From Alphaproteobacteria bacterium (GTDB lineage Bacteria > Pseudomonadota > Alphaproteobacteria > UBA828), in contig CBDEFM010000002.1 in assembly GCA_965237415.1 (NCBI GenBank), positions 3,648,001 to 3,712,000 on the forward strand: a stretch of 64,000 nt of DNA, in the 5' to 3' direction. A model generated the notes under the pieces. It did not search any database. It was not told the DNA's origin and worked only from the letters and a program-made list of their open reading frames with translations. Of this stretch, positions 1-64,000 are shown in pieces. Made by a program: the position numbers and the translations under genes. Positions within the stretch are counted from its first letter, which is position 1; the number at the start of each line of letters is the position of its first letter.

Positions 1-785
1 GCGCGGGCGCCCTCACCGGACCGAGCGCACGGGAGCGCGCGAAGCTGGTACAGGTGATCTTCCAGGATCCGACCTCCGCGCTCAATCGACGGCTACGGGT
101 TGGCGGCGTCCTGGCGGAGCCGTTTCTCGTGCACAGGATCTGCGACAAGGTCGAAGCAAAGGCGCGGGTCGATGCGCTCCTCGCGCGCGTCGGCCTGCCA
201 CCAGAAACAACTGAGCACTATTCCCACGAGCTCAATGCAAGCCAACGACAGCGGGTGGTGATCGCCCGTGCGCTGGCGCTGGAGCCCAAGGTTCTGATTG
301 CCGACGAGCCCATCGCGAAGCTCGATGTCTCGATGCAGGGCCAGATTCTGAACCTCATCGATCAGCTGAGACGGGAGCTCGACCTCAGCGTCATCTTCAT
401 AACGCACGACCTGAGCGTGGTGCGGCAGATCGCTACCCGTGTTGCCGTGCTCTATCTAGGTCAGCTCATGGAGCTTCAGGAGACGGAGTCCTTCTTCAAA
501 TCCGAAGGGCATCCATACAGCCAAGCGCTGCTCAGGTCGACACCGCGGCTTCGGGTCGGTGCCGGGGACAGCGCGCTCCACACCATCAAGGGTGAGATCC
601 CGAGTCCGATCGACGTGCCGCCCGGCTGCCCGTTCCTCAGCCGATGCTCGGAGGGCGACGACGATTGCGGGCTGTCCCGGCCGCCTCTTCTGCCGGGCTC
701 GACGGGCGGGCTTATTGCGTGCTTCAAGCGTGACACGGCCGAGGCCGCCGCAACCGGTGGAACCGCAACAGGAGTTAAACGCTGA
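1..785 (+). CDS. Oligopeptide/dipeptide ABC transporter ATP-binding protein (5' end outside window)
   Basis: IFQDP Q-loop, LIADEP Walker B, ITHDL H-loop and C-terminal HPY...GCPF oligopeptide-ABC tail; Walker A absent, so the start lies upstream. Confidence 0.9.
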   Translation, partial: AGALTGPSARERAKLVQVIFQDPTSALNRRLRVGGVLAEPFLVHRICDKVEAKARVDALLARVGLPPETTEHYSHELNASQRQRVVIARALALEPKVLIADEPIAKLDVSMQGQILNLIDQLRRELDLSVIFITHDLSVVRQIATRVAVLYLGQLMELQETESFFKSEGHPYSQALLRSTPRLRVGAGDSALHTIKGEIPSPIDVPPGCPFLSRCSEGDDDCGLSRPPLLPGSTGGLIACFKRDTAEAAATGGTATGVKR

Positions 786-818
786 TCCCGACCCGATTGG
801 ACGATGTCGGACGGATTG

Positions 819-1433
819 CTACCAGTCCGGTTCCTCTTCTCGTTGCGGGTGGACGGCGCCGACGAGGCGGCCCGCCCAGTTGCGCAGCGGCTTCTCCAGC
901 ATGTCAGCCAGTGCCTCCCGGTCGCGGTCGTCGAGAACACCGAGACGGTTGAGCATGGCCGCAACGGCGGCATCGGCGGTGCGGGTCGCGCCGTCGCGCA
1001 CCTTGAGCGCTAGACCGAAGCCCTGCTCGTAGAGCGCGGCGAAGAACACCCCCTCGGCGCCGAACTTGACCAGCACCCGCGTGCCCGCCGTCCCGACGAT
1101 GCGCGTGCACGCGCGGCCGTCGCCGGCGACCATGAAGGGATGCGCGGCCACTGCGCGCCTCACCCGCGCGATCGCCGCCTGGCGCTCCCCGGCGAGGCCG
1201 GAAGGGTCTGCGATGTGCGCGGCGGCCCGCGCGAGGGCGGAAAGCGGCAGGCCGATGGTCGGGATGCTGCAGCCGTCCGTCGCCCACGGCGCTTGTTCGA
1301 GGTCGTGGCCGGAGAGCGCCGCGATGGCGGCCGTCACCCGTTGCTGCACCGGATGGTCGCGCGCGATGTAGCCCCGCGTAGCCCCGCGTCGGCTCGCCTA
1401 GCGCCCGCGCCGTCACCAGGAAAGACGGTGTGC
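819..1433 (-). pseudogene. L-asparaginase II (Rhizobium-type), C-terminal half; frameshifted and 5'-truncated
   Basis: DGCSIP, HPFMVAG, KFGAEGV and ALKVRDG motifs; 10-bp duplication gtagccccgc x2 (1368-1387) shifts the frame; similarity ends at ~1433. Confidence 0.75.
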
Positions 1434-1788
1434 ACCTATGCACCTATCAATTCTGATTTTCGGTACACTGAGGCTGACGTAGGGTTGCAGGTTCCTCCTG
1501 TAACAGGGTTACAATACAAAGCTTAGGGTTGCTGTCAAGGACGGATAGGGTCGATTTGAACGACACAGAGTGCGACAGAGTTTCACTGAGGAGTTGCACT
1601 CAGGGATCAGGTCTGAAAGCTGGAATGGAACATCTATACAATCCTGATGATGGGGTGAGTGAGTTCTGTACGTAACCTATAAGTGATACGGGTCATATGG
1701 CGATGAGAAATTTCTTGGGACTATGCATGACCTTGTCTTCCATATGGAGATCTGCTGTGTCGCAGCTGGCGCAGGCTAATTCGGACGG

Positions 1789-2160
1789 ATGGCGACCATG
1801 AGGGAGGATGCCAGCGGGCGGCGCCAGCGTGCCGTGATGGCGACCGATGCGGAGTGGGAACGGATCGGCCGGGCGGCTGCGGAGAGCGGCATGGATCTGT
1901 CGCGCTTCGTAATCCATCGCGCGCTGGACCGGGACCCTCTGCCGCCGGAGGTCCTGCGCCGGGCGGTGCGCGAGATGCTGGTGCTGGCCAGGCTGGAGGA
2001 GAGGCGGCTGTGCGGGGCCGGCGCCGGAAAGATTTGGGAGGACGCCTGCGACGCGGTGGACGAATGGATCGACCGGGAGGGCATGCTGGAGGGGCTGACC
2101 GATCCCGGCGCGGCGAACCGCTGGAAGGCGGTGGAACCGGCCGGGGAGGACGAGCCGTGA
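1789..2160 (+). CDS. Ribbon-helix-helix / MobC-like protein
   Basis: ATDAEWERIGRAAAESGMDLSRFVIHRAL RHH-like pattern; next to a relaxase-tail-like fragment. Confidence 0.6.
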   Translation: MATMREDASGRRQRAVMATDAEWERIGRAAAESGMDLSRFVIHRALDRDPLPPEVLRRAVREMLVLARLEERRLCGAGAGKIWEDACDAVDEWIDREGMLEGLTDPGAANRWKAVEPAGEDEP

Positions 2161-2162
2161 CG

Positions 2163-2270
2163 GAGGAGGCGGGGCGGTCGGGCAGGCGGCAGCGGAGCCT
2201 GCACTGCAAGCCGGCAGAGGAGGCGGGGCGGTCCGGCAGGCGGCAGCGGAGCCTGCACTGCAAGCCGGCA
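2163..2270 (+). repeat. 54-bp tandem duplication in a truncated second RHH-like gene (GTG at 2157)
   Basis: Two near-identical copies (2163-2216, 2217-2270) encoding EEAGRSGRRQRSLHCKPA. Confidence 0.95.
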
Positions 2271-2314
2271 GAGCAGGCGATGATCCGGGAGCGTGCTGCG
2301 GCGGGGCCGCCCAC

Positions 2315-3178
2315 GTGCATCCCTTCTACCTGCCGGGGCACGAAGGGCTCATCAACCGCCTGCAAGAGCTGCGGCAACACCCTGCCGTCGAGGAACTTCC
2401 CGAACGAGAACGCAACCAGATCGACTCCATCCTCGAACAAAACACGCGCCAGACCACAGCCATCTCGCACGTCGACAACCATCTCGCCGAGGTCCAACGC
2501 TGCCGCAACCACCTCGCGGAGCTCCAGGATCTGGCGTACACGTACAAACTCAAGCTTGAGAAGGTGCACTCCTACGACGAATGGCACGACACCGCAGAGC
2601 GCCTCCTCGCGGCCGGCAAGGCCATCGCCGTTGACCGGAAAACCTACGGCCCCTGCCTCAACCACACTCCCCATGCGTGGAAGGACGTCCATGCCAGCAT
2701 CCGCGAGCTCGCCAGCGCCCTCGGCCACGACATCACCTCCCTCCATCACCGGCAGCCCGAGCTTTACCTCGAGCCCATCACCCGGCCCGTACCCGACTCA
2801 CAGCAGGCCAAGGACGCCGACGCGAGCTACCGCCGCCTCCGCGACGAATGGCACAAGCACGTCGCCCTCGCAGAATCGACGCAAACCCACCCCTACCACC
2901 TCAAGGGCCACGCCGAGCTCATCGACGCCACGCGCGAACTCCGCAACCTGCCCGATCTCGCCACAAACGCTCAGCAGGCCCTCGATACCCTGCTCCACGA
3001 CTACACCCCACTCCAACAGGTCCGACAGCACATCCACGCCTACCTCGACAAAGCTGAGCACGCCTTGGAGGAGTACCAGCGCTTCAAGGACACCGTGCAA
3101 GAGCTCAGTCCACTGGACGTCCGCCTTGAGGACATCGAGGGCTATGGCGCGAATGGAAGGACCGCGCCCTGCGCCTGA
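2315..3178 (+). pseudogene. Helical fragment resembling the C-terminal tail of a conjugative relaxase
   Basis: Repeated HPxxLxGH helical units similar in style to the 57.4-59.4 kb relaxase tail; no catalytic domain seen. Confidence 0.45.
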
Positions 3179-3863
3179 CCGACACCACATGCCGGCCGGT
3201 GCGCGAGCGCAGATGGTCGATGAGGTCGTCCAGCGACGGTGCCTCCGATCCCGGCCCCAGGTCAGCGACGCAGTCGACCCATGGCCAGTCGGCCAGCGCC
3301 TCCGCCGTCGCCCCGCCGGACAGCAGAGGATGCCCGCGGTGCGCGACGGTGCCCATGGTAAGTGCTGGCAGCTCTTCGCGCCGCAGAGAGTCCGGCAGGC
3401 ATGCCCCGGCGTCGAGACCGCCGCAGTGCAGGTCGCTCTCCCCGGCCTCCAGCAGGCGCAGCCCTTCGCCCCGGCCGGCGCTGCGCAGCCGCAGCTCGAT
3501 CCCGGGAAATCCCTCCCGGAAGCGCCCGACGGCGTCCGCCACGACGCCTTGCATCCAGAGCGCATCGGCGGTCGCCCGGATGTGCCCGTTGCGGCCCGCG
3601 AGCGCGCCGCCGATCCGGTCCTCCGCCTCCTCGTAGGCGCGCAGCAGGCGCCGGGCCTCTTCGGCAGCCGCGGCGCCGAGCGCCGTCAGCCGCACGCCGG
3701 TCGGCAGGCGTTCGAACAGCGGCGCGCCGAACCGGCTCTCAAGCGCGGCGATCGCGCGGGTCAGCGCCGGCTGGCCGATCGCCAGACGGTCGGCCGCGGC
3801 CACGACTTTCCCCGCCTCCACCACCGCCAGGAACTTCTCGATCTCGCTCCGACGCCTGAACAT
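3105..3863 (-). pseudogene. LysR-family transcriptional regulator, C-terminally truncated
   Basis: AAADRLAIGQPALTRAIAALE...LFER...LT LysR HTH; the substrate domain breaks off at ~3180. Confidence 0.8.
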
Positions 3864-4536
3864 GCCGACGCCTTCGCACGGCCCGGCCGCCGGATCGAAT
3901 ACGGATTATCAATGAAGAAAGCCGCGACCATAGCCTGAAACCGAAACTGGCAGCCCTGGAACCCGGTCCCGACGCACCCCGCCGGGCCTGGCGGGAGCGC
4001 GCTCCCCACCGAAACCGGCACGTACAGGGTCAGTGGGTTTGGTCGCTTCGTTTGGTGACTTCCGGCATCGAAAACTCCGATTCCGTCTACCGGTCGGGGC
4101 ACCGTATGGGTCTCCAACAGGATGCAAACCCGCGTGTACCATTGGCGGTCGCCGACCTGTCGACGAGAACCTGACGCCATCGCAGTTGGGACCATTCCAA
4201 CGACAAGCGCACCCATGTCATCCATTCCCTTGATGACGGTAGATCATCACAGGCAAGGAGCCGAGTCTTCGTCGCCGCCTCGAAATCCACCATCCCGGAC
4301 GCGCTCGGCGCGAAAACCCCCAATTGCAACCTTGTACATGCAGATTGTGGGTCTGAAGGTTCGAGCACGGTAAGCACGTTCACCTCCCGTCCGCCGACCG
4401 ATCGTCATCCCACGGCGAGACAGGTCACTTCGTCTCGTTTCAGAAATTGGCTACACGAATACTCTTGTGAATATTTTGAGGTAGATTTTGTAAATCGGCT
4501 GCGATACAGTCCCTCCAGCATCATGGAGACTGCCTC

Positions 4537-5139
4537 ATGCCGGTTCCGCGGAGAGATATAGTCCAACCGATCATCGAGAAGCACCGCCAACCAATTTTGG
4601 CCGCCGTTCTGGGCGCCTGGGACGATTGGCTCAAGAGCCCGCACCCCGGGGTCTGGCGCTGCAAGCGCAGCCGAGCGAACTTCGTGTGGGAACAAATCAT
4701 TGAGCGGGCCCACCTCGAATTCGACGATGCACCCGCTGTTCACATCATCGAGGGTCATGAGACGTTCAAGTTCCTGGTCGAACACCAGGTCCTCTTTCGG
4801 TTCAAGAAGGGCGACGAGTCTGGGCTGAGTGCCAACGTGCCAACCCAACTCGCTCTCGCGTTCCACGATCACAATCAAGACATGCTGCACTTGCCTGAGG
4901 TCCACCGCGTCGATGTCGTGTACCAGCTCAATCAGCTGGAAACAGGAATCGTCGACGTGATCCTCGTCGCGCGCGACGAGGACGTTGTGGTCTGGTCGTA
5001 CAGCCTGCTCAACACCGACGCAAAGGTCGTGCCGCTGCCCACGCCTGCGCCCAGCGACAAGCCCTCGACGCTTCCCACGCGGCGCTTGGTCCGCCCGCGC
5101 GAGGTCTCCCAAGGACAAAACCGAGATAGGCGGGACTGA
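4537..5139 (+). CDS. Uncharacterised protein, first gene of the CBASS-containing operon
   Basis: 200-aa ORF with GGAG RBS; FRFKKxD..G.S.N.PTQ motif; stop codon 2 bp before the next gene. Confidence 0.75.
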   Translation: MPVPRRDIVQPIIEKHRQPILAAVLGAWDDWLKSPHPGVWRCKRSRANFVWEQIIERAHLEFDDAPAVHIIEGHETFKFLVEHQVLFRFKKGDESGLSANVPTQLALAFHDHNQDMLHLPEVHRVDVVYQLNQLETGIVDVILVARDEDVVVWSYSLLNTDAKVVPLPTPAPSDKPSTLPTRRLVRPREVSQGQNRDRRD

Positions 5140-5141
5140 CC

Positions 5142-6221
5142 GTGCCCGGCACGTTCAATTCCGACCTGCTGCGGATAGCCCGACACGCACGGGGATGGAG
5201 TCAGACCGAGCTCTCAAAACAGTCCGGAATCTCCCAGGCGAACCTATCAAAGCTGGAGAACGGGCTGATCGGTCCCACCGATGATGTTCTTCATAGCGTA
5301 GCCAACGCTCTGCACTTTCCGCGGTCGCTATTTTTCGAGCCAGACAAGATGCTGGGGCTGCCGATCAGCGTCCACCCGATGTACCGCAAGAAGGCGAGCG
5401 TGGGCCACCGCGGCCTTGAACGTCTTGAAGCCGAACTCAACATTCGTCTGCTCCATATCCGGCGACTGCTAGAATCCACCGAGTTCGAGCCCGAGCTACG
5501 GCTGCCAGACATGGATATCGACGAGTTCGGTGGCGACCCGGAGCGCATAGCGGAACTTGTACGTCGAACGTGGCTCGTCCCGACCGGGCCCATGAAGGAC
5601 CTCGTGGGGTGGGTTGAAAGGGCCGGATGTGTGGTAATGCCGTGCAACTTCGCAGCCCTTGCAGTCGACGGGGTGACCATAAGCTCTCCAAGCCTGCCGC
5701 CATGCATTTTCCTGAACCGGAACCAACCCGCCGATCGCCAAAGATTCAGCCTCGGCCATGAACTCGGCCATATCGTTATGCACCGAGTGCCGTCTCCCAA
5801 GATGGAAGATGAAGCCAACGCCTTCGCTTCCGCATTGCTGATGCCGGCGAGAGATGTGCGTCCATATCTATCGGGGCGCCTAACGATCCAGAAGCTAGCT
5901 GCTCTAAAGCCGGTCTGGCACGTCTCAATGCAGGCACTCCTCTATCGCGCAAAGGCCGTGGGGGCCATCACCGCAAATCAAAGCCAGTACCTCTGGAGGC
6001 AGATCAGCGCCCTCGGCTACAGGCGCAATGAGCCCCCTGAGTTGGACTTCCCGGCCGAGGAACCCACCGTGCTACCGGAGATGATTCGTGTGCACCTCGA
6101 GGAGCTAGGCTACGAGATCGAGGATCTGTGCTCAGTGCTGCACGTATTTGAGGATGACCTACGCAACATACATCCGTTGCCCGGTAACCCTGTCGGACCA
6201 AACCTTCGTGTGGTCAAGTGA
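5142..6221 (+). CDS. XRE-family HTH fused to ImmA/IrrE metallopeptidase (CapH-CapP-like fusion)
   Basis: N-terminal GWSQTELSKQSGISQANLSKLENG HTH; RQRFSLGHELGH (HExxH) and EDEANAFASALLMP motifs. Confidence 0.93.
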   Translation: MPGTFNSDLLRIARHARGWSQTELSKQSGISQANLSKLENGLIGPTDDVLHSVANALHFPRSLFFEPDKMLGLPISVHPMYRKKASVGHRGLERLEAELNIRLLHIRRLLESTEFEPELRLPDMDIDEFGGDPERIAELVRRTWLVPTGPMKDLVGWVERAGCVVMPCNFAALAVDGVTISSPSLPPCIFLNRNQPADRQRFSLGHELGHIVMHRVPSPKMEDEANAFASALLMPARDVRPYLSGRLTIQKLAALKPVWHVSMQALLYRAKAVGAITANQSQYLWRQISALGYRRNEPPELDFPAEEPTVLPEMIRVHLEELGYEIEDLCSVLHVFEDDLRNIHPLPGNPVGPNLRVVK

Positions 6222-7276
6222 CAATCAGTTGCGCCACAGCCAACTCAACGCTTCTGTCAAACAATCTGAGATTAGGTCCCATGACCAGTAGCAGCCAAGG
6301 TCTTCTACCTCTGGTCGAAGCCCTACTCGCGGCGTCGCGCTCACGGACCTCCTGGAACGAGCGGTTCGAGCACTGGGAAAAGCCGGCCAGCGAGACCGAG
6401 GAGTCACAGATCAAGCGCTCGGCCGCAATGGTTCAGCGCGCACTCGATAACAACTCTTGGCTCGTGAGGGAAGGCGTGCAGGTAAGACCTCAAGGTAGCT
6501 ACCACAACAACACCAATGTCCGTCAGGACAGCGACATGGACCTGTGCGCCTGGCACGCTGGCATTCGCGTGTTGACGGAGGACGGCCTCACAACTGGCGA
6601 GGTGTACCGCACGCTGGGCTACAGCTCCACCACTGGTCGTATGATTCCTGACATAGCCGCAGACCTCCGGCGAGCGGTTGGTCACGCATTGGGCGCCGCT
6701 TTTGGCGACGCCCATGTGCATGGGGGCAACAAGGCGTTCCGGGTATCGGCCGTACCCGGCAGCCGAGCCGACGCTGACGTTGTACCTGCGGTCCACCTCG
6801 ACTACGTGTTCAAACGTGGATCAGGACTCTTCTATTCCCTCGATCGAGTAGAGGGAGTGATCATCTATGCGCAAGACGGCACGCAGGTCCTGAACTTCCC
6901 GCAGCAACACCATCAGAACGGCAAGGCAAAAAGGGAGCGAACCAAGCACCGCTTTAAGAAGGTGGTTCGTACTGCCAAACGGCTCCGGGACGAACTCGTA
7001 ACATTGAGGCAACTGCAACCGGGTCAAGTGCCCTCGTTCTTGATCGAGTGTCTTGTCTATGGCGTCGTGGACTCGACCTTCCTCTTTGACGAGGACCGTT
7101 ACGACAGGTTGCGTCGCGTGCTGTGTCGCGTTGGCGAACAGCTCTTGAACCCATTCTGGACGGCAACTGCACGCGAGACCAATGAGGTCAAACTGCTATT
7201 CCACGAAAGCCAGCCATGGTCTACCGCCGGCGCGCAGGCGTTCGTGACGGCAGCACTGCGCCGATTAGAGAGTTGA
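6218..7276 (+). CDS. cdnE: cGAS/DncV-like nucleotidyltransferase (CD-NTase, CdnE-like); alternative start at ATG 6281
   Basis: KPASETE, QGSYHNNTNVRQDSDMD (GS..DxD), DADVVP, NFPQQH, PSFLIECLVY motifs. Confidence 0.88.
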   Translation: MTISCATANSTLLSNNLRLGPMTSSSQGLLPLVEALLAASRSRTSWNERFEHWEKPASETEESQIKRSAAMVQRALDNNSWLVREGVQVRPQGSYHNNTNVRQDSDMDLCAWHAGIRVLTEDGLTTGEVYRTLGYSSTTGRMIPDIAADLRRAVGHALGAAFGDAHVHGGNKAFRVSAVPGSRADADVVPAVHLDYVFKRGSGLFYSLDRVEGVIIYAQDGTQVLNFPQQHHQNGKAKRERTKHRFKKVVRTAKRLRDELVTLRQLQPGQVPSFLIECLVYGVVDSTFLFDEDRYDRLRRVLCRVGEQLLNPFWTATARETNEVKLLFHESQPWSTAGAQAFVTAALRRLES

Positions 7277-7279
7277 TCA

Positions 7280-7894
7280 ATGTGGTCCCTTCTGCCGCGC
7301 CGTCTACAGCTGCTCAGCATCGTTATCCCAACAATCGTGATTGTCTTGGCCACGGAGGCGGCAATAGAGATTGCTGGCGGCGAGAAAACGAACCCCCTAA
7401 AGCACGCGTCTCTCGTGGCTTTCGTAATCGGTGCCATGTTGGCGCCCTTGGCGAATTTCCTATGGCGTTACATTTGGCGCTGGATCCCAGCAATTGAGGG
7501 CGCCATCTTTCCTGATCTCAATGGAACTTGGGAAGGTAGCATTTTCACAACCTGGACCGACCCTAAGACCGGAGAGAGTCCGTCTCCGATTCCAGCGACT
7601 GTATGGATGAAACAGTCGCTGTTCTCGACGAAACTCCGTCTTCGGACAGGCGAGTCACACTCCTACTCGACAAGATGCCACCTTGAGGCTGACCGCAATG
7701 CAGGAGTTTACAGGTTTTGGTATTCGTATGACAATCGACCTAAAGCGGAATTCAGTCATCGCAGTGCAAGACACGAAGGAATTGCGTGGCTAGAGTTGAA
7801 CATTGATGAGGACCGAGATCGACTGGTCGGACAGTACTTCACGGATCGGAGAACAACCGGCGATGTTAATTTACGCCGAGCGGTAACGCACTAA
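7280..7894 (+). CDS. cap15: CBASS Cap15-type effector (2 TM + beta-barrel)
   Basis: Two N-terminal hydrophobic helices, PDLNGTWEG motif, beta-rich C-terminus ending GQYFTDRRTTG; 3 bp after the CD-NTase. Confidence 0.88.
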   Translation: MWSLLPRRLQLLSIVIPTIVIVLATEAAIEIAGGEKTNPLKHASLVAFVIGAMLAPLANFLWRYIWRWIPAIEGAIFPDLNGTWEGSIFTTWTDPKTGESPSPIPATVWMKQSLFSTKLRLRTGESHSYSTRCHLEADRNAGVYRFWYSYDNRPKAEFSHRSARHEGIAWLELNIDEDRDRLVGQYFTDRRTTGDVNLRRAVTH

Positions 7895-8292
7895 GAAATG
7901 CGCGAATTAGTTGGGCCTTGGCGTCAAGACTACCAAGCTTTCCTAACTGCATATCGATGAGAAACAAGGCGCCTACATTAAGATCTGAGGAAGTTGATCG
8001 GTAACCATTCCGCGTGAGCCGCCTGTTCGGATGGGGATCGCTTGGGAGGTCCGACCAAACAGGACACAGAAGGGTCGACATCGCGCACGCCGCCCAATGC
8101 TATCGACTTCGAGGTGTTGAAAGCCTTTGCCGTCACCACGGACCGTGCTCGTCCGGGCGGCCGCCAAGTTTGCCTTGGCGACCGGTCCGTTGAGCTTCTC
8201 CCTCTGATCCCGGCCATTGGCGATGGGAGTTTTCCTGCGGACACCGGAGACGGAAGAGCTCGCGATGAGGCGGCAACGGAGCTGATTGTTGC

Positions 8293-8850
8293 GTAAGCGA
8301 TTTGAGCGCCCCACCCCTTCCAGATAGGCATGGGATCTGAGATTCACTGCTGCGACGTGAGCAGGAGGTGAATTTCTCAATGGTGCCTTCAACTGAGATT
8401 CTCAGTAACGTTGAAGTGCTGGAGATGTCTGGAGGTCGGCGTCGCTGGCCGGATGCGGTGAAGGCACGGATCGTTGCCGAGACGCTGGAAGTCGGCGCGA
8501 CGGTTGCGGGCGTAGCACGGAGATAGGGTCTGAATGCCAACCAACTGTCGGGCTGGCGTCGCCTGGCCCGGGATGGCCGGTTGGTGCTGCCGGCCGCCGA
8601 TGGGGATGTGGAGTTTGCGCCGCTGGTGGTCCGGGCAGAGAGGTCCCGTCGCCCCGGGCCGAGCGGTGAGCGCCTGGAAGTGGTTCTGGGCAAGGTGGCG
8701 GTCCGGCTCGACGCCGCGACGCCGGCGTGTCGGATCGCGGAGATCGTCTCTGCGCTGAATGCGTCGGCATGATCTTCCCGTCGAACCGGGTGCGTATCGT
8801 GGTTGCGACCCGGCAGGTGGACTTCCGCAAGGGCCATGACGGTCTACCGG
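8293..8850 (+). mobile_element. IS66 left-end remnant: tnpA with in-frame stop, plus 5' part of tnpB
   Basis: GTAAGCG end at 8293; RRRWPDAVKARIVAETL TnpA from 8380 with TAG at ~8524; MIFPSNRVRIVVATRQVDFRKG TnpB start at 8769. Confidence 0.85.
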
Positions 8851-8854
8851 AAAC

Positions 8855-9584
8855 CCTGCGCCGACATCGAGACCCTGCGCTACCCGGGAGCCTCTGGCTG
8901 GCCGAGGGCGGTCGTTTCCACGCCAAGCCGCGGCGCGAAATATCGACTCCGGCCAATGTCCTGCCGCGCTGGCGGGCCGGCATCGAGGCCGAAGTCGACA
9001 ACGCGGTGATCCGGGATGCGCTGTGGTTCGCGATGTACACCGGTCTGCTGCGCGAAGAGGTGCTGACCCTGAATTGGGAACATGTCGACACGGGGGCACA
9101 CACTTTCAGGGTCCGGCATACCAGAGGTACTGTCTCCTCCGAGCTCCCGGTCACAACCCAACTGGCCGCAATCCTCGACAGTCGACGTGCGGAAAGCGGA
9201 CATCCCGAGTCTGCTCAGCATGGCTGGGTATTTCCATCGCCGACCAGCGCGTCCGGCCATCTCAAGGAAATCAAACACCTGTACGGGCGGATTTCCGAAG
9301 CCGGCGGCGCGAAGTTCTGGTTCCAGGGGATGCGGAATTGCTACCTTGCCGTGGCGGAGGTGGACCTGCTGCTGCCGTCCTCGTTGACCAGCCGGCTTCT
9401 CAACCGTGCGCCGGTCGGCGGGATCGCCGCTGGCTATCCCGAAGACTGGACCACGGAACAGCTAAAGGCACCTGCGCAGCTAATTGCTGATCGTGTCGAA
9501 GAATTAACTATGACACACAGTCAATCGCCGAATTTTTGGTTGGTGTACATCAACAGTCAGCATCAACAAAAACATTGCGGTTGA
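8855..9584 (+). pseudogene. Tyrosine recombinase catalytic-domain remnant fused in frame to the tnpB stub
   Basis: ALWFAMYTGLLREEVLTLNWEHVD and WVFPS motifs; catalytic R and H-x-x-R degenerate. Confidence 0.7.
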
Positions 9585-9593
9585 TCTCTCGTG

Positions 9594-10505
9594 TCAAGCT
9601 AGTCCAAATGAACTTGCGACGTGTTCATTCAAAGGTACAGTCGGATCTATACACTTGCAGATGAAGTAAGCATAAGCGATAAGGTATACTATGAGTTCGT
9701 CCCACACGTCATAATAGACATCTAAAGGAACTTCAGGTGGAGCCGCCCGCCTTTCGCCAAGCCAAACAATGTGTGCACCTGCATTTTCGAAAAAATGTTC
9801 TTCGATGAATTTTTTTAATTTAGCTTTCGGTTTACCGTTATTCCACAATCCGCATTGCTTCAGTATATCTTCGGCAAATTCCTCCAAATTTTCAACTACA
9901 CCACGATTGTGCACAATTCGATGACGAAGCTTCTCGACCAATTCAATCGCAACACGAAGATGGACCTCGTATATGTTGTTTTCTTCCACCGACTTTAGAT
10001 CAGGACATAATTCACGTATTCGGGTGAGTATCTCTCTATGTTTGAGCCTGTACTTTCTCCTTACGGCATTTAGATACCAGTCAAAGTGCTTGTCGTCCAG
10101 CTCTGAGAGTTTGACGCGGCCAAAATCTTCAAGATTCCAAGCATTCCGATTCGTTCTTCCTATATGTGCGTATATCCTCTCCAGGAAATCTTCAAATTCT
10201 TCATATGCCTCGACCAGCAACCATCCATACTGCCTATTTTTCTGTTGAAAGACTCTATCACGCTGACGCGTCGCATCGGACTTGATAAAGCCGTACCTCA
10301 CTAACTCTCCTGTCTTCAAGTCCTGAAAATGCGTCGACTGCATAGAATAGAATTGCAGAATATCGCTCTCAGTCGCCGCATTCCGCTCAATGAACTCGGA
10401 AAGCCGTTCTAGTTCGTCTTTTGTTACATCTTTAACTATATTTCTATAGATTTGTATCCCAACGAGGCGGCCTTGAAGAAGGTCAAGTATCTCGGATATT
10501 TCCAT
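9594..10505 (-). CDS. AT-rich hypothetical protein with HEPN-like Rx4H motif
   Basis: LRHRIVHNRG (R-x4-H) plus upstream AYEEFEDFL helix; visibly lower GC than flanks. Confidence 0.6.
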   Translation of the reverse strand: MEISEILDLLQGRLVGIQIYRNIVKDVTKDELERLSEFIERNAATESDILQFYSMQSTHFQDLKTGELVRYGFIKSDATRQRDRVFQQKNRQYGWLLVEAYEEFEDFLERIYAHIGRTNRNAWNLEDFGRVKLSELDDKHFDWYLNAVRRKYRLKHREILTRIRELCPDLKSVEENNIYEVHLRVAIELVEKLRHRIVHNRGVVENLEEFAEDILKQCGLWNNGKPKAKLKKFIEEHFFENAGAHIVWLGERRAAPPEVPLDVYYDVWDELIVYLIAYAYFICKCIDPTVPLNEHVASSFGLA

Positions 10506-10742
10506 CGTCGGCGCCCTCGCTGTCTCCGATGATCAATCTGACGTCGAGAACAGACGCAAACATCCATTACCGATTAATCCTAGTGCGTCCAGACAAAATC
10601 GCTGGCGCCGCTCGTGATCCTTATTTTTAGCGAGGCGCCACATGGCAATTCAACAATCCATTCTCCGCCCTGAGCGTTATGGGCAATCGCTGTCCATTAG
10701 CCAATACGCTCAACGATCAATCCACCCTATCCGCTCTACGCA

Positions 10743-10935
10743 CTACAGGATATCCCCCGCAATGCTGCCGGCGACCCGCTCCGCCGCCTCGTGGAGAGAG
10801 TCGCGCGCCAGATGGGCGTCGCGCGCCGTCGTTTCGATGTCGCTGTGGCCGAGCAGCTTGCCGATCAACGGCAGGGTCTCGCCGAGCGCCAGCGCACGGG
10901 AAGCGAAGGTGTGTCGGAGATCGTGCAGCCAAACG
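10743..10935 (-). pseudogene. Tyrosine integrase C-terminal remnant
   Basis: HDLRHTFASRALALGETLPLIGKLLGH motif. Confidence 0.85.
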
Positions 10936-11010
10936 TGCTCAAGCGAGCCCTGGCGCGGGCGGTCTGCTAAACATCCTCGGCACGCCCGTCCGCTAGTTGG
11001 CCCTTCCCGG

Positions 11011-12003
11011 ATGATCACGACCCTTCCCTGCATTCTCGTCGCCCACGACCCGCCGCCGGACGCGCGCGCCGCCTACCGGCAAGAGCTCGGCTCCGACTGC
11101 GAACTGCTCTTCCGGTCCGATCTCGCGCCGCCGGAGTGGGACGCCGCGCGGGCGCGGGCGCGGGTGCTGATCGCCCAGAACCCCCGGATCGAGATCACGG
11201 CCGACGATGTCGCAGCGATGACGTCGCTCTGCTTCGTGCAGCTCTTGACCGCAGGCGTCGATCACGTGCCGCTGCATCTCTTCCCGCGCGATCTGGCAAT
11301 TGCCTCGAACGCGGGCGCCTACGCCGGCCCAATGGCGGAGTTTGTGCTGGCAATGACGCTGGCTGCCGCCAAGCGCCTGCCCGTTGAGCACAGGGAGATG
11401 CGCGAGGGGCGGTTCAACCAGTTCGTCGCCAACAAGACGCTCGAGGGAGCGGCTTGCGCGATTCTCGGCTTCGGCGGCGTCGGGCGCGCTGCGGCCCGGC
11501 TGTTCCGGGCGCTGGGCGCCGAGATCCACGCCATGAACCGGAGCGGCGAGACCGACGAGGAGGTGGCGTTCATCGGCACCCTGGCGGTGCTGGAAGATGT
11601 GCTCCGCCGCGCCGATATCGTCGTCATCTCGCTGTCCCTGACCGAGACGACAGCGGGACTGATCGGCGCTCGCGAGCTCGGCTGGATGAAGGACGATGCG
11701 ATCCTGGTTAATGTCGCGCGCGGCGAAATCGTCGACCAGAACGCGCTCTACCGCCATCTGGTCGACAAGGAGCGGTTCTTCGCTTGCCTGGAATCGTGGT
11801 GGATTGAACCGGTGCGGCACGGTCAGTTCCGCATCGCCCACCCGTTTCTGGACTTGCCCAACGTGATCGCCGCGCCGCACAATTCCGCGAGCGTGCCCGG
11901 CGCGCAGGTCCAAGCGGTGCACCAGGGCGCACGCAACGTGCGCCGATGGCTGGACGGCGAGGTGCCCCGAAACCTGTTGGGTGCGGACGAGCGCGGCACC
12001 TGA
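11011..12003 (+). CDS. D-isomer-specific 2-hydroxyacid dehydrogenase
   Basis: AGVDH, ILGFGGVG Rossmann motif, LVNVARG, APHN motifs. Confidence 0.9.
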   Translation: MITTLPCILVAHDPPPDARAAYRQELGSDCELLFRSDLAPPEWDAARARARVLIAQNPRIEITADDVAAMTSLCFVQLLTAGVDHVPLHLFPRDLAIASNAGAYAGPMAEFVLAMTLAAAKRLPVEHREMREGRFNQFVANKTLEGAACAILGFGGVGRAAARLFRALGAEIHAMNRSGETDEEVAFIGTLAVLEDVLRRADIVVISLSLTETTAGLIGARELGWMKDDAILVNVARGEIVDQNALYRHLVDKERFFACLESWWIEPVRHGQFRIAHPFLDLPNVIAAPHNSASVPGAQVQAVHQGARNVRRWLDGEVPRNLLGADERGT

Positions 12004-12293
12004 AAAGCCAGGCAGCAGTTCGGCTCTCAAACGCGGGTCGTTGCTGCGCGTGTAAGGCAGGCGCCGCCGCCGATTTGTACGCCGGACATGCCGGTCAGGA
12101 AACGAACGCGGTGCCGTTCACGTCCGCGTGCGCTGGTTCTTGATTCTTGATGATTCCCAATAAATTCCCAACTGTCGATGCCAGGCGGGAGCCTGCAGTG
12201 TTGTTAAGCGATGGAGTGGACGCCCCCTTCCGGCGGCATGGCAATGTGCCATGTTGGCGGTGTCGTCAACGCCAAGAGAGGAAAGGGGCATCC

Positions 12294-13322
12294 ATGGAAC
12301 GGGTTAGCATGATCGGGATCGATCTGGCAAAGAACAGCTTTCAAGCTCACGGTGCGCGGGCGGACGGTTCGGTTGCGTTCCGCAGGAAGCTGAGTCGGGC
12401 GAAGATTTTGGATTTTATGGCCTCACAGCCGCGCTGCACGGTAGTGATGGAGGCGTGTGCCAGCGCCCATTACTGGGGCCGGGAGATCGGCGGTCTAGGC
12501 CATGCGGTGCGACTGATCCCTCCGGTTTATGTCAAAGCCTACGTCAAGCGGCAAAAGAACGACGCGGCCGACGCCGAGGCGATATGCGAGGCGGCATCGC
12601 GGCCGACCATGAGTTTCGTGGCGGTGAAGACGAAGGAGCAGCAGGCGCGGGGCATGCTGTTCCGGACACGCGATCTTCTGGTGCGCCAGCGCACACAGAC
12701 GATCAACGCGCTGCGCGGCCATCTGGCGGAGTTCGGCGTTGTTGCGCCCAAGGGGCCGGTCCATATCGATCGCCTGGCGTCGGCGCTTGAGGATCAGGTC
12801 TCGGACCTGCCGGAGGCGGTCTGCGCGCTGGGTGGCCTTCTGTTTGAGCAGATTGAAGGTCTCAATGGGAAGATCGGAGACTTGGAGCGGGAGACCCATA
12901 CGGCTGCGCGGCAGGATGAGGACGTGCAACGGCTTATGACCGTGCCAGGGATCGGGCCGATCACCGCGATGGCGATCCAAGCCTTCGCGCCGCCGATGGA
13001 GAGCTTCCAGCGGGGTCGCGACTTCTCTGCCTGGCTGGGCCTCGTACCGCGCCAGCACACGACCGGCGGCAAGCCGAGATTGGGCAAGATATCGAAGATG
13101 GGTCAGCGCGATCTTCGGCGGCTGCTGATCACGGGCGCCATGGCGGTTGTGCGCTGGTCGGTCCGGCGTGGCAGGACAGACGATCCGTGGCTCGCCAGGA
13201 TGCTGGCGTGCAAGCCGCGGATGCTTGTCGCAGTGGCGCTGGCCAACCGGATGGCGCGTATCGTCTGGGCGCTGATGACGAAGAAGGAGATCTACCGGGC
13301 TCCCGCGCTCGAAGCCGCCTGA
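12294..13322 (+). CDS. IS110 family transposase
   Basis: IGIDLAK, MEAC, KNDAADA (DEDD), GLVPRQHTTGGK motifs. Confidence 0.95.
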   Translation: MERVSMIGIDLAKNSFQAHGARADGSVAFRRKLSRAKILDFMASQPRCTVVMEACASAHYWGREIGGLGHAVRLIPPVYVKAYVKRQKNDAADAEAICEAASRPTMSFVAVKTKEQQARGMLFRTRDLLVRQRTQTINALRGHLAEFGVVAPKGPVHIDRLASALEDQVSDLPEAVCALGGLLFEQIEGLNGKIGDLERETHTAARQDEDVQRLMTVPGIGPITAMAIQAFAPPMESFQRGRDFSAWLGLVPRQHTTGGKPRLGKISKMGQRDLRRLLITGAMAVVRWSVRRGRTDDPWLARMLACKPRMLVAVALANRMARIVWALMTKKEIYRAPALEAA

Positions 13323-13575
13323 GAGGGTGGCAAAGCGCGGGTAGCCGTCGGGGATGCGGGCAGGTCGGAGGACAGGCAAGGGCAAACGGTCGACGAGACG
13401 GGATCGGGAAACCCAGCTTTGCGCGGAGAGCTTTCGAGCTCGCATAAGCGATTTGGACCCGGTCCGCGCATCTCCATGAGGGCCCGCGGCGTGTGACGTG
13501 CCGCATCGAGAGGCCGGACACACGACAGAACCTGACCGAATGTGCCGAGCCGACCAAAGAAACCGCTTGCGTCTA
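13323..13575 (+). ncRNA. Putative bridge/seek RNA of IS1111 copy 1
   Basis: Contains TAAGCG (13445-13450) and GCGCG (13421-13425) matching the target flanks, and ACACACG (13518-13524) matching the element right end; boundaries approximate. Confidence 0.7.
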
Positions 13576-13898
13576 CGGGGGCGTCCACACACGCGCCTTG
13601 TTGACCCCCCGCAATGCAGCAAGATCAATGAATTACTGCGCCGATCGGCGCCGAACCTACGCGCCGAGCAACACGCGGGTGCCGTCTCGGGTCCGGTGCG
13701 TCTTCCATAGTCTGCACTGCTGCTATGTAGACTCTGCGATGTCCGGCACAATATAGCACACTAACCAGCATTCAATACACATGGGCATAGTATCCTTCCC
13801 TCTCCATAACGCAGCTTGGCTCAACCAGAAAGCATATGGTCCCCGCAAATGTCCCATCCACCCAGAGACCGTCCCTTTGCATAGTATGGCATCGCAAT

Positions 13899-15087
13899 CT
13901 AGTCACCTGGCACTGAAGTAAGGCTCAGTGTAGGCTGTTCATCGTGGTGTGGCTGTGGAGGTCATTGCGATGGCGCGTGGTACTGGCCGGCCGATGGCGG
14001 TCTTGGTTCTGAGCGATGAAGAGCGGTCGTATCTTGAGCGTCAGGCTCGACGGCGCCGGGTCGCGCGCTCGATCTCCGATCGCTGCCGCATGATCCTGCG
14101 CTGCGCAGACGGCCTGACCAACAAGGCGGTGGCAGCCGAGATCGGCGTGCACGAGCACACGGTCGGCAAGTGGCGCCGCCGCTTCCTGAAGGAGCGCATC
14201 GAGGGGCTGTCGGATGAGCCTCGGCCGGGACGGCCGCGAACGCTCACGGACGATCAGGTGGCCAAGGTTGTCGAGCGGACGCTCAGCGCGACGCCGGCGG
14301 ACGCCACCCATTGGTCGTTGCGCTCGATGGCCAGGGAAAGCGGCCTTTCGCACACGACGATCTGGCGCATCCGGGGCGCCTTCGGCTTGCAGCCGCACCG
14401 CTCGGAGACCTTCAAGCTGTCGGGCGATCCGCACTTCGTGGACAAGGTCCGCGACATCGTTGGGCTCTATCTCTCGCCGCCGGACCGCGCGCTGGTGCTC
14501 TGCGTCGACGAGAAGAGCCAGATCCAGGCGCTCGACCGTACACAGCCGGTCCTGCCGATGCTGCCGGGCATGCCTGAGCGGCGCACACACGACTACAAGC
14601 GTCACGGCACCACCTCGCTGTTCGCAGCCCTCGATGTCGCCACGGGCCGGGTCATCGGCAAGTGCTACAGGCGCCACCGGGCCAGGGAGTTTCTCGACTT
14701 CCTGAAAGAGATCGACCGCTCGGTCCCCGAGGGGCTGGACGTCCACATCGTCATGGACAATTACGCCACTCACAAGACCGCGGCGGTCAAGGCTTGGCTG
14801 GCGCGGCGAGCGCACTGGCATGTCCACTTCACGCCGACGTCGGCGTCCTGGATCAATCAGGTCGAACGCTGGTTCGCCGAGTTGACGCGAAAGCAGTTGC
14901 AGCGCGGCGTGCACACCTCCACCCGCCAGCTCGAAGCCGATATCCGGGCCTTCATCGAAAAGCACAACGAAGACCCCAAGCCCTTCAGGTGGACCAAATC
15001 GGCCGACGACATCCTCGCCGCCGTCAAACGCTTCTGCCTCCGCGTCGATCAAAACTTATGCCACGAACTTTAGATTCAGGTGACTAG
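13899..15087 (+). mobile_element. IS630 family element (transposase 13970-15073)
   Basis: [32 protein letters not shown] motifs; ends CTAGTCACCTG...CAGGTGACTAG. Confidence 0.95.
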
Positions 15088-15101
15088 TTCCCCAAATGCA
15101 A

Positions 15102-15234
15102 CTAGTCATCTGGCACTGAAGTTGAGATCATTATAGATTAGCAGTGCTGCCACACTAAGTCGCTCTATTGTCGAAGAATTTAGTCGTTCAACATAGTTAG
15201 CTTTATGTGGCGAACTTCAGATTCAGGTGACTAG
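15102..15234 (-). mobile_element. 133-bp IS630-related MITE, subtype A
   Basis: Ends match the adjacent IS630; reverse complement of 41003-41135. Confidence 0.92.
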
Positions 15235-15429
15235 GGAACCCGAGATCGCTCGCAACCGCTCATGGTCACGAACCGAACACGCCCCTTGCATCAACCCCTA
15301 ACTCATTGTAATATAGGCAAGTGATCGAGAGAAAGATGACCCTATCGAAAATCCTATGCAACGTTCGTCCCAAGCACCTGCCTACCGCACCTACCTACCA
15401 CACCACCTCTCGGGACACCAACTCTGCGG

Positions 15430-16542
15430 GCCAGGGCTGGCGCAACGGCGTGCGCATGGGTCGTCTGAAGACGGCGGAAGGGCTGGTGGACTATGCGGCG
15501 CCGCAGATCGCCGGCCGCGAGGAGACGTTCCGCCCCGAGATCCGCAACAACCTGAAGGGCCGCACCCAGGCACTGGAGGACCTGGCGGTGGAGCTTCTGG
15601 CGCGCGGCCTCTCTGTGCGCGACATCGAGGACGCGTTCCGGGACGAGAGCGGTCGGCTGTTGCTGTCGCGGACGGCGGTCTCGGAGATCGGCGAGCGGCT
15701 GTGGGCGGACTACCAGGAGTTCGCCGGCCGCGATCTGTCGGAGTACGACATCGCCTACCTGTTCGTGGACGGCATCGCCGAGCGCATCCGCCCTGGCCAG
15801 AGGCGCGAGCCGGTGCTGGCGGCCTGGGGCTTCACGGCGACCGCGCCAAGGCGCTGCTGCACCTGATGGCCGGCTCCAAGGAGGACGCGGAGACGGTGAG
15901 CGCCTTTCAGGACATGCGTGGGCGCGGACTCGGCGATCCGCTGCTGGTGGTCTCGGACGGTGCGGCGGGCATCATCAAGGCGATCGAGATCTGCTTCCCG
16001 CGATCGGTGCGTCAGCGCTGCCTCGCCCATCGTATGCGGAACCTGGCTGCCAAGGTGCCGGAGGACCTTTGGCCCGAGTTCAAGGCACGCGTCAGCGCCG
16101 CCTACCAGGCTCCCTCCCGCGCCATCGCCCGCGACCTGGCCACCGGCGTGGTTGCCGACTACCAGAGCGAACTGCCGAGCGCGAGCGCCTGCTTCGAGGA
16201 CGACTTCGAGGCCTGCATCGCGCACCTGCGCATGCCGATCACCCACCGCCGCGCGATCCGGACGACGAAACTCCTTGAGCGTCTGTTCGTCGAGGAGCGC
16301 CGGCGGCTCAAGACCATCCCCAACGCCTTCGGCGAGAAGGCCGTGCTCAAGCTCATGTTCGGCGCCATGATCCGCGCCGCCGAGCGCTGGCGGGCCATCA
16401 GGGTCTGCGAGCTCGAGCGCCGTCAGATGCGCGCCGTCAGAGAGGAGCTCGACCACGAATACGAGGCCCAGAACGGCCTCGGCACAAAGGCCTCAGCGCC
16501 CGCACACCAGGATAAAATATCCAGCACATCTTGGACTTGACC
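15430..16542 (+). pseudogene. IS256 family transposase, 5'-truncated and frameshifted
   Basis: YLFVDGI, VVSDG, QRCLAH, IRTTKLLER motifs split over two frames near 15840. Confidence 0.85.
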
Positions 16543-16767
16543 CTGGTCGGCGCTCATCCCGCCATACTCCTTGCGCCATCTGCAATACGTGACCTCGCTG
16601 ATCCCCAACTGTCGGATCGCGTCCGCCATCGACATGCCCTGGCCGTGCAGGACCTCCGCCTGCCGCAGCATGCTGACGATCTCCTCCGGCTTGTAACGCT
16701 TCCTTGCCATCGTTGGTCCTCCTCATTCCCAAACCTAAGGATGGACCAATCCGATGGGGGAGGATCA
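16543..16767 (-). mobile_element. IS3 family left end with truncated orfA
   Basis: MARKRYKPEEIV...GISEVTYCRWRKEYGG; TG terminus at 16767; cut off by the IS256 end. Confidence 0.85.
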
Positions 16768-16877
16768 GACCCCAATCGATGCAGACTCGTCCGCCGCCCC
16801 AAACGCCTTGATATTTTGGTACGTCTGGTTTGATTGTCCGGAGCGAAGAGGACAAGACACAGGGGTCCAATCGTCAG

Positions 16878-17876
16878 TCAGGTCAACCCCTGCTCTTTCC
16901 GTCCGCGCACGAGTTGTGAGGCGGACACGGCCAGAATCAGCGCGGCACCGTTGAACAAATTCTGCACGAAAGTATCGACGCCAAGGAAGTTGAGACCGGT
17001 GATGCCGGTCACCAGGAAAAACACCGCGATAATCGAGCCCGGCGGGTTGAACCGACCCGGAACGATGCTCGTCGCGCCGAGGAACGCGGCGGCAAAGGCC
17101 GGGAGCAGAAAGGTGAGGCCCGACAGCGGGTCGGCGCCGCCCGTCGTGCCGATGTTAATGATGCCGGCGAGCGTGGCGATGATACTGGAAGCCACGAGGG
17201 CCACGGCGCGGACGCGCACCACGCTGATACCGGACAGGCGGGCGACCTCGCGTCCGCGGCCAACGAACAGGAGGCGCCGGCCGATGGGCGTGAACTCGAA
17301 GACGTACCAAATGATCACGCCCAGAGCCATCGCGTAGTAGAAGGCCAAAGGAATATCGAAGAGGCGATTGACGATGACCCAGTCAATCAGGCCGGGCGAC
17401 ACGCCGCTCAGCGTCTGCGAGCTACTGATCCACAGGATGAGACCCTGGATGACCGACGCCGTGCCGAGGGTCACGATCAAGGAGTGTATTCGGAAGTAGA
17501 TAATAAAGAACGCATTGATGAGGCCGACGATCAGCCCCATGGCCAGGCACGCCAGAACCGCCTGCCATAGCGGCAGGCCCATCTTGGCATTCAGAACGGC
17601 GAGGATCATCGCCGAGAAGGTCAGTACGGCGGCGACCGAAACGTCGAAGTCACCCGCCGTGAGCGGGATTATCAGGCCCAAGGTCAGCACGACCAGCACG
17701 GCCTGGGAGCCGAAAATAATGGAGGAGAAGGTAGGCCACTGGAGAAAGGATGGCGGGGCCGCAACGGCGAAAATGACGATCAACGCGATCCAGGCCAGGA
17801 TCAGCGCGTACCTTTCCAGCACGACAAGCCAATCAATTCTCTTCTCCTTTGCAGATACCTCGGTCCCTTCAGCCAT
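16878..17876 (-). CDS. Sugar ABC transporter permease (RbsC-like)
   Basis: AGDFDVSV, LIVTLG, GRRLLFVG...ARLSGI motifs; many TM helices. Confidence 0.92.
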   Translation of the reverse strand: MAEGTEVSAKEKRIDWLVVLERYALILAWIALIVIFAVAAPPSFLQWPTFSSIIFGSQAVLVVLTLGLIIPLTAGDFDVSVAAVLTFSAMILAVLNAKMGLPLWQAVLACLAMGLIVGLINAFFIIYFRIHSLIVTLGTASVIQGLILWISSSQTLSGVSPGLIDWVIVNRLFDIPLAFYYAMALGVIIWYVFEFTPIGRRLLFVGRGREVARLSGISVVRVRAVALVASSIIATLAGIINIGTTGGADPLSGLTFLLPAFAAAFLGATSIVPGRFNPPGSIIAVFFLVTGITGLNFLGVDTFVQNLFNGAALILAVSASQLVRGRKEQGLT

Positions 17877-19500
17877 GTACCTGCTCCGTTGAGTGCACGG
17901 CTGTGCCGGCCTCTCCCTGATTGCCCGATGCCAGACTGAGAACGGTCTGTTCGGCGATGCGGTCCTTGGTGACATCGCTGCCGACCAGCTCTCGGACGAC
18001 CCGACCGCGCGCAAAGATCAGAACGCGGTCGCAGATCGCCGCGAGTTGCCCGTAGTCGGTACTGGCGCAGATGACCGCCGCACCCTGCTCCGCCACATCG
18101 CGGATCGCACCAAAGACCTGCTGCCGGGCGCCGACGTCCACGCCCTGGGTCGGCTCGTCCAGCAGCATGAGAAACGGGCTCGTCTGCATCCATTTGGCGA
18201 GCAGAACCTTTTGCTGATTGCCGCCGGAAAGAGACTCGAGTTCCCTCTCCGGCACGTTGGGTCGCACGTCGAATTCCCTGCCCAGCTCGGACGCCCTGCG
18301 CCGCATCGCACGGCGCTTCAGGCCGGTCAGGCTTTGGAACGAGGACAGGACAGGAAGGGTGATGTTGTCGATGAGTGTCAGGTCGGCGACGCCCGCCGCC
18401 CCCAAGCGGTCGCCGGGAAGCAGCGCAATACCTCCCTCGATCGCCCGCTGCGGCGACATGTCACGCAGTTGGTATGTCTTGTCGTGCAGATTGAGCGTGC
18501 CCGAACCGGCCCGCGAAGCGCCGAACAGCAGGTAGAGCACCTCGTCGAAACCGGAGCCGATCAAACCGGTCAGGCCCAGCACCTCGCCGCGGTGCAGCTC
18601 CACGGAGAGATCGACAACGGTGCCGCCGGTCAGACCGTTCACGGCCACATCGACTTCCGCTCCGCGCAGGTCGTGCGCTTCGGCGTGGAACGCCTCGATA
18701 CGGCGCCCGATGATCAACTCCACGAAATCGGTGTGCAAAGCCTTTGCGGTTTCGAGGGTTCCGGCAACACGGCCATCGCGCAGAACGGTGGCGCGGTCGG
18801 TGATCTCGAGCACCTCATCGACGTCGTGCGAAACGAAAACGACGCTTGCACCTTCGTCGACGATGCCACGCACCAGTTCGAAGAGCTGGCTGACGCCTGC
18901 TTTGGGCAGAAACGGCGTGGGCTCGTCGAGAAAGAGGATGCCTGGTGTATGGTGCGCTGCGCGTTCGCCGCGAATGTCGTCGAAGGCGCGAACGATGGCG
19001 AGAAGCGCGCGCTCCACCTGCGGGAGATCTTCTACCTTGACCGACGGATCCAGGTTGAGGCCGAAGCGCGCGAAGACATCTCTGGCACGTTGCCTTTCGC
19101 GCGCCCAATTGATGTAGGCGCCGGCGCGCATCGCAAGATCGCCGAGCATCAGGTTTTCCAGCACCGTCAGGCTCGGAATGAGGCCGAGATGCTGGTGCAC
19201 GAAGGCGAGCCCCAGTCCGCGGAATTGGCCGGGCGCCAGAGGCAGTTGCACGGAACGCCCGAAGATTTGCAGGGACGCGCCCGGATCCGGGGCATGAAAG
19301 CCCGCCAGAATTTTAATCAGGGTCGACTTGCCGGAGCCGTTCTGGCCCAGGAGCCCATGAACTTCGCGCGGCACGACCGTGAAGGCGACATCGCTGAGCG
19401 CCTTCTCGCCGCCGAATGTCTTCGACGCGTGCTCCGCAAACAGAGCGGGGGCGCTGGTGTCCGGCGCCCCCGTCCCGAGATCGGAGTGACTGCTACTCAA
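17869..19500 (-). CDS. Sugar ABC transporter ATP-binding protein (RbsA-like); start approximate
   Basis: GQNGSGKST, LDEPT twice, LSGGNQQK. Confidence 0.92.
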   Translation of the reverse strand: MSSSHSDLGTGAPDTSAPALFAEHASKTFGGEKALSDVAFTVVPREVHGLLGQNGSGKSTLIKILAGFHAPDPGASLQIFGRSVQLPLAPGQFRGLGLAFVHQHLGLIPSLTVLENLMLGDLAMRAGAYINWARERQRARDVFARFGLNLDPSVKVEDLPQVERALLAIVRAFDDIRGERAAHHTPGILFLDEPTPFLPKAGVSQLFELVRGIVDEGASVVFVSHDVDEVLEITDRATVLRDGRVAGTLETAKALHTDFVELIIGRRIEAFHAEAHDLRGAEVDVAVNGLTGGTVVDLSVELHRGEVLGLTGLIGSGFDEVLYLLFGASRAGSGTLNLHDKTYQLRDMSPQRAIEGGIALLPGDRLGAAGVADLTLIDNITLPVLSSFQSLTGLKRRAMRRRASELGREFDVRPNVPERELESLSGGNQQKVLLAKWMQTSPFLMLLDEPTQGVDVGARQQVFGAIRDVAEQGAAVICASTDYGQLAAICDRVLIFARGRVVRELVGSDVTKDRIAEQTVLSLASGNQGEAGTAVHSTEQVHG

Positions 19501-20605
19501 GGCCCCACAGCGTGCGGAAACCGGAAACGTGCACGTCGCCGTAACCGCGGTCGTAGTCCGCCGGGGTGCCGGCATCGTTCGCGTTGCTGCTGTCGAAGAT
19601 ATAGAAGGGTACGTTGAGCTCGGGCGGCTCGGCCAACCCGCACAGCGTACGCATGTGCGAATCGAGAATCCCGCGTGCGATCCAGCCGAGCGACTCGCCC
19701 ACATCCATTTCCACCTCTCCCTGCTGGATCAGGTCGATGACGAAGGGCGTGCCGTTGAACGTCGCGATATTAACCAGGCCCGTCTTGCCGGCTATGCGGA
19801 CGGCCGGTACGACAAACTGCGACATCGAGTCGTAGATCGGGATGAGGTAGTTGACGTCCGGGTTCGCGAGAAGCGCAGCCTGGACGCTTGGCTGAATCTT
19901 GGTCGCCCATTCGGGAACCGGCGCATTGATGTAGGCCACTTCCTGACAGTCCGGGCAATTCGCCTGCAGCGTATCGCGGATACCCTGGACGAAGGGCGCC
20001 GTCGGAACGATCTCGTCAGAACCGATGATGACGACGTTGGCCTTGCCGTCGGTCTGGGTGATGGCCCAATTCGCGAGGATCTGACCGACCCCGTAGAAGC
20101 TCAGCGGCACGGCACCGTCGACACTCTCGTGCGGTGTCTGGGTCAGGTCGTAGAAGTGCGACGTCTTGACGACGATACCGGCGTTCTTCGCGGCATCGAT
20201 CTGCGGCACGATCACACGAGGATCGACGCCGCCGAGCAGGTCGATCAGATCGAAACCTTCGTTGATCGCGAAGTTGATACCCTGCACCCATTGCGAGGGC
20301 TGCGCCTGGTTTTCCCACTCGGTCACGTCGACGCCGGCTTCCTTGCCGGCTTCGATCATTGCCAGGGCGATGTTCTTGGTGAACGGGTTCGCGCTGGAGA
20401 CCGGAACGGTCAGGATGCGCTTGCCGGCCGCACAGGATTTCGCGTCGAACGCCGGTCCCGGGGCTGAGAACACCGGCTTGGCGCGGTGGTCCTGGATCAT
20501 CTGACGCGCGGCATCCAGGTCTTGGGCCTGGGCCCCGCTCAGCAGAGCCGTCGTCGCGACGGCGGCCACGGCAGCGGCCATGGTCTTCGCATACAATCGT
20601 TTCAT
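19493..20605 (-). CDS. Sugar ABC transporter substrate-binding protein
   Basis: Signal peptide MKRLYAKT...AQA, NPF motif, GGGAGG RBS; operon context. Confidence 0.88.
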   Translation of the reverse strand: MKRLYAKTMAAAVAAVATTALLSGAQAQDLDAARQMIQDHRAKPVFSAPGPAFDAKSCAAGKRILTVPVSSANPFTKNIALAMIEAGKEAGVDVTEWENQAQPSQWVQGINFAINEGFDLIDLLGGVDPRVIVPQIDAAKNAGIVVKTSHFYDLTQTPHESVDGAVPLSFYGVGQILANWAITQTDGKANVVIIGSDEIVPTAPFVQGIRDTLQANCPDCQEVAYINAPVPEWATKIQPSVQAALLANPDVNYLIPIYDSMSQFVVPAVRIAGKTGLVNIATFNGTPFVIDLIQQGEVEMDVGESLGWIARGILDSHMRTLCGLAEPPELNVPFYIFDSSNANDAGTPADYDRGYGDVHVSGFRTLWGLE

Positions 20606-20879
20606 TTGGGTCCTCCCTTGATGCGCCCTTGAAGGGTCGTTCTCGGCCGGCGTCACCGACCGGATTCCGTAGACTATCATTCGCGGGGGACATCAGACTA
20701 CGCTGACCATCAGACTGGCCTAATGACACCGATTCGGAGAAGGCGATGGTGGCCACGTCGGGGCGGACGCATGACCCTCTGCCTGCCAGCAAGAAATATT
20801 TTCTCGGGCCCCCTGCAAGGGCTGGGTGGCATCGCCAAATCGCCTGCGCTGGCACTCTCCATCAGAGAGCGCCAATTCT

Positions 20880-21365
20880 CTAACCCCTTGTCAGAGCCAG
20901 CCGGCCGACATGAGCCGGTCCCTTGGGCGCAATCACGCCGAACTCCGCCAAGTGGCTCCGCGGCGCATTAATCGTCTGCGTGCGCGGGCGCACCAGAAGA
21001 TCGCGCGCGCGGAATAGCATCGCCTGGGCCTGCTGATCCTGCGTCTTCACCGCCACGAAGCGTTTCGTCGGCCGCTGCGCGTCCTCGCAGATTGCTTCCG
21101 CGTCAGCCGCGTCGTTCTTCTGTCGCTTCACGAACGGCTTGACGTAGATCGGCGGGACCAACCTCACATCATAGCCAAGCTCCTGGAGCTCCCGGCCCCA
21201 GTGGTGTGCACTCGCGCACGCCTCCATCGCCACCACACACCGGGGCTGCGAAACCAGAAAGCCTACAAGCTTCTCCCGGCTTAGCTTCTTGCGGAACGCA
21301 ACCGATCCGTCCGTCCGAGACCCGCGCAACTGAAAGCTGCGCTTCGCCAAGTCGATCCCATCAAC
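20880..21365 (-). pseudogene. IS110 transposase N-terminal fragment
   Basis: GIDLAK, MEAC, KNDAADA; no ends visible. Confidence 0.9.
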
Positions 21366-21372
21366 ACTCGGG

Positions 21373-22611
21373 TTAGTGAGCCGGCCGTGCCTCAGCGAGG
21401 CTCGGGGTTCCGCGCTTGCGGCCGTTTCCGGCACCCTTCCCCCGCGGGCGACCTCGCGCGGCGCGGAAGGGTGCCGGGGCGGGGTCGTCCCCGATCACGG
21501 TCAGCCGTTGCCGGATCAGACGCTCGATCTGGCCGAGCGACTCCCGCTCGCCCGCATCGCAGAACGAATAGGCGATGCCGTCGGCGCCGGCCCGCGCCGT
21601 GCGCCCGATGCGGTGGACATAGCTTTCCGGAACGTTCGGCAGCTCGTAGTTGATGACGTGGCTGATATCGTCGACGTCGATGCCGCGCGCCGCGATATCG
21701 GTCGCGACCAGGACGCGGGCCTCGCCCCGCCGGAAACGTTCGAGGGCCCGCTGCCGAGCGCCCTGGGACTTGTTGCCGTGCATCGCCTCGGCGGCGACAC
21801 CGCCCTTCTCCAGCTGAGCCGCCACCCGGTTGGCGCGATGCTTGGTGCGGGCGAAGACCAGCACCCGCGAGAGCGCCGGGTCATCCAGGATATCGGCCAG
21901 CAGGCGCCGCTTGCCCTCGGACGAGACGTGGAAGACGCATTGCTGGATCCGCTCCACCGGCGTCGCCTGCGGCGTCACCGCGACCCGGACGGGATCGCGA
22001 AGGAAGTCGCTCGCCAGACGCGCCACATCGCGCGGCATGGTGGCCGAGAACAGCAACGACTGCCGCGCCGCCGGCAGGGCCGCGAGGATGCGGCGCACAT
22101 CGCGAACGAAGCCCATGTCGAGCATGCGGTCCGCCTCGTCGAGGACGAGATGCTCGACCCGGTGGAGGTTGACGCGGCGCTGTCCCATCAGGTCCAGCAG
22201 GCGCCCGGGCGTGGCGACGAGGATGTCGACGCCTCGCACCAGCGCATCGACCTGGGGCCTCTGGCCGACGCCGCCATAGATGACGGCAAGCCGTAGCTGC
22301 AGATGGGTGCCATAGGCGCGGAACTCGTCGGCGATCTGGATCGCCAGTTCCCGCGTCGGCGCGAGGACGAGGGCGCGCGGTGCGCGACCGCGACCGCCGC
22401 TATTCGCGCCGGCGAGCCGGTGCAGGATCGGCAACGCGAAGGCCGCCGTCTTGCCGGTGCCGGTCTGGGCGATGGCGAGAACGTCTCGCCCGGCCATAAC
22501 CTCCGGGATTGCCTGCGCCTGGATCGGCGTCGGTGTTGTGTGTTCGCGCTCGGCCAGCGCGCGTTGCAGGGTCTCGGCCAAGCCGAGTTCGGAAAACAGT
22601 TGCTTGGTCAC
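21373..22611 (-). CDS. rhlE: DEAD-box RNA helicase (RhlE-like); C-terminal tail possibly clipped
   Basis: Q motif, [29 protein letters not shown]. Confidence 0.85.
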
Positions 22612-22984
22612 ATTGATCCTTGACTGCCCGGCGCGGTCCGTATTGTCGGGACGGCTGGTCTCGGGCGCATATGCCAGCCGCGGGAGCGGCCGGAACGGGT
22701 GGAGTTGCTTGTTTCCGGGTCTGAAGCGACGCAAGCTCGTTGCGTCGCGGGCCCGGAAAATGATTTACACGGGCTACATGTGCTCTCGGGCCGGCAATGT
22801 CAATGCCCGCCACCGCCTACGCCAACTTTACGGAGCCGGCACAGGTCCGGAACATGGAACTCGGCCATCTGGTCGACGCCTCGGCCGTGGCGGCCGGATT
22901 GAGGAACAATTCCGCTCCCCGATACGGGAAGGACGTAAGCGTTCGGCGGCCGGGGGATCGAAGGGACGAGGGCGGCATTTGCAC

Positions 22985-23025
22985 TGGTAACGATTCCGGC
23001 CATGCGCTACCGTCGAGCGCATGGC
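22985..23025 (+). promoter_or_regulatory. Candidate leaderless promoter with a stem-loop sequestering the transposase ATG
   Basis: TGGTAA-17 bp-TACCGT-7 bp-ATG; 10-bp stem 22999-23008/23016-23025; identical spacing in the diverged copy at ~52805-52850. Confidence 0.55.
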
Positions 23026-25411
23026 GATTCGCGAGGATTTTGGCGCAGCTCTGACGCTGGTTGATGGCGGCGATGGGACTTGGTCGCCTGTCGAGGCGGC
23101 GCCGGCGCACGCGCGGCGCGATTGGCAGCCCCTATACGAGCAAGAACGTGCGCGGGCGGAGGCGGCCGAAGCGCGCTGTGAGGAGCTGCGCCGGGCGGAG
23201 TTGGCCTCTCGTTCCCGGGCCGGTTCGCTGAAGTCGCAGCTCGACGCCAGCCGGAACAAGCTGAAGGCGGCCGCGGAGGAGATCAGGGAAGTCCGCCGCA
23301 CGGCGAAGAACGCCCTTGCCTTGCAGGCCGAAGTGACGCGCCTGGAGAAGCTCCTTTCGGAAGCCGGCGTCGAATCGAGCAAGCGCAGCACGATCATGTC
23401 CCTGCGCAAGGAGGTCGCTCGGCTGCGTGCGGCCGTGCCGGCGTCGGAGGCCTGTCGGCCGCGCGGGGCTCGGAGGCGATCGCGGAACCCCGAGGAGACG
23501 ATCGCGTCGCTGCGCGAGGAGAACGCCCGGCTGAAGAAGGAGGTGCGTGCGGCGAAGGACCTGGAGGGCAGGGTCAAGTTCCTGGACCGCGAGATCGACA
23601 ATCACCGCTCCTGGCTGCGGGGGTCGCACGACCACATTCAGCGGCTCGAGGCCCGGCATCGCGACGAGATCGATTGGTTGAAGAAGGACATGGCCTGGAT
23701 GCGCGCGGCGTTCGTTGGGGCAGCGGACGATCGCAACCGCACGATCGCGTCGCTGCGCAAGCAACTCGACCGGCGGCGCGCGGCGGCCGTGCGGTTGGTG
23801 GAGGCCCGGGAGCGCACGATCGCCTGGCTGCGCGAGCGGAACGAGCGGCTGCGGGCGGCGACCGTGCGGGCCACGGACATGATCGTGTCGCTGCGCGAGA
23901 AGATCGCTGGGCTGCGCGCCCAGGTGCGGGCTTTGGAGGTCGAGAAGAAGGCGCTGGTGTCCCGCGTCGAGACGCTGGAAGCCCAGCTTGCGAAGCTCCG
24001 CGCGAGCCGGGCCGTGCTGTCGAAGTCGCTGTTCGGGAGAAAGAGCGAGCGGCAGAAGAAACCGCGCTCCGGGCGCAAGCGCGGTCAGCAGCGTGGCGCT
24101 CCCGGCCATGGCCGCACGCAGCGGCCCGGGCTCGAGGAGCGCACTGAAGAGCATAACCCGCCCGAGGATGCGTGCGTCTGTTCCTGTTGCGGGAAGCCCT
24201 ATGCTGCCAACGGCGAGCGTTCCACGACCATCGTCGAGATCGAGGTCAAGGCCCACATGCGCAGAATCGTCCGGCCCCGCTGGCGCCGGAGTTGCGACTG
24301 CCCATCGTCGCCGCTGGAAGTGACGGCACCCCCGGTGCCGCGCCTGTTCGACAACACGCCCTACGGCATCAGCGTGTGGGTGTGCATCTTCTTCGAGCGC
24401 TTTGCCTGCTACCGCCCGCTCAAGCGGGTCGCAGCATGGCTGGCGAATATGGGGCTGCCGATCTCGCCGGGGACGCTGGCCGACAGTGTGAAGCGCTCCG
24501 TGCCGCTGTTCGAGCCCGTGGCCGAGGCGATCCTCGCGCACCAGAACAAGGCGGCGGTGCGCCATGCAGACGAGACCACATGGCGTGTGCAGGCGCTTCG
24601 CGAGAAGGGCCGCTCCAGCCGAGCCTGGCTCTGGACCTCGGTCAGCGCCGACGCGGTCTACTTCCACATCGATCCCTCGCGCTCAGCCGAGGTCGCGAAG
24701 GCCCTGTTCGGCGGCGTCATCGGTGTCGTGTTCCTGGTCTGCGACCGCCTCTCGACCTACAAGAGGCTGGCCCGAGAGCTCGACGGCAAGGTGATCCTCC
24801 AGTGGTGTTGGGCGCACCAGCGCAGATCGTTTATCGACTGTGCCGCCGGCCACGTGCGGCTCACCCGCTGGTGCCAGGGATGGATCGAGCGGATCGCAGC
24901 GATCTACCGGCTGAACGATGCGCGGCTGGAGCATTACGACCCCGCTCTCGAACGCCAGACACCAGAGTTCGACGCGGCGCAGGGCGAGCTGAACAAGGCG
25001 GTCGACGACCTGTTCGCGGACACCGAAGCGGAACTGGCCGGCCTGTCGGCCAAGGCGCTCAGGGCCAAGCCGCTGCGCTCGCTGCTCAACCACCGCGAGG
25101 GGCTGAGCGTCTTCGTCGATCACCCGCAGGTGCCGCCCGATAACAACCGCGCCGAGCTTGCCCTCAGGAGTGCGGTCATAGGACGACAGCTCTCGTTCGG
25201 TTCCGACAGCGAGACCGGCGCCAGGTTCACGGCCATGATGTACTCGGTGGCGGGCACGCTCGCCATGAACGGCATCGATGTTCGGCGCTGGCTCGAGGAA
25301 TGGCTGTCAGCGTGCGCGAAAAATGGCGGAAAACCGCCGGACGACCTGTCGCCCTGGCTGCCATGGTCGATGAGCGAGGGCCGCAGGCGTGCTCTCGCGG
25401 CGCCGGGATGA
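23021..25411 (+). CDS. IS66 family transposase with long coiled-coil N-terminus
   Basis: LFGRKSER, CSCCG zinc finger, ADET, CD...Y, CWAHQRR, DNNRAELALR. Confidence 0.93.
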   Translation: MAIREDFGAALTLVDGGDGTWSPVEAAPAHARRDWQPLYEQERARAEAAEARCEELRRAELASRSRAGSLKSQLDASRNKLKAAAEEIREVRRTAKNALALQAEVTRLEKLLSEAGVESSKRSTIMSLRKEVARLRAAVPASEACRPRGARRRSRNPEETIASLREENARLKKEVRAAKDLEGRVKFLDREIDNHRSWLRGSHDHIQRLEARHRDEIDWLKKDMAWMRAAFVGAADDRNRTIASLRKQLDRRRAAAVRLVEARERTIAWLRERNERLRAATVRATDMIVSLREKIAGLRAQVRALEVEKKALVSRVETLEAQLAKLRASRAVLSKSLFGRKSERQKKPRSGRKRGQQRGAPGHGRTQRPGLEERTEEHNPPEDACVCSCCGKPYAANGERSTTIVEIEVKAHMRRIVRPRWRRSCDCPSSPLEVTAPPVPRLFDNTPYGISVWVCIFFERFACYRPLKRVAAWLANMGLPISPGTLADSVKRSVPLFEPVAEAILAHQNKAAVRHADETTWRVQALREKGRSSRAWLWTSVSADAVYFHIDPSRSAEVAKALFGGVIGVVFLVCDRLSTYKRLARELDGKVILQWCWAHQRRSFIDCAAGHVRLTRWCQGWIERIAAIYRLNDARLEHYDPALERQTPEFDAAQGELNKAVDDLFADTEAELAGLSAKALRAKPLRSLLNHREGLSVFVDHPQVPPDNNRAELALRSAVIGRQLSFGSDSETGARFTAMMYSVAGTLAMNGIDVRRWLEEWLSACAKNGGKPPDDLSPWLPWSMSEGRRRALAAPG

Positions 25412-26289
25412 CCGGCGAGATCGAGTGCCGCTATTACGGGCGCGAGTTCACCGCCGAAGAGATGGCGCTTCTGCGCGTCCTGGTGGCCGGTCCCGCGCGG
25501 CTCACCCGCCATGCCCTGTCGAAGGAGTTTTGCCGGCACATCGGCTGGTTCAGGCCCGACGGCGGGCTCAAGGACATGATGGCCAGGGTCACCATGCTGG
25601 CCATGCACAGGGACGGCCTGATCACCCTGCCGCCGCCCAGGTGGCAGCAGGGCCAGCAAAAGCCGATTGTCTTCGGGCCTGACACCGAAACGCCGCTGTT
25701 CCCGGCGCCGACAACCCTCGACGAAGTCCGCCCGCTCGAACTGCGCACCGTCGTGCGCGGCACCCGCGAGGGCAAGCTGTGGAACGAGTTCATCGCCCGC
25801 TACCACTATCTCGGCTACAAGACCCTGGTCGGCGCCCAGATGCGCTACGCCGTCCACGACCGAAACGGCTGGCCGCTCGCCATGCTCGGCTTCAGCACCG
25901 CGGCCTGGAAGCTCGCGCCGCGCGACAGCTTCATCGGATGGACACAACAGAAGCGCGAGAAGAACCTCCCCCTCGTGGTCGACAACCCGAGGTTCCTGAT
26001 CCTGCCCTGGATCAAGATCCCCAATCTCGGCTCGCACATTCTCGCCATCGTCCGCCGCCGCCTGCCCGAGGACTGGACCGAGCGCTACAACACCACCCCC
26101 GTGCTCATCGAGACCTTCGTCCAGACCCCGCGCTTCACCGGCGCTGTCTACAAGGCCTCCGGCTGGATCCGTGTCGGAACCACCCAGGGACGCGGCCGCT
26201 ACGACAGGTACAGCAAACGCGACCAGCCGAAGAAGGACATCTGGCTCCGGCCTCTCCGGAGGGATTGGAAGCGAACCCTCAATCGGTAA
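25408..26289 (+). CDS. DUF4338 / DruA-like protein
   Basis: YHYLG, RDSFIGW, NPRFLILPW, IETFV, GAVYKASGW motifs; ATGA overlap with the transposase stop. Confidence 0.85.
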   Translation: MTGEIECRYYGREFTAEEMALLRVLVAGPARLTRHALSKEFCRHIGWFRPDGGLKDMMARVTMLAMHRDGLITLPPPRWQQGQQKPIVFGPDTETPLFPAPTTLDEVRPLELRTVVRGTREGKLWNEFIARYHYLGYKTLVGAQMRYAVHDRNGWPLAMLGFSTAAWKLAPRDSFIGWTQQKREKNLPLVVDNPRFLILPWIKIPNLGSHILAIVRRRLPEDWTERYNTTPVLIETFVQTPRFTGAVYKASGWIRVGTTQGRGRYDRYSKRDQPKKDIWLRPLRRDWKRTLNR

Positions 26290-26417
26290 AATCCCCCGGC
26301 CGCCGAACGCTTACGGAAGGACACCTCGAACGTAAGCGTTCGGCGGCCGGGGGATCGAAGGGACGAGGGCGGCATTTGCACTGGTAACGATTCCGGCCAT
26401 GCGCTACCGTCGAGCGC

Positions 26418-28808
26418 ATGGCGATTCGCGAGGATTTTGGCGCAGCTCTGACGCTGGTTGATGGCGGCGATGGGACTTGGTCGCCTGTCGAGGCGGCGCC
26501 GGCGCACGCGCGGCGCGATTGGCAGCCCCTATACGAGCAAGAACGTGCGCGGGCGGAGGCGGCCGAAGCGCGCTGTGAGGAGCTGCGCCGGGCGGAGTTG
26601 GCCTCTCGTTCCCGGGCCGGTTCGCTGAAGTCGCAGCTCGACGCCAGCCGGAACAAGCTGAAGGCGGCCGCGGAGGAGATCAGGGAAGTCCGCCGCACGG
26701 CGAAGAACGCCCTTGCCTTGCAGGCCGAAGTGACGCGCCTGGAGAAGCTCCTTTCGGAAGCCGGCGTCGAATCGAGCAAGCGCAGCACGATCATGTCCCT
26801 GCGCAAGGAGGTCGCTCGGCTGCGTGCGGCCGTGCCGGCGTCGGAGGCCTGTCGGCCGCGCGGGGCTCGGAGGCGATCGCGGAACCCCGAGGAGACGATC
26901 GCGTCGCTGCGCGAGGAGAACGCCCGGCTGAAGAAGGAGGTGCGTGCGGCGAAGGACCTGGAGGGCAGGGTCAAGTTCCTGGACCGCGAGATCGACAATC
27001 ACCGCTCCTGGCTGCGGGGGTCGCACGACCACATTCAGCGGCTCGAGGCCCGGCATCGCGACGAGATCGATTGGTTGAAGAAGGACATGGCCTGGATGCG
27101 CGCGGCGTTCGTTGGGGCAGCGGACGATCGCAACCGCACGATCGCGTCGCTGCGCAAGCAACTCGACCGGCGGCGCGCGGCGGCCGTGCGGTTGGTGGAG
27201 GCCCGGGAGCGCACGATCGCCTGGCTGCGCGAGCGGAACGAGCGGCTGCGGGCGGCGACCGTGCGGGCCACGGACATGATCGTGTCGCTGCGCGAGAAGA
27301 TCGCTGGGCTGCGCGCCCAGGTGCGGGCTTTGGAGGTCGAGAAGAAGGCGCTGGTGTCCCGCGTCGAGACGCTGGAAGCCCAGCTTGCGAAGCTCCGCGC
27401 GAGCCGGGCCGTGCTGTCGAAGTCGCTGTTCGGGAGAAAGAGCGAGCGGCAGAAGAAACCGCGCTCCGGGCGCAAGCGCGGTCAGCAGCGTGGCGCTCCC
27501 GGCCATGGCCGCACGCAGCGGCCCGGGCTCGAGGAGCGCACTGAAGAGCATAACCCGCCCGAGGATGCGTGCGTCTGTTCCTGTTGCGGGAAGCCCTATG
27601 CTGCCAACGGCGAGCGTTCCACGACCATCGTCGAGATCGAGGTCAAGGCCCACATGCGCAGAATCGTCCGGCCCCGCTGGCGCCGGAGTTGCGACTGCCC
27701 ATCGTCGCCGCTGGAAGTGACGGCACCCCCGGTGCCGCGCCTGTTCGACAACACGCCCTACGGCATCAGCGTGTGGGTGTGCATCTTCTTCGAGCGCTTT
27801 GCCTGCTACCGCCCGCTCAAGCGGGTCGCAGCATGGCTGGCGAATATGGGGCTGCCGATCTCGCCGGGGACGCTGGCCGACAGTGTGAAGCGCTCCGTGC
27901 CGCTGTTCGAGCCCGTGGCCGAGGCGATCCTCGCGCACCAGAACAAGGCGGCGGTGCGCCATGCAGACGAGACCACATGGCGTGTGCAGGCGCTTCGCGA
28001 GAAGGGCCGCTCCAGCCGAGCCTGGCTCTGGACCTCGGTCAGCGCCGACGCGGTCTACTTCCACATCGATCCCTCGCGCTCAGCCGAGGTCGCGAAGGCC
28101 CTGTTCGGCGGCGTCATCGGTGTCGTGTTCCTGGTCTGCGACCGCCTCTCGACCTACAAGAGGCTGGCCCGAGAGCTCGACGGCAAGGTGATCCTCCAGT
28201 GGTGTTGGGCGCACCAGCGCAGATCGTTTATCGACTGTGCCGCCGGCCACGTGCGGCTCACCCGCTGGTGCCAGGGATGGATCGAGCGGATCGCAGCGAT
28301 CTACCGGCTGAACGATGCGCGGCTGGAGCATTACGACCCCGCTCTCGAACGCCAGACACCAGAGTTCGACGCGGCGCAGGGCGAGCTGAACAAGGCGGTC
28401 GACGACCTGTTCGCGGACACCGAAGCGGAACTGGCCGGCCTGTCGGCCAAGGCGCTCAGGGCCAAGCCGCTGCGCTCGCTGCTCAACCACCGCGAGGGGC
28501 TGAGCGTCTTCGTCGATCACCCGCAGGTGCCGCCCGATAACAACCGCGCCGAGCTTGCCCTCAGGAGTGCGGTCATAGGACGACAGCTCTCGTTCGGTTC
28601 CGACAGCGAGACCGGCGCCAGGTTCACGGCCATGATGTACTCGGTGGCGGGCACGCTCGCCATGAACGGCATCGATGTTCGGCGCTGGCTCGAGGAATGG
28701 CTGTCAGCGTGCGCGAAAAATGGCGGAAAACCGCCGGACGACCTGTCGCCCTGGCTGCCATGGTCGATGAGCGAGGGCCGCAGGCGTGCTCTCGCGGCGC
28801 CGGGATGA
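26418..28808 (+). CDS. IS66 family transposase (copy 2)
   Basis: Same translation as 23021-25411. Confidence 0.93.
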   Translation: MAIREDFGAALTLVDGGDGTWSPVEAAPAHARRDWQPLYEQERARAEAAEARCEELRRAELASRSRAGSLKSQLDASRNKLKAAAEEIREVRRTAKNALALQAEVTRLEKLLSEAGVESSKRSTIMSLRKEVARLRAAVPASEACRPRGARRRSRNPEETIASLREENARLKKEVRAAKDLEGRVKFLDREIDNHRSWLRGSHDHIQRLEARHRDEIDWLKKDMAWMRAAFVGAADDRNRTIASLRKQLDRRRAAAVRLVEARERTIAWLRERNERLRAATVRATDMIVSLREKIAGLRAQVRALEVEKKALVSRVETLEAQLAKLRASRAVLSKSLFGRKSERQKKPRSGRKRGQQRGAPGHGRTQRPGLEERTEEHNPPEDACVCSCCGKPYAANGERSTTIVEIEVKAHMRRIVRPRWRRSCDCPSSPLEVTAPPVPRLFDNTPYGISVWVCIFFERFACYRPLKRVAAWLANMGLPISPGTLADSVKRSVPLFEPVAEAILAHQNKAAVRHADETTWRVQALREKGRSSRAWLWTSVSADAVYFHIDPSRSAEVAKALFGGVIGVVFLVCDRLSTYKRLARELDGKVILQWCWAHQRRSFIDCAAGHVRLTRWCQGWIERIAAIYRLNDARLEHYDPALERQTPEFDAAQGELNKAVDDLFADTEAELAGLSAKALRAKPLRSLLNHREGLSVFVDHPQVPPDNNRAELALRSAVIGRQLSFGSDSETGARFTAMMYSVAGTLAMNGIDVRRWLEEWLSACAKNGGKPPDDLSPWLPWSMSEGRRRALAAPG

Positions 28809-29686
28809 CCGGCGAGATCGAGTGCCGCTATTACGGGCGCGAGTTCACCGCCGAAGAGATGGCGCTTCTGCGCGTCCTGGTGGCCGGTCCCGCGCGGCTC
28901 ACCCGCCATGCCCTGTCGAAGGAGTTTTGCCGGCACATCGGCTGGTTCAGGCCCGACGGCGGGCTCAAGGACATGATGGCCAGGGTCACCATGCTGGCCA
29001 TGCACAGGGACGGCCTGATCACCCTGCCGCCGCCCAGGTGGCAGCAGGGCCAGCAAAAGCCGATTGTCTTCGGGCCTGACACCGAAACGCCGCTGTTCCC
29101 GGCGCCGACAACCCTCGACGAAGTCCGCCCGCTCGAACTGCGCACCGTCGTGCGCGGCACCCGCGAGGGCAAGCTGTGGAACGAGTTCATCGCCCGCTAC
29201 CACTATCTCGGCTACAAGACCCTGGTCGGCGCCCAGATGCGCTACGCCGTCCACGACCGAAACGGCTGGCCGCTCGCCATGCTCGGCTTCAGCACCGCGG
29301 CCTGGAAGCTCGCGCCGCGCGACAGCTTCATCGGATGGACACAACAGAAGCGCGAGAAGAACCTCCCCCTCGTGGTCGACAACCCGAGGTTCCTGATCCT
29401 GCCCTGGATCAAGATCCCCAATCTCGGCTCGCACATTCTCGCCATCGTCCGCCGCCGCCTGCCCGAGGACTGGACCGAGCGCTACAACACCACCCCCGTG
29501 CTCATCGAGACCTTCGTCCAGACCCCGCGCTTCACCGGCGCTGTCTACAAGGCCTCCGGCTGGATCCGTGTCGGAACCACCCAGGGACGCGGCCGCTACG
29601 ACAGGTACAGCAAACGCGACCAGCCGAAGAAGGACATCTGGCTCCGGCCTCTCCGGAGGGATTGGAAGCGAACCCTCAATCGGTAA
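28805..29686 (+). CDS. DUF4338 / DruA-like protein (copy 2)
   Basis: Same translation as 25408-26289. Confidence 0.85.
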   Translation: MTGEIECRYYGREFTAEEMALLRVLVAGPARLTRHALSKEFCRHIGWFRPDGGLKDMMARVTMLAMHRDGLITLPPPRWQQGQQKPIVFGPDTETPLFPAPTTLDEVRPLELRTVVRGTREGKLWNEFIARYHYLGYKTLVGAQMRYAVHDRNGWPLAMLGFSTAAWKLAPRDSFIGWTQQKREKNLPLVVDNPRFLILPWIKIPNLGSHILAIVRRRLPEDWTERYNTTPVLIETFVQTPRFTGAVYKASGWIRVGTTQGRGRYDRYSKRDQPKKDIWLRPLRRDWKRTLNR

Positions 29687-29814
29687 AATCCCCCGGCCGC
29701 CGAACGCTTACGGAAGGACACCTCGAACGTAAGCGTTCGGCGGCCGGGGGATCGAAGGGACGAGGGCGGCATTTGCACTGGTAACGATTCCGGCCATGCG
29801 CTACCGTCGAGCGC

Positions 29815-32205
29815 ATGGCGATTCGCGAGGATTTTGGCGCAGCTCTGACGCTGGTTGATGGCGGCGATGGGACTTGGTCGCCTGTCGAGGCGGCGCCGGC
29901 GCACGCGCGGCGCGATTGGCAGCCCCTATACGAGCAAGAACGTGCGCGGGCGGAGGCGGCCGAAGCGCGCTGTGAGGAGCTGCGCCGGGCGGAGTTGGCC
30001 TCTCGTTCCCGGGCCGGTTCGCTGAAGTCGCAGCTCGACGCCAGCCGGAACAAGCTGAAGGCGGCCGCGGAGGAGATCAGGGAAGTCCGCCGCACGGCGA
30101 AGAACGCCCTTGCCTTGCAGGCCGAAGTGACGCGCCTGGAGAAGCTCCTTTCGGAAGCCGGCGTCGAATCGAGCAAGCGCAGCACGATCATGTCCCTGCG
30201 CAAGGAGGTCGCTCGGCTGCGTGCGGCCGTGCCGGCGTCGGAGGCCTGTCGGCCGCGCGGGGCTCGGAGGCGATCGCGGAACCCCGAGGAGACGATCGCG
30301 TCGCTGCGCGAGGAGAACGCCCGGCTGAAGAAGGAGGTGCGTGCGGCGAAGGACCTGGAGGGCAGGGTCAAGTTCCTGGACCGCGAGATCGACAATCACC
30401 GCTCCTGGCTGCGGGGGTCGCACGACCACATTCAGCGGCTCGAGGCCCGGCATCGCGACGAGATCGATTGGTTGAAGAAGGACATGGCCTGGATGCGCGC
30501 GGCGTTCGTTGGGGCAGCGGACGATCGCAACCGCACGATCGCGTCGCTGCGCAAGCAACTCGACCGGCGGCGCGCGGCGGCCGTGCGGTTGGTGGAGGCC
30601 CGGGAGCGCACGATCGCCTGGCTGCGCGAGCGGAACGAGCGGCTGCGGGCGGCGACCGTGCGGGCCACGGACATGATCGTGTCGCTGCGCGAGAAGATCG
30701 CTGGGCTGCGCGCCCAGGTGCGGGCTTTGGAGGTCGAGAAGAAGGCGCTGGTGTCCCGCGTCGAGACGCTGGAAGCCCAGCTTGCGAAGCTCCGCGCGAG
30801 CCGGGCCGTGCTGTCGAAGTCGCTGTTCGGGAGAAAGAGCGAGCGGCAGAAGAAACCGCGCTCCGGGCGCAAGCGCGGTCAGCAGCGTGGCGCTCCCGGC
30901 CATGGCCGCACGCAGCGGCCCGGGCTCGAGGAGCGCACTGAAGAGCATAACCCGCCCGAGGATGCGTGCGTCTGTTCCTGTTGCGGGAAGCCCTATGCTG
31001 CCAACGGCGAGCGTTCCACGACCATCGTCGAGATCGAGGTCAAGGCCCACATGCGCAGAATCGTCCGGCCCCGCTGGCGCCGGAGTTGCGACTGCCCATC
31101 GTCGCCGCTGGAAGTGACGGCACCCCCGGTGCCGCGCCTGTTCGACAACACGCCCTACGGCATCAGCGTGTGGGTGTGCATCTTCTTCGAGCGCTTTGCC
31201 TGCTACCGCCCGCTCAAGCGGGTCGCAGCATGGCTGGCGAATATGGGGCTGCCGATCTCGCCGGGGACGCTGGCCGACAGTGTGAAGCGCTCCGTGCCGC
31301 TGTTCGAGCCCGTGGCCGAGGCGATCCTCGCGCACCAGAACAAGGCGGCGGTGCGCCATGCAGACGAGACCACATGGCGTGTGCAGGCGCTTCGCGAGAA
31401 GGGCCGCTCCAGCCGAGCCTGGCTCTGGACCTCGGTCAGCGCCGACGCGGTCTACTTCCACATCGATCCCTCGCGCTCAGCCGAGGTCGCGAAGGCCCTG
31501 TTCGGCGGCGTCATCGGTGTCGTGTTCCTGGTCTGCGACCGCCTCTCGACCTACAAGAGGCTGGCCCGAGAGCTCGACGGCAAGGTGATCCTCCAGTGGT
31601 GTTGGGCGCACCAGCGCAGATCGTTTATCGACTGTGCCGCCGGCCACGTGCGGCTCACCCGCTGGTGCCAGGGATGGATCGAGCGGATCGCAGCGATCTA
31701 CCGGCTGAACGATGCGCGGCTGGAGCATTACGACCCCGCTCTCGAACGCCAGACACCAGAGTTCGACGCGGCGCAGGGCGAGCTGAACAAGGCGGTCGAC
31801 GACCTGTTCGCGGACACCGAAGCGGAACTGGCCGGCCTGTCGGCCAAGGCGCTCAGGGCCAAGCCGCTGCGCTCGCTGCTCAACCACCGCGAGGGGCTGA
31901 GCGTCTTCGTCGATCACCCGCAGGTGCCGCCCGATAACAACCGCGCCGAGCTTGCCCTCAGGAGTGCGGTCATAGGACGACAGCTCTCGTTCGGTTCCGA
32001 CAGCGAGACCGGCGCCAGGTTCACGGCCATGATGTACTCGGTGGCGGGCACGCTCGCCATGAACGGCATCGATGTTCGGCGCTGGCTCGAGGAATGGCTG
32101 TCAGCGTGCGCGAAAAATGGCGGAAAACCGCCGGACGACCTGTCGCCCTGGCTGCCATGGTCGATGAGCGAGGGCCGCAGGCGTGCTCTCGCGGCGCCGG
32201 GATGA
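29815..32205 (+). CDS. IS66 family transposase (copy 3)
   Basis: Same translation as 23021-25411. Confidence 0.93.
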   Translation: MAIREDFGAALTLVDGGDGTWSPVEAAPAHARRDWQPLYEQERARAEAAEARCEELRRAELASRSRAGSLKSQLDASRNKLKAAAEEIREVRRTAKNALALQAEVTRLEKLLSEAGVESSKRSTIMSLRKEVARLRAAVPASEACRPRGARRRSRNPEETIASLREENARLKKEVRAAKDLEGRVKFLDREIDNHRSWLRGSHDHIQRLEARHRDEIDWLKKDMAWMRAAFVGAADDRNRTIASLRKQLDRRRAAAVRLVEARERTIAWLRERNERLRAATVRATDMIVSLREKIAGLRAQVRALEVEKKALVSRVETLEAQLAKLRASRAVLSKSLFGRKSERQKKPRSGRKRGQQRGAPGHGRTQRPGLEERTEEHNPPEDACVCSCCGKPYAANGERSTTIVEIEVKAHMRRIVRPRWRRSCDCPSSPLEVTAPPVPRLFDNTPYGISVWVCIFFERFACYRPLKRVAAWLANMGLPISPGTLADSVKRSVPLFEPVAEAILAHQNKAAVRHADETTWRVQALREKGRSSRAWLWTSVSADAVYFHIDPSRSAEVAKALFGGVIGVVFLVCDRLSTYKRLARELDGKVILQWCWAHQRRSFIDCAAGHVRLTRWCQGWIERIAAIYRLNDARLEHYDPALERQTPEFDAAQGELNKAVDDLFADTEAELAGLSAKALRAKPLRSLLNHREGLSVFVDHPQVPPDNNRAELALRSAVIGRQLSFGSDSETGARFTAMMYSVAGTLAMNGIDVRRWLEEWLSACAKNGGKPPDDLSPWLPWSMSEGRRRALAAPG

Positions 32206-33083
32206 CCGGCGAGATCGAGTGCCGCTATTACGGGCGCGAGTTCACCGCCGAAGAGATGGCGCTTCTGCGCGTCCTGGTGGCCGGTCCCGCGCGGCTCACC
32301 CGCCATGCCCTGTCGAAGGAGTTTTGCCGGCACATCGGCTGGTTCAGGCCCGACGGCGGGCTCAAGGACATGATGGCCAGGGTCACCATGCTGGCCATGC
32401 ACAGGGACGGCCTGATCACCCTGCCGCCGCCCAGGTGGCAGCAGGGCCAGCAAAAGCCGATTGTCTTCGGGCCTGACACCGAAACGCCGCTGTTCCCGGC
32501 GCCGACAACCCTCGACGAAGTCCGCCCGCTCGAACTGCGCACCGTCGTGCGCGGCACCCGCGAGGGCAAGCTGTGGAACGAGTTCATCGCCCGCTACCAC
32601 TATCTCGGCTACAAGACCCTGGTCGGCGCCCAGATGCGCTACGCCGTCCACGACCGAAACGGCTGGCCGCTCGCCATGCTCGGCTTCAGCACCGCGGCCT
32701 GGAAGCTCGCGCCGCGCGACAGCTTCATCGGATGGACACAACAGAAGCGCGAGAAGAACCTCCCCCTCGTGGTCGACAACCCGAGGTTCCTGATCCTGCC
32801 CTGGATCAAGATCCCCAATCTCGGCTCGCACATTCTCGCCATCGTCCGCCGCCGCCTGCCCGAGGACTGGACCGAGCGCTACAACACCACCCCCGTGCTC
32901 ATCGAGACCTTCGTCCAGACCCCGCGCTTCACCGGCGCTGTCTACAAGGCCTCCGGCTGGATCCGTGTCGGAACCACCCAGGGACGCGGCCGCTACGACA
33001 GGTACAGCAAACGCGACCAGCCGAAGAAGGACATCTGGCTCCGGCCTCTCCGGAGGGATTGGAAGCGAACCCTCAATCGGTAA
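32202..33083 (+). CDS. DUF4338 / DruA-like protein (copy 3)
   Basis: Same translation as 25408-26289. Confidence 0.85.
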   Translation: MTGEIECRYYGREFTAEEMALLRVLVAGPARLTRHALSKEFCRHIGWFRPDGGLKDMMARVTMLAMHRDGLITLPPPRWQQGQQKPIVFGPDTETPLFPAPTTLDEVRPLELRTVVRGTREGKLWNEFIARYHYLGYKTLVGAQMRYAVHDRNGWPLAMLGFSTAAWKLAPRDSFIGWTQQKREKNLPLVVDNPRFLILPWIKIPNLGSHILAIVRRRLPEDWTERYNTTPVLIETFVQTPRFTGAVYKASGWIRVGTTQGRGRYDRYSKRDQPKKDIWLRPLRRDWKRTLNR

Positions 33084-33248
33084 AATCCCCCGGCCGCCGA
33101 ACGCTTACCCTCGAACCGCTGCCGCCATCTTGATTTCCCCAGCTCATGGCCGGCATACATGTGCCGACTCTGTGTTGACAGTTCGTTTTGGCATGCCAGA
33201 ATGGGAATCGAAAACTCCGAAAACTTCAATGTTTCCGGGTGGTTGAGC

Positions 33249-33288
33249 GGTTGCGGGGGCAGAGTTTTAACCTGCGACCTTCAGGTTA
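33249..33288 (-). other. Degenerate 3' half of tRNA-fMet (att-site relic)
   Basis: GGTTGCGGGGGCAGagtttTAACCTGCGACCTTCAGGTTA closely matches the reverse complement of an alphaproteobacterial initiator tRNA 3' half. Confidence 0.7.
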
Positions 33289-33351
33289 GGCATAGTACCG
33301 GCGTACCGATATCGTTCTCAGTCGACAGGTATAGGCTTACATGCGCAAGCG

Positions 33352-33484
33352 CTAGTCACCTGAATCTGAAGTTCGCCACATAAAGACAACTATATTGCAC
33401 GACCACATTCTTCGACAATAGAGCGACTTAGTGTGACGACACTGCCAATTGAAAATGATCTCAACTTCAGTGTCAGGTGACTAG
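33352..33484 (+). mobile_element. 133-bp IS630-related MITE, subtype B
   Basis: CTAGTCACCTGAATCTGAAGTT...CAGGTGACTAG. Confidence 0.92.
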
Positions 33485-33632
33485 AACAGGCCTGTTAATG
33501 ATGTGCTCACGCCTAAGTACGTGCCACGCAAGGCACTATATTGGCCACTGAAGATTTTTATGAATTGTCAGTGGGCTGTAGGACAGCGTTGGCCACAGCT
33601 TGCGGACATCCTTTCTGTTCGGCTACACGATC

Positions 33633-35296
33633 CAGACCGTGTGAAAACTCTGGGTGGCGGGGGATTCCGTGCGGCTCATGGCGATGTTAGGGTCCGGCAT
33701 GAGACACATTCCTGGCATTGACCGCTCTCAGGTTCTGCTTCTGCCGGAAGCAGTGGACGATTACGTGGGCCGGGATAACCCGGTCCGTTTCATCGACGCC
33801 TTCGTGGATGGTTTGGACTTAGCGGCCGCTGGTTTCGAGCGCGCCGCGCCGAAGGCGACGGGTCGTCCCGGCTACGATCCGGCGGACCTGCTGAAGCTCT
33901 ACATATACGGTTATCTCAATCGGGTACGTTCGAGCCGCCGGCTGGAGGCCGAGAGCAAGCGCAATCTCGAAGTGATCTGGCTGTTGCGGCGTTTGTCGCC
34001 GGACTTCAAGACGATCGCCGATTTCCGGCGGATCAATCGGGCGGCGTTCCGCCAGGTGTTTCGGGAGTTCGTGAGGCTATGCCGCGAACTGGAGCTGTTT
34101 GGACGCGAGCTGGTGGCGGTCGATGGCACTCGGATCAAGGCAGTGAACAGCCGGGAGCGGAACTTCACCAAAGCGAAGCTGGAGAAGGCGTTGGCCGAGA
34201 GCGACGAGAGGTTGTCGCGTTATCTCGACCGGCTCGACGAGGCCGACGGGCAAGACGAGGGCGGCACCGGCGGCGGCGAGGTGGAGCATATCGAGGAGAA
34301 GATCGCTGCGATCCAAGGGCGGCGTGAGCGGTTTGAGGAACATCGAGACGCGCTGGCTGCGAGTGGCGAGGACCAGCTCTCTTTGACGGATCCGGACGGC
34401 CGGGCGATGCACGCCGCGACCCGGGTCGGTGTCGGCTACAACATCCAGATCGCGGTGGACGCCAAGCACAAACTGATCGCCGAGCAGCAGGTCCATAACA
34501 AGGTCAGCGATCTCGGTCTATTGGCCGAGACGGCGGTGGTGGCCCGTCGGAACCTGGCCGTCGATCGGATCGACGCGGTCGCCGACGCGGGCTACTTCAA
34601 GATCGAGGATATCGAGGCCTGCGAGAATGCCGGCGTCATGCCGCATGTGCCCAAGCCCCAGCGCGGATCAACGGTGAGCCAGGGGCTCTTTCCCAAGGAA
34701 CGCTTCCGCTATCACGGCGGCGAGGACATTTACATCTGCCCCGACGGCCAACGCCTGGCGCTACACAGCAAGCGCAAGCGCCGCGACATCTTCTTCGCCA
34801 GTTACGCCAATCGCGCCGCGTGCAAGGAGTGCCAACTCAAGTCGAAGTGTACGAAGAGCGCCTTCCGTCGGGTCCTGCGCTATGTCGACGAAGCGATCCT
34901 GGAGCGCATGGCAGAACGATTGGCGGCCCGCCCGGAGCTGCTCGATGCGCGCCGTGAAAGCGTCGAGCATCCCTTCGACACGATCAAACAATGGATGGGC
35001 CAGGGTGCCTTCCTGACCCGGCGGCTGGAGAGCGTGCGCGGCGAGTTCAGCATCACGGCGCTGGCTTACAACATCCGCCGCGCGATCTCTCTGGTAGGTG
35101 TTCCCGCCTTGATCGCCGCCGCGAGGGCGTGAGACGGGAGTCTGGCCCAAATCGAGCGCCGCACATCGATCCACGGAGGCCTGGAGCCCCTTCCGCGGGG
35201 CTACCGGCGCCAAACCGCCGGACTACGTGGGATCGCGGCAAATCATGGTGACCTAAACCTCCATCCCCGCCACCGCCCGAGTTTTCACACGGTCTG
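33633..35296 (+). mobile_element. IS1182 family element (transposase 33699-35132)
   Basis: PDFKTIADFR, VDGTRIKA, TDPD, ADAGY, VEHPF motifs; IR CAGACCGTGTGAAAACTC; GATC on both sides. Confidence 0.93.
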
Positions 35297-35328
35297 GATC
35301 GTGTAGCCGCCAGTGAAGCCGTTGGCCA

Positions 35329-35766
35329 TCAGATATCGAGCCGCTCATCGGCGAGTTGGCGCCGTTTCTCAAGGTCGAAACGACCCTCGTAGATCGGCCG
35401 CCCTCCTGTGGTCGGACCCGGATACTGCACGTACAGAATTAGGCCGCCCTTCTCGGTGTGCAACGCCTCCTCGTAGTGCGGGTCGGGATAGAAGAACATC
35501 GTTCCGGGGCCATGGGTCTTCCCACCGATCTCGAACTCGCCTTCCAGGATGTACCAGACCTGCGCGAAGTCGTGCCGGTGATAGGGATGATGGGCGCCGG
35601 GATCGTAACGGACGAGACCCGCGTTGGGCCCTGTGGGACACTCTGCTCGCGGATGAAATACCATTTTCGCATGCTGGCCCGGGAATCGCTGCACACGCCA
35701 AGGAAGCTCGTCTGGATGCCCGATGACGCACCCACTATCCGCTTCGCCAGCCTGTTCATTTGCCAT
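35329..35766 (-). CDS. Cupin domain protein
   Basis: HPYHRHDFAQVWYILEG and PHYE cupin motifs. Confidence 0.85.
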   Translation of the reverse strand: MANEQAGEADSGCVIGHPDELPWRVQRFPGQHAKMVFHPRAECPTGPNAGLVRYDPGAHHPYHRHDFAQVWYILEGEFEIGGKTHGPGTMFFYPDPHYEEALHTEKGGLILYVQYPGPTTGGRPIYEGRFDLEKRRQLADERLDI

Positions 35767-35807
35767 GGTCTTCCCTCGCTCCTTGCATTCGGCGCCCCGT
35801 CCCGGCG

Positions 35808-36497
35808 TTAGAGACGCGCCCGCAGCGCGGCGACGACGTCCTCAGCGGTCATCACGTCGCCGAATTGCTGGATAACATTCTCCAGCGTTGCGCGATGCTC
35901 GTCGTCGGAGAGCGCGGCGCAGCAATCGGACAGCATGACCACCTTGAAGTCCAATTGCATGGCATCGCGGGCGGTCGATTCGCAGCACACGTTCGTCTTG
36001 GTGCCCGCGATCAACACATTCTCAATGCCGTAACCGTGCAGCCAGCGCTCGAGATGCGACGAGCCGGGGATCAGCGCGCTATAACGTGTCTTGACTATAC
36101 GAACATCCTCAGGCTCGACGTTGAGTTCGTGCCAGATCTCCTGCCCATCGCCGGCGGGCGACATGCTTTCCATGCTGCGTTCGCGCACAGCGCCGCCAAG
36201 GATGCCGTTGTAGTAGAGGTTCCATTCGCTGCCGCCGCCGTCGTTGCGGTGGGTCATCGTGATCCAGACGATTTTGACGCCCACTCCGCGCAGCTCGCTG
36301 ATCAGACCGTTCAGTGTTTGGACGATGCTGCGTGAGGCGGGCACCTCCGCCGCCGCTCCCTCCTGGCAGAAGGTATTCTGCATATCGATCACGAGCAGCG
36401 CCGTCTTCAAAGGATCAAGCGTTTCGTAGACATGGAACTTGCCACGCTTGGCAAGCACGCGATCGACGATCTCGTCGCGTATGTCGACCCGATGCAT
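35808..36497 (-). CDS. Isochorismatase-family cysteine hydrolase
   Basis: ALLVIDMQN, KTRYSA, TNVCCESTARDA. Confidence 0.92.
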   Translation of the reverse strand: MHRVDIRDEIVDRVLAKRGKFHVYETLDPLKTALLVIDMQNTFCQEGAAAEVPASRSIVQTLNGLISELRGVGVKIVWITMTHRNDGGGSEWNLYYNGILGGAVRERSMESMSPAGDGQEIWHELNVEPEDVRIVKTRYSALIPGSSHLERWLHGYGIENVLIAGTKTNVCCESTARDAMQLDFKVVMLSDCCAALSDDEHRATLENVIQQFGDVMTAEDVVAALRARL

Positions 36498-36541
36498 GGT
36501 TGGTCTCCTCTTCGGCTCCCTCGCAGGTGCCCACGACGCCG

Positions 36542-36829
36542 CTATAGGAACAGGACATCGTTCAAGAACGGCTCACCCTTTGATGCGGTCTCGGTGTCCA
36601 AGAGGGTCCCGCAGCCGGGGCAAAGAAATCTTCGCAGAACGACGTCTCCCTCCGTCACGTGGAGGGGCCCCGCCACCTTTTCCATGGGCGTTTCATTAAG
36701 CAACGCTCTCGACTTCCACGGCTCTCCGGCCGGGCCCAGGCGATGACCGCACGCTTGGCAGCAGACGTACTGCTCCGCCTGAGTCGATAGGATCTCGAGC
36801 GTTTCTGACATCCGTCGGCGTGAACTCAT
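36542..36829 (-). CDS. Acetone carboxylase gamma-subunit-like zinc protein
   Basis: CQACGH...WK...FLCPGCGTLLDTE. Confidence 0.8.
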   Translation of the reverse strand: MSSRRRMSETLEILSTQAEQYVCCQACGHRLGPAGEPWKSRALLNETPMEKVAGPLHVTEGDVVLRRFLCPGCGTLLDTETASKGEPFLNDVLFL

Positions 36830-36866
36830 CTGCCGGGTTCCGTCGGACCGCTTGGTGAGCGACGTC

Positions 36867-38771
36867 TTACTCGGCCGCCTGGGAAATCGGTCGGGCGCGA
36901 TCCATGCGCTCCTTACGGAGTTCGGCGCGGTGGCCGTCCGTCGCGGCGACATCCACGTTGTCCGCCTCCTCGGCGATAACGACGCCGTAGACGTCGCGCG
37001 CTGCCCCCAGCGAGACGATCCCGGTCCTATAGTCGGCGAGCACCCTTTCGGGTTCGCGCAACAGCGGATCGCCGACGCCGCCGCCGCCGCTCCAGCGCAC
37101 GTAGAGCACGTCCTCCCCTCGGAGCGGAAACAGTCCCCACCCCGTAGTTTCACGAGGACCGCCTATGTCCTCGATCCTTTGCGCGAACTGCCGATCCACG
37201 TTGCTGCGCACGAGCGCCGGTTGGTCCGATGTATTCGCGCCGTTCGACCCGGTGGGTTGCTCGGCACTGGGCTCCGCCTCGTCCCGGATCAGGAAGAAAT
37301 TGGCCGGGGCCCCGGGATAACCGCCGCCTAGGCCCTCGGCGAGCGGGAACAAGACTCCTTTACTGGAAACGTTGTAGTTCATGCTTTTCGGGGCGTCATG
37401 CGCGACCAGCGCGTACTCACCGCCGGCGCCGCCGCGGAACCGACCTGCTCCGCCGGAATCGCGCATGCGCCGGCGAAAGAGATAGCGGACCGCGAACGTT
37501 CCCTCGGTGGTCTCGACGTTGGCCATCCGGCAGATCGGATTTACCAGCTCACCGCCGAGGTCGACACCGTCGGCGAAGGTGCGCGCGCCGCCCGAACCGG
37601 AGAAGGCCTCGGTCTGGAAGCCTATCGTCTCCAGACCCTCCTGGTTGATCCCGAAAAGGAAGAGCGCGTGCAGGGTGCCATGCCAAACGCCCGTGGCCTG
37701 CTGCGCATGTTTTTCGCTCGCCAGCAGCATCTTGCTGAGCACGGTCGTCGAAGCGTTGTTGACCGACTGCACACCGCAGACCGTCGCGCAAGATGTCGGC
37801 GCCGGACGGGTCGCGTTGATCACCGTGCCCTCCGGCGCAATCATCTCGACCGGTCTGAGCAGCCCCTCGTTCCAGCTGAGGTCGTAAGCAAGCAGCGGAA
37901 ACAAGGGAGCGAACAAAGCGCCGAGAACCGCCCAGTACGAGCAATTGATCCCATAGGTCTCCGATTGCGGGCTCGATCCCGTGAAATCGTAGGTCAGACG
38001 GTCACCGCGCTTGGTCATGGCCAAGTTGATGCGATAGACCTCGTTACGCACGTCGATGTACTGGCGAGCCTCCCATCTGCCATCGGGCAATTCGCGAAGA
38101 CGTTCTCGGAGCAACTGCTCCGACTGATCGATGAGTGTCTGGCCGATCTCATCCAAGGTCTCGGCACCATACTTGTCGAGCAGGGTCACCATGCGGTCAC
38201 GCGCAACATTGCCGGCGGCGATCAAGGACGAGATGTCGAGCGCCACCATCTCGGGCACGCGGACCATGTTGAGCAGCGTCTGGCGCGCGTCTCTGCGGAT
38301 CTCGCCGCGCTCGAGAACTTTGATGCCCGGGGTGCTGAAGCCTTCCATGAACACCGAGGTCGCGTCGGGACTGAATCCACCCTCGTTCACCGCACCGATG
38401 TCGTACACGTGAACAAAACAGGCGCTCCAGGCAACGAGTTCGCCATCGTAGTGTATGGGGGTGACCATGAAGACATCCGAGGTATGCATCGCCGCGGTGT
38501 AAGGACAATTGGTCAGGAACATGTCGCCTTGGTGAATGTCCCCGTCAAACTGGCGGAGGATCACGCGGACGGCCTCGGCAGCGGGGATCAGATGGTGCAG
38601 AAACCCGACGCCGCCAAGCAGGAGATCGCCGTTGGCGCGATAGAGAGACACCATCAGGTCGTGCCCTTCGTTCGTTATGGCGCTGCCCGTCACATGTTTT
38701 AGCGTAATGATCGCCTCCTGGATGATCCGGAACATGCGATGGCGAATGATTTCGAAGGTGATTGGGTCCAC
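36867..38771 (-). CDS. Hydantoinase B/oxoprolinase family protein
   Basis: DPITFEII, HVYDIG, DSGGAGRFRGG, GGGGVGDPLLR. Confidence 0.93.
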   Translation of the reverse strand: MDPITFEIIRHRMFRIIQEAIITLKHVTGSAITNEGHDLMVSLYRANGDLLLGGVGFLHHLIPAAEAVRVILRQFDGDIHQGDMFLTNCPYTAAMHTSDVFMVTPIHYDGELVAWSACFVHVYDIGAVNEGGFSPDATSVFMEGFSTPGIKVLERGEIRRDARQTLLNMVRVPEMVALDISSLIAAGNVARDRMVTLLDKYGAETLDEIGQTLIDQSEQLLRERLRELPDGRWEARQYIDVRNEVYRINLAMTKRGDRLTYDFTGSSPQSETYGINCSYWAVLGALFAPLFPLLAYDLSWNEGLLRPVEMIAPEGTVINATRPAPTSCATVCGVQSVNNASTTVLSKMLLASEKHAQQATGVWHGTLHALFLFGINQEGLETIGFQTEAFSGSGGARTFADGVDLGGELVNPICRMANVETTEGTFAVRYLFRRRMRDSGGAGRFRGGAGGEYALVAHDAPKSMNYNVSSKGVLFPLAEGLGGGYPGAPANFFLIRDEAEPSAEQPTGSNGANTSDQPALVRSNVDRQFAQRIEDIGGPRETTGWGLFPLRGEDVLYVRWSGGGGVGDPLLREPERVLADYRTGIVSLGAARDVYGVVIAEEADNVDVAATDGHRAELRKERMDRARPISQAAE

Positions 38772-38780
38772 AGCGCACCT

Positions 38781-40898
38781 CTATGCAAATTCGATGATAA
38801 GGTTACGATACTCGTCCACGTGCCCGGTCTGATCTTGCTGCACCACGATGGTGGTGATCGGGGTATGGATGACCGCCGGCCCTGTGAGGACGTTGCCCGG
38901 AGCGAGCCGCGTGAAGTCGTAGATATCCGCGGGGGCAAAGCCGTCGCTCGCGTCAACAAAGACGTCGCGCGTGCCGGTCTTGGCCGCGCTCGCGTCCAGC
39001 GTCCCCTGCGGTGCCTTCTCGATCGCCGGCGGGGTGATGTAGCCCCGTGCCGTCAGGCGGATCAGCGTCATCTCGACGCCCGCCCCGCGATAGCTTGAAC
39101 CCCTGCCGAACTTGCGCTCGTAAAGCGTCTCGAAATCTCCGATGAGGCGCTCGATTGCGGAGTCGTCCAGAGGCCCGCTGTCCCGCACCGGAGTCGTTAC
39201 CTCATGTACCTGACGGGCGAAGCGCAGGTCAACCGACCTCTCAAGACGCATGCGGCGCTGGTCGATTCCCTCCAGCCGGAGCTGCTCGGTGGCCCGTGTC
39301 TCCATTCGAGCGAAGATTCCGGTCAGCTCGTCCGGATCGAACGGCGGCCGAAGTCGCACGGCGTCCGTATACTCGTGAACGATGTCCGCCGAAACCAAGC
39401 CGAATGCGCAGTTCACGGCGGCGGTATACGGGACCACGATGCGCTTTACACCGAGCTCCTCGCCGAACAATGCGCAGACCAGCGGGCAGGTTCCGCCGAA
39501 CGCGTGGAGAACGAACTCGCGTGGGTCAACTCCGCGCTCGATGGTGACCTCGCGCACGAGATCGGTGATTTGAGCGACGGCTATGCGGTAAATGCCGATC
39601 GCCGCCGCGTCCGGTTCCATGCCCATCGGCTCGGCGATGGTACGCGTGAATATGTCGCGCGTGGTGTCGACGTCGAGTGTCATGGTGCCGCCAAGGAAGA
39701 TATCCGGGTCGAGATATCCGATCAGCAACAACACGTCGGTCAGCGTCGGCTCGGTTCCGCCCCGGCCGTAGCAAATCGGCCCCGGATCGGCACCCGCGCT
39801 TCGCGGCCCGATTCGGGGCGCCCCGGTGCGCGGGTCCAACGACACGATGCTGCCTCCGCCGGCGCCTATCGACACCACCTCTATTTTCGGCGCGATGTAG
39901 TGGAAGCGGCCGAGGATCGGATTCCGCGCATATTCGAGCTGACCGTCCTCGATCACAGCGGCCTTGAAAGTCGTGCCGCCCATATCCGTCGCGATGACAT
40001 CCAGATCGCCCATGAGCTGACCCAGATATTTGCTGCCCAGTACGCCGGCTGCCGGTCCGCACTCGATCATCCCGACGCTGCGGTTGACGGCCTCCTCGGC
40101 CGGCAGCAGCCCGCCATAACCCTGCATGACCAGGAGAGGGCCGTCGTAGCCGTACCCGGCAAGCAGGCGCTTCATGTCGGTGAGATAGCCGTGGGCGATG
40201 CGGCCACCGAACGCGTTGATTACTGTAGTCGACGTGCGCTCGTACTCGCCCGGAATCGGCGCGACCGCGCTGGAGACGGTGACGAAGGTGTCATGGGCGA
40301 CCCGCTGGACGATCTCGGCGACGCGCCTTTCATGATCCGCATTCTTGAATGACCAAAGAAAACAAATAGCGATAGCTTCGACGCCCTTGTCGTTCACCAG
40401 ATACCTGACCGCCCTCTCGGCTTCCTCCTCGTCGAGTGGACGGATCACGGCGCCCTTGTAGTCGATGCGTTCGGGAACCCCGCGAATCAGGGAGTAGTCA
40501 ACCAGCGGCTCCGCCCGGTCGGTCGCGATCGGGTTCTTGATTCCTTCCTCGCTCAGGCCGGCCCAGCGCCCGTAGGGGCCACGCGTCGCGAGGAGGGTGT
40601 CCTCGAAGCCCTCGGTAGTGATGAGACCGGTCCGCGGCCCATGACGCGTCAGAATGGCGTTGTCGATGACTGTGGTTCCATGGATGAATAGCCTGGTGGC
40701 AGCGAGAAGTTCAGTTGTCGACAAATCCATGGCGTGCGCGGCCGAGGCGATCGATGCCATAACGCCGTCGGCAAAGTTCGGCGGTGTCGATAAGACCTTT
40801 CCGAGTTGGATGGGTTCCCCGACGGCGAAAACGACCGTGTCGGTGCAGGTACCTCCCACATCCGTGGCCACGACATACTTATTCGCCGCTTCGCTCAT
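38781..40898 (-). CDS. Hydantoinase A/oxoprolinase family protein
   Basis: DVGGTCTD, HGTT, EYERTSTT, DMGGTT, SIGAGGGS. Confidence 0.93.
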   Translation of the reverse strand: MSEAANKYVVATDVGGTCTDTVVFAVGEPIQLGKVLSTPPNFADGVMASIASAAHAMDLSTTELLAATRLFIHGTTVIDNAILTRHGPRTGLITTEGFEDTLLATRGPYGRWAGLSEEGIKNPIATDRAEPLVDYSLIRGVPERIDYKGAVIRPLDEEEAERAVRYLVNDKGVEAIAICFLWSFKNADHERRVAEIVQRVAHDTFVTVSSAVAPIPGEYERTSTTVINAFGGRIAHGYLTDMKRLLAGYGYDGPLLVMQGYGGLLPAEEAVNRSVGMIECGPAAGVLGSKYLGQLMGDLDVIATDMGGTTFKAAVIEDGQLEYARNPILGRFHYIAPKIEVVSIGAGGGSIVSLDPRTGAPRIGPRSAGADPGPICYGRGGTEPTLTDVLLLIGYLDPDIFLGGTMTLDVDTTRDIFTRTIAEPMGMEPDAAAIGIYRIAVAQITDLVREVTIERGVDPREFVLHAFGGTCPLVCALFGEELGVKRIVVPYTAAVNCAFGLVSADIVHEYTDAVRLRPPFDPDELTGIFARMETRATEQLRLEGIDQRRMRLERSVDLRFARQVHEVTTPVRDSGPLDDSAIERLIGDFETLYERKFGRGSSYRGAGVEMTLIRLTARGYITPPAIEKAPQGTLDASAAKTGTRDVFVDASDGFAPADIYDFTRLAPGNVLTGPAVIHTPITTIVVQQDQTGHVDEYRNLIIEFA

Positions 40899-41002
40899 GA
40901 GGAAACCAACGGTCCTCCCAGTTGTCGTCAGGCGGCTCCATCAATTTTGTACTGCCACTGCATTCCTATGCAGTGCGGTCGGGCAGGCGTTCGTAGCCTC
41001 CG

Positions 41003-41135
41003 CTAGTCACCTGAATCTGAAGTTCGCCACATAAAGCTAACTATGTTGAACGACTAAATTCTTCGACAATAGAGCGACTTAGTGTGGCAGCACTGCTAAT
41101 CTATAATGATCTCAACTTCAGTGCCAGATGACTAG
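41003..41135 (+). mobile_element. 133-bp IS630-related MITE, subtype A
   Basis: Reverse complement of 15102-15234. Confidence 0.92.
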
Positions 41136-41143
41136 CTTCTCCG

Positions 41144-41545
41144 TTACGTCAGTCCCAACTGTCGCAGTTGACTGGCCCGATCGAAATAGATGGTTTCGCT
41201 CTCAATCTTGTCGCCTTCGAACTGGAATATGACCACGAGGCGCACCTTGAAAGACTTCCCCGTCGGAGGCTTCCCGTTATAAGGCCCTTTACACGTCCCC
41301 GTATAGTCGGCGGTCATCGCGACTGCGACATCGTCTTCGATCAGTTGCGTCGGACTAACGTTGAAATCGGGGAACGCCTCCCACAGCTCTGCGTATCGGT
41401 TGGCGACCTCCTCGGAACCCTGATAGACCTCTCCATAAACCTCGTCGCGAACCGGCTCTTCGTCGATGAGCGTCGCCAGCATGGCCTGCATGTCATGCCG
41501 ATTCTCCGTCTCGATATGCTCGCGAACGACGTCGGACTTCGACAT
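41144..41545 (-). CDS. SnoaL-like / ester cyclase family protein
   Basis: EAFPDF, PPTGKSF, IYFDRASQLRQLG. Confidence 0.85.
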   Translation of the reverse strand: MSKSDVVREHIETENRHDMQAMLATLIDEEPVRDEVYGEVYQGSEEVANRYAELWEAFPDFNVSPTQLIEDDVAVAMTADYTGTCKGPYNGKPPTGKSFKVRLVVIFQFEGDKIESETIYFDRASQLRQLGLT

Positions 41546-41689
41546 GGCGTGAACTCCCGAAATTATGCATTGGCTCCACTTTAGAGGACTCTATTAGCAC
41601 CCAATTTTGTCGTCAACGCTACGTCCGGAAGCGTTGCTTTCCCAGGCGCTATGGTTCTCGCCCGAGACCAGGGTGGCCCGCTCCATCCC

Positions 41690-41880
41690 GTCAAGCGGTC
41701 CGATGTGCGCCACGAGCACGCAGCAGACTATCTTTGGCACAGCTTAGCTTCTCGCGCGTCGGCGCTTGGCGAGGGTTTGCCGATAATCGGGGAGCCGCTG
41801 GGACACACGCAAGTACAGACAGCTGCCCGTTACGCTCACCTCGCCTGCGGCACAGGCAGCCCGTCGACCGCCCATTTCGG
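41690..41880 (+). pseudogene. Tyrosine integrase C-terminal remnant
   Basis: HSLASRASALGEGLPIIGEPLGHTQVQTAARYAHL. Confidence 0.75.
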
Positions 41881-41947
41881 AGACGGCATCGACGGAAATC
41901 CGAACGCAATCAAAGGATGACGCCGGGCGGGCAATCGGTCAAGCCCG

Positions 41948-43484
41948 TGTCGCTAGTCACCTGAATCTGAAGTTCGCCACATAAAGACAACTATATTGCA
42001 CGACCACATTCTTCGACAATAGAGCGACTTAGTGTGACGACACTGCCAATTGAAAATGATCTCAACTTCAGTGTCAGGTGACTAGCACATGATGTGTCCG
42101 GTTTAGGTAGCACACGAGTTGTCCGGTTTGGTCTCTCCGTGGGGAGGGACCGCGATGAGCCGGACGACGTTGCTACAGGAACGCAGGATGCAGACGTTTC
42201 AGAATGTGCTGGGGCACTGGCAGGCACGACGCCTGTCTGCGCTGGAGGCGGCGGAGATGCTGGGGATGAGCGAGCGCAGCTTCCGCCGCTACCGGCGCCG
42301 CTACGAGGACGATGGCCTCGACGGATTGTTCGACCGAAGGCTCGACAAGGCGTCCGCGCGCCGCGTGCCGGCCGACCGGATCGAATGGGTGCTCGAGCAG
42401 TACCGAACCCGCCATACGGGCTGGACGGTCAAGCACTTCCACGACCATCTCTGCGCCCACCATGGCTTCGCCTGGAGCTACACCTGGACCAAGACCACCT
42501 TGCAGCGCGCAGGCCTGGTGTCCAAGGCACCCAGGCGCGGCGCCCACCGTCGCCGGCGCCCGCGCAAGCCCTGCGTCGGCATGATGGTCCACCAGGACGG
42601 CTCACGCCATGAGTGGCTGGCCGGCCAGGCGGCGTGCGACCTGATCGTCACCATGGACGACGCCACCAGCGAGATCTATTCGGCCTTCCTGGTCGAGGAG
42701 GAAGGCACCGCGTCCACCTTCCGGGCGCTGAAGCAGGTGTTCACCGACAAGGGGATGCCCAGCAGCCTCTACACCGACCGTGGCAGCCATTACTTCCACA
42801 CCCCCGAGGCAGGCGGCAAGGTCGCCAAGGATCAACACACCCAGGTCGGCCGCGCCCTCCACCAGCTCGGCATCGAGCACATCGCTGCCTATTCGCCCGA
42901 GGCGCGCGGCCGCTCCGAGCGCGCCTTCGGCACCCTCCAGGACCGCCTCGTCAAGGAACTGGCGTTGGCGGGGATCGCGACGGTCGAAGCCGCAAACCGC
43001 TTCATCGCAGACACCTACCTGCCCGACCACAATCGCCGCTTCGCCACCCCGCCCGAGCTCGACGACAGCGCCTTCGTGCCCCTCGAACACCCCGGCCAGA
43101 TCGACGATATCCTCTGTTGCCGCACAGACCGCACGGTCGCCCGCGACAACACCGTGCGCTACGAAAGGCGCGTCCTCCAGATCCCCGCCACCCCGGCCAG
43201 ACACCACTACGTCAAGGCCAGGGTCCGGGTCCACGAGTATCCGGACGGAACCCTCGCCCTCTTCCACGGGCCCCGATGCCTCGCCCGCTACACCGCCAAC
43301 GGCGAGCCCATCGAAACCCCAACCCGGCAGGCCGCGTGAGACGCTTCGACGCGACCGGCCGGCGCCCTGTGGACAAGTGGACAGCCGCTCCGCGCCTGAC
43401 CACTTGTCCACAGGGCCAACCGCAACAACAGAAGCGGACATATGATGTGCTACGAAAACCGGACAAATCCACTTGCTGGCGACA
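41948..43484 (+). mobile_element. IS481/ISNCY-type element (transposase 42155-43339) with a MITE in its left IR
   Basis: HQDGS, MDDAT, YTDRGS, RGRSER motifs; ends TGTCGC.../...GCGACA; GCCCG direct repeat on both sides. Confidence 0.9.
41953..42085 (+). mobile_element. 133-bp IS630-related MITE, subtype B
   Basis: Same unit as 33352-33484, inserted at CTAG. Confidence 0.92.
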
Positions 43485-43500
43485 GCCCGAGAGTCGCTGG

Positions 43501-43725
43501 TGTCGCTAGTCACCTGAATCTAAAGTGCGCCACATAAAGACAACTATATTGCACGACCACATTCTTCGACAATAGAGCGACTTAGTGTGACGACACTGCC
43601 AATTGATAATGATCTCAACTTCAGATTCAGGTGACTAGCACATGATGTGTCCGGTTTAGGTAGCACACGAGTTGTCCGGTTTGGTCTCTCCGTGGGGAGG
43701 GACCGCGATGAGCCGGACGACGTTG
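43501..43725 (+). mobile_element. Truncated second IS481/ISNCY left end containing a MITE (43506-43638)
   Basis: Repeats 41948-~42172; its MITE has a few substitutions relative to 41953-42085. Confidence 0.9.
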
Positions 43726-43815
43726 TTGTTAAGCGCGCTAAACTGACCCCCACGAATCAAACTAAAACAATGAGTTAGAGCGCCGATCGGCGGGGAACTG
43801 TCGCGCTTAACAACA
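43724..43815. mobile_element. 92-bp IS21-like mini-element
   Basis: 14-bp perfect IR TGTTGTTAAGCGCG; internal TGACCCC. Confidence 0.8.
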
Positions 43816-43817
43816 GT

Positions 43818-44034
43818 CTAGTGTCCTGATCCAGAAGTTCGTATGCATTGAAGAGGTACCCCTGACACGTCATGGCCGGGCTTGTCCTGGCCATCCACGT
43901 GTTTGCTCGGCGCTCAGCGGATCTTGCTGAGCGAGATGCCCGGAACAAGTCCGGGCATGACAAGAGGAGTGGTGGGGCCGGGGAGACCGCACGGCCAACC
44001 CGAAATCATGCGAACTTCAGAAACTGGACACTAG
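43818..44034. mobile_element. CTAG-bounded MITE carrying an alphaproteobacterial REP-like repeat
   Basis: Ends CTAGTGTCC..AGAAGTTCG / CGAACTTCAG..GGACACTAG; internal GTCATGGCCGGGCTTGTCC...GGAACAAGTCCGGGCATGAC. Confidence 0.75.
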
Positions 44035-44163
44035 TCACCTGAATCTGAAGTTCGCCACATAAAGACAACTATATTGCACGACCACATTCTTCGACAATAG
44101 AGCGACTTAGTGTGACGACACTGCCAATTGAAAATGATCTCAACTTCAGTGTCAGGTGACTAG
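44031..44163 (+). mobile_element. 133-bp IS630-related MITE, subtype B
   Basis: Same unit; shares its CTAG with the preceding MITE. Confidence 0.92.
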
Positions 44164-44193
44164 CAGCATCGGATAGCGAAGCGCGTGGGTGGG

Positions 44194-44223
44194 TGAGGCT
44201 GAGGCTGAGGCTGAGGCTGAGGC
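44194..44223. repeat. (TGAGGC)5 microsatellite
   Basis: Five exact hexamer copies. Confidence 0.95.
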
Positions 44224-44229
44224 TTACTC

Positions 44230-44728
44230 TTAGAGCAGCCCCGTCCATGCGGGTCAGATCCGGCAGCCAGGCCCGCCGCACCGCCTCCGGCGCGAATCGA
44301 TCCAGCACATAGGCGACCGCGCCGGTGAGCGTCGCCGGGCAATGGATCGAAATGTCGGACTGAGAGAGCAGACAGCCCATGGCGAAGGTCAGCGCGAAGG
44401 GGCGGGGCGCGGGGCCGTAGTTCAGCCCGACGATGCCGCGCTCGTAGATGCCGCGGTGGACCGCGGCATAGAGTGGGTTGCGGCGCACGGTCGTGCGGGG
44501 CCTCCCGTCTTCGTCCGCCGTTTCCAGGACGGGCGGCGCGAAGCGGTCCGTGTAATCCGCCTGCTCTTCGAACGTGCCCACAGTCCAGGCGCCCAGCTCG
44601 CTCAGCCGCGCGGCGTCCTCCTCCGTAAGCCACGGCGCACGCCGGCGCAGCAGCGCTTGCAGGTTCGCGTCCTCCAGAAAGACGTTCCGTTCCGCGTTTC
44701 CGGCAGAGGCCGTCATGCCCGCCAGCAT
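44230..44728 (-). pseudogene. Acyl-CoA dehydrogenase (AidB-like) N-terminal fragment
   Basis: NVFLEDANL, PPVL, IHCPATLT, WLPDL; breaks off before the MTE motif. Confidence 0.7.
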
Positions 44729-44743
44729 AGCGGAACCGCCCCG

Positions 44744-45430
44744 CTACCGGTTGGCGAAGGCCTCGAGCGAGGAGAGGTAGGCCAGGACCCGCTCGAGCGG
44801 TTCCACGTCGCAATACTTCATGTCGATGTCGAACAGGTTCCATTCGACCGCGGCCGGCACGCGGTCGCCGACGCACTCGCGCACCACGACGGTGCGGAAG
44901 CCCTCGCCGAGGGCGTCTTCCACCGTGTGCCTGACGCAGCCGGCCATGGTGACGCCGGTGCAGATCAGCGTGTCGATGCCGCCCGCGCGGAGGACGCCGC
45001 CGAGGTGGGTGCCGGCGAAGGCGCTCGGGCGTTTCTTGACGATCACCGTGTCCACGCCGGGCTGGGGCGGGATGCGGTCGTCGATCTCGGTCGCGGGCGC
45101 ACCGAGCATGAGGTCTTCGAACGGGGTCTTGAGCGGGAACGCGCCCATGTCGAAGCGGCTGCAGAACGCGGTGGTGGTGTAGATCACCGGCACGCACCTG
45201 GCCCGCGCCGCCTCGAGCAGGCGCTGAACGCCGGGGATGATCCGCTCGTCCATGTCCTCGCAGGAGAAGCGGTAGCCCGGACGGGTCCAGGCGTTCGCGA
45301 GATCGATATTGAGGAGCGCCGGGCGGCTCCCGAAGCCCGAGCGCTGGTTCCAGCCGCGCTTCCTGTAAAGCCCGGAATCCGACGAAAAGATGGTGTCGAG
45401 GGCCGCGCGGACCTCGTCATCGAGCGGCAT
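44744..45430 (-). CDS. Isochorismatase-family hydrolase (N-carbamoylsarcosine amidase-like)
   Basis: GFGSRPALLNID, KKRPSAF, GCVRHTVED. Confidence 0.9.
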   Translation of the reverse strand: MPLDDEVRAALDTIFSSDSGLYRKRGWNQRSGFGSRPALLNIDLANAWTRPGYRFSCEDMDERIIPGVQRLLEAARARCVPVIYTTTAFCSRFDMGAFPLKTPFEDLMLGAPATEIDDRIPPQPGVDTVIVKKRPSAFAGTHLGGVLRAGGIDTLICTGVTMAGCVRHTVEDALGEGFRTVVVRECVGDRVPAAVEWNLFDIDMKYCDVEPLERVLAYLSSLEAFANR

Positions 45431-45566
45431 GGCTGCCTCCCTCCCTCCGTTGTCTGCCCATGGTATGCCACGGCGGGGCCGGGGGCGACGGGCCGGGGCG
45501 ACGGGTTTGATTCGGCGCCGGCTGCTCTCTACCCTGGCCGGCGAGGTCGAACGGGAGGCACGCGCC

Positions 45567-47327
45567 ATGGCGAACGTCGACCCCATCACCGTGCAGGTGA
45601 TCGGCGGCGCCCTGCATATGATCGCGAAGGAGATGGGGCACCTGCTCTATCGCATGTCCTACTCCACGATCATCCGGGAATCGGAGGATCTCGGCGCCGG
45701 GCTCTTCGACCGCGGCTTCAACACGCTCTGCGAATCGGATTCGACGCCGATGCATATCGGCTCGATCCCCGGCTATCTGCGGGGCGCCGAGCGCACCATG
45801 CACGGCACGTGGCGGCCCGGCGATGTCGTGCTGCACAACCATCCCTATCACGGCGCGAGCCATGTGCCGGACATCTGCTGCATCGCGCCGGTGTTCTACG
45901 AGGACAAGCTGGTCGGCTTCTCGGCCAACACGGCGCATCATGTCGACCTCGGCGCCGCGACCCCGGGCATCGTCATCGACATCCCGGACGTGTTCGCCGA
46001 GGGCATGCTCTTCTCGGGCGTGAAGCTCTACGAGGAGGATAGGCTGAACCGCGCGCTCTGGCAGCACATCGAGACCAACACCCGCGTGCCGCGCGACGTG
46101 CTGGGGGATATCGAGGCGCAGGTCGCCTCCGCCCGGCTGGGAGTCCGCCGCTTCCAGGAGCTGTACGAAACCTACGGAAAGGCGACGCTTGAAGCCGCCA
46201 CGGCCGAGCTGATGGACTATTCGGAGCGGATGCTGCGCCGGCGCATCCGGGAGATTCCCGACGGGGACTATGTCGCCGAAGGCTTCCTGGACGACGACGG
46301 CGTCAACCGGGAGGTGCGCCTGCCGGTCAAGGTCACCGTGCGGATCAGGGGCGATTCGGCGGTGGTCGACACGACCGGCTCCGCGCCCCAGGTGGCGACC
46401 GCCTTCAACGTCCCCTTCGAGGGTTCGACCAAGGTGGCGTGCTATTTCGCGTTCCGCGCGCTCCTGCTCGATACGAGCACCACCACCGAATACATTCCCC
46501 AGAACCAGGGCTCGTTCCGCCCGATCGAGGTGGTCTCGCCCGAAGGCTCGATCTTCAACCCGAAGTTTCCGGCCGCCTGCCAATCGCGCTTCGCCCAGTG
46601 CCAGCGCCTGGTCGACCTCATCTGCAAGGCGCTCGCGCCGGCGATCCCGGACAAAGTGACGGCCGGTTGCGGCGCGACCCTCTCAGCCTTCGCCTATTCC
46701 GGCGTGCGGCCCAGCGGCGACTATTGGATACTGGTCGAGATCAATGAGTCCGCTTATGGCGGGCGTCCGGCGTCCGACGGTCCGGATTCGATCGACGAGT
46801 TGATGCGCAACACCCGCAACAACCCGATCGAGGATCTCGGCATGCACCTGCCTCTGATCTGCGACCGCTACGAGCTTCGAGACGACGTGGCGCCGGGCGC
46901 CGGGCGCCATCGCGGCGGGCTCGGCATCGTCAAGGTGCAGCGCTTCCTCGCGCCAGGCTACGTCGTCCACGAGGCGGACCGGCACGAGGACGCGCCCTGG
47001 GGCTTCCGGGGCGGCGCGCCCGGCACCGTCGGCAGGCTCGAGAAATGGAACGCCGCGGCGCCGGACGTGGTGGAGAGCTGGCCGGCCAAGGTGCCGGCGA
47101 CGCCGACCGAGGCCGGCGACTGCATCGCCGTCTACACGCCGGGCGGCGGCGGCTACGGCGACCCGCTCGATCGCTCGACCGCGCAGGTGCGCGACGACGT
47201 AGCCGACGGGTTCTACACGGCCGCCGAGGCGCGCGAGAGCTACGGCGTGGTCCTGGACGACTCGCTGACCGTCGACGAGACGGCGACCGTGGCGCGCCGC
47301 GCCGCACGTCGCCGCGCGAAGGCTTGA
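45567..47327 (+). CDS. Hydantoinase B/oxoprolinase family protein
   Basis: DPIT, STIIRESED, NHPYHGASH, HHVDLG, GGGGYGDP. Confidence 0.93.
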   Translation: MANVDPITVQVIGGALHMIAKEMGHLLYRMSYSTIIRESEDLGAGLFDRGFNTLCESDSTPMHIGSIPGYLRGAERTMHGTWRPGDVVLHNHPYHGASHVPDICCIAPVFYEDKLVGFSANTAHHVDLGAATPGIVIDIPDVFAEGMLFSGVKLYEEDRLNRALWQHIETNTRVPRDVLGDIEAQVASARLGVRRFQELYETYGKATLEAATAELMDYSERMLRRRIREIPDGDYVAEGFLDDDGVNREVRLPVKVTVRIRGDSAVVDTTGSAPQVATAFNVPFEGSTKVACYFAFRALLLDTSTTTEYIPQNQGSFRPIEVVSPEGSIFNPKFPAACQSRFAQCQRLVDLICKALAPAIPDKVTAGCGATLSAFAYSGVRPSGDYWILVEINESAYGGRPASDGPDSIDELMRNTRNNPIEDLGMHLPLICDRYELRDDVAPGAGRHRGGLGIVKVQRFLAPGYVVHEADRHEDAPWGFRGGAPGTVGRLEKWNAAAPDVVESWPAKVPATPTEAGDCIAVYTPGGGGYGDPLDRSTAQVRDDVADGFYTAAEARESYGVVLDDSLTVDETATVARRAARRRAKA

Positions 47328-47580
47328 GCGCGGTTGCGGCGGGCGCCTTCGGACCGCGTCCGCCGCGTTCGCCGCCTTGCGTGACACGGTTCGCTGGAGA
47401 ATACTGTCCCGCTGAAGGCGGTCGGCCCCGTATTACCCGCGAAGCGCGGGTGACGGCCGGGCGGGTAAAGGACCGGACCGGGGAGCGGCCGCGGGCGCGG
47501 CGCGGGAGAGTGCGATCACGGTTTGCAGCAGAGTCCGGGAAGACCCTCGAACGCGGCGCAATCTGGCGGGAGGAGAACCC

Positions 47581-48882
47581 ATGACACAGCGACGGTCGAA
47601 GAGACACGGCTCATCCATCACGCGGCGTTTGGTTCTCAAGGGAAGCGCAGCGGCGGGGGGTGCCGCCGCTGCCGCGGCGCTCGGCGGGTTTCCCACCGTC
47701 TGGGCGCAGGACATCAAGGACATCGAGATCAACATGCTGGGGTCTGCGGTGTCGCACATAAAGAAGCTGGAGGAGATGGCCGAGGCGGCGCTCGGATTCC
47801 AGATCCAGCAGACGGTGGTCGATTTCAACACGCTCGGCCAGCGCGGCGCCACCCAGCCGCGCTCGTTCGACACGGTCGAACCGGCCTATCAGCAGTTCAA
47901 CGGCATGTGGCCGACCGGGAACTTCCAGGGCATCGACATCACCAAGCTTGCCTATTGGGATCAGACGATCGGGCTCTACAAGAAAGAAGGCAAGATCTGG
48001 CCCGACGCCTGGTACGGCCAGGGCCAGCACCCGACCCAGGTGCAGTACACCTCCGGCATAGACACCCGCGATTTCGCCGAGCCGGAGACGCAGTGGCTCA
48101 CCGCGCTGCCGACCAACCACAATGCCGACACCCTCGGCATCCGCCCCGACCTGATCGGCCGGCCGATCGAGTCCTGGGGCGAGTTCATCAATCCCGAGTT
48201 CGAGGGCAAGACGGCGCTCCAGGGCTTCCCGCAGATCGGCCTCATGGACCTCGCCATGGCGATCGAGGCCCAGGGCATGATGACCTACGGGAACAAGGGC
48301 AACATGACCCAGGACGAAATCGACCAGACCATAGACTTCCTGATCGAGCTCAAGAAGAAAGGCCACTTCCGCGCGTTCTGGCTCACCTTCAACGAATCGG
48401 TGAACCTGATGCTCTCCGGCGAGGTCGTGATCCAGTCGATGTGGTCGCCGGCGGTGACCGCGGTCCGCTCCCAGGGGGTGCCCTGCATCTATAGCGACCT
48501 GAAGGAAGGTTATCGCTCCTGGGGCATCGGCTTCATGGTCTCGAAGTACGTGGAGGGCAAGAGGCTGGATGCGCTCTACGATTTCTTCGACTGGTACTAT
48601 TCGGGGCCGGCCGGCGCCTTCTTTGCGCGCCAGGGCTACTACATGCCGACGCCCGAGCAGACCAGGCAGCATCTGCCGGCCGACGAATGGGATTTCTGGT
48701 TCGAGGGCAAGCCGGCCGTGAACGAAGTCCAGGATCCCTTCGGCAACGTGATGGAGAAGGCGGGCAGCATCCGCGACGGCGGCTCCTGGCGGAACCGCAT
48801 GGGCCGGGTCGCCGTCTGGAACTCGACGATGGACGAGAACGCCTACGTCATCCAGCGCTGGAACGAGTTTCTGACCGCATAG
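47581..48882 (+). CDS. ABC substrate-binding protein (PotD/PotF-like, Tat signal)
   Basis: TRRLVLKG Tat motif, NADTLG, QSMWSPAV. Confidence 0.88.
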   Translation: MTQRRSKRHGSSITRRLVLKGSAAAGGAAAAAALGGFPTVWAQDIKDIEINMLGSAVSHIKKLEEMAEAALGFQIQQTVVDFNTLGQRGATQPRSFDTVEPAYQQFNGMWPTGNFQGIDITKLAYWDQTIGLYKKEGKIWPDAWYGQGQHPTQVQYTSGIDTRDFAEPETQWLTALPTNHNADTLGIRPDLIGRPIESWGEFINPEFEGKTALQGFPQIGLMDLAMAIEAQGMMTYGNKGNMTQDEIDQTIDFLIELKKKGHFRAFWLTFNESVNLMLSGEVVIQSMWSPAVTAVRSQGVPCIYSDLKEGYRSWGIGFMVSKYVEGKRLDALYDFFDWYYSGPAGAFFARQGYYMPTPEQTRQHLPADEWDFWFEGKPAVNEVQDPFGNVMEKAGSIRDGGSWRNRMGRVAVWNSTMDENAYVIQRWNEFLTA

Positions 48883-49055
48883 CGGCGCGGGTTCCGGCTG
48901 CGATCGTGAACATCATCGGACTCACTGCCCCAGTCATGGCGCCGGACGCGCCCATGACCGGGGCGTACGCCGGGCCTCCGGGCGGCGGGAGGCGCCGGCG
49001 CGACCGGCTCCCCCCTGCCGCCTGATCCCGACCCGTCCATCCGGCGGCTTCTGCC

Positions 49056-49922
49056 GTGACGACGCTGACCCCGATCCTCAAGCGCTACAGCTCGGCGCTG
49101 CAGGTCACGCCGCTGTGCGCGGTCCTGCTGCTGTTCCTGGTCGGTCCGGTCATCGTCATCCTGATGTTCAGCTTCTACAGGTTCAACGGGTTCTTCATGG
49201 AGCCCGACTTCGTTACCGAGAATTATCAAGGTATTTTCACATCTTTCAACACGTTGGAAGCGTATCTTGCCACGTTCAAGATAGCCGCAATCACCTGGAT
49301 TTCCACCTTGGTATTCGGCTTCGTTCTCAGCTATTATTTTGTCTTCGATATCATCGCCTTCCGTTGGAAAATCTTTCTCTTCCTGCTGAGCGTCGTGCCG
49401 TTCTGGACCTCCGGCGTCGTCCGCATGATCTCGTGGATTCCCTTCCTCGGCAAGGAGGGGCTGCTCAACCGGGCGCTGCAGGGCATCGGAGTCATCGACG
49501 AGCCGCTGGAGTTCCTGCTGTTCTCCGAGTTCGCGGTGATCGTCTCCTACGTCCACATGTACACGCTGTTCATGGTGGCGCCGCTCTTCAACGTGATGGC
49601 GAAGATCGACCGCTCCCTGATCGAGGCGGCGCGCGATTCCGGCGCCTCCAGCGTACAGATCCTGATCAACATCATCATTCCGCTGTGCAAGCCGGGCATC
49701 GCGATCGGCTCGATCTTCGTGGTCGCGCTGGTGATGGGCGATTTCGTCTCGATCCGGGTGTTGAGCGGCGGCCAGGCCGGCACGGTGCTCATGTCCATGC
49801 GCAACCAGGTGGACGTGCTGCAATATCCCTTCGCCTGCGCGAGCGCGGTGGTCCTGCTGATCGTGCTGCTCATGATCGTCGGCGGGATCATGAGCGTGGT
49901 CGATGTGAGGAAGCAGCTATGA
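49056..49922 (+). CDS. ABC permease (PotB-like)
   Basis: VPFWTS, EAARDSGA EAA loop. Confidence 0.9.
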   Translation: MTTLTPILKRYSSALQVTPLCAVLLLFLVGPVIVILMFSFYRFNGFFMEPDFVTENYQGIFTSFNTLEAYLATFKIAAITWISTLVFGFVLSYYFVFDIIAFRWKIFLFLLSVVPFWTSGVVRMISWIPFLGKEGLLNRALQGIGVIDEPLEFLLFSEFAVIVSYVHMYTLFMVAPLFNVMAKIDRSLIEAARDSGASSVQILINIIIPLCKPGIAIGSIFVVALVMGDFVSIRVLSGGQAGTVLMSMRNQVDVLQYPFACASAVVLLIVLLMIVGGIMSVVDVRKQL

Positions 49923-50794
49923 GGCAGGCGCAGAAGGTCCGCCGCGCCCGCGGCTTCATCCCGCGCACGATCTTCTTCTGGCTGTTCATGCTCTTTCTCT
50001 ACGGCCCGATCATGGTGATCACCATTCTCTCCTTCCAGGGGCCGCAGGGCGGCCTGACCTTCCCGATGACCGGGTTCTCCCTGCATTGGTTCAGGGACGT
50101 GATCGACCCGACCTATATCGGCGACTTCCGCTGGCCCTTCGGCCGTTCGGTGATCCTGGCGCTGATCGTGATGGTGCTGACCGTTCTGGTGTCGTTCCTC
50201 GCCGGCCTCGCCTATCGCAAGGGCTTCAGGGGCGGCATGGTGCTCTTCTACCTGGTCATCACCTGCCTGGTGGCGCCGTCCTTCCTGGTCAGCCTCGGGA
50301 TCGGCCTCGGCTTCGCCAATCTGGAGATGCAGACGCAGTGGTGGTCCGGCGGGCTCGGCGCCCATCTGAGCTGGACCACGCCCATCGGCGTGCTGATCAT
50401 GCTGGCGGTGTTCGCCCGCTTCGACCGCTCGCTGGAGGAGGCGGCGCGCGACCTCGGCGCGACCGAATGGCAGAACCTGCGCAACGTCGTCATCCCGATC
50501 ATGGCACCGGGGATGATCGCCGTCGGGCTGTTCGGCTTCACCCTCTCCTATGACGAATATCCCCGCACCTCTCTGGTGACCGGCTCCGCCAACACGCTCC
50601 CGGTCGAGATGGTGGCCGTCACCGGCACCGCGGCGACGCCCGCGCTCTATGCGGTCGGCACGATGACCACGGTGTTCTCGCTCGCCGTCATCATCGTGAG
50701 CTTCGTCGCGATCTACGTGGTCCAGGCGCGCCGGGCCGGGCGCGCCCGTTCGGCGGAGGCGCGCTACGGGAAGAAACCCGGCGTGTCAGGCTGA
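49919..50794 (+). CDS. ABC permease (PotC-like)
   Basis: LFLYGP, EEAARDLGA, FTLSYDE; ATGA overlap with the previous gene. Confidence 0.9.
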   Translation: MRQAQKVRRARGFIPRTIFFWLFMLFLYGPIMVITILSFQGPQGGLTFPMTGFSLHWFRDVIDPTYIGDFRWPFGRSVILALIVMVLTVLVSFLAGLAYRKGFRGGMVLFYLVITCLVAPSFLVSLGIGLGFANLEMQTQWWSGGLGAHLSWTTPIGVLIMLAVFARFDRSLEEAARDLGATEWQNLRNVVIPIMAPGMIAVGLFGFTLSYDEYPRTSLVTGSANTLPVEMVAVTGTAATPALYAVGTMTTVFSLAVIIVSFVAIYVVQARRAGRARSAEARYGKKPGVSG

Positions 50795-50867
50795 CCCCAG
50801 GTTCGCCGAGATTTCACGGTCGCCCCGCTCGGCGGTCCCGAGGCTCCGGAGCGCCCGGACCCGTGAG

Positions 50868-50895
50868 GCCGGCGCGGCCGGTGTGCCGCGCCGGC
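50868..50895. terminator. GC-rich hairpin between convergent genes
   Basis: GCCGGCGCGGC...GCCGCGCCGGC 11-bp stem; no U-tract. Confidence 0.4.
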
Positions 50896-50908
50896 GGGAT
50901 ATGGGTCG

Positions 50909-52201
50909 TCACGCGGTCTGGAACTCGTTCCAGCGCTTCACGACCAGGGTGTTCTCGTCCATGATCGAGTTCCACACGCCGACCCGGCCCATGCGGTTGG
51001 CGAACGAGCCGCCGTCGCGGACGTGGCCGGGCTGTTCCATGACGTTGCCGAACGGGTCCTTGACCTCGCCCTCCGCCGGCTTGCCTTCGTACCAGTAGCC
51101 CCACTCCCAGGGCTCCAGATACTTCTTCGTGTTCTCGGGCGTGCAGATGTAGTAGCCCTGCTTGGAGAAGTAGGCGCCGGCGGGGCCCGAGTGGTACCAG
51201 TTGAAGTAGTCGTAGAGCGCGCCGAGCTTCTTGCCTTCGACGTGGCGCGGGATCATCGAGCCGAGCGCCCAGGCGCGGTAGCCTTCCTTCAGGTCGAGAT
51301 AGACGCAGGGCACGCCGCGTGCGCGCACCGCCGCCACCGCCGGCGACCACATGGATTGCAGCACCACCTCACCGGAGGTCATCAGATTGACGGACTCGTT
51401 GAAGGTGCTCCAGAAGGCGCGGAAGTGCCCGTCCTTCTTGAGCTGGATGAGGCGGTCGAAGGTGTAGTTGATCTCCTCGACCGTCATGTTGCCCTTGTCG
51501 CTATAGGTGATCTCGCCGTTGGCTTCGAGCGCCATGGCCATGTCCATGATCCCGATCCCGGGGAAGTTCTGCAGCGCCGTCTTGCCGTTGAACTCGGGAT
51601 TGAGGAACTCGGCCCAGGTCTCGATGGGGCGGCCGATCTTTTCCGGCTGCGCGCCGAGGGTGTCGGCATTGAAGGTGCCGGGCACGATGGTCATCCATTG
51701 GGTGGACTCAGGCTTCACGAAATCGGTGCTTTCGATGTCCGAGGTCCAGCAGTAGCGCGAGGGGTTCATGCCCTGGCCGTACCAGGCGTCGGGCCCGATC
51801 TTGCCGGTCGCCTTGTAGATGCCGAGCAGCGAGTCGAAATGCTCGAGCTTGGTGGTGTCGATCGCCTGCATGGTGCCGAACGGGAACACCTGCGGCCACT
51901 GCTCGAGGTCCGGCTCGAAGAGGTCGGCCGAGCGCGGCTGGGTCATGGCGCGCTGGGCGATGGTGCTGAGATCGACCGCGGTCATGCTGAAGGTGAATCC
52001 CAGCGCCTCCTCGGCCATCGCCTCGTAGGTGCTGGAGATGGTCACGGCCGTGCCGACCATCCTGATCTCGATGTCCTTGATGTCCTGCGCCCAGACGGTC
52101 GGGAAGCCGACGACGCTCGCGCCCGCCGCCGCGCCGAACGCGGCCGCGCTGCCCTTCAGGACGCTCCGTCGGCTGATGCGTGTCTCTCTGGGATCCACCA
52201 T
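50909..52201 (-). CDS. ABC substrate-binding protein, paralog of 47581-48882
   Basis: SRRSVLKG Tat motif; shared FPTVWAQDIKDIEI and QSMWSPAV; AGGAG RBS. Confidence 0.88.
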   Translation of the reverse strand: MVDPRETRISRRSVLKGSAAAFGAAAGASVVGFPTVWAQDIKDIEIRMVGTAVTISSTYEAMAEEALGFTFSMTAVDLSTIAQRAMTQPRSADLFEPDLEQWPQVFPFGTMQAIDTTKLEHFDSLLGIYKATGKIGPDAWYGQGMNPSRYCWTSDIESTDFVKPESTQWMTIVPGTFNADTLGAQPEKIGRPIETWAEFLNPEFNGKTALQNFPGIGIMDMAMALEANGEITYSDKGNMTVEEINYTFDRLIQLKKDGHFRAFWSTFNESVNLMTSGEVVLQSMWSPAVAAVRARGVPCVYLDLKEGYRAWALGSMIPRHVEGKKLGALYDYFNWYHSGPAGAYFSKQGYYICTPENTKKYLEPWEWGYWYEGKPAEGEVKDPFGNVMEQPGHVRDGGSFANRMGRVGVWNSIMDENTLVVKRWNEFQTA

Positions 52202-52269
52202 GACTCTGCTCCTTGGCTGTGACCGTAGCGCCGCGCCCCGCGCGGCCTCGTCCGGGAAACTCGCCCCTG

Positions 52270-52444
52270 TTACCCAAGCTCGGCGAGCTTCCCACCGAAG
52301 TCCCGTGTCTCGTCCAACTATATCTTCGGTCCCGTCGCAACGATAGGCGCCACTTCCGCCGATCCGGTGGCCAAGTGACCAACCACGCCTCGCCGGCGCA
52401 CTTACGCCACCGCTTCCCGGCTTCACCAGGGGCGTCCACCCCAT
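52270..52444 (-). mobile_element. Orphan IS1111-type left end, preceded by GTAAGCG
   Basis: ATGGGGTGGACGCCCC identical to the left end of the 52929-54303 element; inner boundary uncertain. Confidence 0.6.
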
Positions 52445-52945
52445 CGCTTACGAACGTTCACGGTAAGTGTTCGTTCAGGCCGTGGAATCAGCGCGGGCGT
52501 TTCAATCCGCCCCGGCGGATTTTAACGATTGAGGGTGCGTTTCCAGTCCCGTCGCAGGGGCCGGAGCCAGACATCCTTTTTCGGCTTGTCGTACTGCCTG
52601 TCCCGGTCGTAGCGCCCGCGCCCTTGGGTGGCGCCGACATGGATCCAGCCCGATGCCCTGTAGACCGCGCCGGTATATCGCGGGGTCTCTACGAAAGTCT
52701 CGATGAGCACCGGCGTGGTGTTGTAGCGCTCGGTCCAGTCCTCGGGCAGGCGCCGGCGGATGCCCTCGACCAGCGTCAGGTCGGTGCCAAAATCCTCGTC
52801 CAGAACCGCCATGCGCACGACGATAGCGCATGGCAAATTGCGTTACCAGCAGAAAGACAGCCCCTTGTGGGGCTTCGCCTCAACGTGGGAGATGCGCTTG
52901 ACGGCACCCATTCCACGGCCTGAACGAACGTGTGTGGACGCCCCC

Positions 52946-53197
52946 GTTGATGCAAGCAGTTTTTGGTCGGCTCGGTGCATGCGGTCAGGTGCTGTCGTGT
53001 GTCCGGCCTCTCTATGCGGCAGATGACACGCCGCGGGCCCGTATGGAGATGCGCGGATTGGGTCCAAATCGCTTACGCGAGCTTGAAAGCTCTCCGTTCG
53101 GATGCTGGTTTTCCCGACCCGGTCTCGTTGACCTTTGCCCTTACCTGTCCTCCGTCCTGCCCACATCCCCGACGGCTTCCCGCACTTCGCCGTTCTC
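52946..53197 (-). ncRNA. Putative bridge/seek RNA of IS1111 copy 2
   Basis: GTAAGCG (53070-53076) and CGAACG (53095-53100) on the minus strand match the target GTAAGCG/TTCG. Confidence 0.72.
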
Positions 53198-54220
53198 TCA
53201 GGCGGCGGCGGGAGCCCGGTAGCTCTCCTTCGTCGTCAGTAGCGCCCAGACGATGCGCGCCATCCTGTTGGCCAGCACCACCGCGACGAGCATCCTCGGC
53301 TTGCGCGCCAGCATCCCGGCCAGCCAGGGGTCCGTCGTTACGCCGCGCCGAACCGCCCAGCGGACGACAGTCATCGCGCCCGTGATCAAGAGCCGTCTCA
53401 AATCGCGCTGGCCCATCTTCGATATCTTGCCCAGCTTCGGCTTGCCGCCCGTCGTGTGCTGGCGCGGCACGAGGCCGAGCCAAGCGGAGAAGTCGCGACC
53501 GCGCCGGAAACTCTCCATCGGCGGTGCGAAGGCCTGGATCGCCATCGCGCTGATCGGCCCGATCCCCGGCACGCTCATCAGGCGCCTTGCCTCCTCATCC
53601 TGCCGTGCACTCACGTGGATCTCCCTCTCCAGGCCCGCAATCTTCGCATCGAGGCCGGCGATTTGCTCAAGCAGAAGGCCGCCCAGCTCGCGGACCGCTT
53701 CCGGCAACCCCGAAGCCGGTCCCTCAAGCGCCGAGGCCAGCCGGCCGACATGAGCCGGCGCCTGCGGGGCAACGATACCGAACTCCGCCAAATGGCCGCG
53801 CAGCGCATTAATCGTCTGGGTGCGCTGGCGCACCAGAAGATCGCGCGTCCGGAACAGCATGCCCCGAGCCTGCTGTTCCTCCGTCTTCACAGCTACAAAG
53901 CGCATGGTCGGCCGCGACGACGCCTCGCAGATCGCCTCCGCGTCCGACGCGTCGTTCTTTTGCCGCTTCACATACGCTTTGACGTAGATCGGCGGGACCA
54001 GTCGCACCGCATGACCGAGACTGCCGATCTCCCGGCCCCAATGGTGCGCGCCACCGCACGCCTCCATCGCCACCGTGCAGCGTGGCTGCGCAGCCACAAA
54101 GTCCAACAACTTCGCCCGGCTCACCTTCTTGCGGAACGCTACCGACCCGTCCGCCCGCGCACCGTGCAGCTGAAAGCTGTTCTTCGCCAGATCGATCCCG
54201 ATCATGTTAACCTGTCCCAT
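53198..54220 (-). CDS. IS110 family transposase
   Basis: IGIDLAK, MEAC, KNDASDA, QHTTGGK. Confidence 0.95.
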   Translation of the reverse strand: MGQVNMIGIDLAKNSFQLHGARADGSVAFRKKVSRAKLLDFVAAQPRCTVAMEACGGAHHWGREIGSLGHAVRLVPPIYVKAYVKRQKNDASDAEAICEASSRPTMRFVAVKTEEQQARGMLFRTRDLLVRQRTQTINALRGHLAEFGIVAPQAPAHVGRLASALEGPASGLPEAVRELGGLLLEQIAGLDAKIAGLEREIHVSARQDEEARRLMSVPGIGPISAMAIQAFAPPMESFRRGRDFSAWLGLVPRQHTTGGKPKLGKISKMGQRDLRRLLITGAMTVVRWAVRRGVTTDPWLAGMLARKPRMLVAVVLANRMARIVWALLTTKESYRAPAAA

Positions 54221-54863
54221 GGACGCCCCCTTCCTCGCTTGGTGTTTAACAACACCGCCAACCTGGCACATCGCGATGCCGTCGGGAGGGGCGTCCACCC
54301 CATCGCTTACCCGTGACGCGATGGCGGAATCGCGGCTCGGTCGGGCGGCGGGACAAGTGCGGACGCGCGGGGCCGTATGTTGGATTCAATCCGGTTACGT
54401 TATGAAGACGGGATACGGGCGGGGGTAAACAGCAGAATTTTGAGAGGACTGATTAATTTTTGAATTACAATCGATTAGAATTGCAACATGCGTAGGAACC
54501 TTCAATATTGCGGCACAAGATTGGCAAACACTGAGAATCGAAGCGACGCGCGCGTCTGACGGCCCTTGGCAACGGCGTCGCCCGGAGGTGCCGGGGCGCG
54601 GAGACGAGAGCCAACGAGGGGCCTTCGTCGGCCGCCGTGCTCGTGAGCGGGGAGACGGCATAGCACGAGCAAGCGGGGTCGCGACTGTCGGCTGACTGAA
54701 CAGGTGTGAGCGGCGCGGCGAGGTCCTCCGGCCCAGCCCCCTGCGGCGAGGCCAGCGGTGCAAGTGGTCTTATCCGATCGATCTCGGACGGCCGGAGGAG
54801 CGCGCATTCGACGGAGTTTGAGAGGCGGCGGCAGTCATGAAGCCGGCGCCCTCAAGAGATAAA

Positions 54864-55154
54864 CTAGGACTTCGCACTCTCGACGATAAGCCGGCCGCGG
54901 CCGCGTCTGAGCAGATAGCCGCCGCGCGGGATCGCCAGCGTGCCCTGCTGCACGAGGGGCCAGAGAGTATCAACGATAATTGCGGCATTCTCGTCGGACT
55001 TGCCGCCGGACGCCGCTGATTGCGAGGAGAGCCAGGCGGCGAAGGCCTGCTCGCCGATGTCGTCGCCGACGGACTTGCGAAGGGCACTGAGCTTGCGACG
55101 TTGCCCCTTTGTCAGGTCGCTCTCGTCGATCCGGGTCGAGGAACTGTTCGCCAT
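54864..55154 (-). CDS. Small hypothetical protein
   Basis: 96-aa ORF with GAAAGG RBS and protein-like composition. Confidence 0.6.
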   Translation of the reverse strand: MANSSSTRIDESDLTKGQRRKLSALRKSVGDDIGEQAFAAWLSSQSAASGGKSDENAAIIVDTLWPLVQQGTLAIPRGGYLLRRGRGRLIVESAKS

Positions 55155-55254
55155 GAATCTGCCTTTCGTGGAGTGTGGAAGCGCTGCCTCCTGCAGGTTT
55201 TAGCAAAAAATTGTCAACGGCGGAGCAAAGATGTCCTACGCGAGGCGGCCGAAC

Positions 55255-56253
55255 TGTCCGATCTCGCGGCCCCATTGGTGGCTGCCATGGTCGATGAGCG
55301 AGGAGCGCAGGCGCGCCTTCACGGCGCCGGCATGACCGGCACAGTCGAGTGCCGCTATTACGGCCGCGACTTCACCACCGGGGAGATGGCGTTGCTGCGC
55401 GCGCTGATCGCCGGCCCTCCGCTGCTCAACCGCCATGCCCTGTCGAAGGAGTTCTGCCGGCGCATCGGCTGGTTCAAGCCCGACGGTGGGTTTAAGGACA
55501 TGATGGCCAGGGTCACACCATGCTGGCCATGCACCGGGACGGCCTGATCGCCCTGCCGGCGCCGCAGGGGTGGCAGAACCGGCCCGGGCCGATCGTCTTC
55601 GGGCCGGACACCGAAGCGCCGCTGTTCACGGCGCTGACCACCCTCGACGACGTCCGCCCGCTCGAACTGCGAACCGTTGTGCGCGGCACCCGGGAGGGCA
55701 AGCTCTGGAACGAGTTCATCGCCCGCTACCACTATCTCGGACACAAGACCCTGGTCGGCGCCCAGATGGGCTACGCCATCCACGACCAAAACGGCTGGCC
55801 GCTCGCCATGCTCGGCTTCTCAACCGCCGCGTGGAAGCACGCGCCGCGCGACAGCTTCATCGGGTGGACGCCGCAACTACGTGAGAAGAACCTTCCCCTC
55901 GTGGTCGACAACCCGAGGTTCCTCATCCTGCCCTGGATCGCCATCCCCAACCTGGGCTCGCACATTCTCTCCCTCGTCCGCCGCCAACTGCCCGACGACT
56001 GGACCGAGCGCTACAACACCGCGCCCGTGCTCATCGAGACCTTCGTCGAAACCCCGCGCTTCACCGGCGCTGTCTACAAGGCATCCGGCTGGCTCCGTGT
56101 CGGAACCACCCAGGGGCGCGGGCGCTACGACCGCGACAAGCTGTACGACAAGCCCAAGAAGGACGTCTGGCTTCGGCCCCTCAGAAAGGACTGGAGACGA
56201 ATCCTCAACCGGTGATACGAACCCCCGTCATCACCGCACCACGGAACGTTCAC
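55255..56253 (+). pseudogene. Diverged IS66-like/DUF4338 right-half remnant (DUF4338 55332-56215, frameshift at ~55517)
   Basis: WLPWSMSEE transposase tail, ATGA overlap, DUF4338 motifs; candidate end GAACGTTCAC 56244-56253. Confidence 0.85.
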
Positions 56254-56439
56254 GATCGCCTACCGGCCCGACCGAACCTTTGCGGACATTTGGGGACAGG
56301 CAGGGTCTGATGATGGAGTGAATCCGTTGACTATTTGATTGCGGATTGTAAGTCGTGGTGTTGAGAGGGTTTGCAGGATAGAGAAATAAATACGCTATTA
56401 CAATGGTTTATGACTTCCTTAGCCGCGAGAAAGTCAAGC

Positions 56440-57310
56440 CATGATGCACAAGTGTGACGCAGATCATGCAGGCGGACGTCCTCGATCCGGGCTTCCTTGC
56501 GCACCGAGTACCAGAGCGGCAGGCTGGGCGATTGCGGCCGCCCCGGATTGAAGGGCGAGGGGAAGACGTAGGCGCTCGCCGATCGCCGTTGACGCTCAAG
56601 GATGGCGCGGGCAGGTGCGCTCAGGAAGACCCGTCTCGGGCCGGTCTTGGCGTCGGCCAGATTGAGAGTGTCCCCGTCGATGTCCTGCCAGCGCATTGTC
56701 ACGATCTCGCTCCTCCGGCATCCCGTCAGCAGCAGCAGGCGGATGATGTCTGCCTGTCGCGTGCGTGAGGGCCGCGCGCCGGCACAGCGGTCCAGCTCGC
56801 GGTGGAGGCGACGGACCTCCTCGCGCGACAGAAAGCGCGTGAGCTTCGGCCGGGGGTTTGGCTTGATGCCCCGGGTCGGGTTCGTGTCGAGATGCCCGCA
56901 GACGACCGCGTGGTTCAGTATTCGGCGAAGCACGCTCAACACTTGGTTGGCCCCGCCTGGCGCAGTCCTGCTGTACTCGTCGAACCAGAGGGTCACACCT
57001 GCACGGGTGATCCGGTCCAGCGGCAGCGAGCCGAAGGCCGGAAGCAGGCGTGCCTTCAGGGTCCGGCTCGTGGACTTTCGCGTCGATGGTTTGCATCTGT
57101 CGAGACGCGCCCGCCCTGGACCCGCGACGAACTCTCCGAACGTCGGGACCGCGCTGCGCTGCGTCCGATCGGACCGTGCTCCGGTCTCGATGGCGAGGCA
57201 CTTGCGGCGCGCCTCCTCGACGCTCATCAACACCGCTGACCCCAGCGTGATCCGGCGCGCGCCGCCTTTGCCCTTTGGGCAGCACACGAAGCTCCGGTGC
57301 CGGTGCTGCG
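56440..57310 (-). pseudogene. Tyrosine integrase truncated at both ends
   Basis: LLLLTGCRRSEI, KTG, HDLRHT; the catalytic H/Y region is lost. Confidence 0.85.
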
Positions 57311-57439
57311 GCGCATCGCGGTTTCGGTGCTGGTTCTGGCGGAGGTCGAGCGGCTGCGGCTGATCAAGGAGGGCTCGGAGCCGGAGTGGCATGCGTTGCA
57401 CGACGAGGCCGATCGCTGGCTCGACCGAGAGGCGGGTCT

Positions 57440-59479
57440 CGGGTGCGGTTCGACCTGGGCGAAGGACAAGTTCTGTCGCTTGCCCGCGACGATCCGCAGC
57501 TCCGCCATATCGACCATGCCTGGAGCTCGACCGTGCACGCGGCGCAGGGGATGACGCGGGACGCGGCGATCGGGGTGCTGGATACCGGGCACGGGCAGCT
57601 GAACGGCCAGGCGCGGCTCTACGTCGAGGCGAGCCGGGCACGGGACCGCTTCGTATTGGTGACGGACGACCGCGAGCGTCTCGAGGAGGTGTTGGAGGAG
57701 AACGACGGCTTCCGCATGACGGCGCTGGAGGCCGTGGGGGACGACGATGCGCCCCCCGGCGCGCCGAGTGCATCAATCGGGATGCTGCGGCGGTATCGGG
57801 ACGACTGGCGCGCGCTTGCCGCGCGGGCCGAGGCGGAGAATGCCAAGCTCAGCCGCATGGACGGCTACGGCCGGATCGTCACGGGCGTGGAGGCGCTGGC
57901 GGAGGGGATGGACTTGCCGCCGGATCTCGCGGCATTCGTGACGGAGGTACGGCGTTGGGACGCGGAGATCGTGGCCCGGCGGCGGCAGGAACTCACCTTC
58001 GTTCAAAGGGCGGAGATGCACGGCCGCCAATGGCCCCTCGTCAAGTGGGCGGCCGAGGGGCGCGGCCGCCCGCTATCGGACCTGCCGGAGCACGCGGCCT
58101 GGCTGGCCGAGGGCCGGGCGCTTGCGGAGACCGGGTGCCGGTTGAAGGAGAGCGCTGGGGAAGGCTTCGCCGGGCGGATCGCGGCCGCGCTGCGGCGCAT
58201 CCTGCAGAGCGTGGGGCGCGACGAGGCGGAAGCGCGCGCTGCGGTCATCCATCCCCGTGACATGGCGGGGGCGGAGGAGCGCGCCGAACGGGCGCAGGCC
58301 GTGAGGGATCCCGGGCTGCCCGGGAGTGTCCGCCCGAAGGTCGAGGCGTGGACGACGCAAGGAGAAACGCACGCGCCCGCCCCGGACGTGTCGCATCCAC
58401 ATCGCCCACAGCATCCGGATCTCGAGGAGGCGGGTCGCCGCATCGAGTCGTTCCTGCGGGATTGCCGGGACCATCTGGACGAGGAAACCGCGATCGCCTT
58501 ATCCGGAGACGGCCTTGCATCGGCCGGGACGCTGGAACCGGATGCCCTGATGGATCGGACGGAGGCGCTACGCCGGGAAGGGCTCCGGCTGCTCGGCGAG
58601 GGCGAGGGAGCGAAGCTCGCCGATCCGGCTCGCATCCGGCTCACGCGCGTCACGGAAAAGCGCATACGGGTGCGCGAAGCCGTGGACGCGCTGGGGGAGG
58701 AAGCGCAACGGCTGCGCGCGGACGCGTTCATGGAAGCGCGCCGGCGTGTCGAGCGGCAGCAGAGCGAGGCCGGCGCCGATCCGGTCGACCTTCCGGCATG
58801 GGAGCCTCTGCGGGCCCGTGCCGACGAACTCCGGGGAGAGCCAGGCCTCGCACCGGAGGTGAAGGAAGGCGTCGATGCGGTGCTCGCCCGCGATGCCCGC
58901 ATCGAGGTCGAGATTGCTCCCATCGAGACCTTCCTCGACGAGGGTGCCCGGCATCTGGAACGGCGGGCGAGGCTGGAAGAAGAGGCTCGCGAGCTTGGCG
59001 GCGAAGTATCCGGGCTCGACGCCATGCCGGCCTGGCGGGATCGTTCGCAGAAACTTCGCGACACTGCCCGGGTCCTGTTGGGGGAGGCGGAGGGTGACGC
59101 CGGGGAGATGCGGGCCGGGGCCCGGCTCGCCGACATGCCCCGCCTGCAGGGCCGGGTTCGGGGGGTCCTCGACCGGCTGGAGACCGTGGGGCTCGGGGAC
59201 GACGTGGCGGACTTCCATTCGGTCGCGAACGCGGTGGAGGCACGGGCCGGCCAGGAACGGACCCTGCCGCTTCAAGTCGAGGGCTACGACCGCGCGATGG
59301 CGATGGCGGAGGGGCTGGCGAAGCGGGAGATCCTGCCGGATGAGGTACGCCACCAGGTGGGCCGCTGGCTCGAGCGCGACCGCGGCTGGAAAGCGGAACT
59401 GGCCTCGGTCGGAGAGCTCACCGGTGTTGACCGGCGTCGAATGTTGACCCCTCACAGTCACGCGATATCAACGCATTAG
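57440..59479 (+). pseudogene. Conjugative relaxase/helicase (TraA/TraI-like) C-terminal fragment
   Basis: HIDHAWSSTVHAAQGMT and YVEASRAR helicase motifs followed by a helical tail; cut at 59425. Confidence 0.75.
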
Positions 59480-59516
59480 CGCGCCGATCAGCGTCGAATC
59501 GGCGCGCCGATCAACA
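59425..59516. mobile_element. 92-bp IS21-like mini-element
   Basis: TGTTGA(C/T)CGGCG IRs, TGACCCC, TATCAAcgcaTTA. Confidence 0.78.
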
Positions 59517-60116
59517 CTCTCCGCCAAGAAAAGTTCCCGCGCGTCGGACGAGGGGTGTCGGATGTGGGCCGGCGGGGTCGGCCGTGCTCAGACACGGGCT
59601 GGCAGGCATATCGGCTCAAGGCGCACGGGAGGCGCACCTGGTTGTCGATCGCGCGCGAGCTCGGACTGTCTGACGCGCGCAGGGGCGACGTCGCGATGCG
59701 GATGGCGAAGCGCTACGCGCAGCGCGAAGCGTTGCCGTGGCCACTTTGAAGACGCAACCAAGAGAGACAAGGTCGATGAACAGATTGATCGTGGTTGCCC
59801 TTGGCAAGCTTCCGGTGATCGGCGCGCGTGGAGACGGCGGCGATGGCTGAACAGCTCTCTCGTAGAAACTGGATCACTCAACAGGGGGCAGGCCAGACAC
59901 TTTCTCGCGACCCCCACCACAATCTCCCAGAGAGAAGATACGACAGGGGAGACGAAATGCAGATCGTCAGATTGAAGCACGTTAGGCGAATTCGCGCCGG
60001 CGGCCGGAATTACTGGTATCACCAACCGACCGAGGAGCGCCTGCCCTACTGGCCGCGGATGCTATCGGAGACCGTGCAGCCACGTATCGGCGACGCCGAC
60101 TGACACAGGCGAGACA

Positions 60117-60314
60117 ATGCCCTGCGCTAAGTCAGCCGTCACTCAGTCCGAGCTCACGCGCTGCGCGAAAGCTGCGCAGGCCGCTGGCCGCAATGGAATG
60201 GTGATCGTGAAGCCCGATGGCACCAAGGCTTTCGTGTTTACTGACAGTGCCTCTGACACAGACGCTGAGATCGATGACATCGACGCCATGATCGAGAGGA
60301 TATCCGACCCATGA
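60117..60314 (+). CDS. Small integrase-associated protein (possible excisionase)
   Basis: VTQSELTRCAKAA...PDG pattern; ATGA overlap with the integrase. Confidence 0.5.
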   Translation: MPCAKSAVTQSELTRCAKAAQAAGRNGMVIVKPDGTKAFVFTDSASDTDAEIDDIDAMIERISDP

Positions 60315-61383
60315 AGCGCAGGAAGAATCCCTTTCCGGGCGTCAGCACGGTGGAGGACCGGCACGGCAGGTTCTGGCACCGGCTGCGGCGCACGATCCGG
60401 GGCCGCACCATCGAACACCTACCTGCCAGGGCCCTACGGCTCGCCTGCGTTCCGCGCTGCCTACGAGGAAGTGGTCGAGGGCACACGGGTTGCGACGCGG
60501 CGAGCGCGACCCGGCACCGTCGGCTACTTGGTCGCGACCTATCTGGAGTCGGCTGCGTTCCGCAATCTCGCCCCGACGACCCGCGCGGCGAAGCGCGGCC
60601 GGCTCGACTGGATACGGGAGGCCATCGGACAAGCCCGCTATGCGGCCTTGCAGCCGCGCCATGTCGGAGAAGAAGGGCGGACCGGAAGCGGCGAACCGCC
60701 TCAAGAAGGACATGGGGCAGCTATTCCGCTTTGCCGCGAAGCGCTACGGCTTCGCGGGCCAGAACCCCGCCGCGCTCGCTGATACCCACAAGGTGAGGTC
60801 GCAGGGCTTTCACACCTGGACCGACGATGAGGTCGAGACCTTCCGAGCCGCGCACCCGATCGGAAGCAAGGCGCGTCTGGCGCTTGAACTGTTCCTCGGC
60901 ACCGGAGCGGCCTGCCAGGATGCGGCGGCCATGACCCGCGCGAACATTCGCGGCCCCCGACTCTCCTATCGTCGGGGCAAGACAGGCCAGGAAGTAGACC
61001 TGCCGATCTTGCCTGAATTGGCGAAGGAACTGGCGCACCTTCCGCGCGACCAAATGATGCTGCTGGCGCACGGGACTCAGGGCAAGGGCTACACGGCGGG
61101 ATCTCTCAGCAACGTGTTCCGAGACATGTGCGCCGAAGCGGGGTTGAACCATTGCTCAGCTCACGGGCTCAGGAAGGCCTGCGCCCGTCGCTTGGCCGAG
61201 CATGGCGCGACCGAATGGGAGGTCATGGCCTTCCTCGCGCACCGCACCGCGAAGGAGGCGAGCCGCTACACGGCGGCTGCAAACCGGGCCAAACTCACAA
61301 CCTCGGGCATGGCGAAGCTGGGGGCGGATCACGAACAAATATTGTCCAACCTTTCCGAAAGGTTGGACAAAAGGGGGTTCTAA
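60311..61383 (+). pseudogene. Phage-type tyrosine integrase with frameshifts
   Basis: EDRHG N-terminus, GFHTWT, KTG, SAHGLRK, H...Y; frames break near 60415 and 60665; ends 32 bp from the tRNA 3' end. Confidence 0.88.
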
Positions 61384-61415
61384 ACTCATGAAATACAACG
61401 GAAATATGGAACGGG

Positions 61416-61490
61416 TGGTGACCCCTACGGGAATTGAACCCGTGTCTCCACCTTGAAAGAGTGGTGTCCTAACCTCTAGACGAAGGGGTC
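61416..61490 (-). tRNA. tRNA-Glu(TTC)
   Basis: Cloverleaf GACCCCT/AGGGGTC acceptor stem, CT-TTC-AA anticodon loop, TTCAA T-loop, encoded CCA. Confidence 0.97.
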
Positions 61491-61552
61491 GTCACAATAG
61501 GCGGTGCTATGTAGCGGGCCGGGTGCCCCGGAATCAAGAGCCTCGTACATGT

Positions 61553-63358
61553 CTATGGGTCGTCTCCGGCGGTGGGCGCCGGAGCACCGTCGTCGATGTG
61601 TAGCTCGACGGCGCGGGTGCCCCGGCGGCGGTCGAGGCGGAGCCGGCCCGCCAGGTGGAAGGGCTCGCCCGTACCCGCGAGCAGCGCGGTGCCCAGCGCA
61701 TTGTCGGCGACGCGGAAGGCGATGCCCTTGAGCCGCTTGCCCGAGCGGCCGGAAAGCTGGCAGCGCACGTGGCCGCGGCCCACGATATCGGCGCGGAGCA
61801 ACTGGGCGCCGGCGATGGCGAAGCGCGGCTCCGGGTTGCCGGCGCCAAAGGGGCCGGCAGCCTCCAGCATCTCCAGCAGGTCCGCCGTCGCGCCTTCCAC
61901 GCCGAGCGCGCCGTCGAGGCCGAGGCTCGGCGCGAGGTCTGCCGCGCCCCCCGCACCGGCGAGGCGGGTGTTCAGGAAATCGTTCAGGGCTTCGAACCCC
62001 GACTGCTCGACGGTGAAGCCCGCCGCCATCGGATGGCCGCCGCCATTAACCAGCAGGCCCGCCTGCCGGGCCGCGGTGATGGCGGCGCCGATATCGACGC
62101 CCGGCACCGAGCGGCAGGACGCCTTGCCGATACCATCCTCCCAGGCGACGACGACCGCCGGCCGGTTGTAGCGCTCCTTGAGCCGGCTCGCGACGATGCC
62201 GATCACCCCGGCGTGCCAGCGCTCGTCGTGAGCGAGGACCAGGGGTGCCGAAGAAAGCTCTCCGGCACTGGCTGCTGTTTCGACCTGCTCGATGGCCTCC
62301 TCCAGCACCGCCGCCTCGATGGCCTGGCGCTCGCGGTTGAGCGCGTCCAGGTGGCGCGCGATCTTGGCCGCCTCGTCCTCATCCGCCGTGATCATGAGGC
62401 GCGCCCCCAGGCTCGCTTCGCCAACCCGGCCGCCGGCATTGACCCGTGGGCCGAGGATGAAGCCCAGGTGATAGACCCCCGGCGGCTCCTCCAGCCCGGC
62501 CACGTCGCCGAGCGCCCTGAGGCCCAGATTGCGCCGCTGCCTCATCACCGTGAGGCCCTGGCGCACGAACGCGCGGTTGACACCGGTGAGCGGCACCACG
62601 TCGCAGACGGTGCCGAGCGCCACCAGGTCGAGCCATTGCAGGAGGTCGGGCTCAGCCCGGTCGCGATACCAGCCTGCCTCGCGCAGGTGCCGGTTGAGTC
62701 CGACGACGAGGAGGAAGGCGACCCCCACGGCGGCGAGCTGGCGATGCGGGCTGTCGTCGTCCAGCCGGTTGGGATCGATCACGGCGCAGGCAGGCGGCAG
62801 CCGGGCCTCGCCCAGGTGGTGGTCGACCACAATCACGTCGAGGCCTGCGTCGGCAGCCTCGGCGAGCGCGTCGAAGGCGCTGATCCCGCAGTCGACGGTG
62901 ACGACCACCCGGACATCCTGCGCCGCGAGTATTCGCATGGCGGTTCCGTTCGGGCCGTAGCCCTCGCGCAGGCGGTCGGGAATGTAGATCGTCGGCGGCC
63001 CGGCGACGGCCTCGAAGAAGCGGCTCAAGAGGGCGGCCGAGGTTGCGCCGTCCACATCGTAGTCGCCGAAGACGGCGATCTTCTCGCCTGCTTCGAGCGC
63101 GCGGGCGAGTCGCGCGATGGCCTTTTCCATGTCGCGCAGGTGAAGCGGGTCGGGCAGGAGGCGGCGGAGCGTCGGGTTGAGGTATTCGGGCGCCTCGTCT
63201 GCCGCAATGCCGCGGGCGGCGAGCACGCGCCCGATCAGCTCGGGCAACTCGATGGATTGGGCCAGGGAGAGGCCCGCCATGGAATCGGCGAGCCGCGCGC
63301 GCCAGCGCTTGCCGAGCAGCGATCGCTCGACGCCGAGCATCGCGGCTCCGTCGCTCAT
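61553..63358 (-). CDS. recJ: Single-stranded-DNA exonuclease RecJ
   Basis: GDYDVDG, DCG, DHH, GTVCDVVPL, GPRVNAGGR, GGHPMAAG, PFGAGNPEP. Confidence 0.97.
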   Translation of the reverse strand: MSDGAAMLGVERSLLGKRWRARLADSMAGLSLAQSIELPELIGRVLAARGIAADEAPEYLNPTLRRLLPDPLHLRDMEKAIARLARALEAGEKIAVFGDYDVDGATSAALLSRFFEAVAGPPTIYIPDRLREGYGPNGTAMRILAAQDVRVVVTVDCGISAFDALAEAADAGLDVIVVDHHLGEARLPPACAVIDPNRLDDDSPHRQLAAVGVAFLLVVGLNRHLREAGWYRDRAEPDLLQWLDLVALGTVCDVVPLTGVNRAFVRQGLTVMRQRRNLGLRALGDVAGLEEPPGVYHLGFILGPRVNAGGRVGEASLGARLMITADEDEAAKIARHLDALNRERQAIEAAVLEEAIEQVETAASAGELSSAPLVLAHDERWHAGVIGIVASRLKERYNRPAVVVAWEDGIGKASCRSVPGVDIGAAITAARQAGLLVNGGGHPMAAGFTVEQSGFEALNDFLNTRLAGAGGAADLAPSLGLDGALGVEGATADLLEMLEAAGPFGAGNPEPRFAIAGAQLLRADIVGRGHVRCQLSGRSGKRLKGIAFRVADNALGTALLAGTGEPFHLAGRLRLDRRRGTRAVELHIDDGAPAPTAGDDP

Positions 63359-63393
63359 CGCCCCATGCGCCTCTGCGCGTGGCGCGCATCATC

Positions 63394-63505
63394 CCCCACC
63401 TCACCCCGGCCCTCTCCGCCCCCGGGGGCGGAGAGGGAGTGACGTGCGTCTGCGGTGCGGTTCCCTCTCCGCCCTTCAGGGGGGAGAGGGACAGGGAGAG
63501 GTGGG
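63394..63505. repeat. Alphaproteobacterial REP/RIME-like palindromic element
   Basis: Two inverted CCCTCTCCGCCC...GAGAGGG hairpin units bounded by CCCACCTC/GAGGTGGG. Confidence 0.7.
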
Positions 63506-63551
63506 TGGGCGGTCGACGACAGGCCGGGCGAGGGCGTAACGCCGAGGCGCG

Positions 63552-63783
63552 TCACATGCCGACCCGCGCGGGCGCGCGGGAGAAGTCGTGCTCCGCCTCG
63601 ATCATGCGCAGGGTGCCGGTCTGGGAGCGCATGACCACCGAGTTGGTCCGCGCGCCGTTGGGGAGACGCGAGACGCCGCGCAGCATCGCACCGTCGGTCA
63701 CCCCGGTCGCGCAGAACATCACGTTGCCGCTCGCGAGCTCGTGCAGGGTGTATTTGCGGCCCAAGTCGGTGACGCCCATTTCC
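63552..63783 (-). CDS. glpX: Class II fructose-1,6-bisphosphatase C-terminus (upstream part scrambled or outside window)
   Basis: VMFCATGVTDGAMLRGV...SVVMRSQTGTLRMIEAEH; upstream of recJ. Confidence 0.8.
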
Positions 63784-63793
63784 GGTTGCACAC

Positions 63794-64000
63794 GCGGTCG
63801 ACGACAGGCCGGGCGAGGGCGTAACGCCGAGGCGCGTCACATGCCGACCCGCGCGGGCGCGCGGGAGAAGTCGTGCTCCGCCTCGATCATGCGCAGGGTG
63901 CCGGTCTGGGAGCAAGTTGGGGAGACGCGAGACGCCGCGCAGCATCGCACCGTCGGTCACCCCGGTGGGTATTTGCGGCCCAAGTCGGTGACGCCCATTT
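63794..64000. repeat. Internally deleted duplicate of 63509-63780
   Basis: 63794-63913 equals 63509-63628, followed by two shorter blocks of the same region. Confidence 0.9.

Follow-up and report, generated by a model that had tools for sequence, protein, structure and literature searches.

The analysed window (the whole stretch of DNA, 64,000 nucleotides long) carries two intact IS1111-group elements, copy 1 (12211-13593, plus strand) and copy 2 (52929-54303, minus strand), which are 84% identical in DNA sequence and whose likeness ends exactly at the assigned element boundaries. Each contains a DEDD transposase gene, subterminal inverted repeats of 10-11 bp and a 3' non-coding region (NCR) of 271 nt. 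The first-pass annotation had assigned copy 1 to positions 12199-13673; all the strings it quoted were located in the sequence of both copies, and the extent of copy 1 was corrected to 12211-13593 (1383 bp). Contigs from other samples part from copy 1 at 12198-12210 and after 13593.

Copy 1 is preceded by the left target TTAAG (12204-12208) and the core dinucleotide CG (12209-12210), and its left end (12211-12227) is composed of the 6-nt extension ATGGAG and the subterminal inverted repeat TGGACGCCCCC, a layout shared by relatives. The intact transposase gene (12294-13322, 342 aa) has 83 nt of non-coding sequence upstream and the 271-nt NCR downstream, the longer region being the downstream one, as in the IS1111 group. 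Inside the NCR lies the predicted bridge RNA or seekRNA (13388-13539), whose outer stem would close a target-binding and a donor-binding arm. The former includes the right-target guide GCGCG (13421-13425), which is the reverse complement of the core plus CGC, the distal hairpin GAGC/GCTC (13428-13441) and the left-target guide TAAGCG (13445-13450), equal to the left flank plus the core; the latter includes the right-donor guide CTCCAT (13472-13477), which is the reverse complement of the extension ATGGAG, and the left-donor guide ACACACG (13518-13524), equal to the right-end extension plus the core. The right end (13577-13593) consists of the subterminal repeat GGGGGCGTCCA, the extension CACA and the core CG (CACA-CG, 13588-13593), and is followed by the right target CGCC (13594-13597), the first bases of a ~95-bp repeat that has paralogues in the genome.

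In copy 2, all features of which are on the minus strand, the left target GTAAG (54306-54310) and the core CG (54304-54305) are the outermost bases of an IS66-type terminal repeat. They are followed by the left end with the extension ATGGGG and the subterminal repeat (54288-54303), the intact transposase gene (53198-54220, 340 aa), the right-target guide CGAACG (53095-53100), the left-target guide GTAAGCG (53070-53076), the right-donor guide CTCCAT (53043-53048), the left-donor guide ACACACG (52996-53002), the right end with the subterminal repeat and the extension CACA (52931-52945), and, finally, the core CG (52929-52930) with the right target TTCG (52925-52928), situated in a terminal repeat belonging to a decayed IS66-type element.

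The assignment to the IS110/IS1111 family, made in the first-pass annotation, is upheld by the protein domains: PF01548, the N-terminal DEDD (RuvC-like) domain (E = 2.2e-15 in copy 1 and 8.5e-16 in copy 2), PF02371, the C-terminal domain (E = 2.5e-23 and 4e-22), and NF033542, 'IS110 family RNA-guided transposase' (312.8 bits in copy 1 and 313-321 bits overall, with a cut-off of 140). Three transposases encoded in the genome have lengths of 342, 340 and 341 aa, inside the 330-350 aa characteristic of the IS1111 group, and share an unchanged GLVPRQHTTG motif, which fits the GL-P----S/TG motif defining IS1111 transposases (PMC11187229, section 6). The subterminal repeat TGGACGCCCC(C) and its complement are separated from the element ends by 6 nt on the left and by 4 nt plus the core on the right, their length falling within the 7-17 bp of the group; of 80 related loci, 64 have the same layout at the two ends. 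We therefore regard both loci, with a probability of about 90%, as intact IS1111-group (IS110 family) insertion sequences carrying target and donor guides in a predicted bridge RNA or long seekRNA.

There is no target duplication beyond the core dinucleotide: CG is found at both junctions. Uninterrupted paralogous sites of both types are present in the same genome (AAG-CG-CGCC for copy 1 and GTAAG-CG-TTCG for copy 2) and read through with a single CG, which supports the 2-bp CG core suggested initially. As to the surroundings of copy 1, which is inserted in the ~95-bp repeat, the orthologous loci in two other genomes (G014 and G001) are alike only to about position 12199 and continue with a tRNA-like gene; what these loci show is that the repeat and the IS together form an insertion, not the exact empty site of copy 1. 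An integron attC site as the target of copy 1 was rejected by eye, the polarity of the repeat being GTT...AAC rather than ...AAC...GTT. For the left flank of copy 2 no orthologue was found in 40 other genomes, and the empty paralogue from its own genome was used instead. In the IS66-family terminal repeat, 7 bp separate the outer tip from the insertion point of copy 2; a Tn3-type terminal repeat was considered as its target and rejected, as Pfam shows the host element to belong to the IS66 family.

Guide segments covary with target sites

The NCRs of both copies contain a conserved hairpin between two variable segments, of which the 5' one is the reverse complement of the core plus the right flank and the 3' one is identical to the left flank plus the core (CG). 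The equality of guide and target, as originally described for copy 1, holds for TAAG plus CG on the left and for CG plus CGC on the right; it does not extend to the first T of TTAAG, which faces an A, or to the fourth base of the right flank, which is unmatched.

Since words of 5-7 nt prove little singly, the comparison was made positional, and the guide windows were anchored on the conserved hairpin and a conserved TTTGG, so that the alignment columns were chosen without knowledge of the flanks. The set included elements of the same genome and loci from other genomes (80 related loci kept of 545 relatives reported, less 16 that had no recognisable end pair by the pattern used or were at contig ends); five of 68 elements, with less than 9 nt of a flank, were excluded, and identical rows were merged. 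In the resulting 63 elements with 56 distinct guide pairs, the left guide agrees with the cognate flank at an average of 4.75 out of 7 non-core positions, versus 1.86 for the flanks of other elements, and the right guide at 5.29 versus 2.76. The cognate sum is 562, the highest re-paired sum is 325, and none of 10,000 re-pairings reaches the observed value, so the covariation over homologs and their flanks, a comparison proposed in the first-pass annotation, is borne out. The own site of copy 2 alone ranks first for its guides, and that of copy 1 ranks first together with 2 of the 56. The explanation that these matches are chance 5-7-nt words in GC-rich DNA, the NCR being irrelevant to target choice, deserves practically no credence: each match is indeed short when taken singly, and the guides of copy 1 match only 4 of 7 non-core positions per side and specify only 9 bp, a 9-mer met 26 times in a genome where this IS is present once, but the matches fall into homologous columns throughout the 56 pairs, which refutes chance at the family level, a single-base change is shared by guide and target between copy 2 and one of its relatives, and the donor 7-mer follows the right end in the great majority of elements (both described below).

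L012, the relative in question, shares 96.7% identity with copy 2 and is found at a different locus. In the target-binding loop and distal hairpin the two elements have a sole difference, GTAACCG versus GTAAGCG, and the site of L012 is GTAAC-CG versus GTAAG-CG in copy 2, i.e., the target differs at the very base matching the guide change. Another IS occurs at three loci of one genome (L013, L014 and L015), each time in GTAAG-CG-TCCGGT; the sequence further to the left is unlike in all three, and L014 and L015 share the right-hand sequence. Cores among the relatives are CG, TG, CA or AG, and differences between the target loops of the series range from a single base to the entire guide, the RNA scaffold of ~150 nt being conserved. 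The natural retargeting between the two paralogues, supposed in the first-pass annotation, thus agrees both with their different guides at correspondingly different sites and with the test on 56 guide pairs. This natural covariation, including the one-base step, supports the view that a change of guides would retarget insertion.

The third IS type of the same genome has the guide AGACTCG and is located at AGACT-CG. Its right-target guide leaves out the core and pairs with the 7 nt that follow it, which is a 2-nt register shift, and its left end is mismatched to its own guide.

Donor loop and fold of the predicted RNA

The second arm of the predicted RNA covaries with the ends of the element itself. 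Its 7-mer equals the right-end extension plus the core in 57 of 62 distinct NCRs, the other five having one mismatch, and none of 10,000 permutations reaches the observed agreement. The left-end guide, devoid of the core complement, is looser (of 62, 16 are exact, 36 have one mismatch and 10 have more). The matches of ACACACG and CTCCAT to the ends of their own elements, reported initially for both copies, stand for both strings in copy 1 and for ACACACG in copy 2, and CTCCAT of copy 2 has one mismatch to ATGGGG.

The consensus fold, built on 59-61 sequences (the badly aligned L085 was left out), comprises 29 pairs, and 96.9% of its cells are paired, versus 19.6-46.2% with slid partners. Compensatory changes on both sides were observed in 14 pairs, and none of 500 shuffles reaches any of the five measures used; one pair of the distal hairpin, for instance, is represented as AU (25), UA (10), GC (9) and CG (9). 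Folding of single sequences was no better than that of shuffles (z values of -0.78 and -0.98 for copies 1 and 2, respectively), and the minimum-energy fold of copy 2 is unlike the consensus; single-sequence energies being uninformative, the structural support is comparative. A search of the whole window against Rfam at the gathering score revealed no family except a tRNA, and at E <= 10 the region 13300-13620 gave no meaningful match; Rfam 15 appears to have no model fitting the IS1111 RNA of copies 1 and 2.

These data bear on the supposition that the internal copies of targets and ends act as DNA, being protein-bound sites or partners in att-type DNA-DNA pairing, and not as RNA guides. It might draw on the expression data: eight RNA-library runs contain a part of the stretch, and those examined (X1, X4, X17 and X19) are available as assembled Logan contigs, which cannot prove transcription and showed no joints, starts, ends or circle junction, their gaps in cover being meaningless; besides, no sigma-70-like promoter was found on the coding strand inside copy 1. 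We nevertheless consider this supposition very improbable. The segments lie in loops of a structure whose pairing is maintained by compensatory changes, as is expected of RNA and not of double-stranded DNA sites; a sense segment is combined with an antisense one, as pairing of RNA with two strands requires; and for relatives it has been shown that the NCR RNA purifies together with the transposase and that reprogramming of this RNA retargets insertion (PMC11187229, sections 8 and 10). As for a promoter, a candidate sequence spanning the circle junction that is predicted agrees with the consensus at only 6-7 of 12 positions, which makes it a weak hint.

Proposed mechanism and possible present-day activity

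The transposase gene encodes a DEDD/RuvC-like recombinase, and the structured RNA of ~150 nt predicted downstream, a bridge RNA or long seekRNA, would consist of two arms under a common outer stem. The internal loop of the first arm would carry the right-target guide on its 5' side, and that of the second arm a guide for the left end of the element and a guide for its right end plus the core. By analogy with ISEc11 and IS621, the element would excise as a circle joining the right end, CG and the left end, and the recombinase-RNA complex would pair the circle junction with a target sharing CG and exchange strands there. The difference between the target loops of copies 1 and 2 would account for their different sites, TAAG-CG-CGC in the ~95-bp repeat and GTAAG-CG-TTCG at the tip of the IS66-family repeat. 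We infer that the RNA of both copies is transcribed and bound by the recombinase and that the elements are active at present.

It is unlikely, though less so than the alternatives discussed above, that the matches are true footprints of RNA-guided insertion and copies 1 and 2 are now immobile relics. Each type is found once in the genome despite several perfect unoccupied sites, among which six IS66 terminal repeats, i.e., unoccupied sites of copy 2, are only 20 kb away in the window, and the mismatch of the left end of copy 2 to its donor guide points in the same direction. However, the two copies retain intact transposase genes as well as complete ends, subterminal repeats and RNA fold; other samples contain elements more than 95% alike with at least five further left contexts; and L012 testifies to a recent movement of the copy 2 type.

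Known relatives and landing sites

In IS1111 elements, seekRNAs are encoded in the 3' NCR, co-purify with the transposase and are reprogrammable (PMC11187229, sections 8-10), and bridge RNAs were predicted in the right end of 93% of IS1111 elements (PMC11208160). Copies 1 and 2 resemble ISEc11/ISXne4, ISPa11, ISKpn4 and ISPst6 (Siddiquee 2024, PMC11187229) in the DEDD transposase (330-350 aa, GL-P----S/TG motif), in the subterminal inverted repeats and in the long 3' NCR. As in the seekRNA elements of that work, the top-strand match is 5' of the bottom-strand match, and the two overlap at the insertion point. This is the IS1111 rule (PMC11187229, section 9), so that the position of the right-target guide before the left-target guide, correctly noted in the first-pass annotation, is an arrangement already published. 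A naturally re-directed pair, ISEc11/ISXne4, has also been described (PMC11187229, section 10), with re-direction between relatives via target-matching segments as in our case. Copies 1 and 2, although different elements, are closer to each other (83% aa identity versus 72% for ISEc11/ISXne4), and an element 96.7% identical to copy 2 provides a one-base retargeting step. Moreover, their predicted RNA is longer and has a clearly covarying second loop for the own ends, whereas the cited sections of PMC11187229 describe target matches only.

Like the bridge RNA of IS621 (Durrant 2024, PMC11208160; 8wt6 and others), the predicted RNA has two loops, the target-binding one 5' of the donor-binding one, each pairing with both strands around a shared 2-nt core, and the recombinase has the same two Pfam domains. 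In contrast to IS621, the RNA is situated in the 3' (right) end and not in the 5' end, both loops have their guides in the opposite order, long subterminal repeats (10-11 bp) are present, and the core is CG (TG, CA or AG in relatives) instead of CT. Similarity at the protein level is no more than remote (phmmer E = 1.7e-9 to IS621 8wt6 and 2.2e-12 to ISCro4 9t56), and a sequence search revealed no solved structure of an IS1111-type recombinase. Since the architecture, including the guide order, is that of the published IS1111 seekRNA/bridge RNA, copies 1 and 2 are additional members of a group whose mechanism is known already. The two-arm IS1111 RNA or these very elements may be contained in Supplementary Figs 6-9 of Siddiquee or in Extended Data Fig. 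10c and Supplementary Table 5 of Durrant. The RNA-guided mechanism, described in 2024, is two years old, and its understanding is unchanged by copies 1 and 2; what is added is a well-resolved natural series of closely related IS1111 elements, which can assist in selecting and engineering IS1111-type recombinases and in annotating target sites.

The landing sites resemble those of IS1111-group elements homing to a constant position within a terminal inverted repeat of a Tn21-family transposon, but the host of copy 2 is an IS66-family IS. For copy 2 and its relatives L013-15, L058 and L068, the target is the outermost 11-13 bp of the terminal repeats of IS66-family elements; L010 is located in the conserved 5' part of the bridge-RNA gene of a sibling, and the L023 lineage and a fragment from the same genome as copies 1 and 2 are located in the subterminal repeat of siblings. 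Ends of other transposons, such as IS66-family repeats and sibling IS1111 ends, thus serve as landing pads, which bears on the coexistence of IS in a genome. It is conceivable, though on balance doubtful, that this clade systematically directs its guides to RNA genes and termini of other mobile elements, incidental landings being the alternative; if it does, this would be RNA-guided homing of element against element, following variants of host repeats by single-base guide changes. In one literature search, none of the papers retrieved dealt in its title or abstract with IS1111 elements aimed at IS66 repeats, which is not proof of novelty.

Contigs from two of the library runs present further variants. 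One of them, in run X4, tells against the guide reading: a right end more than 95% alike is followed by TGCGCTG, which fits the right guide of copy 1 only at the core, its own guide being unlinked. Run X17 contains one contig with two changed bases in the left-target guide and a separate contig, unlinked to it, whose left flank is the empty site C2:74560 of the genome bearing copies 1 and 2.

Anatomy and family of the two elements

Copy 1 (12211-13593, plus strand, 1383 bp) and copy 2 (52929-54303, minus strand, 1375 bp), which are 84% identical in DNA and 83% in protein, cease to resemble each other exactly at ...TAAG-CG on the left and ...CACACA-CG on the right. For copy 1, the first-pass annotation had reported a real element within too wide a range; all the strings that it quoted from the two copies are present. 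Both carry a subterminal inverted repeat of 10-11 bp, TGGACGCCCC, and a left extension of 6 nt (ATGGAG in copy 1, ATGGGG in copy 2), while on the right the complementary subterminal repeat is followed by a 4-nt extension and then by CG. The transposase gene is intact in both (342 and 340 codons in copies 1 and 2, respectively), and each has a 3' non-coding region of ~270 nt. Both transposases bear the Pfam domains PF01548 and PF02371 and score 313-321 bits against the NCBIfam model NF033542, "IS110 family RNA-guided transposase" (cut-off 140); the nearest solved structures by sequence are those of the distant ISCro4 (E = 2e-12) and IS621 (E = 2e-9) transposases. The proteins of copies 1 and 2 also contain the motif GL-P----TG, given for IS1111 transposases by Siddiquee et al. 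(PMC11187229).

The same work places the seekRNA in the 3' non-coding region of IS1111 elements, reports its co-purification with the transposase as RNAs of ~80 and ~150 nt, puts the top-strand match 5' of the bottom-strand match, and describes both a natural re-direction (ISEc11 versus ISXne4) and reprogramming of the RNA. Durrant et al. (PMC11208160) defined four guides with a shared core and, for 93% of IS1111 elements, predicted a bridge RNA located in the right end. Every feature seen in copies 1 and 2 agrees with these descriptions of IS1111 elements, including the order of the guides, which had been taken as unusual and is the rule of the family. Copies 1 and 2 are new elements within an already known system; the features that most merit follow-up are the retargeting by one base and the use of other mobile elements' ends as targets.

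Guides, insertion sites and the core

Beyond copies 1 and 2, the genome contains a third IS1111 type (type 3; 76% DNA identity, three copies with identical surroundings) and four fragments. A scan of public genomes yielded 545 relatives, the best 80 of which were kept; both ends could be set by the subterminal repeat in 64 of these 80 loci, making 68 elements with the four own-genome copies. Their last 235 nt align well except for two short blocks, one on each side of a conserved hairpin, and another two beyond these. With the guide windows fixed relative to this hairpin and to a conserved TTTGG, seven non-core positions were compared with the flanks in the 63 elements having both flanks (56 distinct guide pairs), three registers being permitted equally for cognate and non-cognate pairs. 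The left-target guide matched its own left flank at 4.75 positions on average against 1.86 for the flanks of other elements, and the right-target guide, read as the reverse complement, at 5.29 against 2.76; the observed total of 562 matches was reached by none of 10,000 re-pairings, the highest of which gave 325. Among the 56, the own site ranked first for copy 2 with no tie and for copy 1 in a tie with two others. The observation made on copies 1 and 2 is confirmed and their interpretation as guide-matched elements supported, the match of copy 1 being limited to TAAG+CG and CG+CGC, i.e., to 9 bp of the target.

The related locus L012, situated elsewhere, has 96.7% identity to copy 2 across 1375 nt and differs from it in the target-binding loop and distal hairpin solely by a G to C change in the left guide; its site reads GTAAC-CG versus GTAAG-CG in copy 2, a change at the base matching that in the guide. 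The reading also withstood the refuting condition set for it at the outset, the same guides at unrelated sequences: one IS present at three loci of one genome (L013, L014 and L015) sits in GTAAG-CG-TCCGGT each time, with the DNA further left differing in all three and the right sequence common to L014 and L015.

The type-3 copies (L003-L005; C2:1800797-1802177, 98763-100143 and 2245606-2246986, where C1 and C2 denote contigs of this genome) have the guide AGACTCG and the site AGACT-CG. Since their flanks are identical over at least 1.4 kb (1.4-3.2 kb), the three count as one insertion event. The site is a long palindrome ~140 bp from the end of a >3 kb repeat, which has a gene that, by reading of its translation, looks like an IS21-type istA; type 3 was probably spread by this host repeat. 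In the right guide of type 3 the register is shifted by 2 nt, so that pairing covers the 7 nt following the core and leaves out the core. There is also a mismatch between the left end of type 3, AGGGAG, and its donor guide. Empty paralogues of the palindromic target, diverged in sequence, lie at C2:197285, 1273716 and 1849867.

Every copy in this genome has CG at its two junctions, and a single CG is found in the empty paralogues of the copy 1 site (...AAG-CG-CGCCTTGTTGACC) and the copy 2 site (...GTAAG-CG-TTCGTTCAGGCC) in the same genome. Read from the donor guide of 62 distinct relatives, the core is CG in 34 cases, TG in 27 and AG in one; CA is present at two right ends.

Predicted RNA fold and donor guides

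Consensus folding with RNAalifold (61 and 59 rows) recovered the helices of both arms in both runs; the outer stem closing the arms came from the 61-row run only and was put by hand into the 29-pair structure that was counted. In the predicted target arm, a long and then a short stem lead to an internal loop, in which the right-target guide lies 5' and the left-target guide 3', and a small hairpin forms the cap. The predicted donor arm consists of a GGCC/GGCC stem and a GCGGC/GCCGC hairpin, with the left-end guide 5' and the right-end guide 3' of them. In the 29-pair structure 96.9% of the cells are paired, and displacing the partners by 1-3 columns lowers this to 19.6-46.2%; both sides have changed in 14 pairs (one hairpin pair is AU in 25, UA in 10, GC in 9 and CG in 9), and none of the five pair measures was reached by any of 500 shuffles. 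The support for the fold is comparative, because single-sequence folding energies did not stand out from those of shuffles (copy 1, z = -0.78; copy 2, z = -0.98).

In 57 of 62 elements the right-end guide is identical to the right extension plus the core, and in the remaining 5 it has one mismatch (a result reached by 0 of 10,000 permutations). Matching is looser for the left-end guide, which lacks a core complement (exact in 16, one mismatch in 36, more in 10); the proposed match of CTCCAT to the left end has one mismatch in copy 2. No promoter was demonstrated on the coding strand inside copy 1 or at the predicted circle junction.

Targets in repeats and other mobile elements

Copy 1 is inserted close to the left end of a repeat of ~95 bp that is bounded by imperfect inverted repeats (GTGTTG...CAACAC) and has at least five fuller paralogues; members of this repeat family lie at window ~43744-43815, at C2:74560, 3412326, 197483 and 1586057, and at C1:283211. 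At C2:197285-197483, 40 nt separate one member from a palindromic target of type 3. The repeat is absent from the relatives' orthologous loci: two same-genus genomes are alike up to ~12199 and then have a tRNA-like gene, where this genome has the repeat, copy 1 and an IS630-type transposase gene (13949-15073; PF13358, HTH domains), which suggests an island boundary at 12199/12200. Although the copy 1 target word is common in the genome, the IS is present once. In a contig from a sequencing run of another sample (X4), a similar right end adjoins a flank that fits the copy 1 right guide only at the core.

As for copy 2, its matching 11-mer is present 7 times in the genome, where 1.7 would be expected. 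One occurrence is the empty paralogue at C1:647213, which has the right flank of copy 2, and the other six, perfect and unoccupied guide matches, are the two 24-bp terminal repeats of each of three identical 3380-bp IS66-family elements in direct tandem (22935-33108; 3397-bp spacing, 17 bp between copies). Their terminal inverted repeats start GTAAGCGTTCGG, and they encode a 796-aa transposase with an internal series of 34-nt repeats (PF03050, E = 8.7e-56) and a DruA-like protein (PF14236). Because the right flank of copy 2 holds a DruA-like fragment, copy 2 sits within a decayed element of the IS66-family type, 7 bp from its tip. The right flank of L014 encodes an IS66 transposase C-terminus ending ~25 nt from the insertion point. 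Just upstream of the tandem is a further IS1111-type transposase gene fragment with apparent frame damage (~20896-21363, C2:3668896-3669363; 77% identity to copy 1, query positions 106-574).

Some relatives are inserted in sibling IS1111 elements. The guides of L010 match GCAAA-CG-GTCAA (flanks ~1120-1125 and 2495-2540), and it lies in that conserved stretch of the predicted bridge-RNA gene of a sibling of the L017 type, so that one RNA-guided IS would in effect be aimed at another's RNA gene. The lineage with the right guide CTATGGAC occurs in two genomes (L023; own genome C2:1562026-1562359), in both of them within sibling elements, in their right subterminal repeat and extension, at GGGGG-CG-TCCATAGACG in one and ...CG-TCCACAGATG in the other. 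After the right end of L062 comes a 10-nt duplication of that end's tip, and then the IS66-type repeat resumes; in L046 and L077, part of the non-coding region of a sibling comes after the right end. The three right flanks look like products of nested or aberrant recombination.
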